Source of the DNA: Pseudovirgaria hyperparasitica
Lineage: Eukaryota
Direction: 5' to 3' (one strand)
Length of the DNA stretch: 64,000 nt
Assembly (NCBI GenBank): GCA_010093815.1
Contig: ML996565.1
Part shown: one piece after another, positions 1 through 64,000 of the stretch
How positions within the stretch are numbered: position 1 is the stretch's first letter
Layout of the letters: each line of letters begins with the position of its first letter
Program-made: the position numbers and the translations under genes
Notes under the pieces: generated by a model
What the model was told of the DNA's origin: nothing
Database searches by the model: none
What the model saw: the letters and a program-made list of their open reading frames with translations, nothing else

Positions 1-835
1 ACAAGTCATGATTGCAGCAGATGAAGACTAATGGTGATGATGCAGCTGCAGCTAGCGGGCGTCGCATGAACTACAATAACGTTAGACAACGTGCTTTATA
101 GTGCTGTTCAGAGATTCGAAAGTGCTCTTAGAAAATTAATGATGAGTGAGCTGGATATTAACGAAGGACCAAAGTGATGGGCGCCACAGACGTCATCTTG
201 GCGATAATACCACGAAAGCCTTCACGGCGCGCCGAATGATACTCTGATACGCTGCAGGACAGGATATCCTTGACAGGAAACCCAACTATCACAGCATACG
301 AAACCTGCACTGCACACTCCGTTGCCCAACTTCCTTGGTTCTGTACGCTGCAGCCCATGGTGCTTAAATCTGTGTTTGTCCGCACTACATATTCTCCTGG
401 GGCCCGCTCGCTCGATAGCTTATCGCCCTCCATCCATCAATGATCAATCCATTCCCTCCACACCTTCCCGTGCCGCTTCATCCTTCGGCATTCCCCCATC
501 CCTCTCAGGGACACTGTCGATCTCTAGGGAACTGAATAGACTTTCGCTGCTGCTATCGCTGCCGCTCTTCGCGCTCGATTCCCTCACCTTGATCGATTAT
601 CGGCGTCCGAACGCAGGTGTGAGGCTATAGTGACGACGCTCAAATCTCGAGCCCCTCTTTCGTAACCTGGTTCATTGGATCACCCGCTTGGGCTCACCCA
701 AAAAGCTCTCTCAACCGCCCACCAGCCTTATATACTCTCCTTCCTCAACACTTCTTCCCGATCTGCGTTCAGGAATATCAACCTGTCCAGCATCCCTATT
801 AACATATAACATTCGTACCAACTGTCCGCGTGAAG

Positions 836-2440
836 ATGACGCACCGCTCTTCGACAGGCGATCTGGGTCACTACGACGACGATTCTCGACCACAACGATG
901 GGACCGAGAGAGGTTTGAGCGTATTCGAAGCCGTGGTCCTGAGAGCCGAGAGTCGTTTCGTTTCGAAGAGCGCGACTCTGGGCACGGCAGACGAGGCTAC
1001 GACACCGAAATTGACATTACGGAGCGCAATCGTGGAGGCCGTACTCGCATCGAGGTCATCGACCGAGACTACGAAGACGAAAGACCTACGCGACGCCGTC
1101 CAGAGTTCCTGGATCGCCATGAGCCGACACCATCAGAAGTCAACAAGACTGCGCTTGCTCCCTACCGGCGCAAGTCTATCGTAGAACGAGATCTCGATCC
1201 ACCAGCCCGCCGTCCCGCTCGGCCTCAGTTCGTTCGCCGACAATCATCCCTTGACACGTTTGATAGACGCCCAATTGCACGGTATGGAGACCGAGAAAAA
1301 GAGGAATGGCGTCCACCTACAAATGTTCCGATTCCTCTTCCCTTCCGCGAGCGCCGCCGCAAGCCTACATATGATGATTATGATGACTACGAGGAGATCA
1401 GGTACAGAGACTATGAGCCCGACAGTAGAGAGGAATATCGCGATATCGAGATTCGACGCGAGAGAAGCACTCGACGGCGACGGCGGTCTGGACGCTCTAA
1501 ACGAGCTCCGTCTTCATCAAGCTCCTCTAGTGCCAGCACTCAACGTCCAAGCGTGAAGGCCTCTAGTGTCCACACTCCCAGTGTACACAGTGTCAGCGTA
1601 CATCATGTTCATGAGCCCAGTGTTCACGAGTCCAGTGTTCACGAGCCCAGTGTTCATGAGCCTCCACCTCCGCCACTCCCAGGCAAAAAGGGCAGGACCA
1701 GGATGCCAAAGCGCCTTGTGCATATCAACGCGCTCATAGAAAAGGGCTATGAATTTGATGACGAGGTGAGTAACGTTCTTTCCTTGATATGGTTGACCGC
1801 GAGATCTCATCGTCTTATAGGAAGATTTCCTGGTCGTGCGACGTGCTTTGGAGAAAGAGCAGATCGATGAAGTGATAAAGATTAGCGAGGGCTACAAAGA
1901 AAGTGAGTGTTTTGTGACTGTTGAGCAATATTCATTTCTGACATATCAGGCCGCGTAACATACCGCTACGAAGACACTGGAGAGCCAGCACCTCCACCAC
2001 CCCTTGAAATGCCTCCTCCGCCACCTCCTCCGGCAAGTGTACATAGTCATCATTCTCAGCACATCCCACCACCGCCTCCAGCACCTCCAGCTGCTTTCGC
2101 ACCTCCTCCACCTCCAGCTGCTTTCGCGCCTCCTCCACCCCCAGCTTCCGTCTATTCCCACAACGTGCGAACAGTGGAACCGTCTCATAATTATCAATTT
2201 GAGGAGCACATCCAGGAGTCCAATCACATCAGTGGACCTGTGACGTCGCTAGTACCACGGCGCCCACGAACCGAAAGGGAGATACGGGAGGAGATACGTT
2301 CTCTCGAGGAAGAGCGACGTCTCGTACGGATTGATCGGGAGACAGACTACGAAATTGTGGAGCGACCCAAGGAGAGAGATGTTGTGCGGGTCGAAAAAGA
2401 TCGAAAGGGTAGGTTGGCGCTCGTGCGATCGTCTCATTGA
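836..2440 (+). CDS. Conserved fungal hypothetical protein (Arg/Glu/Pro-rich), 2 introns; alternative last exon may extend the gene to 2550
   Basis: ATG at 836. Introns 1766-1820 and 1903-1949 (GTGAGT...AG) join ORFs 830-1870 and 2009-2440 in frame (GRTRMPKRLVH...GYEFDDE|EDFLVVRRALEKEQIDEVIKISE). Contains a 15-nt tandem repeat encoding VHEPS at ~1606-1662. Confidence 0.75.
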
Positions 2441-2959
2441 TCATCCACCCTCCACCCTATTCAGAGTCGGAAGTTGATGGGCGGCAAATAGCGAAACAGC
2501 GACAAAAGGGCAACATTTTGCTCGGTGCTATGGTGGCGACCCTCACCTGACCTTACCTCGGTTGCGACGAATCACCTCCTCAATCGCGAATATGAACGAC
2601 AGAAGATGATTTGCGCCGGATCGATAGACCGATTATGATATGACCGAGTTTAGCGAAATTCACGACCGATTGTGCATTTGATCGCGATAAGAGCCAATTT
2701 GCATAGGAAGAAACTTGCCTGTGCATTTTGTTGCCACTGCTTTCTTCAAGCTCAAAGTAGCAGCTGTTGGATTTCTTTTTGTAATTCTGGAATGATGCGA
2801 TAGGGAAGGTTGAGTAGGTCATAAGTTCTTCATGTTGGTATATTGGTATGGACCAAGCTGGCGTTGGCGTTTGAGAGGGTACGAAGAGTTTGTTGTTATT
2901 GTACTTATATCCATTCCTTGAAACCAATCGTAGTCGTGTAGTCTGAAACAAGAATGAAC

Positions 2960-3205
2960 GTACAGTTATATGTACTAGTGAATGAATTCCATACTCATCT
3001 ATAGATGATTTTTATAAATCTAGAAGTCTACTTATTACTAGTCTATCCATAGACTAATCTAAACAAATACTTCTTTTACTTAGCATTGGCTTAGTGGATC
3101 AGGAGAAGCTCTGTTACCTATCTATTTTTTATTATAATCTAGCTTTACTCTTATAGGTCTCTAAATATTGGTTGTTTATATAAAAAGGTGTAATCTAGTA
3201 AAAGC
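2960..3205. other. AT-rich, TpA-enriched patch, probable RIP-mutated relic
   Basis: Abrupt drop in GC, many TA/TAG/CTA words, few CA/TG; no credible ORF. Confidence 0.4.
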
Positions 3206-3483
3206 TATTCAGCAGCTTGCCATACCCGCGCTAAACCACCCCTGTCCTCCGTCGGCTTCGTTCTCGGAACAACGCCGCGTCCACCCATCCCGTCTACGCC
3301 ATCGAAACCTCCAACCTATCTATCTACCCAGCAGCACTCCATTCAACGACTCAAAAGCCACGACAAGTCCCCAAGCGCCAATAGTCAGGAAAGCCTATAC
3401 ACTACACCACACCACGCCACACCGCCGATCCTTGCGAAACTATCTCTCCTACAACACAGCAACAACAACAAGCATACACAGCA

Positions 3484-3994
3484 ATGGCAAACGGCTGGTC
3501 GCTCATCGTAGGCCTCGTCTTCATCGTTGCGTTCTGTGGAGCGAGCTGGTTCCTTGCGCCCAAGGGCGATGATCAAACGTATGTTTCTCTCTGACTTGTT
3601 GAGGAGAAGGGCTAGAGGAGAAGGCAGAAGGCAGAAGTAGAATGTAGAGGAGAATGGAAGGATATGCTACACATCAGGATTCTACGAGCGGGGAGAGATT
3701 GGGGGGATGCTTGGTGTTTAAGTGTTTCGTGAGGATAAAACGCTAACATCAGAGACAGGATTTGGAGGAGCTCGTTGATACTTAGTGCGGCTGCGTGTTA
3801 TCTTATGTGGGGTGAGTGCTATTTCGCTTTGGTTTTCTCGCGTTGTCTTTCTGTAGACTGGACGGTCGGGATTCTGGAAGGGAATAAATGAATCAATGTA
3901 TACTGACTGGGTTTCGGGTGTAGCGATTACGTTTCTTGCGCAGTGGCATCCGCTCGTGCAGCCGCAGCGGAACGATATCAGACATCTTCATTAG
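3484..3994 (+). CDS. VMA9: V-type ATPase V0 subunit e (72 aa, 3 exons)
   Basis: Absent from the ORF track. Exons 3484-3578, 3759-3811 and 3924-3994 splice at canonical sites to MANGWSLIVGLVFIVAFCGASWFLAPKGDDQTIWRSSLILSAAACYLMWAITFLAQWHPLVQPQRNDIRHLH. The CYLMWAITFLAQWHPL motif is typical of subunit e. Confidence 0.92.
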
Positions 3995-4283
3995 AGTCAT
4001 TGACGGCTGCGAGGTTTGCGGATGGATGAGCGCGATAATGGATGCGAGGGAGAACGATACGATGGTCAGGAAGAGGGGCTGTCCTGGTTTTCCATCGCAG
4101 GACTGAAGCTTGAAACGAGTTTCTGCGTGGAGTGTACAATTAGCATATGGAGCTTCGAGACTTCAAGACTCCGAAGCTGAACTGGCGTTACAGGCATGGA
4201 GATAAGTCCGTTCTATTGTAAAGCATGCAATACATTGGGGGTATCATGTTTCCTGACCGCCCTTCTAAGAATTTGTCGCTCGT

Positions 4284-5335
4284 TCACTCAGACTGCCAAC
4301 CTAGCCCTATACCGTCCAGAACGCCCATACCGTCTGTGCCAGTCAGGCCTGCGATGCCCAGTATACACCACGCCACAAGACCTCTCAACACCGCCCCAAT
4401 CGCAACCAAGATCATTGCCTGCACGTATCCACAATCCATCAGTATCTGCAGCGCCGCAACATTATTGACAATGACTGCCCAGCTGACTGCCGTCGCCGCA
4501 GACGGAAGGTCGTACTCCCAGATAATGAGCAAGATGGGAAACAGCTTCGTGCACGAGCTCACCAGCAACGCCGTGCTCAGCGGTACCGGATGCGGATAGT
4601 ACGGCAGCGGCGACAGCGGAATCGTGTATTTCTCAACAACCCCAGCCGAAGGACCACTGGTATCCGTCTCCTTCTCCTCCGTGACGACGGTTCGCCGCAC
4701 GAACAGCTTCAGCACGGGTACACGCGCTGTCCACGCAGGCACGTCGAGCGCAGGCAATCGAGGCATATGCGAGCAGATCAGCCGGATGGGGACATGAAAC
4801 GCGACGGTTTCAGAGAAGACGAGCGCGAGGAAGAAGAGGTATTGGAGCACGAGCGGCTGCGCGGAGAGCAGGGAAGTCTGACCGGGTGTCTGGACGGACG
4901 ACAGCGGGGCAAAGGGGATTGGGAAGGCTTTCTCGATGCGCGCCCAGGTGAGATAGACGTCGAAGAGCAAGAGGAGGACGCCGAGGCGGACGATGGAGGG
5001 CTAAGACACACAACCTTCTATCAGCAACCAATGCCTATACAATATTTTGACTATGGGTCGGGACGGGAAAGGGCAGTAGAATGAATCCCTACATCGAACT
5101 TGTCGTCCTCTCTTCCCAATTTATTGAAGAGCAAGTGTCGGTACACTTGCGGCTTGATCAGGACCAGGTCGATGAAGAGGACGACGAAGTCATGCTCGAC
5201 GTATTTGTCGGCAAAGCGCTTGCAGCGCGGGCATTGCGTGAGGCGGACGCCTTTGCCCAGAGTGCGGTCATCGGCTTTGCTGTAGGTGGTGTAGAGATTC
5301 TTCACCGGGTAGCGACATTCTATGCATATCACCAT
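4284..5335 (-). CDS. ARV1: Arv1-family ER sterol/GPI homeostasis membrane protein, 1 intron (~5003-5095)
   Basis: N-terminal CIEC...RLTQCPRCKRFADKYVEHDFVVLFIDLVLIKPQVYRHLLFN Arv1 homology domain, followed by hydrophobic segments and LLVSSCTKLFPILLIIWEYD. Confidence 0.92.
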
Positions 5336-5936
5336 GGACAGTCGTTGGTGGATTCGCGCACGGGTGCATGGAAGGGTGAGTGTTGTGGTTCCAATGCATT
5401 CTGCGATCGTAGGTACTGGTAGTGTTTCGGCCTTGTTGCCTTAGGTTATGGAGCCAGTGCCATAAGGTAGTCTGCACTCTTTCTCCATTCACTTTTCATC
5501 ATCCGATGTCCGTTCCACGAACCAATAAGTCTTGGAGCCTGTGATAGTCGTGAAGCTCACACTTCACCTCTTTTGCAATTCTTTGATTATCCAGACCAGA
5601 CACAACTCCGTCTTTATCTTCTGATGTGGATTCATATGCTTTCTTATTCGGGAGGAATGTCCAAAAGCCCACTGCGCTCGACCATTGAAGCAAGAATGAA
5701 TACTTGCTATACTACCAAGTCAGTTGGCCATCGTGCTGCATCTAGGTTCGTATGTTCCGGCAGCAAGAGAGAATGGACGAAGGATACTTAACAACGATAT
5801 AAAATGTAAAGGATAAGTCGTACGCCAGAGATTCAGAGCAGATGAGGGTGGTGTATCAAAGGATATGGTGATATCTCGGCAATATTAGCTACCCACGCCA
5901 TCCCAACGACCATTCCTCACGGCCCAACCCTGTACA

Positions 5937-7443
5937 TCATTGCTTGAGCTTTGCCTCGACCACGGCTTGGGCACCATATGGATACCTCCAGATCTTGACA
6001 AGCTCCAAGCCTACGTCTTCAAGGATCTCAGCAAACTGCTTCGCCGTCTTCTCCTGGCCAGTCAGCACCATCATACTGAAATCCATCCAGTACACCATCA
6101 GGTCGTCGCCAACATTGGTCTTCTCTGGTACTACGAAATCGCCAATAAGTAGACGCGAGTCTTTCCCCATGGCAGACGCAATGTTTCTCACAATGTCCTT
6201 GCAGACAGGCATGTAGAAGTCATGCAAAATCCGGCGGAGTAGGTAGACATGCGCATCTGCAGCAGTCAGTGTTTCACGCTTACATGGAACGAGTGTTTGA
6301 GTACCAACTTTTGACAGGCTGAGGCGTGAAGAAGTCATGCTCCATCTTCTCCACATTTGGGATATCCTCGTCTTTGATCGAGTCCAGAACATCCTTTCTG
6401 TCCTGCAGAATGCATTTCGCGCCGAAGCCCGCCGGCGCTTCCTTTTGGATGCTCATCAGGGGCGCGCCAAGGCCCCCGCCGACATCGACGATGAAAGGCC
6501 GCGAGGTGTCGGCTTCGACTTGCTCTTTCAGGGAGGCGAAAGGGAACATGCCCAGGACTGGCATTTGCTGGTCCATTTGACGGATGGACTGGTTGAACAT
6601 TTCAAAGCGGACAGGGTCGTCTGAGATTACCTCGTAGTAGCTCATACCCATGCGATTGTAGGCGTAGGCGTAGGGAGACTTCTTGAGGTCCATCAGATCG
6701 CTGGTCGAGTGGTCTTTGAGGTACTGAGGTAGTTTCTTGAACACATAGTCTTGGTCTAGGCTTGGTGCTGTATTAGCGACTACTGGACACATGACGGGAG
6801 TGACTTACATGAGATCAAAGAAGTACTTGGATGGAGCTGTGATGTATACAAGGGACTTGGCGTTGTGGGAGTAGATATCGGGTTCTGGTTCGTCGCAGAT
6901 GCCCTGAACGCAGAGGATCCGCATAGACCGTGCTGGTCAGGGTCAGTTTCGAGGCCCATATGGCCAACTACCTCTGACTATGGACTTACCAACTACAGAT
7001 TCATGTAAGTTAACGGCTTCTGAGAGCTCTTTGGCTGTGATGGTACCCTTCTTGGGTATCTCATCAAGGACGCCAGTGGACTTTACAATGTTGATTGCAG
7101 CAGTGAGATGTATCTGAGCACATCAGAAAAGGTATATGTGGTCCCTCGCGAGAAGATTTCGAGATTTTGCTTATGCACAGGGTGTACACCAGCCCATCGA
7201 CTTGTATCAACTTATTGGCAAGGGGTCTGAGTGTATGAAGACATTATGGATCTGTAGACTTACAGTATCCCACTGCCGGAAGATGGTGTCCCTTGGCCCT
7301 TCGCTCAAGTATCTTAGCTTATCAGCCTTCTTGACCAATGCCATCTGACCCATTGGCTCTCCATTGAAAGCTTTTGCGGCCGCGAGGAAGTCCTCTGCGG
7401 CCGCTACGAGACTTGCATTGGCGTTTTCTGACATCGAAGTCAT
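5937..7443 (-). CDS. SAM-dependent O-methyltransferase (Methyltransf_2 type), multi-exon
   Basis: IVDVGGGLG SAM-binding motif, ILQDR, MEHDFFTPQPVK and YLLRRILHDF motifs spread over spliced ORFs. Confidence 0.88.
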
Positions 7444-8704
7444 AGCGGCGATGATGCTGGATAGAGTCTCTGGAGACGTTTGAAGGAATTATTACCAGAT
7501 AGCTGGCCAGATCAAGCAGGATTACCTGGCCAGCTCGGCGTACAAGGTACTACCTTGGTGAGGAACACTGGAGCAGCATCCATCGTGTCTAGTCCGGTGT
7601 TCACTCGTCATGCTCTCTTTGCCCCTCCCTGGCGACAACGACCGGCCAAGGGAAAGGGAGGCCACGACCCTGACCCCGCAGACGAGATGACGGAGGATGA
7701 AGTAGTGAGTATAGTACGTGTTTATAAAGTGCTTAGGTGAGGATGGTAAAGCCACGACGAGTGAATGTGGAGCGTCTAACCGTAAAGGGGGCTGGTGGAA
7801 GAGACCGATGCAGATAGTCCCGCCACGGAGCCCGTTGGGGAAACCGGGCCATCCCCTTCGCCCACTCGCATGCATCCATACAACTCTGTGAGCGGTCTAA
7901 AGAGGAAAAAACACTCCATCGGACTGGTCCGTCCATTCACGCAATCGCATTTCGACCCCAATCATCGACCGTGTACGGTGAAGAAACGTGCTGGCGCTGT
8001 GGTCGGGCCTAAACTCATTGGCGGCGGGTGGAAGCTGAAGGCTGCGATCCGGGGCTATTTTTTGCTCATCTCACCTTCACTTCCTCCCGCCGGCCCTTTT
8101 GAGCTTTCACTTTAATTAATAGACATGGAATCGCCGCCGTCGACTGTTGCTTCTTTGCTTCGCCGGTTCGCTTGTTCTCTACTATTGCGTTGTGATTGAT
8201 GAAGCTGCTTGTGTATCGTTTTCGAAACATCACACCGCAGCATCTCACCAACATCCAAAACTCCCGTAAGAGCGCACCTCGCCCTTGTCCTACTATCGAG
8301 ACGTTACCTTTACCGGGTTCTGTGTCGCATCGCAGGCTCTTGGCCTTATAACATCCCTTCGCGAGCCTTGAACGACGTCAGCCGAGCGCGCGCCGTTGGA
8401 AATAGAAACCCGTCTGGATCATCCGAGTCAGCGCAACGATTTGGGCCTCTCTTCTGTGTCATACATAAACCCACAGCTCAGCTCTAGGTCCCCGACTCGC
8501 TGCTTGCGCCCACGACATCGCACGACGACGTACGACATTACTCGGGGTGGCGTCGAACAGAAAACGTTTTACCCCTTGCTCTCTCCTGCATCCTCGGCCA
8601 TACTCTGTCGTGGAATAGCCCCGTGGCACACTCTCGACCACGTGGAGTGCACACTGTGAACTACGTAGCAGCCGTTGAGTAGAAACGGTTCCCCCCCCGC
8701 GAAA

Positions 8705-10089
8705 ATGGCTGGCGATGCGGCTGCAGACCACCAATCAGACCCGCAGCCCGCCAACAGCCCAGATGCCACAGACGTCCAAGAAGACTATCTACAGCCAGGC
8801 CCTGAGCCATCAGACGATGGCTTCAGCGATGCGGTCAGTACTTGAGGAACTGCATCTGCGCCGCGTCCCAGGCGGAGAACTGACACCTTGCCAGGGCTAC
8901 GGCGACAGCTCAGATAGAAGTTCGCTGACCTCTGTGTCATCACACTTGCTACGCGGTGTATCAGAAAATGGACGAACATACGCCGCATACGGCAAGGAAG
9001 GTATGGCCACGACGTTCCACGACCTGACGAAAAAGCCCCTAAGCCCCAAGCCCCATCAATGGCCCACCCCCACGTTTGAAACAAGGATCATCCCTACTGA
9101 CGATCGCCAGAGTATGGCATGCCGATGGACGAGCGCGAGATGGATCGCATTGACATGTCACATGCCAAGTACTACATGCTGCTCGACAAGAAGCGCTTCC
9201 TGGCGCCGATACCTGAAGACACGCAGAGGATCCTCGACCTGGGCACGGGCACGGGGATCTGGTGTATCGACGTGGCCGACGAGTATCCCGCCGCCGAAGT
9301 AATCGGTACGTCATGTGCTGCCTGCCCTGATGCATTGACCCGGGATGCCATAGTCTGTCCCATCCTCCACTAACACACCACACCCAGGCGTCGACATCGC
9401 CCCGATCCAGCCGCAATGGGTGCCGCCAAACTGCCACTTCGAACTCGACGACATCGAGGCAGACTGGACATGGCGCGCCCAATCCTTCGACTTCATCCAC
9501 CAACGCGACCTCCTCTTCGCCATCCACGATTTCCCCAAACTCATCCGCCAGTCCTACCACCACCTCAAGCCCGGCGGCTGGATCGAGTTCCAGTCCATCC
9601 ACGGCGTGCTCGGCTGCGACGACGACTCGCTCCCGCCCGACAGCCACTTCCGCCGGTATGACAGCCTGATCCGCGCCGCTGCCCGGCACGTCAAGACCCC
9701 GCTCGAGGACCCGGCCATGTTCAAGCGGTGGATGGAGGAGGCCGGGTTCGAGGCGGTGGTCGAGCGCCGGTTCAAGATCCCGAGTAACCCCTGGCCCAAG
9801 GACGGGAAGTATAAGCTGATTGGCATGTTCGAGATGGAGAACTTTCTCAACGGGCTGGAGGGCATGAGTCTGCGGCTGTTTCAGAAGGGTCTGGGCTGGA
9901 GTGCCCAGGAGACGAGTGTGTTTCTGGCCGGCGTGCGCAAGGAGATTCAGAACTTGCGCTATCACCCGTACTACCCCTTGTGAGTCTGCCCTCCTGACTT
10001 GTCGGTCTACTCTGTGGTGTTTGTTATGCTAATCCTGCTACGCCATTAGTTATGTCGTCTACGGCCGCAAACCACTAAATGCATCATGA
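8705..10089 (+). CDS. LaeA-like / TAM-type SAM-dependent methyltransferase, 4 introns
   Basis: ATG at 8705. Motifs ENGRTY, PMDEREMDRID, ILDLGTGTGIWCIDVADEYP, PPNCHFELDD, LKPGGWIE; last exon YVVYGRKPLNAS* ends at 10089. Confidence 0.88.
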
Positions 10090-11120
10090 TCATGACGATA
10101 TCGCTGAGGATGACGATGAATGAATAAACGAAGCAAGCAGCGCATCGCAGCGCATCCGGCGTTAATTAGTGGAATAAGCGGCTTTTGTCCACGGACACGA
10201 ACACGAACGTGGACATAGAACACGGCCCTCGTCATCTGGCGGAATGTATAATGGCACTGTCCTCGACATACTTCTGACATGAAACTCTCCATGTATGTAT
10301 GGGAGAACCTGATACCCCCTGCTCTACAGCACCACCACCACCACCACTACCATTCTATTTACCTCATACCTCGATCCACATGTAATCCACACGTAGTTCA
10401 CAGCCCCAAAAATCAAATCAAATTCAAGCCGTCTAAGAGAGCGATGAATCTATCTAGTATGCTAGGGTTCCGAGTCCTGTGTGCCTGCGCCATGTCTTGA
10501 TAGCCGTTCTATCTATCTATATCATCCATACCATCGTGTTATCATCATTCCTCGTTGCTCCATGACCGTGATTTCTCCTTGTTATCCTATTCCTATGTTC
10601 ACAATAAACTGCCTCTTCATTATCATCATTATTATCATTCGTGTTATTATTACTCACTCACCCTATACACATCCAGTCTCACTCTCGTTTCGTGTGTCTT
10701 GCTCGTCCTCATACTTGATTATTTTCACGCTAGTTTGTGTATACTTATTCGACTCATGTCCTATTCGTCTTTACTTGTTCTTGTCTACTTATTCTAACTA
10801 CTTCTTCGCTTTCTCTTTTTTAAGCTTCATCTGATGTAGCATATATATGATCGTGTATGAGATGGAGGGTAGTGGAGAGAAAGTAAGTAGAAGTCTTGAA
10901 GGGGTCTTGGGGGTTTGGGGAGGTATCGGGTAGGTGGGTACTACTTCTATTCTTATTCCTTATTCTGTTTCTTTCTTTCTTTCCTCCCTCTCATCTACCT
11001 TCTTATCTACCTCCTTATAAATACTAGAAAGAGTATTGATATCACACTATATTAGTTCGTTAGATATATAGACAGACGAGTATAGATGGACGGGTACACG
11101 GCATTAACGCGTATCAGTGC

Positions 11121-11291
11121 ACAAGTATCCATACACAAGTATCCATACACAAGTATCCATACACAAGTATCCATACACAAGTATCCATACACAAGTATCC
11201 NNNNNNNNNNCACAAGTATCCATACACAAGTATCCATACACAAGTATCCATACACAAGTATCCATACACAAGTATCCATACACAAGTATCC
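11121..11291. repeat. 14-bp minisatellite (ACAAGTATCCATAC)n interrupted by a 10-N scaffold gap at 11201-11210
   Basis: About 5.7 perfect copies on each side of the gap; the spurious ORFs over it repeat with a 14-aa period. Confidence 0.95.
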
Positions 11292-11694
11292 CTATAGAAA
11301 TATCCATAACACAAGTACACATGGAATTGATTAAGTAAACCGAACCCGAAAATCTCAAAACCTAAACCTAGATAGAACTAGATGTAGTATGCCTGTGTCT
11401 ATGTCTATGTCTAGGTATACCTATGTACATAGAGTCCAGAGCGTGTAGTATAGAGGTATATCGTCCAAGACATATAGTCCAATCTACTTAACACCTCTGT
11501 AATAATGGGAAGCGACGATATCTATCAAGGCGTGTATTAGGTAGTCTGAATAGTCTAGAAGGAAGTCAAGATGGTCTAGAAGGAAGTCTACTAGTATAGT
11601 ATCGGAGATATATCTCTTAGAATAATAAAAGAGAACGTGTATTCGAAGAGCGTTATATTCAAACACAGACCACACCCCCGAAAGAGACCATACG

Positions 11695-11715
11695 CCCCCC
11701 CCCCCCCCCCCCCCC
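11695..11715. repeat. Poly(C) homopolymer run
   Basis: Uninterrupted run of about 21 C. Confidence 0.9.
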
Positions 11716-12153
11716 AACCCGGACGAGACGAGACGAGATTCTCGAAACGGGGTTTAGAAAACGCATGGAAATGAGCAAATAATGTCGTTAATCTAATTTT
11801 TCCTCCTTGTATATATAGAACGGCGTATAGTAGTGGTTAGCAGTGCATGACGGGACGGGATAGAACGGGATGGAGGATATTACGTGGTGGTATGTGAAGG
11901 GTGTAGAGTGTGTATATATGTATACATGTATACAGCCAGAAGACATAAATCTACCGTGACGGACTGGCTTGTAGTTGGATGTGATGCGAGCTAGCAAAGA
12001 GAGAGCTAGCGAAGATATAAGATATAAGAAAGAAGGATATATATGCCATATAGGTATGCTTAATCTAATGCCAATGCAAACATCATCCCATCCCCATCCC
12101 CATCCCCATCCCCATCCTTCCCTCCACCCTCTAACCCTCTCTCAATCCCACAA

Positions 12154-14361
12154 TCAATAGCTATCCTCCCCCCACCTCCCCCTCACCTTTCTCCACCCCT
12201 CCTTCTCCTTTTCCCTCTCCCTCTCTTTTTTCCTCTCCTTCCCCTCATTCCCATTCCCCTCCTTCCCATCCCTCACTTCCCTATTCCCCTCCTCCAAATC
12301 CTTCCCCTCCTTCCCCCCACCTTCCAACCCCCTCCCCTCCCTACCCTCAACACTCCTCCCCCCCAACCCCCCCCTCTCAACCCACTCCAAACCGCCCATC
12401 TCACTCAACCTGCTCAGCGCGCGCGCAAACGCAAAGCGCTCCTCATCCCCACTGAAAATACTCGATGCCTTGAGCATCTGCATGTTCAGCCCCAGGTCGT
12501 CCATGAGGGAGCGCATGGAGTCCGGGATCGCGGTTTCGGATGTGGTTGTGGTTGTGGTTGTGGTTGTTGATTCGGCCGAGGATGAGGAGGAGGAGGAGGT
12601 AGTGCTGGATTCAGAGGCAGATTGGTCGAGTTCGGCGGGGGAGACAAAGAGGTGCGAGAGCGGGACGGCGGACGTGAGGACGAGTTTGGCCTGTTTTTGT
12701 TTGCGGGTCAGCATCCATGTCGATATGACACAACACACAACACACCACCAGACCAGCAATCCACCATGCTACGCTTGATGCTCAATGCTCGACGCTTCGG
12801 GCGGGGAATACAAAAAAAGGAAAACAGGACAAACAAGCCAGAAAAGCCAAAACATACCCGACTCTCATAAACCGCATCAACAAACGTAATAAACCGCCTC
12901 GCCAAATCCCTACTCCGATAATCCATGCCCGGCACCCCCGTCACCACAAACCCCTCATAACACCTCACCAACTCCAAATAATCCGCCGCGCCCGTCGCCC
13001 GCCCGATAATCTCCTCAAACGTAAACCAGCACGCCCGGCCACTCGCGCGCGGCACCAGGATCTCGCGGCCCCAGACCACATGGCAGGCCGGGTGCGGCGG
13101 GTCGTGTTCAAAGTCGCCGAGGTAGCGGAACCATTTCTCGGCGTGGGCGGTGGCGGCAGGGTCGAGGAGGGGGTGGTGGTAGACGCCGCTGGGCGGACGC
13201 GGGATTTTGCGGTAGTCGGTGGGCGAGTCGAGGGTTATGACGGCGAGGCGGGACTTGAGGAGGGTGATGCAGGGGATGAAGGAGGTGCGTTGGATGCCGT
13301 TTTTGTAGAGGTCGTCGGGGTGGCGGTTGGAGGTTGTGACGAGGACGACGCCGTGGGCCATGAGGGATTCGATTAAGCTATGTACAGAGGGAGAAATGTG
13401 AGTATGAGGCGAGGCGAAAGGGGGGGAAAAGGGGTTTGTACCGGCGGAGGATCATGGCGTCGGCGACGTCTGTGCATTGGAACTCGTCGAAGCAGAGCAC
13501 CGTCGCGCGCTCGGCAAAGCTGGCGGCGACAAAGGGGATGGCGTCAAAGTCGTTGCCGTGCTGCATCTTCATCTTGTGGAGCTGCTTGTGGACGTCCTGC
13601 ATGAAGTTGTGGAAGTGGATGCGGTTCTTGGCCTTGATGTTCGGCGGGAGCGTCTCGTAGAAGAGATCCATGAGCATCGTCTTGCCGCTGCCCACATCGC
13701 CGTACATGTATAGGCCCTTTGGCATGTCCGATGGGATGGGCGGGCCCGTCTTCTGACTCTTCTTCGGCGCGCCAAACAGAGAGCCAAACAAGCCTGGCTT
13801 CGGGGGCGTGAGCGCTTCGATGGAGGGATGGACGACCTTCGGCGGCGTATAGCTCGCCAGCACACGGTGCAGGTTCTCGAGGTTCTGTATTATGGCTTCA
13901 CGCCCAAGTCAGCCAGCCAGCACTCAACCACCATCTCAAGGAGCGGGCACTTCCAACATACACCTCTGATGCTCGTCGTCGCGCAACCGCCCACTCGCAA
14001 CACGCGCATCATACTCCGCAATGGGACCATGGCTCGAAGCATCACCTGCAAAAAAAACATTCATAAGCCGCCCAAATTCCCCCATCGATTTTCACAAACA
14101 TAAAGCCAGCAGCATACCAGACACAGTAGCAAAACCCCTTTCTCGGCCGACTCCCCAGGGCGCCGCGCAGTAATTGCTCGTCGCAGCCCTTCTCCAAGCT
14201 CTCGCCGGCTCTCGCGCCCTGCTATACTCGCACAGCGACCGTCTACACAGTCTGCAGCAGACCCTTTTTCCGAGCGTTTGGCGCGTGGCAGACCCTGACA
14301 GCAGCAGCAGTGCGAGACCCTGGCGTGCCACAGGCACAGGGCGGCCCATAGCCGAGCGCAT
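12154..14361 (-). CDS. AFG1: Mitochondrial AFG1/ZapE-family AAA+ ATPase, multi-exon
   Basis: GLYMYGDVGSGKTMLMDLFY Walker A, RIHFHNFM, VLCFDEFQCTDVADAMILRR Walker B, TSNRHPDDLYKNGIQR, ARRFITFVDAVYE, GDEERFAFARALSRL; Arg-rich presequence-like N-terminus. Confidence 0.93.
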
Positions 14362-14945
14362 GTCCTCTGTAAGGGTCCTGATGGATGTTATAACGACTTC
14401 ATGGGACAGCGACGGCTGGTTGTATGCGGGAGGGAATGTTTGAGGAGGCGCGGAAGACTGTTGAGCTGGTGTATGTGGAAGAACGAAGGAAAAGACGTGT
14501 GCCGTTTCGCTGATTGTCGTGGGTCACGTACGCCTGTGACCGACCGCGCTTTGAGCTTGGCACACGTAGCGGGCCGCAACACGCGGGGAGCTCGGCCGTT
14601 CCGAGGCACATGAAACGTAAAGTCCCGGTCAAGTCTAAGCTCGGGAACAGAAATAGAGGCCGCGTGGTGATACATCCTTGTTCATCAACTAATGTTGACC
14701 TTTGCACTGCAGAATAGTTCAAGCATCACGAGCACAAGACAGCTTCCGTTCATACAATACAGGACAAGACCGGATTCCATTGGCTAGCACGATAAGGTAG
14801 GAGATGTTATCCGAACGCCTATCGCTCGCTAAGTAAACAAAAGAGAAATTAAAGAGCCATACGAGGCGGAAATGTCGCTCCCAGCGATCCAATAAGTATA
14901 TATACCACTCATATCAATAGGAGTCCCTGTTTGCGCAACAACCCC

Positions 14946-16482
14946 TTAGTGATGGCCCTCGGCGGCCGGGTCTGGCTGCAGGCCCAAAGTGGCTGCCTCG
15001 GTCGTTGTGTAGCTGGTGTGGCCCTCTGGGGGGTTCGGGTAGTAGAATGCGCATATCGCGATGATGATGTAGACAATCACGCACAGCGTGCCCTCGAGAT
15101 AGTTGCTCTTGCCGTCGCGGAGGAAGTTTCCGACCACAAGGACGGCAAGAATGAGCACGACAGTGTCGAAGATTTCAAAGTTGAGATCCATGCCCTTGTT
15201 CAGGCCCCATCCTACAATGATGACCAGAGGAGTGTTGAGGAGGGCAGTCTGGATCGAAGCACCAAGCACATGAGCAAGGGCAAAGTTTGCTTGGTTGTCC
15301 CAGGCTTCGTCGACGGCCGTCAAATGCTCCGCAGCTTTCTCGACCAGAGGAATCAGGATCAAACCGACAAAAGCATCTGAGATGCCACGGTCAACCACAA
15401 GGTAGTGGATCTGGTCAATCAGAGCAACGGCAATCAGCGCCACACAGGCAATGGCAATTGCGATACCAATGAGGGCCTCGGTGAAGGTCAGCTTCTGCTT
15501 GGCGAGATCCCGATGTCTGTCGGTGTCCTTGAGTTCGTCGGCTTCGAGAATGTCGTCATACAGTCCATGGTGGGTGTGTGTCTGAAACACGAGATAGACA
15601 CCATAGGCGACCAAAAACATGATGGCAATGGCACGCGAAATGCTGAGTGCCTCGTTTCGGAATAGCGGCTCGGCCTGAACCAAGGTGTTGGCGTATACGG
15701 AGGGGATAATAAGACCCACTGTACATGTCGTCAGCTGCATGACCATGTCGTAGTATCACCAAGAACTTACTTGCTGCCACAAGCATCAAGCCTGTGCCGA
15801 CCTCACTGATAGCCTCATGGAAAGTTTGTTCGTCTCTTTTGATACCTCCAGCAATGAAGCAGAGTCCCAAGCAGAGAAGCAGGTTAGCAAGGAGAGAACC
15901 AAGAATAGCGGCTCGGATGACCTGGACATTCTCGTCGCCGACCGACCGCACAATCAGGACAAGAAACAAGATAATCTCAACCAGCGAGCCCAGAGTCGTC
16001 TCAATGATAATGCCCATAACTTTCGGCAGCTTGCGAGCCAGCTCTTGACCCGCAAATCCAAGCAGATTGGCCGATGGCACCATGGCGATATAGTTCAGAA
16101 TGAAAATGGTCAGATGCCACTCAGGACGGGCGAAATACTGAATTGGTAAGCACCACTTCATGCCTCATACTACAACATCAAAGCATCAACTTACAATAGC
16201 AATCGCAGCAGGCACAACAGGCCACAACACATTCACAGCCGAGGACATCTTGCTCGAGCTGCGTGCACAAATTCTCATAAACTTGAGGGGATGGAAGCCC
16301 TTGCGGCCACTCTCGCCATCGGGCGCAATGCCCGGCGTCTGCTGGCCCTTGTGGAATGTGGGGAGAAAGCGACTCTTGTGCGGCTTGCCATTGCTCGAGT
16401 GCGGCGGGACAGAGGGATCGTGCTTGGGCTCGGCGCCATCGTAGCCCGTCGGGGGCACATCGCGAGAGCGACGGTGATTCAT
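14946..16482 (-). CDS. Vacuolar Ca2+/H+ exchanger (CAX/Vcx1-like), 2 introns
   Basis: Alpha-repeat motifs AAILGSLLANLLLCLG and GLILIPLVEKAAEHLTAV...GASIQTAL, plus DGKSNYLEG; ATG of MNHRRS at 16482. Confidence 0.9.
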
Positions 16483-18057
16483 GGTTGTTGTCGAGGATAT
16501 CGCGTAGGGAGACAGGAAGAAGCGCAAGTTTTTTGAAGTATGCAACGTGTAAAAGCGCAGAAGCGTGGTTGGCGTAAATTGAAGGGGGGTGGGTGGAAAG
16601 GCGCTTGGTTTCAGCAGGAGGCCAAAGTAACGAATCAGGTACAATTGGGTATATAACAGAAACGAGAATGACGGGTTAAAGACGTTTGCGGTATGGAGAT
16701 GTCGTTCGGTGAAGAGGGCGGGCGGGCGGAGGGAGAGGAAGAGGAACAAGGCGAAGCCTAAGGGGAGGAGTGAAGAGACGGCAAGTGCATGGCTTAAAGG
16801 ACTTTGTTGTTCAGAGTTAAAGCAGGTTTGGCGTTGGCGTAAGGAGATGATCGTGGGTCCAATCGCGCCCGCCGCTAGTCCGTGTCGGGGTAGTCAGGCT
16901 CGTGTTGTCAAGCTTCAAGCTTCATATGCCGCCCCCCGCCCAGTCTTCGCTTGCATCTGGCGCATTTCTCTGGCATTCCAGTAATTACAATATATGTCAA
17001 TATTCCATCCATTCATGCGGGAATGTGAGTATACGATACCAGCGACTATGAAACCACAACCACCGCAGTGTCTCCTGCTCTACAACAACGCTCAACATAC
17101 GCCCGAACGCACCGCAATATCTACCGGTCTGAGATCATGAAACCCCGTTTCGCAGGGCCCCTCCCGTGTGCCGAGCTGGTCATATATCTCCTATCTGGAA
17201 TATACCCGGGTCAAACATAAAGCCCCGGGATGCACCAATTGTGTGGGTCGTTATTCGTAGTCTGCAGTGATGTATATGCCAACATATAGCAACAACAACA
17301 ACAACAACTCGACCACGTCTCGATGCGCTTCGATCGACCGTTGATTCAATCGTTGACGCAGCTAACGCTCCTGTCCTGGCGCCAATGGAGTTGGATTTGC
17401 TTGATCGCATTGACGCCTTTTCCAAGATTGCGACCCGCTCTTGGCGTAGAAGCTTGGCATATCACCAAAAGGGGCTAGAGCCTCGGTTCTCCAGTGGTCT
17501 GCTCAGCTGTCAAAAGGCATAACTGTGGAGACAGACGGTTAGGGCTACGGCCGATCCACTGCTGTATAGACGTTGACATCTCCTCATATCCTCACCGTTC
17601 ATTCGAACAAGATAGATGGACATTGCTTGCATGCCACGGTGTCTCGTCAAGACTGTCAGGGACACACGCCCACGTCCGCGACCACGACTGCCGCCAAGTC
17701 GAGAACATGGCAAGTCAGAGACTTCAGCCCTGCAAGACGACAGTACATATGTATTGCCAGTCTTGAGCACCTCTTCTTCCAAGGTTGTACTTGCTGGCTG
17801 ACTACGAAGTAAATAAGTAAGCAGGCAAGTAAGCAGAGCTATGTTTGCCATGAATGCGATGTCCCGCTATACGGCGTGTAGGGCAGAGGTGTAGAGAGCA
17901 GAGTGTCATGGGAGTTCGTGCAGATGTGATGAGAAGAGATGAGATGGGATGGGATGAGACGGGATGAGACGGGACAGAGTAAAGCGGAGTGTATGGCAGC
18001 GGATGGCACAAGAGAGTGAGACTTTGCAGAGAATGGGAGAGTCAGCGACAGGAAACT

Positions 18058-18060
<3 letters not shown>

Positions 18061-18094
<34 letters not shown>
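18061..18094. repeat. (GA)n microsatellite
   Basis: Perfect dinucleotide run. Confidence 0.9.
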
Positions 18095-18099
<5 letters not shown>

Positions 18100-21000
18100 C
18101 GTATGGACAAAGGGCCATGGTGTGAGATCCAGACTATGGATCGAACGTGACCTCCCATCAAGCGAGACAAGAAGAATGTGACCAAGTCAACCAGAAACAG
18201 GCGCTCGTCAGATCATGATGACCACTACTGCATGGACACTATCAGCAGACACGCACAGCAACGAGATATATCTCTGGAAGACGGATGCTTTGATGGATCC
18301 GGACCACGTCAGAACTGTTCATGTTGGCGGCGCGGCGGCCGCGGCGACGAATGAGTTAGAGGCCTACCAACCAGCCGGCCAGTCAGTCAGTCAGCCAGCC
18401 CATTGATAAAACGATAGTTTGAATGGCAAGGGTGATATTTGAGGCGTGCGTCACGAGGGCCAGTCGATGAGCTGCTTGGTGAGGGCTATAACGGGCGTGA
18501 GTTAGCTGGCAGTCGTCAATGTGTTGCCCTGGCGTCGGAAAGACTGCGTATGCTGCTAGCTAGTATGCCGATCGGTGTTGACATGTTCCCTTGTCAGACT
18601 AGGAGATGGAACGGAGGGGAGAGATGGGAGGTGTTCATCTAAACAATACCCGAGCGACGAGCCTGGCCTTCCGAGGAGTGCATGATGGGCAGGGCGAGGC
18701 GTCATGCTGATGGCCGTTAGTTGGCTGGCGAATCCGGAAACATGAGGTCGGCGACCTGGGACGCAGTTGATGGAGAGCCAAAAGATAGGGACCCCTCGTA
18801 GAGCGCCGGCTCCGACTTGCTGATGGGGCCCTGGCGTGTGCGTTCGTTAGCACATGTTGTGACGCTGAAAGCAGATGATGCTGCTCAGAACGAAGGCTCG
18901 TCGAGAGTGGCGCCGAGCCAAGACAAGCAGGAACAAACGAGCTCATTTACGATCTGCGCGGATAACGCGCGCGCGCACCTCCGGTCAGGGCTCTTTGCTG
19001 TTCCCTGGTAGATGGATGTATGTCGTCGGCTTGCCAGGTGGTATTGACATGTTGACAAATGTGAGGATGTGTAATTAGCGGCGACGTGAAAGGGGGGAAA
19101 GAGCACGGCATCTGGTCACTGGTGATCCATGATGATGATGAGGATACGTGATCAAGTCTGCAATAGGCGCAAGCAGTGTTGCGATGCGCCTATCAACTGC
19201 CGTCAGTATCTCTATCCTGTCAGAGATGGTCGCGTCACAAGTCTACTTTGTGTCGCTCGGAACCGTGCTCGTGCAAATCTTCAAGCCACATTGGTAGATG
19301 TTGCAGCGCCATACCTTATACCAGGCTGGAACAGACAGAGAGAGAGATCAAGCCGGGTAGCGATGCATAGGCATTACCAGCAGTCTTTCTAGAGCAAAGT
19401 GAAGACAAAGGCAGACACATCAAATCATGATCCAACACTAGCTTGTTTTGCTGCCACCGAAGCTGGCCATCGTGACTCTAGCAACCATCGGGATGACAGC
19501 GCGAACCCGGTGGACTCTTTGAGGTTTGCCTGTCTGTACGAGTCAAGTGCACGCGACGTTCATGATTTCGGTACAGATGCTCGACAATAACAGACGTGGA
19601 TTACAACATTGCGCACTTCTTCTAGAAGATCACTGTCTGGCTGTCATACGCGAAACCCCCGTGTCGAAGTGTAGTAGTAGCGCAAGTTCGATCGTTGCGG
19701 AGTAGTACAGGGACATGGACTGGCCGGCGCATCGGCGAATTAGAAAGGCTGGGTGATGAAGTGCTCATGACGGGCATAGATTTCATCCTGCTGAAATTGC
19801 TTGGGCGTGGGACAGAAGCCGATGTAAATCAATGGATGTTGTAGAACTGCCACGGCAACGTGTCTGTGCTTATCAGAAACAGACACGGCGCATAAGACAT
19901 ATCTTTGGAATGTACGTGGAGAGAAGGCTTGGAGCGTTGCAGGTAGATCACGGTGGTGACTCTGATGGTGGGGACTAATCTCGTTCATTGTCTTGTTATC
20001 CCCCAAAGTGGTGTGTTCAAGGCAGTGTGGTGTATTATGTGTTAGTGGGTCGGCGGCTCATCATGGCATGGTTCGCGGAAAGAGAAGAATGGTTTGCCAA
20101 TGGGCCACATCGAATTCCAATGACCAATGATGAAGAGACGACGCGAGATTATCGACAAGGATGCGGGCCGGAAGTCAGTCAGCGTGACAATAGAACGGGC
20201 GCTGTAGTAGAAAGTGTTTATTCTGGTCTTTGTTTGTGGCAGGACGCTATAAGGATCCATCCATGGAAAGTGGCTAGCCTGCATGGAGGATCCATTTCTC
20301 GCACTAGCAGATGCTAGTGCCCCCGTCAGCTCTTTGTTTACGGCCATGGACGACGATCAAAGAGAAGCGGAGGCCTGCTAGATACGAGAATTTGAGTCTG
20401 AAAAATCATACGACAGAGGCAGGTTCGCGGGTGCAAGTCGATTCGACATTCGAGCAGCAGGCCAGCTCGTCGTAGTGGCGAACCGACAAGGATTGGAAAT
20501 TTGAGACGGCCCTCTGTCGAGAAAAGCGGCACAGCCTACAAGTCACAAGTAGCCTTGACCGCTCCTGGACTCGCCGACTACGGGCATGCAAACAGTGTTT
20601 GTGAGTCAAGAGAGCGCAAAGCCAGACGGATAGTGGCATGAGAAAAGAGTTTTCACGCGCCGATAATGTCTTCTCAGACGGATGCGTGCAGCGAGCCAGG
20701 TCACATGAGAGAGAGAGAGGGAGAGAGGAAAGTGCGATGATGACGACAGAGGTTCGGGGCCCAGTAAAGGCCTCTGCACGATCTTATGCATCTCAAAGTT
20801 GATGAATGTCGGGGACGTGAGACAATCACGCACTGTTCTCTCACGCTCACTCTCACTTACTCTCTCACCCAACGCTCGCGCACTGTGCGCTGGCAGCGGG
20901 CGGTCGGTGCACTGCTGGCCGTTCCATGATGCGCTTTGAAAGTCGAATTGGGACAGGCAGCATTCTTGCAGACGGCCCGGACCGTTGGTTCGAGGCGACG

Positions 21001-24000
21001 TGTAGCAGAGATGATGGACGGATGAGTGGGCCCAGGCAAGCAGCGGCTAATTAAGGTGGAAAGCGGAATCAGCGACCCGGAGAGAGAGAGTGAGAGAGAG
21101 AGAGAGGGCTCGGGGTAGGGGGGAGGGGGGAGGGGGGGTAGAAAAGGTGGCGGTGGAGTTTGTAGGCATGCATGAAGCTGCGGTGAGACCAAGGCTATAG
21201 GCGCCCGTCGTTCTCGAAGACTGAAACACGATGCAATGTAGGCTAGTGCTCGGAACGCTGGCTGCACATCTCATCAAGCTGGGCCCTGAAGATGGACCGG
21301 TAGCCGGCAAAAGTGTTTTTGATGGCCGCACTGGGGCATGGCAAAGTTGAAAATTGGGGCCCTGTCGGTCAAAGAAACGGTGTAAGGAAGGTCGACTGGG
21401 CGGGTAATGTAATTAGTCCCCAGCCCTTGAAGCCCAAGCGCAACTGCAGCGAAGACTGAAGAGAGCAAACGTCCAGACGTGGCTTCGTCTCAGCCACGAG
21501 CCCAGCGGTGCGGACAGCTGGGAAGAGGGAAGTGAGTGACGAGCGACAAGGAAGAATCTGTCAGATCAGGTGTGTGTGTATATGTGTGAGAGTGTAAGAG
21601 TGTGAGTAGTGAGTGCGAGTGTGTGAGAGAGTGGGTTGCAAGTCTGCAAGGGAGCCTCAATCCACTCACGACCTAATAATTACCTACCTACCTGGAGTCT
21701 GGGTAAGCTATGAAGAGCTTCTCCACCCCCGCCCGCGCAATTCCCCGACTCTCGGTGCCGGGCTGTAGGTAGGTAGGGCGGTAGGTAGTAGTTAGTAGGT
21801 TGTTGGTCGGTAGGTAATAATAGGCATTTGGCAAGTGTCCTGGCAGAAAACGTGCTGAGCAGCCCTCGAGCTGTTCGGCGAGGTTGAGGATAGCGTGGGG
21901 AATTTGTGAGTTCGACTGGCTGGCGGTGCTCGGCGGCGGTCAGCCGTGGGGCGGATTCGCAAGGGCTCGTAGGTGCGCGTAGGTTGTACAACACAGGGCC
22001 CGTTTGAAAGCCACGGGAGCGGATGGTTGGAGGCGTCCGAGTATAGGGATGGGTGGGTGTGTGAGTGTGAGCCAAAGGTGTAATAGTGTGGAGGAGGCGA
22101 GTGAGAAGGGAAGGACGAGGCGAGCCACGGCGGCTGGACGGGACCTATAGCCGGACGAACTGCTAGGATGAAAGGAAAAGAGGACGAAGCCGCAGAACGA
22201 GCGGATGTATAGCTGGTGTTGGTGTTGGTGTTGTTGTAGTGGTCGTAGTGGTTGTAGTGAGAGTCGTAGTTATCGTAGTGATAGTGCAGTGAGAAGGAAG
22301 ATGGAGGTATTAATTAATAATTGACGTAATAAAGAAGAAAGACGAGGTAAACATCCAGAAAGGGTTAGATGGAAGCAACTCCGGACTAGTCCGTAGATGT
22401 ATTAGCGCCGTTCAGCCTGCAGCCAATTGCCGTGAACCCCGCCTGTTCTCCAGCGGATGGCGTGTTAATTTAGCTCCTGAGCTGTTGACGTTCTGCCCGG
22501 GACACCCCACTCTCAACTCACTTGGCATCAGGATGGGTATCAATAACGTCAGCATTAACCGTAAAAACACATTGCAAGCAGAAGGGCAGAACGGCGAGCA
22601 TGCTCATATGCTGCAAGGGACATCCTGCCAGCAGCCACTCTTTTTTCATGACCCTGTCGGCCCTAGTCCGCGCCATCGAGCTTGCTGTCCCGAGTCCCGA
22701 TCAAGAGACTCTCTGAATCTGCCTGAATTCTCCCTTTCGTCTGGGCCCGATGACTTGACCGCCTGCACTTCCACTTACTTGTTCAGCTCTTGTTGTTCCT
22801 TTCATTTCAGAAGCCGTTCCGCTAAGCCTCCCTGCCTCTATCTCTTGTCTGTCTCGCTCTCTTCTTCTTTCTCTTTTTTTCTCCACATATTGTGGAGGCG
22901 TCAACGCCCATTCAAGGATCATGGCGCGCCCGATTTGATGGCTGATCCGGAGAACATTGCTTGGACGAGAGAGAGAGAGAGAGATCATGTTCCCCACCTG
23001 CTATTATGGCCCCTCCCCCCTCCCCTTGTGTTTGAGAAACAAGGACGTCTGTATGGGTCATGATGACCGTGCCTTTACATTTGTCATTTTGGCAGTTTCC
23101 CTCTAGTTGCGGGGGAGGGGGAGGGGGGTAAACGGGGAGCCCGGCGTCCTATAGTGGACGGGCATGGGCACTGTCAGCCCCGTTCCTTGGCCTTGGAGGG
23201 GAATTATGTCCTATGTACATTGCTTGATGTGCAGCAGCAGCAGCAGCAATAGTAGTGACTACTGGGAACGCTATTCCGTGGGCAAACCATAGGAGCTTAA
23301 CCTCTTTCTGCATCGGAACGCAACACCAGCCGCGACCCGGCAGTCTGGTAACAGCCTTTCTCGTTACCATTGAGGTTCCTGAAAGGGGTGGGTCGCAGGT
23401 GGACAGCATGATTGCTTACCTGGCGCGAGGAAGGGCGAGCTGCATGAGGGATGGTGGACGGCTCTCTCGACAAATGATTTGATCAGAGGGTAAGAGGGTA
23501 AGAGGGCAGAGTAAAGAGAGTGAATTGGCTGCAGGGGGTTAATTATTTTGCTTTGATAGCACCTGGTCTGAGTTCTGTGTGTGTGTGTGGTGTGGTAGTG
23601 TTTGGGGCTGACAGGTCAAACTCAGTCTGGCCATAGTCGATCTTGATGAAGGATGCTGTAAAAGGACAAGAGGAGCCCACGGAATCCCCGGTTTTTCTTT
23701 TAGGGGGGGAGGGTGGAATTGCGTCTAATCTTCTCCCGATTCCACATCCACGTCCCCATTCACGTCCCCATACTACACGTCCACACAATACACATCCACA
23801 TCCACACACACATCTCCATTCTCGACAGCTACTATAACGGCGTGGTGGTCCGCAGTGTGGCCCACAACGCTCTTGCTACCTCTTTTTCTTATTTTATTTA
23901 CTTCTTCCCCAGTCATAACCCACAACGCGCCCAAGGTTTCCAACAAGAAGTCTTTTTGTTGTCTTTGTTGGAACATAACTCTTTCTCCCCCTACCGACTC

Positions 24001-25955
24001 CCCTAGCCTCCCCCTCCCCTCTCATCTCAAGCATCATCTGATGGGATGGTGCGGTTCCTTGTGGTGATCAACTAGCGCAGACCAGTCAGTCTGTACGACG
24101 ACGGAGCAGTGGGCAAAAAGCCGAGGAACGAAGATATAAGCGTGGCATTGACCGCTCTTCGAGGACAGGAATAAATCTGAAACTGGACGAACAGGGCAAA
24201 ACGAAGCGACAGTCGACATTTGATTGATAGTTTTGCAGCAGCAGCCGCAGCAGCAAGGGACCGAACAACGAATTGCTTTTTTATTTCTTCTTTTCTTGCC
24301 GGCGGTCGCGCGCCACGGCACTGCAGTGACCCAGGGTACTGGAACGGCCAGGAAGTGGAGCACCCATCCAGCCATCCATACATCCATACATCCAGCCATC
24401 CATCCACCCATCGCAGGCCACTCAGCCAGGGTAGACGGTGACGAAACAGGCAGGGCTGGCACGACCAGGTCGCAACGAGCAAGCACCAATCAGCTCGATA
24501 GATAAACCGGCTGGTCAGTAGCAGGGCACGAGTGACTAGGTTGCGAAAAAGAGAGAGAGAGAGAGCGAGAGAAAGAATACAGGTTGACGGAGAGATAATT
24601 TATTAAAGCAAAAGGCACAGACTTGAAATTGCGCAGTAGACACAGTGCGAAGTGAGGTCGGCGACCAAGACAGATTAGTCTGGTCTTGTTGATCAATAGC
24701 TGGCTGCCTGGCTGCCTGTCTGTCTGCTGCCTGCCTACCTACATCTTACCACTACCACTACCACTACTACCACCACCACTACTACTACTCGTGGACCTAT
24801 TCAGCCACCTACCAGCTACCTGGCTAGCTAGCTAGTTAGCCGTGGATCACCTGGACCAGGGCGCGAGGAGAAAGGCGAGTCAAGAAATCAAGAACGACCC
24901 AGTCGTGGTAGAATTGAGCGGTGGGTATAGGGCTGTGCGGCGTGTATACGACGACGATTAAAGGGAGGTGTTGTGGCGAAGAGTATAAGTGACGACAGCG
25001 CAACAAGATAGGGCATCCCATCAGTGTCAGTCAGGATCCATACATGGGCTACGACCATCACCATCACCACCACCAACAACAACAACATCACTACGATTAC
25101 CACCACCAACACCACCAACCGCGCATGCACGTACCTACGTCTGCACCCGTCGACAGCGCCATCAAGCTTGGCGATTCGAACGACACGAGACGAAGGCGAC
25201 AAGACGAGAGACGACAGGGCGACAGTGTACCTGCATACAGTCTGCGACCGAAAGGCAGCAGGCGATTGAATTCGAGTTGAGTTGCGAGTGAGGAGAAGAG
25301 TGATTGGAAAGTGAAGGTTGAGGTTGGCAGTAATCGATTAGGGTGAGTGATGACAGAACTAGTCCGCGGCCGCTAGAGGGAAGGAATGCAGCCAAGGCAA
25401 CCCCACCAATTCCCCAATCTAGGCAGGCGCGCGCGCACTTGGCTGGCTAACTGGCTGGCGGCCGTTCATTTATTCGTTTGACTTTTCGTATACTGTAGTA
25501 GTGTGTAGTGGGCGAACAAGCTAGCTAACAAGAAAACCCGGGGGGGGGCGCGCTTAGGCTGAACAGTCGCATAATTACCCACACACGCACACACACACAC
25601 ACAGACGCGCATCACTCGACTAGCACCATCTCTTCGGGGAAATAGTATAGAAAAAGGAAAAGAAAACAAAGACTAAAAAAAAGAAGACGGCGCGTGGCAT
25701 CTTGACCAAGTCAAGGCTGCGTGCGCGTGGGTGGGAATTCTTAAAAGGGCCATTTTGTTTGTCTCTTTTTATATATATACACATTGCACTCGAATACTGC
25801 TGCGACTAGTCTACCACTACCACTAGTAGTAGTAATTAGTAGTAGTCTGCAGCTAGCCAGCCAGTAGCTGTTCGATATCCGACTGCACTACTCGACCACA
25901 CTAGCAAGTTGCTGGATAGTCAGAGACAGAGTGAGAGAGAATCGGTCACAACAAG

Positions 25956-26148
25956 GTGAGTTGCGGCGCAGTCTTTTCTTTCACTTTGCATTCATGCCCC
26001 CTGCTCTGCCCTGCGCTGCCCTGTCTTGTCTACTACTAATTGAATTGCTACTTAATGACCATCATCATGCATGCTACCTACATACATTTTGGTAGCAAAA
26101 AAAAGAATGGTTGAATCAAAGCTTGACAATCCTCTTCTTCTACTCTAG
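25956..26148 (+). other. Putative 5'-UTR intron of the Ndt80-family gene
   Basis: AAG|GTGAGT donor at 25956, CTTGAC branch-like site, pyrimidine tract and CTCTAG acceptor at 26148, upstream of ATG 26263. Confidence 0.5.
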
Positions 26149-26262
26149 ATCCATCCATCAACCCAACCAACACATCCTTTTCTTGCCGTTTCGTCGACAA
26201 GCAACAATTCGACTAATTACTACAACGACCACTACGGCAACAACAACAAGCCTGAGACGATC

Positions 26263-27037
26263 ATGATGAATTCCGGTCAGTCCAGTCTACTCCCGTCCAC
26301 TCCACTCTTAGCGTTCACTTGCATCTCTAGTAGTTTGTTGTAACTGTGCATGGTGTTGTAGTTGTAGTAGTAGTAGTAGTAGTAGTGGTAGTCGTCGTAG
26401 TACTTCTTGTTGCACTTGGTGTTGCTGTACTCACTTGTACTTGTTGTTGTTCTTCTTCTTCTCATACACACACTCTCTCTCTCACCCTCCCTCTCCCTGA
26501 CCGCCAGCCTTATTCATCCTGCTGCACCCAGTCTTGGCTGCGTATTCGGCTGCCTCTCCTCCCGCCCATTCTTCTTCTGCTTCTTCTTCTTTTTCTTCGA
26601 CTTTTCTGCTGCCTTCTTTCTTATTCGTTGCTTTTGGCCCATCCTCTCTCTCTTCTCGTCTTGCTCTCTTTCACTTCTCTACCCTCTCTAGTCCATTTAC
26701 TCTCACCCTCTCCCACCCTCACTACCTCCAACTCTACACAACAGCACCATCCACACACACACACACTCTCTCTCTCTCGCAAACCTGCTGCACCTCGCTC
26801 TGCATGCACCCAACGCAGACAGCCGGCGCTTGGTGAGACTCTGTGCGACTGTGCAGGCCTCACATCCGAGTCTTAGCGCCCGCTTCCACCTGGTGCTTGC
26901 TTGCTTGCTTGCTTGCTTGTGTGTGGTTGTGTGTGCGTGTGTGTGCGTGGGTGCGTGTGTGCGTGCTGCTTGTCTTTTTTCTTCTCTCTTCTCTTCCAAT
27001 CTGCATCTTTCCTGCACTCGACCACCACACACACACA

Positions 27038-27074
<37 letters not shown>

Positions 27075-27154
27075 CCTAACACACACACCCCCTCCCCCTG
27101 CCCCCCCTCCTCCGTCTTCTTCGTACTTTGTTGATTCTCATTCGTGCTTTGCTA

Positions 27155-27192
<38 letters not shown>

Positions 27193-27461
27193 TTCCATCT
27201 TCTGCTTCTTTCTTCGTCTTCCTCCGACTCTTCCTCCGACTCTTCTTCGTTCTTGTCCCACCTCAGATCTGCTCCCCCTTCTCTCTCTGCCTCTCCCGCA
27301 CAACTTCCTGGCCATTGGTTACTAATCCCTCCTCCCAGTCTTACAACAGAGTGCCCCGCTGCCTCTGCCACAAGACTACTCGCAGCAGTCGAATGAGAAT
27401 GAGTACATTGATCCTATCAATTCACACCAGCAACAGCACCACCACCACCATCATCACCATC

Positions 27462-27492
<31 letters not shown>

Positions 27493-28266
27493 TCACCACA
27501 ATTCATACAACAATAACAACAACGACCATCTGAGACGAGACCATTCTACCTCGACCTTTCTACCTCCCCATACTACTCGCTACTTGCCCATCCATCGTCC
27601 GACAACACATTACGGCAGCCAGTAAGTCCTTTACTCTTCCTCTTTTCATTTCCCTTCATCTCGTCCTTCTCTTCTCCAATCCAATCGTCTCTCCCTGCTC
27701 CCCATACTGTCCCGAACGTCATGCATCATCATCATCATCATCATCGTCATCATCATCGTGGTGTGGGGCCCCTGTTCAACTCTGCGCGCTGTGGCGGTTG
27801 GGTTGGCAGTGCTGGTGCAGTGTTACCCCCCTCCCCCCTCCCCCCTCGTCATCCCAGCACATTTCCTCTCCCATCTTGCGCCTGTTCCCCTCCTCCTCCT
27901 CCCCCTCCCCCCCCTGGTCACTTCTGCTGTAATCTCTTCGTCTTTTCCCCTCCATGCATCATCTTCCGTACCATCCACCATCCATCCTCCACTTGGGCGA
28001 CCGCAAACAAACCCTCTCTGCTTTCATTTCTGCCGCGTTGCCGTGCGTGTTTTGTGCGCCTCTTTCTGCCCCTGCTGGCCTATCCCCATTCTGCTCTTTC
28101 TCTCTCACTCTCTCTCGCTCTGCGGCTCTCTCTGTATCTCTCCCTCTCTGCTGGCGCGCTGTCAATCATCATCACACGACGTCCAAGCTCGCGCTTGTCT
28201 GCTTGTCTTTGCTTGCAATCTGTCCCACCCTCTTACTTTTGCCTTGTACACACCTTTTACTTCACC

Positions 28267-28297
<31 letters not shown>

Positions 28298-29016
28298 GAC
28301 AGACGCTTCTCTCATGGGCGCGGATAATGGCTGCTGATCATGCTTGCTGCTGCCTAGCTTTCACGCCGGACCACCGCCGCCCATCTCAGACTCGAACAAC
28401 AACTCGGCTTCCATCTCGACCAGCCCCAGCTCAAACACCTCCTCCTCCCTGCTCTCCCTCTACCCGACCACCACCTCCACCTCTCTATACCAGCAGGCAA
28501 ACCACCAGGGTCTGTCAGTCTCGACTCCGCAGGTGCCGCAGCTTTTCCCCTCCTCTGCTGCTGCCTACCACCCCGGCTTTGCGGGCATGTCCACTATCAG
28601 ACAGAGGGGTACTACCTCCATGTACGTATCCTGACCTCCCCTGCCCTGCCCTGCCATGCCATACCTGCCCTGTACTGTCGTGCCCCCCCCCCTCTCTCTC
28701 TCCCTCTCAAACCCCGACCTGCCGCGAAAAGACTGATCCCGCACGCTCTCACACACACGCACACACACACACGCACACATACACACACAACCTCGCTGTA
28801 CATACATGCTTCTTTTTGCTGACACGTCTGCCCTCCAGGTCCGACTATTCGTCAAATACTGCCATGCTGCCCCCGACACGCTCACCTGGAATCGGCAATC
28901 AGCTATCGCCATCTTTTGGTGCGACTACTCATCGTGACAACTACACGACTGCTGCACCACCACCCTATCTTCACCGCCATCCGCATTCTCCTCGCTCACA
29001 TCATCTCTACAACACC

Positions 29017-29052
<36 letters not shown>

Positions 29053-30513
29053 TCCATTCCGGATATCCCGCGAAGCGTCCTGCCCGCCGCCATGCCTCTC
29101 TCCCCGCAGTCTGCCTCCCATTACACCTCCACCCACGCCATGCTCGCTTACACCAACCCGCATGACCGACATGAGACGCCGCCCTTTGAAGACCAGCAGA
29201 ACTTTCATGACATTCGCACCGAAAACGACGCAATTGTCTCGGCAAAGATTGACGCCAAGATCGAAAAGGGCTTCTTCATGTCGGGCGATCGCGTGTGGAC
29301 CTGCTACAGACGCAACTACTTTTCCGTGCAGTCGTCATACTCCCTCAACCCGCATCTCCCAAACGAGCGTCTCTACATCTCGCGCAACGGCAAGATGGAG
29401 CAAATACAGGCCCTGGCAATGTCTCTGTCTGCCGCCGTCGACGGGCCCACCGGCAAGATCATCGAGCTGATACAGCATACCCCAAAGCGGGACAAGGGGC
29501 CGCAGCTGCCCATTGCAAAAGAGAAGCTTCTGCCGGCCCCGCCGGGCAAGATACCGGGAGAGACGCACGGCTATCCCTTGACCTCCTTTCACAACCCGAA
29601 CCCGATGGCCTCGCCCTTTCTGCCTCTGCAGCAAGAGGCCGATCCGAGCAACTCCTCCTCGGTGCCTTCGTCTGGCCATTCACACAATGCCTACGCCCAC
29701 ACCTTTGAGCGCATCCAGTTCAAGTCTGCCACCGCCAACAACGGCAAGAGGAGGGCCCAGCAGCAATACTACCACCTCATTGTGGAACTGTGGGCCGACG
29801 TACGGAGGACGGGCGAGCAAAAGCCCACCTGGCTGAAGCTTGCCCATCGTGTCTCTGCCGCCGTCGTCGTGCGTGGTCGCTCTCCGAGTCACTACTCGAA
29901 TGAGGGACCCAGTACCAGCGGCACTTCACGTCAAGGAGGGCATGGTAGCAGTGGCGCTCCCGGTGGTGGTGGTGGTGGTGGTTATGCAGGCTATGGCGGC
30001 GGCGGCGGCGGCGGAAGTCTTGGCCTTGGTCGATCGCTGAATACTGGTTTTGCAAACCTTTTGGGTGGTGGTGGTGGTGGCAGCACGTATGGTGGTGGTG
30101 GCGCCTACAGAGCACCAGGCCAGTACGCCTCCTCGCACAACCCAAGTCCGGTTGGCAGCAACTCCGTGAGCAGTGCGAGCTCCATCAGTGCCGGGCCCGG
30201 CGACGGTGGTGTCGACCACCACATGGAGGACGTCGAGAACAAGCCCTCGGACGGCTATGATGGCTACCAGTACTACCCTGGTCCTCTGTACGATGCCGGC
30301 CTACAAGAAGACCCCCAAGCAAAGCCGCCGCCGCCCTCCCAGACACAGCATCAGTACGACGAGGCAAGAAAAGTCAAGGAAGAGTATAACACGCACAGCT
30401 TTGCTACCACTACTACGAACAACAACTGGCAAGGTGGAGGCTGTGGTAAATACGTCGGTGTGGAATCCAGCCGGGGATACTACCCTGACCTGCAAGTCCA
30501 CAACGCCTACTGA
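26263..30513 (+). CDS. Ndt80/PhoG-family transcription factor (NdtA/FSD-1-like), predicted 744 aa from 4 coding exons
   Basis: DNA-binding domain motifs KIEKGFF, WTCYRRNYFSV, QHTPKRDKGPQ, FERIQFKSATANNGKRRAQQQYYHLIVELWAD, VRGRSPSHY. Exons 26263-26275, 27339-27621, 28358-28621 and 28839-30513 sum to 2235 nt with compatible phases. The domain call is firm; the 5' exons are inferred. Confidence 0.85.
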
Positions 30514-31553
30514 TGCCGGCTTGATGTCCATCTATTGTCTCATCACCATCATCATCATCATCATCATCTTCTTCTTCTTCTTCTTCTTCTTCTTCACCGT
30601 CTTGCCTACATCTTTGCAGCAACAGCATAAAAACAGCTACATCTCTCTCTAGGAAGTAGTAGGTACGCACATCGACCATGTCAACAACGCACCACATAGA
30701 CACGTCTTCTTCGCATCTAGCCGGCCCCCGGGATATTCCAACCATCTCACGCGCGCGCACATACACACACACACACACCGGCGTTTTTCTTCAAAGCAAA
30801 CCTGGCATATTTGAGTGTAGATGAGAGCGCCACCATTTTCGGTTTTCATGTCAACATTTTTTGTTTTCCCTTTTGCGCTATTTCGCCTTCTCATACATAC
30901 CCCATTCCAACATCCATTACGGCGTTTTGTTGTTGAAGCACTGCTGAGCTGAGCCATGATTACCTCTTCACCCATACACACCTTTCCTTCTCTGCGTTTG
31001 AGCGTTGTTCTTGATTCTTGATGCATAGCACCGGAGTGACGGCCCGGATTCCTGTTTCGGATCCGGTCAGAGAGAAAAAAAAAGCATTGGGCATCGGACG
31101 ACATGAAGGCATGAGGCGCGGGGGACTTATGGTATTGGGTATGGGGGCATGAGAGCACGAGGGCACGAGGGCATGAGGACAATGGGAGCAACGGGAGCAA
31201 CGGGACGCGGAAGCAAACGACGGCATCATGTCATGGCATCATCAACAGGAGCGTGGCGTCTGTGCTCACGGCTTTGATCATCTTTTTCTGGTCTCGTCCT
31301 CACCTGACACACACACTCTCTCTCTCTCTCTTGCCCTTTTTTTCTTTACTTCTTCATCATCATCATCTTCTTCTTCTTTGTTCTGCCCCTTGAGCATACG
31401 GATACCCCACCACATCTCTCCAGCCCCCCTTTTTTCCACACTCTCACTCATCACACACTTATGACACAAACACAACCCCTGGAGGCTTTTTTGTATTATA
31501 CTCTTCTTCTTCTTTTCTGGAATGGTTGTCCCGCCTCCGCCTGCTGTGCTTGG

Positions 31554-31639
31554 CTTGACGAGACTGGACTTGACTTGACGAGACTGGACTTGACTTGACG
31601 AGACTGGACTTGACTTGACGAGACTGGACTTGACTTGAC
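31554..31639. repeat. 20-bp tandem repeat (AGACTGGACTTGACTTGACG) x ~4.3
   Basis: Perfect copies at 31561, 31581, 31601 and 31621 (last base differs). Confidence 0.95.
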
Positions 31640-32249
31640 CCGCAAACAAGAGCCAAGTACAGGGACAAGTACAAGGACAAGCAAGCAAAGGCTGACTGGC
31701 TGACTGGCTAACTGGCTAGTCCAATGGCGCGGGGCGAGACATGACATTGTGGTATATAACAATAACGGGGAGGGAATGTAAGGGAAGGAAAAACGAGGAA
31801 ATGAAGAGGAAAAAACGGAGGGAGGCCCCGTTTGATTTGTATATTGCTGTGTTTTGTGCTTGTGCTTGTGGTTGTGTGTGTGCTTGTGGTTGTGTTTGTG
31901 TGTGTGTGCTGTGACGTGTTGTGTTGTATGTGCTTATTATACTCATGCTTATCCTCGTGCTTATGACAGCCTTGCCCGTTCAAATCCCTCAGATAGATCA
32001 GATCCACGATAAGAGGACTCAATCGGTTCTTTAACCACATCCACCCAAACACACACGCACAAGGCACGACAGTCACACGGTAGAAACACAAAGTAAAATC
32101 TAGAATAAAATCTCATTCCATCCCGAAGCCCAGCGCCAATATCATGTTGCAAACTTCATCTTCATCACCATCCACCTCCCCCCCATACATACATGCATGC
32201 ATGCCCCTTCCCAGAACCTACAACCCCAAGAAAAAAAAGAAAAAAAAAA

Positions 32250-33484
32250 TCACAACCGCGCCTTCGACACAACCATGGCATTCCCCTTCGCCAACCACGC
32301 CACCGCATCCCCAACCATCTCATCCACCACCGCCTTGGCCGACTTCTTCTCACTCACCACCGCCGCAGCTTTACCCATCAGAAACGGCCGCGCATTATCC
32401 ATCGTATCATCGTCAATCTCGTCGCCCATCGTCTCAAAGTCGTGCTCGACAGGGATCTTGCCCCGGCCCGTCAACTCCTTGATCTCTGCGGCGCGGTTCG
32501 TCTCCCAGTTATCAATGTACGCGTTATTGCGCACGCGCAAGGGCCGGCCGGTGAAGATGATTGTGCGCACGTTGTCGTCGTGTCCGGCCGTGCGGACGGC
32601 TTCCTGGTGGGCTTTTGGCGCGCCAGCCTCGTCGGTGAGGATGAAGCGGGTGCCGATCCAGACGGCTGAGGCGCCGAGCATGAGGGCTGCGGCGACGGAC
32701 TGGCCGTTGAAGAGGCCGCCTGCTGCGATGACTTGGACGGGTTGGCCTGTCATCGGGCTTTTGTGGCCGGCGACGAGGCGGACGACTTCGGGGATGAGGA
32801 TGGTGGTGGGCACGTCGCCGGTGTGGCCGCCGCCTTCGCCGCCCTGGGCGCAGATGATGTCGGCGCCGATGGCGAGGCATTTGGCGACGTGCTTGGGGTG
32901 GCCGATCATGTTCATGTAGAGGATGCCGTGGGCGTGGAGTTTGTCGACGACGGATTTGGGGGGCACGCCGACGGCGGAGACGAAGAGGGATGCGCCCGAG
33001 TCGATGATGATGTCGATTAGTTCGTTGAGTTTGCCTTTGGTGTAGTCGTAGCTGTTTGGGGTGTTAGTTTGTTGTTGTCGTCGTGCTACGCCGCTGGGCT
33101 GATAGGTGGATGTGTGGCACAAAGTGGAGAGTGCTTACTTGGTCTTGCGGGCGCTGCCTCCGACCTGGGGGAGCAGCAGGTCGACGCCAAACGGTGCGTT
33201 CTTGTCTGTCAGGAAGCCCTTGAGCTCGGCAATCTGTTCGCGGAGCATGTCTGGGGTGTAGCCGACGCCGCCGATGACGCCGAGGCCGCCTGCGTTTGTG
33301 ACGGCGGCGGCGAGCTTGGGGCCTGCGGCGACGTTCATGCCGGCTAGTAGGATGGGGTGCTGGATCTTCAATAGATCCGTCACGGTCGTCTTGAGCTGCT
33401 CTGTGGACAGGTGGTCAGCGCAACGTGGCAGAGGAAAGTGGCATGTGATGGATGGGTGGATGACGACTTACGAGGTGAGGCCAT
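32250..33484 (-). CDS. Nitronate monooxygenase / 2-nitropropane dioxygenase-family FMN oxidoreductase, 2 introns
   Basis: HPILLAGM...LAAAVTNAGGLGVIG, PFGVDLLLPQ, ICAQGGEGGGHTG, VIAAGGLFNG, GASAVWIGTRF; ends SKARL. Confidence 0.92.
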
Positions 33485-34103
33485 GATGGGTGATGTATGT
33501 GTGTGTGTAGTTGGAGATGAGGATGAGGTGATGAGTGGTGTTGAGAGTTAGATGGAGAAGAGAAGATGAAGAAGAAGAAGAAGAAGGACGCCGCAGAATT
33601 TGTAGAGACGAAGGGGCGGAGATGGAGTCGTTGCGTTGCCGAAGCGGAGGGCGAGTTTCTGGCTGAGGCGGAAGAAGTCTGGGGTAGCGGGCGGAGATGC
33701 CGAGGCACACGCCTTCACTGACCCTGCTGACCAATAGAATGCCTGGAACACACGCTTCGGTCCACTAACCGCTTCCGGCCAGTGTAACTCCCAGAGACTA
33801 CTGCGTGTCCGGCATGGCTTGCGAGACGTCGGATGTGATTTATTGTATAACTCAGTCAATGATGATGATGGCGAAGATGATGACGGCTATCCCACTACTT
33901 GGACGCTCGTCTCTTCAACCCGAGAAAGAGGCCTGTGATAGTAGAACACCTGAACAACCGAACATGGCCCGAACCAGCTTAGTGAGCGGCTGTCACTCCG
34001 GATTCTCACTAGAGCCGCTGCACAAATCTTCTGGAACCCTTCCTCTACGTACGTCTATGCATTCAGAGTGAATAGGCCATCAACCACTGGCCGCCGTCAG
34101 CAT

Positions 34104-35706
34104 ATGAGGCATGCCTTCGGAATGAGACCCAGCACCTCGACACCATCGCTCCGACTCGGCCAATGCCTGCTGCACGCTCGGGTTCCGAAGAGATGCTTCT
34201 CAGCCCTACACGCTCCGTCTTCTACGTCTTCACCACTTCCATCGGCTAGCTCACCATATCCAACTCGCCATCTCCGTACTGCGCACAGAAACATGGGACT
34301 GGAGACATCGATACGTCCCATCTCGACTGCAGGCGCTGCTGCCACCAGCATGGCACGCAGCAGCGCCCACAGACCTCATCGAGCATTCATTGCCCTCGGC
34401 AGCAATATGGGCGATCGCATCTCGTGGATCGAAAAGGCGTGCAATGCCATGGAGAGCACTCCAGACATCAAGATTCGACGCACGAGTAGCCTGTGGGAGA
34501 CGACAGCCATGTACGTGCTGGACCAGGAGAACTTTGTGAACGGAGCGTGCGAGGTGCGCCATATCAAAACATACCACACTCACCTTTGCGCACCACGTGA
34601 CTAACCCCGTCCAGATCGAAACCTCACTGGGCCCAATCCATCTGCTCGACCGTCTCCAGTCCATCGAGAACGACCTGGGCCGCGTCAAGGTCATCGACAA
34701 AGGCCCTCGCAATATCGACCTCGACATCCTCCTCTACGACGACAGGACCATCTCTCACCCCCGTCTCCAAGTCCCGCACGCGCTCATGCTCGAGCGCGAA
34801 TTCGTCCTCCGTCCTCTCTGCGAGCTCATCCCAGCATCCACCCTCCCTGGATCCCCATCCGGCACCACTCTATCCAACCATCTCGCAGCTCTCCCGGCCT
34901 CGCCCACGCCCCTATCCACAATCACCTCTCTAGCCCCCGGCATCCCCCCTATCGCCTCCCTCCACACCCACCGCAACACCCTCCTCATGTCCATCCTCAA
35001 CCTGACCCCAGACTCCTTCTCCAACGGCCCTTCTCCCCCCGCCCTCACCAACCCACTCGCCCTCGCAAACGCCGAGCTCGCCCGCCTCTCCCCCTTCCTC
35101 GACTCCCTCTCCGCCCTCCCCCCCAACATCGCCCTCAGCATCGACACCTTCCACGCCTCCGTCGCCGCCGCCGCCCTCGACGCCGGCATCCACATCATCA
35201 ACGACGTCTCCGCCGCCTCCCTCGACCCCGCCATGCTCCCCCTCGCCGCCTCCCGCCACTGCACCCTCATCCTCATGCACATGCGCGGCTCCCCCGCCAC
35301 AATGTCCAAACTGACCTCCTACCCGCACGGCGTCGTCCACGGCGTCGCCACCGAACTCGCCGCCCGCGTCGCCGCCGCCGAAGCAGCAGGCGTGCGTCGC
35401 TGGCGCATCGTGCTGGACCCGGGGCTCGGCTTCGCGAAGACGCCCGCCCAGAGCATCGAGCTCCTGCGTCGCTTGCCGGAGCTGCGCCGCTGGCCTGGGC
35501 TCGAGGGCTTGCCGTGGCTTGTTGGGCCCAGTCGGAAGGGCTTTGTGGGTGTTGTCACGGGCGAGAGGGATGCGGCGAGGCGTGAGTTTGGGACGGCGGC
35601 GGCGGTGAGTGCGTGTGTGGCGGGGGGCGCGGATGTGGTTAGGGTGCATGATACGGGGGAGATGGCGCGGGTGGTGCGGATGGCGGATGCGGTGTGGCGG
35701 TTTTGA
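34104..35706 (+). CDS. FOL1: Folate biosynthesis HPPK-DHPS fusion (Fol1-like, no DHNA domain), 1 intron; DHPS appears to have an internal deletion
   Basis: HPPK: AFIALGSNMGDR, FVNGAC, KGPRNIDLDILLY, PHALMLEREFVLRPL. DHPS: ILNLTPDSFS, SIDTF, IINDVS, LMHMRG, LDPGLGFAK, GPSRKGF, VRVHD. N-terminus resembles a mitochondrial presequence. Confidence 0.88.
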
Positions 35707-35929
35707 TGTGTGGTGAGACGGCCTGTATGAATTATATGTGTGTGTTTGTATTTGTTTGTATGTGCTATGGACGGTGGAGGTTCACGATAGAGGGAGGGGG
35801 TGTGGATGTATGTTTATATATTTATAGACCCCGGCCTCACGGCTCGCTTTTCAACAAGAGCCGTAGAATAGTATGTTAATATTCCCATCGGACATGTCAT
35901 TCCACAACCCCAGACCAAGATACCCCCCC

Positions 35930-37649
35930 TCACCCCTCCTCCTCCCTCCCCTCCACACGCACCACCCCTCCCCCCTCAACCCCGACCTCCACCCTCACCT
36001 TCCGCAAACTCGCCTCCACCGGCCTCCTCGCCTCAAACACCCTCCCCAACTCCTCAAGCGTATGCCCCGCCGTCTCGACAAAAAACCCCCACACAACCCC
36101 CATCTCCACCACAATCCACCCAATATACACCAGATACAACCGCCAGCCGATCCGCTCGATCCCCACGCTAATCCCATACGTATTGACCATCATAGCGACA
36201 TTCAAGAAGAGGAAATTGAGGCCGGAGCCTTTTGCGCGCGTGCGCGTCTCGAGACACTCGACGGCGTAGAGCGTCTGCAGCGGCGTCCAGCCCCAGGCGA
36301 AGAAGATGCCGAAGGCGTAGATGGAGACGATGGTGCCGTAGGCGAGGTCCGGGTTGTGTGGCGTGCGGGCGGTGAAGGCGGTGAGGAGGATGTAGGCGAC
36401 GAGGGCGCCGGCGAGGCCGCCGAGCAGCATTGTGCGGCGGCCGAGGCGGTCGAGCAGGGAGGCGCCGAGGATGGCGGCGAGCATGCTGAAGAGCGGGTTG
36501 ATGGCGGAGATGAGGAGTTGGGTGCTTGGATCGCGGATGCCGGCTTGGAGGACCATTTGGGGGAGGAAGTAGGAGACCACGTTGTTGCCGCTCCATTGGC
36601 CGAAGAAGGACATTGCGATGACGAGGGCGAGGCGGTAGCGGGCGGGGCGGGTGTTGTAGAGGGCGGAGAAGTCGTACCAGGGGGAGGAGTCGTGGGTGGT
36701 GGTGGCGGTGAGGTCGGCGGTGATTTCTTGGTATTGGAGCTGGACGATGGGCGAGGAGGGGTTGTTGTCCGGGGCGTGGTATTTGGCCATTACGGCGAGG
36801 GCTTCGGCGTGGCGGTTTTGCATGATGAGCCAGCGGGGGGATTCGGGGAAGAAGAGGACGAGGCTCATTGTTATGCCGGGGAGGATGCATTGGACGAGGG
36901 TCGGGAGGCGCCATGCCCAGGAGGAGTGGCCCAGGTGCAGGTTTGTGCCGTAGGTCGTCCAGCCGGCGAGGATGTTGCCTAGCCCTGTGTTTTTGTCAGT
37001 GGGGAAGGAGGGAAAGGGGAAAGGGGGGGGATGACTTGCACCAGAAGTTGTTGTACATGCCGGCCATGAAGCCGCGGTATGCGGGATGGGCGAGCTCGAC
37101 GGTGTACGTCGGTCCGGCGGCAGACGCGATGGAGGCGCCGAAGCCCAGGATGAACCGGCCGGCGATGAAGTGGCCGGTTCCGTGGGCTGTAACTTGAACG
37201 GCCGTGCCGACGAGGACAAGCGCGCACCCGACAAAGATGCACACGCGGCGACCATATCCGTCGGCGAAGAAGCCGCAGAACGGGAACGCGGCGATCTGGC
37301 CGAGATTGTAGACGATGAATATGATTCCCGTCGAGGATCCTGCGCCGCTAAGACCGAATGTCTTTTGGTACGACTCCATGGCGTTGATGGAGCCCATCAG
37401 GGAGGAATCTGGTCGTTGTAAGCGTTGTGTCGTGGTATCCTTCTTGCACTCACCGAACCCGTTCAGCGTCGAAACGAGGTAGCCAATTGTCATGATAAAG
37501 TACAACTTCAGCATGCCCTTGGACAATAGCTTGGGCGGTTGCGCCTCCACGGCCGCGGTCAGGGCAACGCTGTGCACCTGGATCTCCTTGGTTCGGCCAT
37601 CACCTTCGGCATCAACACGCTCATTGACCTCGAATGCCTTCTCTGCCAT
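35930..37649 (-). CDS. MFS sugar porter, lactose/cellodextrin permease type (Lac12/LacpA-like), 2 introns
   Basis: STLNGFDSSLMGSINAM, ADGYGRR, YTVELAHPAYRG, FFPESPRWL, FFGQWSGNNVVSY, LDRLGRR, GWTPLQTLYAVECL, ETAGHTLEEL. Confidence 0.88.
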
Positions 37650-38407
37650 GCTGACGATGCGAGCCTCTGTCTTTCGAAAGTGATGCTGAATTCCTGATGA
37701 CTGCCGAACCTGCCTTATGGTAACCCTGACGATGATTACACACCGAGAGTCACAGATTTGATCATTCAGGAGCCGACCGGGCCAGTCTATATATCCAGGC
37801 CACACACTCAAGCTTGGCATATAGCAGCCCGCAGCTGTACTACACCAAGACATTCAAGCGGTCTATGGCCACGGGATGCGTACGAGTAACGGAAACAGGA
37901 GCCAAGTCACGCCCAGACAAGTCTCGCCTCGGGTCACACATACTGGGCGCGGTGCCAGCGGCAGTCGTGATACCCATGATGTTCGACCAGTTGCGGATAT
38001 GTCACCCGCGGAAAAAGCCTATTGCTGACTTGCAGTTGGTCTGAGGATAAAGACCTACGGCTGGGATGAACGGATTGGCGTTCTGGGTCCGTTCTTGCAG
38101 CGACGTCGGAGGTCAGGGGCAACACGCTCTTACAGATGTTTGTGGAGCATCTTACGCCTCATATCATGCATGGCCTTGGACGAGGTGGAAGGTTTTGTAT
38201 CGTAGTCACACACGATATACCCGGCAGGACAGGGTGAAAGCGAAGCATGTATGAGAAGCGGAGATAGCTCCTTGCAGGCGGGGTTTACACTCCGCTTTGT
38301 TTGGGCCACGTGACACTTCCCCAGATTCACCACCTTCCAGAACATGTGTTTACCACTCGATCCCTCACTCTTGACACGCGAGGGACGCTGTATTGAGGCG
38401 TGATGCC

Positions 38408-38421
38408 TGAGTCATGAGTCA
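38408..38421 (+). promoter_or_regulatory. Tandem TGAGTCA-TGAGTCA (Gcn4/CpcA/AP-1-type sites) in the permease / beta-galactosidase divergent promoter
   Basis: Two adjacent exact matches to TGASTCA; function inferred only. Confidence 0.35.
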
Positions 38422-38773
38422 CAGCAGGCGTCCAATTGCCCCACTCACTGCGTGTCAGTAGTCAACATCAACGGCAAACACCCCGGAACGTCGCATCGGC
38501 CTAGCATCCCAGCAGAACGTACACGGCGCCCAGCTCGGTACATGCGCGCAATTGTCCCCGAGCACTCCAATCGTGCATACCTGGGTATGCAAGTTGTGTT
38601 GGCTCTTCACGGTATACCTGCCCCTGCGGGTCTATTGATCCGGCAAGAAGCCCGCGCCGGCCTCGAGACTCGAGCGTACTCGAAAGCGCTTGTACAAAAA
38701 GCCACCCTCACACGCATCTCACCAGCCCAGCCAAGAATCTATACCTTACAGACCAACCCCAATCTCCGCAGCC

Positions 38774-41700
38774 ATGTCATCTCAATCCGGCCACTTCCCG
38801 CCCGGTATCCCGGACTGGAACAACCTGAGCGTCCTGCACCGCAACACGCTCCCGCCACGCTCCTACTTCTTCCCCTTCCCAAGCGAGGCCGCAGCGCTCA
38901 GCCGCGAAATAACGCAGTCAGACGCGCTGAGCCTTAGCGGGACATGGAAATTCCACCACGCCCCGAGCCCGTACGAGGCGCCCGCAGGCTTCGAAGCTCC
39001 GGACTTTGACACGGCTGCGTGGAGCGATATCCAGGTGCCGGGTATGTGGCAGCTGCAGGGGTTCGGCAGACCGCACTACACGAATACAAACTACCATTTT
39101 CCGGTCGATCCGCCGAATGTGCCAGTGCAAGGGAACGAGACCGGGTGCTATGTGAGGGGGTTTGAGGTTCCGGAGCGCTGGAGGGGGTATCAGTTGAGGC
39201 TGCGCTTTGAGGGTGTTGATGCGGCGTTTCATGTTTATGTGAATGGCACTGAGGCTGGGTATCATCAGGGATCACGCAACCCTTCGGAGTTTGATGTTTC
39301 TGGGCTTGTGCGGAGCGGTATGAATAGGTTGGCTGTGCGAGTGTATCGCTTCTGTGATGGCTCGTATCTGGAGGATCAGGACCAATGGCGCACTTCGGGC
39401 ATCTTCCGTGATGTCTTTCTGATCGGCTTCACCCAGAACCGCATCGAGGACGTCCACATTCGCACCGACCTGGATGACAAGTACACCGATGCCGAGCTCA
39501 AGGCGTCATTCAGGCTCACCGGTACAGGAAAGCTGACCGTGCGATTTCTCGACTCCAACAAAGCAACTCTAGACTCGCAATCACTCGACGCATCTTCAGA
39601 CACCGAGGTGATTCTCAAAGTATCAAACCCGAAGAAGTGGACCGCCGAAACACCACACCTGTACTACCTTGCCGCCTCCTTCGGTGGCCAAACCCTCACC
39701 CAACAAATCGGCTTCCGCACCACATCCATCCAGAATGGCATCTTTACCGTCAACGGCCGCCGCATTGTCTTCCGCGGCGCAAATCGCCACGAGCACCACC
39801 CTATCCACGGCCGCGCCGTGCCCTATGACTTCATGAAGCAAGACCTCCTGATCATGAAGCGCCACAACCTCAACGCCGTGCGCACATCCCACCAGCCCAG
39901 CGACCCGCGCCTCTACGAGCTCGCCAACGAGCTGGGCCTCTGGGTCATGGACGAAGCTGACCTCGAATGCCACGGCTTCGCATCCGTCGCGGAGAACGCA
40001 TTCACGCCCGAGCAACGCAGCATGAGCTACGAAGCGCGCAAGGAGATCGCACATGCAGAGGCCGCGAAATGGACGTCCGACAATCCGCTGTGGGAGGATA
40101 GCTACGTAGATCGCGCCCGGCAGTTGGTTGTGCGGGACAAGAACCACCCGTGCGTGGTGATGTGGAGTCTGGGCAACGAGGCGTTCTACGGGCGTAACTT
40201 CCAGGCCATGTACGACTTCATCCGCGCATACGATGATACACGGGTCGTGCACTACGAAGGCGATACGCATGCTCAGACGGTTGATGTGTATAGTCAGATG
40301 TATCCCTCTGTGAACAGCATAGTCCGCGATTTCGGGCGCGCGGAGACGTTCGACAAGCCGCTTGTTCTGTGCGAGTTTATTCATGCTATGGGCAATGGAC
40401 CGGGAAATATCAAGGAGTACATCGACGCGTTCTATGCGTATCCGCGCTTGCAGGGCGGGTTTGTATGGGAGTGGGCGAACCACGGGATGGTGACGAAGAA
40501 CGAAGCTGGAGAGGAGTATTATGGCTATGGAGGTGATTTTGGCGAGGACGTACATGATGCGAATTTCGTCATGGATGGCGTGTTGTTCTCAGACCACGCA
40601 CCTGCGCCCGGGCTGGTCGAGTATGCGAAGGCGATTGAGCCGGTGCAGCTTGTAGAGGGGTCGACGGCGGATGATGTGCGGATTCTGAATCGGTATGACT
40701 TCCTGACGCTAGACCATCTGAAGGCGGAGGCGAAGTACAATGTCCACGGAGGAGACATCGTCGCCGGAGAAGTCGAAATTCCGAAGGACATCCGACCCGG
40801 CAAGTCCGCCTCCTTGCACCTCGCGGCGCTCATAACCGCGGCCCCGAAGGACACATTCGCGATCGAAATATCTTTTTTGCACAAATCACAACCATCATGG
40901 TCTCCATTACCCACGCACCGCGTTGCGTGGTTCCAGATCACCCTGTCTCTGCCTACTTTCTCACCTCAACCCTCGTTTTCATCCGCTGGCATTCACATGA
41001 CCCAGATAGGCAGCTCCCTCACCATCACCGCTAGTGCCGACCGCAAATACATATTTTCCCTTGCTACGGGTTTCCTTACGCAAATAACCAAAGATGACAC
41101 GAATGTTCTCGCCACCCCACCCGCACTCACATTCTACCGACCTCTGACCGACAATGACAGGCCGCAGGACGGCTGGCACTGGCTCGATAAACGTGTGCAT
41201 CAACTACGTGCGCGCACGACAGATGTGTCGTGGACAATAACGGATGATGGAGCAGAAGTCGTGGTCAAGAGCCGAGTCGCGCCACCGGTGCTTGCTTGGG
41301 GGTTTGTTGTTGTTACGACGTATAGTATTGTCAATCTAAAGGGCGACGATGAAGCTGGCTTGAAAATCGGAGTAAAAGCCGAGCCACACGGCGAACACCC
41401 TCCTGCCACACTACCCCGTATTGGGCTGTCATTCAGCATATATCCCGAATTCGACAAGACCGAATGGTTCGGCCGTGGCTCGGGTCCCAGTTACCGCGAC
41501 ATGAAACTCTCGCAAGCCATCGGATATCATCAACTTGCGGCGAAGGATCTGTGGGTGCCCTTTGAATATCCCCAGGAATCCGGAAATCGCACCGATGTCT
41601 CATATGTAGACTTCGTATCGAAGGCAACATCTTTGCGTGCGGTCTTTGAAGGCCAGACGGGAGACTTTAGCGCGTGTTACTACCGTGAGAAAGATGTCGA

Positions 41701-41866
41701 CGAGGCGCAGCATCCGTGGGAACTGGAGAGGAAGCGCACGCAGGATTTGAATGTGAGGCTTGATTGGGCGCATCATGGCTTGGGCACAGGGAGTTGTGGG
41801 CCGAAGACATTGGTAGAGTATGCGTTGACATACGGGCCTTTCGAGTACTCTCTGTGGCTGATTTAG
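38774..41866 (+). CDS. Intracellular GH2 beta-galactosidase (LacZ/Lac4/BgaD type), intronless, 1030 aa
   Basis: RFEGVDAAF, GSYLEDQDQWRTSGIFRDV, RGANRHEHHP, NAVRTSH, WSLGNE (acid/base), HYEG, LCEFIHAMGNGPG (nucleophile), GGFVWEW, PQESGNR, GLGTGSCGP; no signal peptide. Confidence 0.93.
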   Translation: MSSQSGHFPPGIPDWNNLSVLHRNTLPPRSYFFPFPSEAAALSREITQSDALSLSGTWKFHHAPSPYEAPAGFEAPDFDTAAWSDIQVPGMWQLQGFGRPHYTNTNYHFPVDPPNVPVQGNETGCYVRGFEVPERWRGYQLRLRFEGVDAAFHVYVNGTEAGYHQGSRNPSEFDVSGLVRSGMNRLAVRVYRFCDGSYLEDQDQWRTSGIFRDVFLIGFTQNRIEDVHIRTDLDDKYTDAELKASFRLTGTGKLTVRFLDSNKATLDSQSLDASSDTEVILKVSNPKKWTAETPHLYYLAASFGGQTLTQQIGFRTTSIQNGIFTVNGRRIVFRGANRHEHHPIHGRAVPYDFMKQDLLIMKRHNLNAVRTSHQPSDPRLYELANELGLWVMDEADLECHGFASVAENAFTPEQRSMSYEARKEIAHAEAAKWTSDNPLWEDSYVDRARQLVVRDKNHPCVVMWSLGNEAFYGRNFQAMYDFIRAYDDTRVVHYEGDTHAQTVDVYSQMYPSVNSIVRDFGRAETFDKPLVLCEFIHAMGNGPGNIKEYIDAFYAYPRLQGGFVWEWANHGMVTKNEAGEEYYGYGGDFGEDVHDANFVMDGVLFSDHAPAPGLVEYAKAIEPVQLVEGSTADDVRILNRYDFLTLDHLKAEAKYNVHGGDIVAGEVEIPKDIRPGKSASLHLAALITAAPKDTFAIEISFLHKSQPSWSPLPTHRVAWFQITLSLPTFSPQPSFSSAGIHMTQIGSSLTITASADRKYIFSLATGFLTQITKDDTNVLATPPALTFYRPLTDNDRPQDGWHWLDKRVHQLRARTTDVSWTITDDGAEVVVKSRVAPPVLAWGFVVVTTYSIVNLKGDDEAGLKIGVKAEPHGEHPPATLPRIGLSFSIYPEFDKTEWFGRGSGPSYRDMKLSQAIGYHQLAAKDLWVPFEYPQESGNRTDVSYVDFVSKATSLRAVFEGQTGDFSACYYREKDVDEAQHPWELERKRTQDLNVRLDWAHHGLGTGSCGPKTLVEYALTYGPFEYSLWLI

Positions 41867-41922
41867 TAACCCGTAGAGTATACTCGTCAGATTATAGGGA
41901 TTGCATTTAGGTCTTGCGGCTA

Positions 41923-44307
41923 TTACGATACCGGATTGGGGGTGCTGATGTTGTGCGATAGTAGGTATTGATCGATCGAGTTCTTGTCGTGTCAGTTCCC
42001 ATACAATACTACCAAGGCCTGCCATACGCACCCAGTCAAGTCGCTCATTCCCATCGAGTCTCAACACATAATCCAGGCTTCCTGCATCAGCAGGCTGGTG
42101 CACACTACAATCAAGCACCGGCATATCACCATCATCACCCTCGTCATGCCTCAGCATATGATCTGTCATTGCCATACTCAGCTCCATCATCGCTGACGGA
42201 CACTGCGTCTCTGCCAACTCCGCATTGATCGTCTGTAAACGCTCGGCAGACAATGAGCCTATGCCAGCGCCTGACCGTGCATTGCCTTCGTTGGACAGTT
42301 TGGTCAGCATTGCGGCGAGGACTTCGGTGGCGCGCTGTGCACCTCGGGTGGCAATCTTGCCGGAGTTGGCGTCAGACTTGGCTCGGTTGTGCCAGATGAA
42401 GTAACTAGAGCGGAGCATGCGGATTTTCTGGCGTAGTTCTTCGATGCTATTTCAACAATGTTAGTGACACTGGAGGGCCTATAGCGGGAAAGTTAGACGT
42501 ACGTTCGCGAGGGGGACATTGATACGTCAAGACATACGACCCTAATTTGATCATCAGCAGGAATATTGGAACGTCTCAGGAGTAGGAAAAGTGCTCACAT
42601 CGCAGCTAGAAGAAAGTCGTGCTGTATTAGGCCTGTCAAGACCCAGTCCTCGCGCTCGAGACGTCCGCCGAGCTGAGATTCATTGTGGTATTCATATTGA
42701 AGCTCTAGCACGCGGAGAGCGGCATTTCGAGCACGACCTTTGTACTCAAGGTATTCGTCTGGTAGACTTAGGAAGTCGCGATGCAGCACACACTTGGCTT
42801 TCAAGTAAAGGAGCTCAAGGAGCAAGCGTTGGACGATCATGAAGGGCTGATCCGTGAAGCTAGATGATTTTATGGGCCTTATTCGAAACCTCTGCGGAAA
42901 ACTCTCATGCACTTGGTCGAGTTCCATGTTTAGTGACTCGACGACCTGTACGAGACGCTCGAGGTCGCTCATGAGGACGACACGGAGAATCTTGCGAAAG
43001 ACAGCAGATATCCTGGCCTTGCATATCATGTATGCGACGTAGGTACAGTCGCTCGAGGAGCGAGATGGCGGTAGGGTAGCACTCAACTCGTCAAAGTCAT
43101 CGTCGTGAAGGTTGGAAGGAGGCTCGGCATCGAATTCGCCTTCGTGGATGACCGGTGGCATGCCGAGCTGGAGAGATGCTAGTAGGTCGAAGACTTCAAT
43201 GAAGTTCCACGTTCTGCGTCGCATCTCCCCCTGGAAAGGACTCAGATTGCTTCCCAACCAGCGGGGATCTCTGTGATAGCCCATGTTCTGTGCGAGACGT
43301 GTGACAAGGCCAAGATTAGTCCATATATCCGAATCCTGGTCAGTGGTAAACCAGTACTTCGAGTACGAGTGAATCAGGAGTGCTTCGACAGCATAGGATT
43401 TCTGCTTGAGATATTGCCCTGACACCAAGTATTTCCACGCCTTATCTGCATAAATAGCTGGTGCAGTCTTGTCCAGTAGGGTAGCAATCGGATCCTTTCT
43501 CGCAAGGGCAACTACAGAACCAAGACACAACATCGAACATAGAAGGCTGATCCATAGATGTGGTGTAGAAGATGGGTTCTCCCAGAACGCGTCGTACTCT
43601 CTGTGAAACTGGTTGGCATGGATAAACGAAACTGTCACAAATCTTGCATTGAAGTATGTCATCAGGAGTGTGTCCACGGTGGGCCGATCCGGGAGTTCGT
43701 CAACGATTCTTGAAGATGCTGGACTTGCGGTAAAGTCGGACGCTGGCTCTTGTATATCAGACAAAGACACAGCAGGAGTGCCTTCACTGAGCCCTCCGTC
43801 ATTCACATCAAGAAAAGCGCGTATCCCCTGAATACTCTCCAACACTGATCTCCAATTTGTAGAGCCTGCGTATCCTATATCGCCTCCGGCACCAGACCCC
43901 TGCTGACCTGCCATTAGATGAGCCTCGGACACTGGTGTTGAGGATATATGAGAGGATCCTGATGAACTAGTGTTGTTCGCATCATCATCTGGAGGTTCCG
44001 AGCGGGGTTGGATGAGCTTGCTGACGATACACTCTAATTCCTGTAGCCTTCTTGCAGCTTCACTTTTGCGGGAGACCGCCCGAGTTGCTTCATGCTTGTC
44101 TCTCGGCGTTGTGGGCGTAAAGCTGCATGATGAATCCATACTCCGTTTCGTGCAGCTATCACAAGGTTGCTTACGATCACATTTCGTTCTCCGAGTGCGA
44201 CAGTTGGAACATGACACCGCAAGCCGGTTCCTTTTGCTGACACGCGTGCGGTCATGATTGGGAACTGCAACACGAAATCTACTAGTCAAATCAGAGAACT
44301 TGGTCAT
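41923..44307 (-). CDS. Zn2Cys6 transcription factor with fungal-specific TF middle domain
   Basis: CSNCRTRRTKCDRKQPCDSC...C zinc cluster; AQNMGYHRDP and GEMRRRTW motifs. The 3' exons are inferred, with the last intron giving ...LDW|NSIDQYLL...PVS* and TAA at 41923-41925. Confidence 0.88.
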
Positions 44308-44684
44308 TGTTGGCAATTCTGAGGTATTCCGAATAGCACTCTGGTTGATGACAAATTAACGAGTGTATTATCGAAGGACAAGACTTGATGGTGGAAGGGA
44401 TCTCGGACGCCTCGAGACTGGCCACTGTCAGGCTGGTTCCTGTTTAGGTTTAGCGGTAGATAAGATGGATTGGTGAGCGGGCGGGCGGCTGTACACGGAA
44501 CGGAACTTTCTCGCTCTGCCTGACACAAATTCATCAGTGTATCAAACCGGTCATCGTCAGATCTATTGAAACTAGTCTCCGACTTGTGAACATACGATCA
44601 AAAGAACTGCTGTCTGAACAGTGGACCGGACGTGCTCGGTCTTTGCCTTGGTTCAATTCATTTTACGCGGTATCAAAGTCCAAG

Positions 44685-45563
44685 ATGAAGCTTTATGCTC
44701 TCGGAGATATACATCTCAGCTACAAGGCCAACATAGAAGCCCTGCAGGAATTAGAGCCGCATCCCGAAGACGCCATGATATTGTGTGGTGATGTAGGCGA
44801 GAGTGCCGAGCATCTCGAGATAGCATTCAAAGCTGCGACACAGAATTTCAAGCTCGTGTTCTGGGTGCCGGGAAATCATGAGTTGTACAGTCTACCATCA
44901 TCGAGCAAACTAAGAGGAGAAGCAAAATACAAAGAATGTGTCTGGATAGCGCGTAAGTATGGCATCCTGACGCCCGAAGACGACTTTTACCGTTGGGACG
45001 GCGAAGGTGGGCCAGCCATCATTTGCCCTATTTTCACCCTGTACGACTACAGCTTTAGACCGGCCCATATTAGCAGAGAGAATGCAGTCAAATGGGCAGA
45101 AGAAGCAGATACTGTGGCTACGGATGAGTTCCTTTTGCATCCAGATCCACATCCGACTCGAGATGCATGGTGCGAAGCTCTTGTGGCCAAGTTCGAAGAC
45201 AAATTAGAAGAAGCTGCAGCAGAAGGCGTTCCTCTGATCATCATCAACCACTGGCCCCTGAGACAAGATCTTGTTTACATTCCTCGAGCGCCGCGATTTA
45301 TAATATGGTGTGGCACCACCAAGACAGAGAATTGGCACACCAGATTCAACGCCAAGGTAGTCGTTTCCGGACATCTTCACGTTCCGAGGACAGACTGGAA
45401 ATCAGGCGTGAGATTCGAAGAGTGCAGTCTCGGGTATCCTCGACAATGGGAGCAGGTCAAAGCAAGCGGTAAAGACGTCAACGACCTGATAAGAGAGATT
45501 CTTCCAGGACCGCCGGTGCCAGAGTATGATTCTGCAGAGCCACAGTGGCGAAGATGGGGTTGA
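44685..45563 (+). CDS. Calcineurin-like metallophosphoesterase, PptH (phosphopantetheinyl hydrolase)-like, intronless, 292 aa
   Basis: Metal motifs GDIH, CGDVGE, VPGNHEL, NHWP, GHLH. Also GGPAIICPIFTLYDYSF, ATDEFLL.PDP.PTRDAWC, WCGTTKT..WHTRFNA and GVRFEECSLGYPRQW, which I recognise from actinobacterial PptH-type proteins. Confidence 0.85.
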   Translation: MKLYALGDIHLSYKANIEALQELEPHPEDAMILCGDVGESAEHLEIAFKAATQNFKLVFWVPGNHELYSLPSSSKLRGEAKYKECVWIARKYGILTPEDDFYRWDGEGGPAIICPIFTLYDYSFRPAHISRENAVKWAEEADTVATDEFLLHPDPHPTRDAWCEALVAKFEDKLEEAAAEGVPLIIINHWPLRQDLVYIPRAPRFIIWCGTTKTENWHTRFNAKVVVSGHLHVPRTDWKSGVRFEECSLGYPRQWEQVKASGKDVNDLIREILPGPPVPEYDSAEPQWRRWG

Positions 45564-46757
45564 AATTGTCAAATGGGCTACTTCGGTCTCGTTTGCATTT
45601 CGGTCTTGAGCTTGATGCTGGGACGACTCAATGGATTGAACGATGAATGGCTCTCTTCGTGCTGCCATCTTCTTAGCGCATTAGTAAAATGAAAGACGGC
45701 TTTACCTGACTCAACACCATGCTACGGCTGGCAGAGGTGTGATTACTGTTATCTGCTTCATTTCATTCTGCGATGACGAGTGTCGAAAGTAGGAAAGTTC
45801 ATGCTAGGATTTGGCACGTTGTAGTATAAGTGTAGCACAGCGAGGCTGGCATGGGGCCGCAGGAGAAGACGTGGGTGGGTGGCCGGGCGACAAGTGCTGA
45901 TTCTGCGGGGTAGCGTGATTCATCCCGTCTGTGTATTGCTATCTATGGACTCCCAACCGTCTTCATTTATCCAACTTCGCAATATCGTTGCCAGTCGTCA
46001 AAGAACGATGCACCTGATGACTTACAATGACGGCGATGCAGTCGAAGAAGGGTGTGTCGAAGCTCGATGGGTGACAAGCGCCGCAGTTCAACATCAGCTG
46101 AGTAGCTACTGGTGGGCACAACAGCAGCTCACAACACCACAATACACTCTCGCCTTGGTCTAGTGACGGCAGCGATCCGCATGTCTCATGCCGCTCCGGG
46201 CTTCATCCATCTTGCGCCTGATGGTACTATGTAGATGGTTGATGGACTGGCCGGTTCATGATGCACGACCGGGTGTTGTACTAGCTGGGTATAGCAGGTC
46301 TTGAAGCTGCATGCACATCACTCATCACCAATTCCCCCCTGAGTCGTCACAAGGTTTTCCTGTTTGGTATCCCGCTGCTGCATAATCCACTTCTCTCCAT
46401 CGAATATGCTCCCGCTACCTGGTAAATGCGGGGCTGCGTGATGCGGTACCCTTGGCTTGCTGTCGCCTGAACGGACTCGCGCCAGATATTATTCCCCGTC
46501 GTAGCATTATATAAACCTGCACAGATGCCTTCGACTGCGAGGACTCAAGGGAAATATTCTGACTCCGGGATTCTCTCTTGTGTAGAGAAAGGTATAGAAT
46601 CCCCACCGGTCTTCGATTTTTTTATGATGGCCAGCTAACGCCTCGAACTCCAGCCCCTGCCAGCCCCTTGTATTGAAGCATACATATACGACGGCTGAAC
46701 AAATAAAACCGAATTCTCCGAGGGAAAAGCACTTCTCCTCAGAGGAGATCCAACATC

Positions 46758-48804
46758 ATGCTTCCGAAGATAGGCGTTTTCGCGCCCTTACTGGCAGCAA
46801 TTGCGTTCGCGAACCCTTTTGGTCATAGTCAGGTATATGTTGCTCCAAGGCAAGTCTGGAATAACGTGAGTGGCTGATCCTATGAAACACCGCGTGCGCG
46901 ACACGCACGTTCTCTAGGTCACATATCGCTGAATTGATCTCAGGCTACGAAGTACGAGGTCAAGACTCCTCCTTTGACCACCAACTGGACATACACGATC
47001 GGGACCGATCCGTGGCAGGAATATCCGCGCCCGCAGCTGGAACGCTCCCAGTGGAAGAGCCTCAATGGGATCTGGAAATACGAAAATGCTTCCAGCCCAG
47101 ACGCCGTAAACTCACCACCGACTGATCTCGACAATGGTAGCGAGGTCATGATTCCGTCGTGCCTCGAGAGCGGGCTGTCTGGTATTCAGAGCAACACTAG
47201 CTTCGCGTCCTGGTTCCTAACCAATTTCGACGTGCCTTCAGACTGGAGCGGTGAGAAGGTATTGCTCAACTTTGGAGCGGTGGACTATGAAGCGACTGTG
47301 TTCATCGATGGCAAGCAAGCTGGCTTTCATCGCGGAGGCTACTTTGCGTTCACGATTGATATCACACCATATCTCAGCAATAACGGTTCCTTTGCTACCC
47401 GACAGAACGGGGCCCATGAACTGTAAGTCGCACTGCCGAAACTCAGAAATATAGGCTGATCATCGCAGGCTTGTATTTGTGCATGATCCCACCGATACTG
47501 CTATCATTCCGGTCGGAAAACAGACTACGTCGCCGTCTCACATCTTTTACACTCCCTGCAGTGGTATCTGGCAGCAGGTCTGGATCGAATCCGCCCCTGC
47601 GACCTGGGTGTCGCGCTTCGATGTTGCAGCTGGCATGGACGGCAAAGTCGACGTAAATGTCATCAGCATCCCCGAGGGAAGCGCTGAAGCCGTCGAGGTC
47701 GAAGTCAAGGACAAGGGCTCCGGCAAAGTCGTGGGCACTGGAAGCGGTACCTCAAACACCCCGTTCTCCTTCACCGTCAGCAGCCCAAACCTATGGTCGC
47801 CCAGCACACCCACACTCTACGACATCACTCTCAAGATGGGCAACGACGAGATTAGCAGCTACACTGGATTTCGTACAATCGAAAAGGGCGAAGTCAACGG
47901 CGTCCAGCGGCCCTTGCTGAACGGCAAATTCGAATTCCTCTTCGCCACCCTCGACCAAGGATACTGGCCCGACGGCATCTACACACCTCCCAACCGCGAA
48001 GCCATGATCTTCGACCTCCAAACCCTCAAAGACCTCGGCTTCAACGCCGTGCGCAAACACATCAAGATCGAAACCGCCCTCTTCTACCAAGCCTGCGACG
48101 CGCTCGGCCTCATGGTCATCCAAGACATGCCCTCCCTCCCCCCAAAAGGCGACTCCTTCCTCCCCAACCCGGACCAGCAATCCGAATGGGAGCGCCAACT
48201 CGTCCTCATGATCAACCAGCAGAAATCCTTCCCCTCCATCGTCACCTGGGTCATTTACAACGAGGGCTGGGGCCAGCTCTACGCCACCACAAACCCCGAA
48301 TTCAACCTCACATCCGTCATCCGCACCCTCGATCCCACCCGCCTCATCGACAGCACCTCCGGCTGGCGCGACCACGGCGCGGGCGACTTCCACGACAACC
48401 ACCACTACGCCGCCCCGCAATGCGGCACGCCCTTCTACTCCATCCTCAGCACGCCCTTCGACCCCTCGCGCATCGGCTTCCAGGGCGAGTTCGGCGGGCT
48501 CGGCCACAACGTCTCCGCTGACCATCTCTGGCTCGTCCCGCAGGCTGTCAACTCCATCAACCAGACGTACGAGATCAGTGCGGACCTGAAGACGTATAAT
48601 TATCGCGCGCATCGCTTGCTGGATGAGCTGCGTGAGCAGACTGAGCTGTTTGCTTGCTCGGGCGCGGTGTATACCCAGACTACGGATGTGGAGGGCGAGG
48701 TTAATGGCTTGTTGACGTATGATCGGCGGGTGCTGAGGCCGGATGTGGAGATGTGGAAGAAGGATATTGGGGCGCTGTATGATGCGGCGGCGGGGCGTGC
48801 GTAG
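46758..48804 (+). CDS. Secreted GH2 glycoside hydrolase, candidate beta-D-galactofuranosidase type, 2 introns
   Basis: Signal peptide MLPKIGVFAPLLAAIAFA; introns 46866-46963 and ~47423-47468. Motifs EYPRPQL, LNFGAVDY, TLDQGYWPDGIYTPP, VRKHIK, YNEGWGQ, QGEFGG, YTQTTDVEGEVNGLLTYDR. Confidence 0.85.
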
Positions 48805-49255
48805 GGGGGGAGGGGCTAGGTGGTATTTGAAAAAACTCGGACACATATTGGCGCTATTGGTTATGCTATTTCTAGTCTTGTCTAATACCTTAATCATTCT
48901 TCCACCTAATTATATATACACACAAACTGCTCATTCCGTCTCACTACCGTGCATGTATCAGCACGTGTACATAAATGCTACGTCGACATCATCTACTAAA
49001 TTAAGCCATAGTAGTATTAAATACGTGGACGTTCTGGATATGTATCCGTGACCGCACAGAGCTAACATCTGTCTGACGTGTGTCATTTGGAATCTAAATC
49101 TTATCTATGGGCTATTGGTTTCGATCATTATGTTCGGAGTCTTGTCGCTCTTGTCCGCAATACCGGTATGATTTCGAAGAAAGGCGCTAAACTTTTAACC
49201 GCGATAAGTACACTATAGTTGTTGCTTTACACAAAATTATGATCATTATCATTAC

Positions 49256-52200
49256 TCAGATCGGCTTCCTTCGCACCGCTCTCTCGCCGGCGCGGAAGAT
49301 ATCGTCGCGCTCTAGGCTCGGCGTCGGCACGTCGATGGCGCTTAGGCGTGAGCTCTCGTTACGGCCCGTGTCATGCGGACTCTCGCTGCGCACTGCCGTG
49401 TACGTGCCACTTTGCGTGGGACGGTGGGTTCGGTATGGCGAGTGCTCGGGGGAGGATGTTCCGGCGACAAGGGAGGTTGTAATGGGGCTGCGAGTGTGTG
49501 GATTTAAATCTGGGGTAGCGCGACCGTCTCTTGAAGGACGGGGATAGGGGTCGGGCGTGTTTCGACCGCTCAGCAGGGGCGCGTCGATGTCTGCGGCGGA
49601 TGATTTGCGCGGAGTATGCTGGGCGAGGATGGTCTGGCTGGGACGACGGCTGTCAGTGGACGTGGGGCGAGGACTGCCTTTGTATGGCACTTCGTCGATG
49701 CCCATGAAAGTGTTTGCCATTGTGGACGGTGTGCCTGGGCGGGACGCAGTCATGCTATCGCCGGGTCTACCGTATAGCTCGCCATCTCCACCGAACTGGT
49801 CTCTGAACTCTGCGCGGCGCTTGAAATTCTGGAAGTCGAGGTCGCCTTCTTGCACAAATTCGAACGGGACGGAGTTGGGACCGACGGGTATCCTCTCCGG
49901 TGCTTGGGTTGCATCGCCATTGTAGACGTCGCTGTATCCGAAAGAATCGGTGTGTAGGAAGCCTTGCCGAGAAGCAGAGCTGTGCGCCTCATGCTTGAGA
50001 ATCTCCTTCAGCATATGCTCTGATTTGGCATGCACCATCGGCGCAAGGAGTTTCTTGTACAACGCTGGATGACCAAATTTGACTGCAACGCGATCCTTTC
50101 GTCCTCCGGGTCGCTCGACATCAGTCGATTTCTCAAGGTCGTGTATTGAGGCGATAGAAACGTAGCGCATCTTATTGTCGAATGTATGGGACAAATACCA
50201 CTTGAAACCAAAGAGAAGGAAGGGTAACGGGATCATAGCGTAGAGCATGCCGGCGTTGGCGGCAGCATCGGATATGAAGGCTTGAGCACCAACACCCTGC
50301 GAGCCGACAATAAGAGCGACGACGGCGTTGGCCAAGAGAATTGCAAAAAGCATGCGGTTGACAATCGTACGCCAAAAAACGCCTCCTGACTCGTTCTTCG
50401 TGAAACAGATATACTGAAGCATGTACCTCTTAAAGTAAAGCTCAATTACAAGGTAAAATGCCGTGATGGGAAATATTAGAGGTTGCAGTACACCAAATAC
50501 CATGCCAACGGTTCCAATGAACATATAAGTGTTGTAATAACTGGCATAGTCGAAAGGTTGCGGTGCAGAGAGTGCGATCATCTGACGCGGTGTTGGATCT
50601 GAAAATTTGCGTCTAAACCATCTAACAATGAGAGGCCAAAGCTGGGCAATGTCGATGGCTGCACTTAAATTTTGCTGCAACTGGTAGGTGAGCCAGAAAG
50701 TAGAGACGTTACAGAGACCAGCCATAAAGTTTGTGAACGGATGCTGATGCTTGATCGCGTCCCACACACTGGCATCCTGGGCCCGGACGACTGCAGCGAC
50801 AAACTGAAAAGCCGATCCAAAAACGGAGAAGACAAATAAACTGTTGAATACGAAGAAGGCGTACAGACGACTGGCCACGTGACGCTCTCGGGAAGTCTTG
50901 GAGATATCTCCAGAGTGATTATACAGTCGACGAAAGAGGGTAGGTAAAGCCAAGAAGATGAGAAACTGGAAAAGAGGCGCGGTGATACCTTGAGCGATAC
51001 CCCAGGCAACAGGATGCGCATAAAGATTCGTTTGGAAACCTGACCACAGAATGCCAATGTGTGAAAAATTGGAAAGGAAGACCGACGACAGGATGTTTAG
51101 GGGGATATAGGCAACGGTCAGGAGGACCATCCACAAGCCATCCCAAAACATTCTCGTTCTTCTCGTCGACTTTGTCATAGCTAGGTTACGCCACAACAGG
51201 TCAGTAGGCTTTGGCGCCAACGTAATCGATTTTGCATCACCGCCAGCTTGTTGGGCGGCATAGGCAGTGGCGTGAGCATCCTCTATATGGGAATAGCTAG
51301 CGAAGCCATATGGCATTGAATTTCGCTTCTCTAGACTTTCACGAACGTGCTTTATCTGCACCTCGAGGCGACGGGCTCGGATTGACAGATAGTCAATTGC
51401 ATCGACCTTTGCTGGATATGCGTGTTGGTCATCCTTGTATGGCTTGATCATGGGTCTGGAAGGTGGCAGTCGATCAGGATTCCTTAGGTATCGAGCAAGA
51501 ACAGCCTCAAGTCGAATGATTGTCTTGTCATGCTGGTCGATCAGAGTTGGAAGCTCTTTGACGTTCCTCGCGACGGAAGCACGAGGGATTTCGCCAGTGT
51601 CCTTGATAGAAGATGCAATACGAGCTACGCCTTCGTCTGTCCGTGTTGCTTGAGGAAGATGGCGCACGAGTAGGGTACGTGAATGTAGACTGTTGCGGTA
51701 CTCGCTGGTGCGGAAGTAAGCTCTTCGTAATCCAAGTACTGCTCTGTAATTATGATAGATGAAGCCGCAGACAATGGCTTCAAAAAGGTAGGCAATGACG
51801 ACCCACGCCCAGAACGTTGTTCCAAAAATGTACTGCGGCGTAAGTTTGAGTAACGTGGCAACATCGGCATAGCTATCATATGGATGTTGACCACCAATAG
51901 TGGTAATAGGAATCAGTAGTGCACAGCCGATGACGGTGAAGCAAAAGAATATATTCCGAAGCATGCGCAGAAAGCGTAGTAGGACGACAGCATCCAGACC
52001 AATCCGCTCTACGAGATCCTCCTCTTGCACTTTTACGACCGCACGAGTCCATGAAAAGTAAGTCCGATCCAGGGTGGGCGGAGTACGCTTGGAGTCGGCA
52101 TGCTTGGCTCGAGGAGCATAGATGGCAGAATTTTTTGGGCGGAATAACACAAAGGCACCGAAGAGAAGGCCTGATACGGCAAAGGCCCACACGAGCGAAG

Positions 52201-52344
52201 CATATATCGAGTTGACTTGAATCTAGCAACAGATGAGCCAAGATCATGAGAACGGAGATACAGGGTTATTACGTCTGACTGGAAGGGGTTGGCGATGAGG
52301 TCCAAGAACTCATCGCCATCACTTTGACGAGTTCCGAGTGCCAT
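49256..52344 (-). CDS. OSCA/TMEM63/Csc1 (DUF221) stress-gated cation channel, 1 N-terminal intron
   Basis: IYAPRAK, GLDAVVLLRFLRM, SRTLLV, LAPKPTDLLWRNL, many TM segments, KNESGGVFW; first exon MALGTRQ...FQSD. Confidence 0.9.
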
Positions 52345-53355
52345 ATTGGCAACTTGGGTGTGTATTGGTAACGAACGGCAAGGTCAATAAAAGATATGCG
52401 ACGGAAAGAAACGCTTGATTACAGGAGGCTCAAATTAAGATCGTGCATTGGGGAAAATGGACATGAAAGAAAAGTCCGGATAAGTAGAAAGATATCATTC
52501 GAGATGTATGTGCCCCCGATTGTTGGGGCAAGTGAGGTCACAAGACCCACAGCGAGGTCAGACAGGGCGCGCCATGTTGCAGCAGTGCTCGATGCCGCCA
52601 CTGATCCCATGCTGGGGCTTCTTAATGCCCCCATGGAGTTCAATATGGGGTTAAGGCTGGTGGGGCTCGCATCCATAATGGCACTGGTGTAGTAATTCCT
52701 ATTGGCATCTTCGACTTTTTTTTTTCGTCCGCTATCGATACGGATCCCTTGGCACATGAGCTGCCAATCCAAGGTTGCCACCTGCAGCTGTGTTGCTAGA
52801 CTTGTCCATGCAACTCCGCGTGGTGTTTTCCGTCCCTTGCAGCACGTGAAGATTGTCTTCCAGGATACTTTTATCAGGCTGCCACAGCATATACATACGT
52901 GTGCGCGATCATGCAGCACTGGAGGCAGTGAATGTTATCATTCATTTATGGCGTCGTGTGCGTCGTGCTTGAGGATTCAGGGCCTCAACAAAAGACGCGT
53001 CATTACTCCACGTCCGATTAGCTATCAGGGCGCACCATCATCGCGACGGTTTTCGGTAGCGAACCAACTAACAGTAATACCATCAAACTATCAAACGTCA
53101 AAAACGCAAACAGTGACCTGAGAGACGGCATGGGTATACACATCTTGACCAGTGACGTTGTGGGGAAGTCTTCTTACCCGTGCGCGTACCTTCCAGAACA
53201 TGCTCGACTAACTAGTACGTCATACTTCATTCTGCTGTCTTTGCCGCCTCGTCCATCAGTCTCATTGCCACTCGTCAGCTGCCCTCGCCAACCACTACCT
53301 TTAATTTCCACATCTACACATACTCACATAATCTCGACCTCAAACCCATTTGAAA

Positions 53356-53673
53356 ATGTCATCCTCCTACTCCTACTCCAGCTCCTCCTTCTCCTCCTCG
53401 ACCTCAACCTCCAACGGCCAAACCACTGGTCAGGCATATCGCGAGGAATCTTCTTCCAACTTGGACGGTACCACCGTACGCACCACAACACAAAATCTGG
53501 GCGAGAAACCCGTATCTGAGACCCGGCAATATGACGCCCAGGGACGACAGCTTGTAGGCGACACCGCCACTCGGGGTCAGGGAAAGATCGAAGACATTTC
53601 CGAAGAGGAAGCAGATAAGATCTATCGAGAGAGGATGGAGGACGAATATGCTAAGCGTGAGGGTGGCGCTTAG
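53356..53673 (+). CDS. Small conserved fungal hypothetical protein (105 aa)
   Basis: ATG in AAAATG context; Ser-rich N-terminus; C-terminal YRERMEDEYAKREGGA, which I recall from many Pezizomycotina hypothetical proteins. Confidence 0.7.
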   Translation: MSSSYSYSSSSFSSSTSTSNGQTTGQAYREESSSNLDGTTVRTTTQNLGEKPVSETRQYDAQGRQLVGDTATRGQGKIEDISEEEADKIYRERMEDEYAKREGGA

Positions 53674-54586
53674 ATAATGTCAGGCGGAGATACATGACGA
53701 CGATGCAAATATCGTCAGGCTACATTGGCGAAGAATGACATGATACCAAGACGGTACAGTGGACTGTATGTTAACCATGTAGCAGTCGACGAAAATCCCG
53801 ACTCCAACATTAATATAAGCCTCATGCCCCTGCCTTAGATTCAATTCGTTGCGATTTGCACACTCTGTAGAAGAACGCCACAGATTGAAAAAAAAAGACA
53901 AAACGTCGTGCCGTGGCACTGTACCTATAACGTTTTGCCGCCAATCTTCCTCAAGAGGTGCCCATTGTTTCCATCGCTCGGGACTATCATAGGGATTCAC
54001 CTCTAATTAAATATCAAAGGTGCATTAACTAATACCTGTGTTCGCATATTCCGGAATCTCGAGTATCTGTTCCATGCGTCTAAGGTGCGGTCTTGACCAA
54101 GTTGTTGTATACACGTCTCAATTATGTGAGCTGAGGGTAGATATCTAAATATAAACAGCAAAGCAGTCGTGTACCCGCCTTGTTTTTAGTATGCGTCTGT
54201 AATCCACAAGTTCCGCCGCTAGCGAGTCAATATGCGCGGTGTACCTAAGATACCAACAGTATCCACTGTCTCTGATGATACTACGCCGGAGTTGCGCACC
54301 ATGAATCAGTGTTGAATGGATACACTTGCTGGTGCTCTAGTGACATACGGTAAATTTAGGGATTCTGTCCCTGTAAACGCGCTCGCCCTTAAACACCTGA
54401 GCGTGGATCCATTTGACGTGAGTCGACGCGTAGAAGTAGTTAGCGTCACCCAGCAACCAGCTTGCCAGTTAGACCAAGGTATCCATCCCTTTTTTGATTC
54501 ACTAACAGGATTTCCTTACGATTATACCTCCACGTCTACTACAGCCCCACCTGTTCACTACACGCATGTGAAGTGAAACACGAACG

Positions 54587-57500
54587 ATGTCTTCGCCCTC
54601 CGACAATTATGGCCCAAGTGGTCTTCGGCAAGGTCAACAAAACAATGAACTCCAACGCGCTCTAGGACGCCTTTCGATCGGAACCGCGATCAAGACCCCA
54701 TTGCCAGCCTCACCTCGACCTTCTCCGCATCGGCGCATCTCCGATCGAGCTCCCTCCTCACCTGGGACTGCTCAGCGACCTCCGCCGAGCCCTCTTCGCA
54801 GGGCGTCTAGCACCATGGATGCTTCGCGCTCCTCGTCTCCCGCGCTTGTGCGCAAAAGTTCCACCCAGAGTCTTAGAAGTGAGAAAGGACCGGCGACTCC
54901 AGTGCGCTCTTCTTCGCGACGCAGCTCGACCTACATGCTTGCCTCATCACCCGTTATAGTAAACAATCCCGGTCTAGGTCAAATTGAAGAGAAGGAACAG
55001 ATTACAGCCACAAATGTGGCCACAGATTATTTCAAGAGGGAACTTGAAATGTTACAGACCGATGCTGAGCAGCAAATTACAAAGACAGAGACGGTGGTCT
55101 ATCTTCACGATCAATGTTATGGCCATCGGTTCTCGCGACCAAAGACTCCAAAGTCCACCCTCGGCCTGATAGTGGAGAGACCAGAGCGCATACTTGCTGG
55201 TGCTTTGGGTATTTCTGCCGCATATGTCAGGCTCGGTGGAAGGCATGAGGGAGGACGCGCAGCACCGCATCCGAGTCGTGAATTGGACAAGAACGTGCCC
55301 TTCAATATCGTTAGAACGCAAAGATCAGTGAGCATTACAAGCCCAGCAGTAACAAATGTGCATGGTACGAAGTGGATGGAAGAACTGAAGATGATGTGCG
55401 ACAATGCAGGGCAGAAGTTGGCCACGACTGGGAAGGAATTAGGTAGAATTGAAGCGAGTGGACCACCAGCTCAAGCACCGAAAGAAAAGCTGCACGAAGG
55501 AGATCTATATCTCTGCCAGGAATCATTGAACGCCTTCCAGGGAGCTCTTGGTGGCGTCCTAGATGGCGTCGATGCAGTTTTTGACGGTACCAAAACGAGA
55601 CGAGGACCCTCGAGAGCCTTTGTGTGTATCCGCCCGCCTGGTCATCATTGCTCTGCAGACTATCCCTCAGGCTTCTGCTGGATAAACAATGTACACGTTG
55701 GCATACAGCATGCTGCAGCATCCCATGGACTAACGCATGCTGCGATCATTGATTTTGATCTCCATCACGGCGACGGTTCTCAAACGATAACTTGGGCCCA
55801 CAATGCAAAGGTGGCCAAGATGCCCAAGAATACGGCAAACTCGAAAAAGACAGCCATCGGCTACTTCAGCTTGCATGATATCAATTCGTATCCTTGTGAA
55901 TATGGTGAGATCGAAAAGGTGCAAAATGCTAGCTTGTGTATCGAGAACGCTCACGGGCAGTCCATTTGGAATGTTCACTTGCAGCCCTGGAAGAGGGAAG
56001 AAGAATTCTGGGATTTATACGAAAATCGCTACAAGATATTGATTGATAAGACGCGGGCTTTTCTCAGATCACATACGGAACGGCTGAAAAGTGGTGTCAA
56101 TCAACCTGTGCCAAAGGCGGCAATCTTCATCTCGGCTGGCTTCGATGCGAGTGAATGGGAAAGTGCAGGTATGCAGAGACACAAAGTCAGTGTTCCAACG
56201 GAGTTTTATGCCCGTTTCACCCGAGATATTGTCCAGCTTGCGCAAGAGGAAGGCACCGGCGCCGGTGGTCGAGTCATCAGTGTCCTCGAAGGCGGATACA
56301 GCAATCGTGCCCTGACAAGCGGAGTACTCAGCCATATCAGCGGCCTCTGTGAAGGAGAGGCAGTCTCCATCAAAGATGAAGACCACGAACAATCCCGACT
56401 AGGCTATGATATCGGTCAGCACATGAGTGATATGGTCATCGACGAATCCAAAACGCCCGAAAACAGGATCGTCAAGTCTCAATATGACGTGTCGTGGTGG
56501 AGTGAGGCCAACATGGCTGACCTAGAGCTCCTCGTCGACCCGCCCCCAGTTAATGCACCTCCTAAAAAGCGCACTGGAGGTCCTTCCACATTTGCAGCTC
56601 CCACTGCATCATTTCAAGCGAAAGTTGTTGATCCTGAGAAAGTTCGCCGTTCAGCTTCAGGCGCATATCGCATGTCTGCAAGCCCCTCAAGAGCTCCGAC
56701 CCCACCACCCCCAGAAGTCGACTGGGCTATTGCAACTCACGAATTGAGCAAGCTCATAATCCCAAGCAACCGCCAGACACGGAGCTGTAAGCCAGAGGAG
56801 TTGAATGAGCCAAGAGTCAAGAAAGAGAAACTCATCCCAGCCCCTATACCTACGGTTGACACATTAGGTAGACAGCTCAGAGGACGCAAGCCCACAAAGC
56901 CGGGTCGGTATGCCGACCCAGATTCTGATGACGACGTTACTTCTACCATATCTGCCATTGCAGAGGCTGATCGACGCAAGACCGTGGGCATACTTCCTTC
57001 CGAGACGCCCAGGGACAAGGGTAGAAGAACTTCTAGGAGACTTAGTGTGGCGTCTAGTATTGGTTCCATCAACGGAGACCATTCGACTCGTGCGCCTAGC
57101 ACAGCTTCGACCCGTCCGACCAGCGGTCCGCCTTCAAGAGCCCCGTCTATTGCAGCAGTCAATGTGAAGAAACGAACCACAGCTGCAGTGAAGCCGGAAA
57201 CAGCGTCGGCTTCACGCCCGCCTGTGCCGCGTGTGGCTCCCGGGCACTCCTCAAAGGTAAAGGTTCTTACTTCGTCACTTCCTACTGCGGCAAAGTCTTC
57301 GAACAAAGAAAATGCCGATATGGAGGCTCTCGCTTCTGGGCTAAAGAAGATCACACTAAAGCTTCCATCGACGCAAGAGGAATACGAAGCTCGTCAGCGA
57401 GAGAAGGGAGCCGCCGCTGCCGAGAAAGAGAAGGCCAAGAGGCCTGTTGGTAGGCCACCGACTAAGAAAGTAAACTCAGTGAAGCCCAGCGCGAAGACTA

Positions 57501-58126
57501 TAACAACGAAGAAAAAATCGCCAGCTCCTCCAGCTACTGGTCCGACAGTCACTGAGACTGCTGATGCTACTGCAAGCTCCGCACCGCCTCCTCCTTCGAT
57601 GATGGTTTCTGTACCCAGCAATGATCAGAGCTTCGGCATAACCCAACCTATCTCTACCCCAACTCTCCAAATCTCTCCTCCACATCCTGTCTTTAAGGCC
57701 GACAAATCATCGACATCTTCCTACGAACCGATGCAGAATCCTGCGCAGGCCCTCGATGTGCAACAAAACGCATCTACAGTACCGACAGAGCAGGGTATCG
57801 ACTCTCCTCCTGTACCCTCTGCACCTCCTGCACCACAGACTGTTTCTGGCTTGGAATTCGTCCAATACCAGCCCGAAACGAATAGCACGGCTGCGTCACC
57901 TCGAGGTTCCCCAATCCCACCTCTACAGCACCACATGAATTTGCAATGGATGCCTCCAAACTCTGATCCCGGACTGGGCATCAACGCCAGTAGTAATAAC
58001 TCAACTCCCACAAACGCCGCAGCTCCTCCTTCACAACCGGAGCCTAGTACCGCCCGGCCATCGAGCAAAGGGGCCGAGCTGCCAACTTTTACTGCCAGTG
58101 GACACATACCATTTGGACAGTCTTAG
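54587..58126 (+). CDS. HOS3: Histone deacetylase, Hos3/HosB type, intronless
   Basis: IVERPERI, GDLYLC, IRPPGHHCS, GFCWINNVHV, IIDFDLHHGDG, ISAGFDASEWE, SVLEGGYS; long low-complexity C-terminus. Confidence 0.92.
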   Translation: MSSPSDNYGPSGLRQGQQNNELQRALGRLSIGTAIKTPLPASPRPSPHRRISDRAPSSPGTAQRPPPSPLRRASSTMDASRSSSPALVRKSSTQSLRSEKGPATPVRSSSRRSSTYMLASSPVIVNNPGLGQIEEKEQITATNVATDYFKRELEMLQTDAEQQITKTETVVYLHDQCYGHRFSRPKTPKSTLGLIVERPERILAGALGISAAYVRLGGRHEGGRAAPHPSRELDKNVPFNIVRTQRSVSITSPAVTNVHGTKWMEELKMMCDNAGQKLATTGKELGRIEASGPPAQAPKEKLHEGDLYLCQESLNAFQGALGGVLDGVDAVFDGTKTRRGPSRAFVCIRPPGHHCSADYPSGFCWINNVHVGIQHAAASHGLTHAAIIDFDLHHGDGSQTITWAHNAKVAKMPKNTANSKKTAIGYFSLHDINSYPCEYGEIEKVQNASLCIENAHGQSIWNVHLQPWKREEEFWDLYENRYKILIDKTRAFLRSHTERLKSGVNQPVPKAAIFISAGFDASEWESAGMQRHKVSVPTEFYARFTRDIVQLAQEEGTGAGGRVISVLEGGYSNRALTSGVLSHISGLCEGEAVSIKDEDHEQSRLGYDIGQHMSDMVIDESKTPENRIVKSQYDVSWWSEANMADLELLVDPPPVNAPPKKRTGGPSTFAAPTASFQAKVVDPEKVRRSASGAYRMSASPSRAPTPPPPEVDWAIATHELSKLIIPSNRQTRSCKPEELNEPRVKKEKLIPAPIPTVDTLGRQLRGRKPTKPGRYADPDSDDDVTSTISAIAEADRRKTVGILPSETPRDKGRRTSRRLSVASSIGSINGDHSTRAPSTASTRPTSGPPSRAPSIAAVNVKKRTTAAVKPETASASRPPVPRVAPGHSSKVKVLTSSLPTAAKSSNKENADMEALASGLKKITLKLPSTQEEYEARQREKGAAAAEKEKAKRPVGRPPTKKVNSVKPSAKTITTKKKSPAPPATGPTVTETADATASSAPPPPSMMVSVPSNDQSFGITQPISTPTLQISPPHPVFKADKSSTSSYEPMQNPAQALDVQQNASTVPTEQGIDSPPVPSAPPAPQTVSGLEFVQYQPETNSTAASPRGSPIPPLQHHMNLQWMPPNSDPGLGINASSNNSTPTNAAAPPSQPEPSTARPSSKGAELPTFTASGHIPFGQS

Positions 58127-58906
58127 TAGAAAGTTATTCTGAAGGAGTGCGTTTTGTAATATATCTGTACCTCCCATCTATGAGCATGGAGGCCGACGAG
58201 CGTATGCTGGATACAACACACGGGCCGGCCGGTACTATACGTGCGGGGGTGTTTCGTTTATTTTTATTTTTATTGGGCTAGGGGGGCGTGATGTTTTGCG
58301 TTGACCCTCCTGCGCTGCGAACTCTGGAATAATCTCTGGCGCTCGCTTTGGATGCCCTGTGGGCCTTTCGCTGTAGCTTCTGCGTGCAGTATACCCCCCG
58401 CGTTTTTTTCTGCGGTTGCTGTGAATTCATATCTTGTTTTTCTTGCAGCTGTTGCCAGCGAGCTTGGATCGGGACAAGACGGGACTAGACGAGACGAGGG
58501 GCTAAGGTTTCATATCCCCTATATCACGATGTCACATGCTCTTTCATGAACTGTTGTATTTTGTGTCTGGATACATGGCATAACGAAGGTGATAATATAT
58601 ACAGGTCGCCCAACCGGCTGGTCCGTCCTCCATACACGATATGCCGCTGCTATACTTCATGACTGGCCTGAATAGCACGTCCCACCACCTCCTCCTTCAC
58701 ATCCAATTCCTGTTTCTCTCTCGGGTATTGCAGAGTTGCGTCCTCGGTCTGGTCTCTTCGCTAGGCCGCATAGCTTTGTGGTGTCAAACTCTCATTGTCA
58801 TGGCAGGGAGGGCTGTTTGATCATGGAAAGGCTACTCATCGTTTTGGTTGCTTGGTCTTGACTGATATGTTGGGAAAGGTCTGTTCGATAGCTACGGTTA
58901 TTCTCA

Positions 58907-59461
58907 TTAGATATTCCCTGGAATATCGTCGAACTCAGTAGCTTTCCCAGGGCATTGCAATTTTCCAAGGTTGTTTCGGCCGTATCGCACACGCCACTTC
59001 TTGATACTAAAAACTCCGGGGAAATCTTTGCAATGTTCATCCAGCTTCTTGTGCATCACTTTGAGGTCCTCCGGGTGGCATGTCTGTTCACTGCCAACGT
59101 TACAAACATAAGTCCTAGCTTTGCCACTGATGGACATCTGCCAAGCTCCACTATATGTGTTGTGCCCGTCGCAGGTTTTCATCTGTGAAGCCTTCGCAGC
59201 TTCCAAGTCGGTCCGGTTGAGTGCAGTTTCATGTGTAAAGCATGTGATGTATCCACTATGCAGTGCAACCGTAACGTTATCCAAGTCGTAGTATCCCTCA
59301 ATGCCTTTCCTGAAACTATTTTTATTTCTGCAACCTTTATGATGGTGAGAAATGATCCGTTATTTGGAAGCCTGCTTACTGTCTGTTTCTTTGCAGACGT
59401 GCACGGCAACGACTGCACTCGTAGTAGCGAGTATAGTGAGAAGTATGTTTGGAAGACGCAT
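58907..59461 (-). CDS. Small secreted cysteine-rich protein (169 aa, 8 Cys), effector-like, 1 intron
   Basis: Exon 59461-59380 encodes signal peptide MRLPNILLTILATTSAVVA. Intron 59379-59335 (GTAAGC...AAG) joins it in frame to ORF 58907-59284. Confidence 0.7.
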
Positions 59462-60489
59462 GGTGAAGTATGCAAGTTGTCGTGCTATTGTCCGTCTCTC
59501 AGAAGGGCAATGTTATGCAATCAGATAATATAAGCGACTTTATATGCTATGAGATAACAACGGCCCATATTCGGAACGATGGAAGGATTGCTTCTTATGT
59601 ACTCTGGTCGCCCTCAACAACAGCTTTGATGGTCGGAGCGCATATCGCGCATCGATCATGGAACGGTGCTCCTTTGGTCATTCGTCGAATTACACTGGCT
59701 TGGTATATAGTGCACCTGGCCACTGCGCGTGTCACATGTTTCTAAAAAGAGAGATTAATCCGGAGTCAAAGGCAGGCCAACGAATAGCTGGAATGTATAT
59801 AAGACCTTGCACTCCCAAGTTTGATGGTACCCATAAAAAGTTCTTGAATTTCACGCAATTTTGTGTACATTGCTGAAAAGACCTCGCGACGTGCCGCTAG
59901 TTCTGGAACTAGCGTGCTCACGTCTACTGAATTCCAGATCTCAAGATGTTATGAGTGTATTAATAGGTATTGTAATGCCTAATTAAATAATGGTAACTTT
60001 AACATCTAAACTTTATACAATGGATGGATGATAAAGAGTCTTATACTGCAGTGATTCGTGATCTTATGAATCTGTCTAAGTAAATCTAGAACTTTCTACC
60101 GGAAAGAAGAGCCATTTACACATTATAATATTGCTCAATCATGTTAACAAAGATATGACTTACAAACTTCGATCACACGCACGCTACTGCATTGGACGTA
60201 ATCAGGAGAACACCGACTGTTGTTCAACTATACTTGCGGGAGACAAGCCTGACTGACATGTGGACGTTCTCTACTGAGTTAATTTCGGAGGATTGAGAAG
60301 ACATCATCTCATTTTTATTATGTCATTCTACGAAGTAATGCGATGGAATGTCATCGCTCTAGCACCGCCTCGTGCTGCTCCTCGCTGTTAAACGGTCGCC
60401 AGACCAATCACCCATCATGATACCATCTCGTGGTCTAGTTCCCCAAGATAAATCTTTCCCATACCAATTGGTCATGGCCTTTGACAACA

Positions 60490-61434
60490 CTACCATACTG
60501 GATTGCCACCATCATATACCTGTTTCCCCGGTTCTGGATTTTCGTAGCCCTCAACTTTGACATTCCAGAGTTTTCCAGTCATCGAACGGTCTTTGCGCGC
60601 CCTTTCGATGATTTCCAAGGAACCTGTCGCACCTTGTCGGACGCTGAGGTCGGCATATTCGCCGCCAAGATCTGTGCGAAGCCACTGTCATTTGCATGTC
60701 AGTCAAGGTGCATCTGAGACAAGAAGCAGGGCATGCAGGCGCCCACTTACGCCGGGTGTCAATGCAATTATGGTAAAGCCCTCCTTCTTATAGTCCTGTG
60801 CATACTGGACTGTGAGCATGTTCAGTGCGGCTTTGGTGATCTTGTAGGCCGGACAAGGAACTGCGGCAAAATAATCTTGCATTCCAAACGTACCGACTGT
60901 CGTGGAACTAGGGCGTCGGTTAACTTGGTGCTCACTAACATCATGTGGAGGAATGCGTACAGATTGACGACAGTCTTTGAATCTCCTTCTCTCAGAAGAG
61001 GGATGAATGATGTTGTCATCATGTGCACAGAGGTCACATTCGATCGGAATACGTCGTCTAAGTTGTTCCTACAAAGACGTTAGATTCAAAAGATCCTGAC
61101 AATGAAGACGGTTGACGACATAAATTTGATCAATGGCTCCGGTAATGTAGGTGCAGACTCCAGCATTGTTGACCAGGACGTCCAGACCCTTACCGCCGAG
61201 GAGAGTCTCGACTTGCTTGACAGCCGCAGAAATACTTTCCTGAGAAGTAACATCAAGAGACAGCAACTCGATACGATGCTTATGCTCTGTAGCCAGTGTC
61301 TGTAGTGCTCCAGCCTCGGTATTCCGGGCTGTTGCAATGATGAGGCGGACGTCTTCAACGGGGCGAGCTGCTAGTTGCGAGACAAGCTCCAGGCCGAGGC
61401 CACGAGAGGTTCCGGTAATCAGGTAAGAAGCCAT
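60490..61434 (-). CDS. Short-chain dehydrogenase/reductase (C-factor/CsgA-like), 3 introns
   Basis: TGTSRGLG, LDVLVNNAG, catalytic YKITK, PG|WLRTDLGG; ends GGNPVW* at 60490. Confidence 0.88.
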
Positions 61435-62236
61435 TATTTAGCTACTTTAATGATGCTATGATCTGATGAAGAAGTCCTACATAGCCAGTTTTTCGAATAT
61501 ATATATATGTGTGTGTGCCTATACATAAAGCATAACACATAATCAACACGCTAGACGGGCACGCTAGGCGGTGAGTCTAGGCTCAAAGGAGTAATTCTAG
61601 GATCCCGAGGGCACAATCTATTTCCGAGCCGTGTTTGCTGACAACTGGATGGGAATCATCTGGAATTAGATCTTACATTGTACCTGGTGGATCGGACACA
61701 AGCATACCGTTTCTCGGAGATAACAGCTCATTCAGGTCTAACAAAAGCCAGACAGCCATGCGAGCTTAGCGGCTTTGGTCGGATGCAGGATAGATATATT
61801 ATTCATACGGAACGGCGAGTCTTCGTGTGGTATCCTGCCTGAACGGTGTTGTCTCGCTACAGCAAAGCTATACATGCAACAGAATTGAATAGGTATCAGA
61901 GACAAGCTGATCGTGATGATGGACTTAGACGACACTTCTATCGGACGTACGTACTACACGTGCGTCGCTCAAGCAGGTGGCGATCATCTTGATTCCCATT
62001 GGCTGATCCCCTATCAAAGGCTTGCGCCATGACTTACCTATACTCATCATTCACTGTCCCGATCACACCCTTTATCCTGTCATCTCAGCCCCATTCACCC
62101 CTTGTCTCCAGGCATATAGATCAAATCGACATCTGCAACTCAACCTGCAACCTACAAACCCGTCTGCACGCCTCCCCAGCTTCCCAAAGCCTTATCGATT
62201 ACGCAGCTCCCTAAGCTATACCTAGGAACCCTCACC

Positions 62237-63337
62237 ATGGCAATCCATACCACACCCTCGTCTCCGCCGTCTGGCGGCGTCGCCCTCGACATCCAAGCCT
62301 GGACCGAACAAGCCGCAGCATCCCTCTCAAACCTCAACCTCTCCGCTCCGACCTTCGTCGCGCAACCTATCTCGCACCATGCCGAGCGCCATGGCCCGTC
62401 CCCAGCTGTCCGCGGCACCTCCATCGCCCTCGACATCCCCCTCGACACGCCTCAAGATGCACGCGTCGACTCGACGTACAGGCGTCGCGAGCCACAGCGC
62501 CGTGATAGCATGGAGCGCCGCGAGGCCCTGCTGAAAGGGAAGGAGGGCAGTCGGCGGAGAAGGAGGTGGGAAAATGGTAAGCTGCATTCATCTCCCTTAT
62601 CCGATTATATGCCATCTAGGTATATCAGGAGATTACTGACGGCGCGCTTTATAGACCGCCTCCTTGGAAACCCCTACCGCGTGCCTCCGACGTCCGCTGA
62701 CTGGGAAGTGCGCCCGCCCACGCATCGCACGCCGGTACCATACTACCTCGCGCCTCTATGGGACAATGGCCTCGCCGCGCACGCGGCAGCGCGCAGAGAG
62801 CGTAAGGTGAAGAGTACAAGCCAGCACAAACAGGCTGTTAAAGGCGTCCCCGAGGGCGCAAGCCGCGTCCCGAAGGAGTTCAAAGAGAAGATGAAGAAGA
62901 GCAAGGGCGCCAGGGGGCTATTGCAAGACCTGGAAACCGAGGTGAGGGGATTCGTGGCGAAGTGCCAGGAGAATGACGAGGAAGCTGTGACGGACAGTGA
63001 AGAGGACGAAGTTGTGTTCGTTGGTAGGGATGGGGAAATGCAGGATCGAACGTGGCGGAGCTTGGAAAGGGAATATCTGTTATTTCAGAGTGCGGCAGAT
63101 GATCAGGGGGCAGCGTTTTGGTGAGTTTGGTCTTTGAGGACTGTCGCGTCGAGTGCTAACGATAATTGTAGTCGGTACCTTGTACATCAGATTGGCTGCT
63201 ATTATGGGCTCAAAACCTGGAGCGTTACGACGGGAAATCCAGCCAGGCGTGAGGCTTATGTGGGATTTGACATGCAGACTGGGCACGATTTTGCGGTGCA
63301 GGAGCAGCTTCCGCGACCGCTCTACGGTCTGGTGTAA
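62237..63337 (+). CDS. R3H-associated N-terminal domain protein, 2 introns
   Basis: RRDSMERREALLKGKEGSRRRRRWEN|DRLLGNP...DWEV...VPYYLAPLWD; C-terminal RYLVHQIGCYYGLKTWSVT. Confidence 0.8.
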
Positions 63338-63526
63338 ACACAATCTGCAGATGGCCTGGACAGCTTGGTCGGCAGTGTTCCATATTCCACAATTCTTTCT
63401 TCGATGTAAAGATGGCCTATCGGGCCTTCCACAAGACAATATATAATATATCTTCGTCATGAAATTAATCCTCCAGTCATTGGCCTACAACCTGCGATCA
63501 GGTTTAGACAGCAAGTAGTGAGCCAT

Positions 63527-64000
63527 TCAAATACTCTCATCTACATCACGCTCCTCAATCTCAGCCTCCAGTATCTCCAGCTGAGGATACCTCATCCCTC
63601 CTAGTTTTATCACCTCCCTGAAACGAGCCACAGCATCTGCAATCTCATCTTTACGGAGCTTGACACTCTGGAGATGATTGCTGTGCATAGCTGCCTCGGC
63701 GTCGCTATCCGGTTCTTCAATGAGTAGAAGGTCTCCCATCCAGACATGCACCATGCCACGAATATACAGAAGCGTAACGTCGCGATCTGTGGGAGGTGAG
63801 AACACTAGCTGGTCGAGCCGTTCTGCAAGTTTACGAACATCTGCAAGCTCCGAATCCTTGATGCGTTGGAATTCTCGCTTTTTCTTTTCTTCACGCTTCA
63901 TTTCACGGCTATGACTATCGGAACTCGATATTTCAGAGTCGGAGTGCTCTATCGGCGTAGACTCATTAGAAATCGAGGTTGAGCGTAAGAACTCGTATCG
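63527..64000 (-). CDS. 3' end of an uncharacterised protein, truncated by the window edge
   Basis: Frame stays open from 64000 (RYEFLRSTS...MKREEKKKREFQ...) to a stop at 63527; protein-like composition. Confidence 0.55.
   Translation of the reverse strand, partial: RYEFLRSTSISNESTPIEHSDSEISSSDSHSREMKREEKKKREFQRIKDSELADVRKLAERLDQLVFSPPTDRDVTLLYIRGMVHVWMGDLLLIEEPDSDAEAAMHSNHLQSVKLRKDEIADAVARFREVIKLGGMRYPQLEILEAEIEERDVDESI

Follow-up and report, generated by a model that had tools for sequence, protein, structure and literature searches.

Sequence comparison places the 292-aa protein described here within the known PptH family as an uncharacterised fungal member with a predicted function, and the gene that encodes it is likely of bacterial origin. 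Its open reading frame (ORF list and translation, standard code) runs uninterrupted from ATG to stop within the 64-kb window, that is, the whole stretch of DNA that was analysed (Table 1). No ATG precedes the start codon in frame, and those fungal relatives that are also 292 aa long begin in the same alignment column as the query. The protein matched two Pfam families, PF00149 and PF12850, and no others; the former (Metallophos, calcineurin-like metallophosphoesterases) covered residues 1-234 at E 2.1e-15. When searching NCBIfam we observed no PptH-specific model and no match above its cut-off; the best scored 31 bits where 148 would be required. The original prediction had described an intronless 292-aa metallophosphoesterase with intact metal ligands, and this description is borne out by the ORF, the Pfam match, the invariance of the ligands and the contigs of public sequencing runs, which splice neighbouring genes yet span the whole ORF unbroken.

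Table 1. Features of the window around the PptH-type gene, with the evidence for each
Feature	Coordinates	Strand	Evidence
MFS sugar transporter	35933-37853	-	Domain scan
GH2 beta-galactosidase	38639-41866	+	Domain scan
Zn2Cys6 factor, divergent from the PptH-type gene	42595-44307	-	Domain scan; ORF start at 44307
Intergenic region of 377 bp shared with the divergent Zn2Cys6 gene, presumed to hold a bidirectional promoter and the 5' UTR	44308..44684	.	
Spliced (RNA-like) contig stretch holding the whole ORF, unbroken	44505..46589	+	X2 record 5
PptH-type metallophosphoesterase CDS, stop codon included, no intron	44685..45563	+	ORF, Pfam, 6UNC match, unbroken contigs
Motif I, D8-I-H10 (GDxH), metal ligands	44706..44714	+	D8 and H10 invariant in 42/42; coordinates computed from ORF start
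Motif II, G35-D36 (bridging Asp)	44787..44792	+	Invariant in alignment A1
Motif III, G63-N64-H65 (GNHE)	44871..44879	+	Invariant in A1; within WVPGNHEL block common to 6UNC
Insert specific to the family, located between motifs III and IV; residues 97-164 (TPED, YDYSF, TDE, WC)	44973..45176	+	Invariant residues; fold match
Motif IV, H189 (NH)	45249..45251	+	Invariant in A1
Motifs V and VI, G229-H230-L231-H232 (GHLH)	45369..45380	+	G229, H230 and H232 invariant in A1
Fungus-specific C-terminal tail (PGPP...QWRRWG)	45507..45560	+	In fungal rows; absent or different in bacterial rows of 42-sequence alignment
Second GH2 gene	47455-48801	+	Domain scan

A phmmer search of all PDB chains (177,635 sequences) aligned residues 3-277 of the query to residues 20-291 of 6unc_A at E 6.4e-70, with the second-best chain reaching only E 0.14; the title of 6UNC in the Foldseek output identifies it as PptH. 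Each of the blocks that had been likened to M. tuberculosis PptH (WVPGNHEL, GGPA..YDYSF, VATDEFLL..WC, WCGTTKT..WH and GHLH.PRT..GVRFEE.S.GYPR.W) is present in this alignment. The BLASTP comparison proposed alongside them matched the mycobacterial-type protein P0145 at 40% identity and E 5e-65. We then noted the same relationship at the level of predicted structure. An AlphaFold (AF2) model of the query, built from a 42-sequence alignment (pLDDT 95.4, pTM 0.93), was used to search the PDB with Foldseek, and the 6UNC chains superposed with TM 0.85-0.92, rmsd 1.7-2.4 Å and 41-43% identity. Mre11, Rv0805, GpdQ, LpxH and purple acid phosphatases came next, none with an E-value better than 1.5e-6 and with TM about 0.51 at most, and the Rv0805, GpdQ and LpxH folds compared with the model at TM 0.35-0.53. 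Since 6UNC alone matches closely and other metallophosphoesterases poorly, the fungal protein is predicted to share PptH-specific architecture besides the common metallophosphoesterase core, which supports the earlier claim that it is a specific homologue of PptH from M. tuberculosis, here over its full length, as opposed to a generic phosphoesterase. In the model, the C-terminal tail includes a short strand (residues 284-288, pLDDT 72-85).

Two other identities were considered and rejected. Class III cAMP phosphodiesterases and similar enzymes (CpdA, Rv0805 and GpdQ) share the superfamily core and metal motifs with the fungal protein but superpose on its model at TM 0.42-0.53 and rmsd 7-12 Å and are devoid of the PptH-specific insert; the CpdA model NF008359 gave only 13.7 bits (E 0.034), far below its cut-off of 225. 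AcpH of E. coli and Pseudomonas (EC 3.1.4.14) has the same proposed reaction, removal of 4'-phosphopantetheine (Ppant) from holo carriers, but is unrelated in fold and sequence and would be an analogue, not a homologue; the Pfam matches of the query are confined to Metallophos families, with no HD fold or AcpH family among them. The available text of Pandey 2021 (PMC8557913) describes AcpH as metal-dependent, broad in carrier range and not homologous to PptH.

Closer inspection of the active site was based on an alignment of sequences hand-picked from the search results, 18 of them fungal and the other 24 bacterial or unnamed (alignment A1). The metal-ligand and catalytic residues D8, H10, D36, N64, H65, H189, H230 and H232 are invariant in all 42 sequences, as are G35, G63 and G229. 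About 20 family-specific residues are likewise invariant in 42/42 sequences, spanning both subfamilies of the family tree: P97, E98, D99, F117, Y120, D121, D147, P155, W162 and C163, all of which lie in the family-specific insert, together with Y82, W208, G210, W217, E246, S248 and G250. This insert is absent from generic metallophosphoesterases. According to the available text of Pandey 2021 (PMC8557913), M. tuberculosis PptH possesses a Mn-Fe centre and the H246N protein is inactive. In P0145 the GHLH motif occupies residues 245-248 and aligns with query residues 229-232, which most likely makes H230 of the query the counterpart of M. tuberculosis H246 if the P0145 numbering is transferred; both GHLH histidines are conserved whichever numbering holds. 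The fungal enzyme thus resembles M. tuberculosis PptH (Rv2795c; 6UNC) in full-length homology, fold and family insert, metal-ligand set and the histidine at the H246 position, and probably also has a two-metal, Mn/Fe centre. It differs in being only about 40-43% identical and in another subfamily of the tree, in having a eukaryotic host and no PPTase gene beside it, and in bearing the fungus-specific C-terminal tail.

Bacterial members of the family provide a link to phosphopantetheinyl transferases. In 13 of the 25 longer relatives, PPTase domains (PF01648/PF17837) lie C-terminal to the PptH-like domain. One of these 13, P0310, recorded as 'Tmn23 [Streptomyces sp.]', carries Metallophos at residues 7-241, 4PPT_N at 329-396 and ACPS at 403-480, and P0191 joins a PptH-like domain to a PPTase N-terminal domain. 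The N-terminal PptH-like domain of the actinobacterial fusions P0310 and P0313 is 45% identical to the fungal protein over 93-99% of the query, but in these chains it is followed by an Sfp-type PPTase (4PPT_N and ACPS), whereas the fungal protein is a stand-alone polypeptide. A single long form was seen in fungi, P0308 (1845 aa), and it lacks a PPTase domain. Fusions of other kinds comprised five with HSP90-type domains and single cases with a histidine kinase, an ABC-transporter protein and an MFS transporter.

Gene neighbourhoods gave a similar association in some lineages. At L002, from Bdellovibrionales, a PPTase gene lies directly downstream and overlaps the PptH-like gene, and a type II thioesterase lies upstream. 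At two loci of Hyphomicrobium type (L003 and L007) the flanking genes encode a PPTase, a thioesterase, a ketosynthase, an HMG-CoA synthase and a P450. PPTase adjacency was therefore seen in two of seven independent non-actinobacterial lineages, on the side of the tree that holds the fungi. An adjacent PPTase was absent from the Nisaea-type loci (L004, L005, L006, L008 and L009), from a short Aminicenantes contig and from three genomes (G157, G396 and G196) whose PPTases lie on other contigs. In M. tuberculosis, Rv2795c adjoins pptT (Rv2794c), as stated in the available text of Pandey 2021 (PMC8557913). These fusions and neighbours link the PptH-like family to carrier-protein priming in bacteria, although the link is not universal.

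The explanation that we favour, with somewhat better than even confidence, is that the fungal protein is a cytosolic two-metal hydrolase of PptH type that resets carrier proteins and derives from one old bacterial transfer. In the proposed reaction, a metal-activated water would attack the phosphodiester between the conserved carrier serine and 4'-phosphopantetheine of holo ACP or PCP domains, which may belong to FAS, PKS, NRPS or Lys2-type reductases. Free or acylated Ppant would be released and the carrier returned to its apo form, and the hydrolase would in this way oppose the Sfp-type PPTase. Strand 1 of the AF2 model begins at residue 3 and leaves no room for a targeting peptide, suggesting a cytosolic location. 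For the substrate and the physiological role, be it resetting, editing or recycling, we infer from a single homologue of ~41% identity and from the bacterial linkage. The available text of Pandey 2021 (PMC8557913) reports that this homologue, M. tuberculosis PptH, strips Ppant from AcpM, from the PKS13 ACP and from foreign FAS and NRPS carriers, that it accepts FAS, PKS and NRPS carriers of foreign species, that holo-to-apo activity is known for the M. tuberculosis member only, and that the pptH gene is dispensable there. Given that the mycobacterial enzyme takes foreign carriers, activity of the fungal enzyme on fungal carriers is plausible.

The most serious competitor, which we consider unlikely, retains the family and fold but has the fungal clade cleave a small phosphodiester or pyrophosphate in place of protein-bound Ppant, with CoA, dephospho-CoA, free acyl-phosphopantetheine, nucleotides and cyclic nucleotides as candidate substrates. 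Metallophosphoesterases switch substrate readily, most of the non-actinobacterial loci have no PPTase neighbour, and at one locus (L016) the adjacent gene encodes a PF02441 flavoprotein, a family that we take to include a decarboxylase of the CoA pathway. The automatic CpdA names of many homologues point the same way, but they are opposed by the low CpdA model score and by the poor fold agreement with Rv0805, GpdQ and LpxH given above. PptH does cleave bis-pNPP, and small-molecule substrates are not excluded in the available text of Pandey 2021 (PMC8557913), but the same text gives a Km of 17.8 mM for bis-pNPP, a poor substrate. The PPTase fusions and operons instead argue for protein-bound Ppant, as does the invariance of family-specific residues across both subfamilies, and resetting of carrier proteins by a PptH-type hydrolase remains our preferred reading.

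We next examined how the family is distributed. A word-indexed protein search returned 7432 proteins at E<=1e-3 among 8000 candidates scored, and the best 119 non-self matches of the 7432 were 57-74% identical to the query at 93-100% query coverage. Organism names were attached to 58 of these 119, all of them names of fungi, with no other eukaryotes among them. The named fungal relatives in this set are mostly Xylariales, accompanied by Diaporthales, Helotiales, several Dothideomycete orders, Chaetothyriales and one basidiomycete, Mycena venus. The fungal clade is thus mainly Pezizomycotina and covers at least four ascomycete classes and dozens of ascomycete genomes. Record names in the family vary: four among the fungal relatives are called 'transposase', and many homologues are automatically named 'cAMP phosphodiesterase CpdA'.

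An exhaustive search of 1.84 billion representatives recovered 1129 proteins at E<=1e-3, of which 489 also passed E<=1e-10 and 128 passed E<=1e-30. Scans of genome contigs and metagenome contigs yielded six and three loci, respectively, all bacterial or bacteria-like, and the metagenome loci were bacteria-like with 47-51% identity to the query. The family is also rare and patchy in bacteria: in the phylum of one bacterial carrier, 4 of 401 sampled genomes matched at E<=1e-30. The nearest Protein Atlas clusters are metallophosphoesterase clusters that are 92-100% Bacteria. With its 128 representatives at E<=1e-30, the PptH-like family is compact but cross-phylum, and its fungal branch is well supported.

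Phylogenetic analysis was performed on 67 rows, which comprised 21 labelled fungal rows spread over orders together with bacterial and unnamed rows. The named bacterial rows represented Acidobacteriota, Myxococcota, Alphaproteobacteria, Bdellovibrionota, Aminicenantes and four actinobacterial rows; fusion proteins were trimmed to the PptH-like domain, unnamed representatives were included, whereas L009, a partial locus, was omitted together with hundreds of near-duplicates. Two unrooted trees were computed from the same 294 columns, a quick PMSF tree and an LG+F+G4 tree with 1000 ultrafast bootstraps. In the former, the fungi and one unnamed metagenome protein formed one clade (SH-aLRT 100) inside a 45-row group with non-actinobacterial rows (support 90), while the mycobacterial-type protein and the Streptomyces fusions fell in a separate group (support 99). 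In the LG+F+G4 tree the fungal split received UFBoot 100, and a 20-row set with all four actinobacterial rows and no fungus received UFBoot 95; the bacterial sister of the fungal clade was placed at UFBoot 44-53. Mycena venus lay inside the Xylariales rows (UFBoot 91).

The phylogeny that had been proposed as a check on the family assignment thus recovers the fungi as one clade with support 100, apart from the actinobacterial group in both trees, and it divides the claim of a homologue of actinobacterial PptH in two. Homology stands, whereas closest kinship to the actinobacterial enzymes does not: the fungal clade groups with Acidobacteriota, Myxococcota, Alphaproteobacteria and Bdellovibrionota, and identity is 44-52% to non-actinobacterial proteins against about 37-45% to the actinobacterial-side group and about 40% to the mycobacterial group. 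The suggestion of a possible bacterial origin gains strength from these trees and can be restated as likely, the fungal clade being monophyletic amid bacteria in an overwhelmingly bacterial family. Fungal monophyly amid non-actinobacterial bacteria fits one old bacterial transfer, and on unrooted trees the most likely course would be a single transfer out of a non-actinobacterial bacterium, after which the gene was inherited vertically, with some irregularities; both the direction and the number of transfers are what we infer from these unrooted topologies. The donor was probably outside Actinobacteria, and the fungal gene has most likely since adopted fungal composition.

A eukaryotic gene of ancient vertical descent, or one derived from the mitochondrion, that was lost many times would offer a different origin, which we judge improbable. 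Unrooted trees allow a root on the fungal branch, alphaproteobacterial copies are among the closest (Magnetospirillum, 52%), the composition of the gene is fully fungal, and the clade extends over at least four ascomycete classes. Midpoint rooting of the PMSF tree nonetheless nests the fungi within, not beside, the non-actinobacterial group, and an identity of 44-52% to bacterial proteins is high for a split that would predate eukaryotes. The bacterial make-up of the family, including the nearest Atlas clusters, and the restriction of all 58 organism-named rows among the best 119 matches to fungi speak against it as well. We therefore retain the single bacterial transfer as the preferred origin.

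The surroundings of the gene are of a different character. A domain scan of the neighbourhood covered 33 of the 40 frames of at least 200 aa, with the target and six frames nested in longer ones set aside. In these 33 long frames of the window we observed no PKS, NRPS, FAS, carrier-protein or PPTase domain, and no linkage or fusion to PF01648 at the fungal locus. The original prediction of an off-switch for PKS/NRPS carrier domains consequently draws no support from the locus itself, where the neighbours point to sugar use. Further out in the window lie a PHM7/RSN1 channel, a histone deacetylase, an NDT80-type factor and folate-synthesis domains.

The same neighbours could be taken to indicate a sugar-utilisation gene under Zn2Cys6 control that hydrolyses a sugar-phosphate diester and is unrelated to carriers. 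The flanks consist of the GH2 beta-galactosidase, the MFS sugar transporter, the second GH2 gene and the Zn2Cys6 factor with its shared intergenic region, and all of the flanking genes appear in the same spliced contigs. No relative of the protein points to sugars, however, and in fungal genomes the mere proximity of two genes says little by itself, rendering this proposal very improbable beside a carrier-protein hydrolase.

Transcription was assessed with contigs of two public sequencing runs, X1 and X2 (one sample, one study, neither recorded as RNA), aligned to positions 35500-50500. The contigs were 100% identical to the window, with eight short skips of 45-78 nt in the neighbouring genes: four had CT..AC ends in minus-strand genes, three had GT..AG ends in the plus-strand GH2 gene, and one (36983-37039) had non-canonical CC..TG ends. 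As spliced introns, these skips indicate that the contigs derive from RNA. Record 1 of X1 spans 42598-46589, from the Zn2Cys6 gene through the PptH ORF, with no joint in the ORF; in X2, one contig stops at 44398 and the next starts at 44505, both within the intergenic region. Together, these observations support a gene that is transcribed and intronless, the contigs speaking to the presence of a transcript only and not to expression level or transcript ends. Local GC of the gene is 0.49-0.50, equal to that of its neighbours. Bacterial contamination of the assembly, which the missing intron and the bacterial relatives might suggest, was rejected with near certainty: the gene is flanked by fungal genes with spliceosomal introns, one spliced contig joins the factor gene and the ORF, the protein's record is on a 3.4-Mb contig, GC equals that of the neighbours, and dozens of other fungal genomes supply the closest relatives (62-74%).

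To our knowledge, removal of the Ppant arm is the only known way to turn a carrier protein off again, and we are aware of genes for it only in bacteria, namely AcpH and PptH of M. tuberculosis; we know of no eukaryotic gene for EC 3.1.4.14. Literature searches, conducted outside subscription journals and bioRxiv supplements, returned no work on a fungal phosphopantetheinyl hydrolase of the PptH kind, in agreement with the earlier statement that such an activity is not known to have been characterised in fungi. The available text of Pandey 2021 (PMC8557913) holds that PptH 'appears to be limited to mycobacteria', and that of Liu 2026 (PMC13476535) invokes an 'elusive AcpH-like isoenzyme' in yeast for the pantetheine-linked product of a thioesterase-less fungal PKS and reports that no AcpH homologue was found.

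We raise tentatively, as a rather speculative proposal, that the fungal PptH clade supplies EC 3.1.4.14 and serves in proofreading or resetting, by clearing free or stalled acyl-phosphopantetheine arms off the carrier domains of FAS, PKS, NRPS and Lys2. Were this true, the enzyme would determine how far the megasynthases of secondary metabolism are in holo or apo form and provide a new handle with which to engineer or silence fungal natural-product pathways, and it would account for pantetheine-linked shunt products of the type seen in yeast, as described in the available text of Liu 2026 (PMC13476535). If the fungal enzyme has the same activity as its mycobacterial homologue, the megasynthases of PKS- and NRPS-rich fungi would be subject to an unstudied step of post-translational control or editing, with a bearing on natural-product yields, heterologous expression and shunt products that carry pantetheine. 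The gene would also offer a clean example of a bacterial gene turned stable, transcribed fungal gene. An NCBI record from Exophiala dermatitidis already bears the name '[Acyl-carrier-protein] phosphodiesterase PptH'; the homology has therefore not gone wholly unnoticed, and the enzyme is of a known kind.

A domain scan of the window's reading frames placed sugar-related genes on both sides of the PptH-like gene, within 35933-48801, and this region looks like a galactoside-utilisation cluster with the PptH-like gene inside or alongside it. Spliced contigs from two public, RNA-like runs define eight introns in the window; they show small exons extending the Zn2Cys6 gene in the 3' direction to about 41600, and a start before 46589 for the GH2 gene downstream of the PptH-like gene.

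Features of the window, of bacterial or bacteria-like loci (L) and of a homologous protein (P)
Feature	Location	Strand	Evidence or remark
MFS sugar transporter	within 35933-48801	-	domain scan
GH2 beta-galactosidase	within 35933-48801	+	domain scan
Zn2Cys6 factor	within 35933-48801	-	domain scan
Second GH2 gene	within 35933-48801	+	domain scan
Intron	36983-37039		spliced contigs; non-canonical CC..TG ends; first skip
Intron	37408-37454		spliced contigs
Intron	41982-42032		spliced contigs
Intron	42446-42503		spliced contigs
Intron	42540-42598		spliced contigs
Intron	46589-46652		spliced contigs
Intron	46865-46944		spliced contigs
Intron	47422-47469		spliced contigs
MFS_3 or MFS gene	L006:4727-5977		adjoins PptH-like gene
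MFS_3 or MFS gene	L015:186-1484		adjoins PptH-like gene
MFS_3 or MFS gene	L016:2-523		adjoins PptH-like gene
PF02441 flavoprotein, 196 aa	L016:826-1413	-	directly adjoins PptH-like gene of genome G196
HSP90-PptH-like fusion (P0322)	HSP90 232-632; Metallophos 650-884		example

Association with MFS transporters recurs for the PptH-like genes of bacteria, both as one fusion protein (P0146, 825 aa, n = 1) and as adjoining genes at three loci (L006, L015 and L016). Pairing of a PptH-like hydrolase with an exporter is conceivable, since Ppant, once released, is excreted by E. coli, as a passage in Pandey 2021 (PMC8557913) notes. Further fusions place an HSP90/HtpG-type chaperone N-terminal to the PptH-like domain in five proteins (P0322, P0324, P0329, P0330 and P0331). 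The flavoprotein gene at L016 belongs to a family that we take to include phosphopantothenoylcysteine decarboxylase and UbiX-type enzymes.

Among the longer relatives examined, the only one from fungi is the 1845-aa P0308 of Annulohypoxylon maeteangense, which carries its PptH-like domain at 1548-1787, yielded no Pfam domain in its first 1547 residues and is probably a merged gene model. The named matches listed include a sole basidiomycete copy, P0065 of Mycena venus (66% identity; contig of 3.0 Mb), which falls within the Xylariales rows of the unrooted LG+F+G4 tree (UFBoot 91); this nesting suggests either fungus-to-fungus transfer or a mis-assigned contig. In three further homologues of 363-404 aa (P0122, P0124 and P0130) the similarity to the query, at 50-63% identity, is broken up into two or three separate segments, a pattern that would be expected from in-frame intron read-through in eukaryotic contigs and, if so, points to intron gain in some eukaryotic orthologues.

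The name 'transposase' on four NCBI fungal records of the family (P0007, P0030, P0081 and P0093) is evidently a mis-annotation that has been propagated. The label 'cAMP phosphodiesterase CpdA' is attached to many of the metagenome copies, yet the CpdA model scores far under its cut-off.
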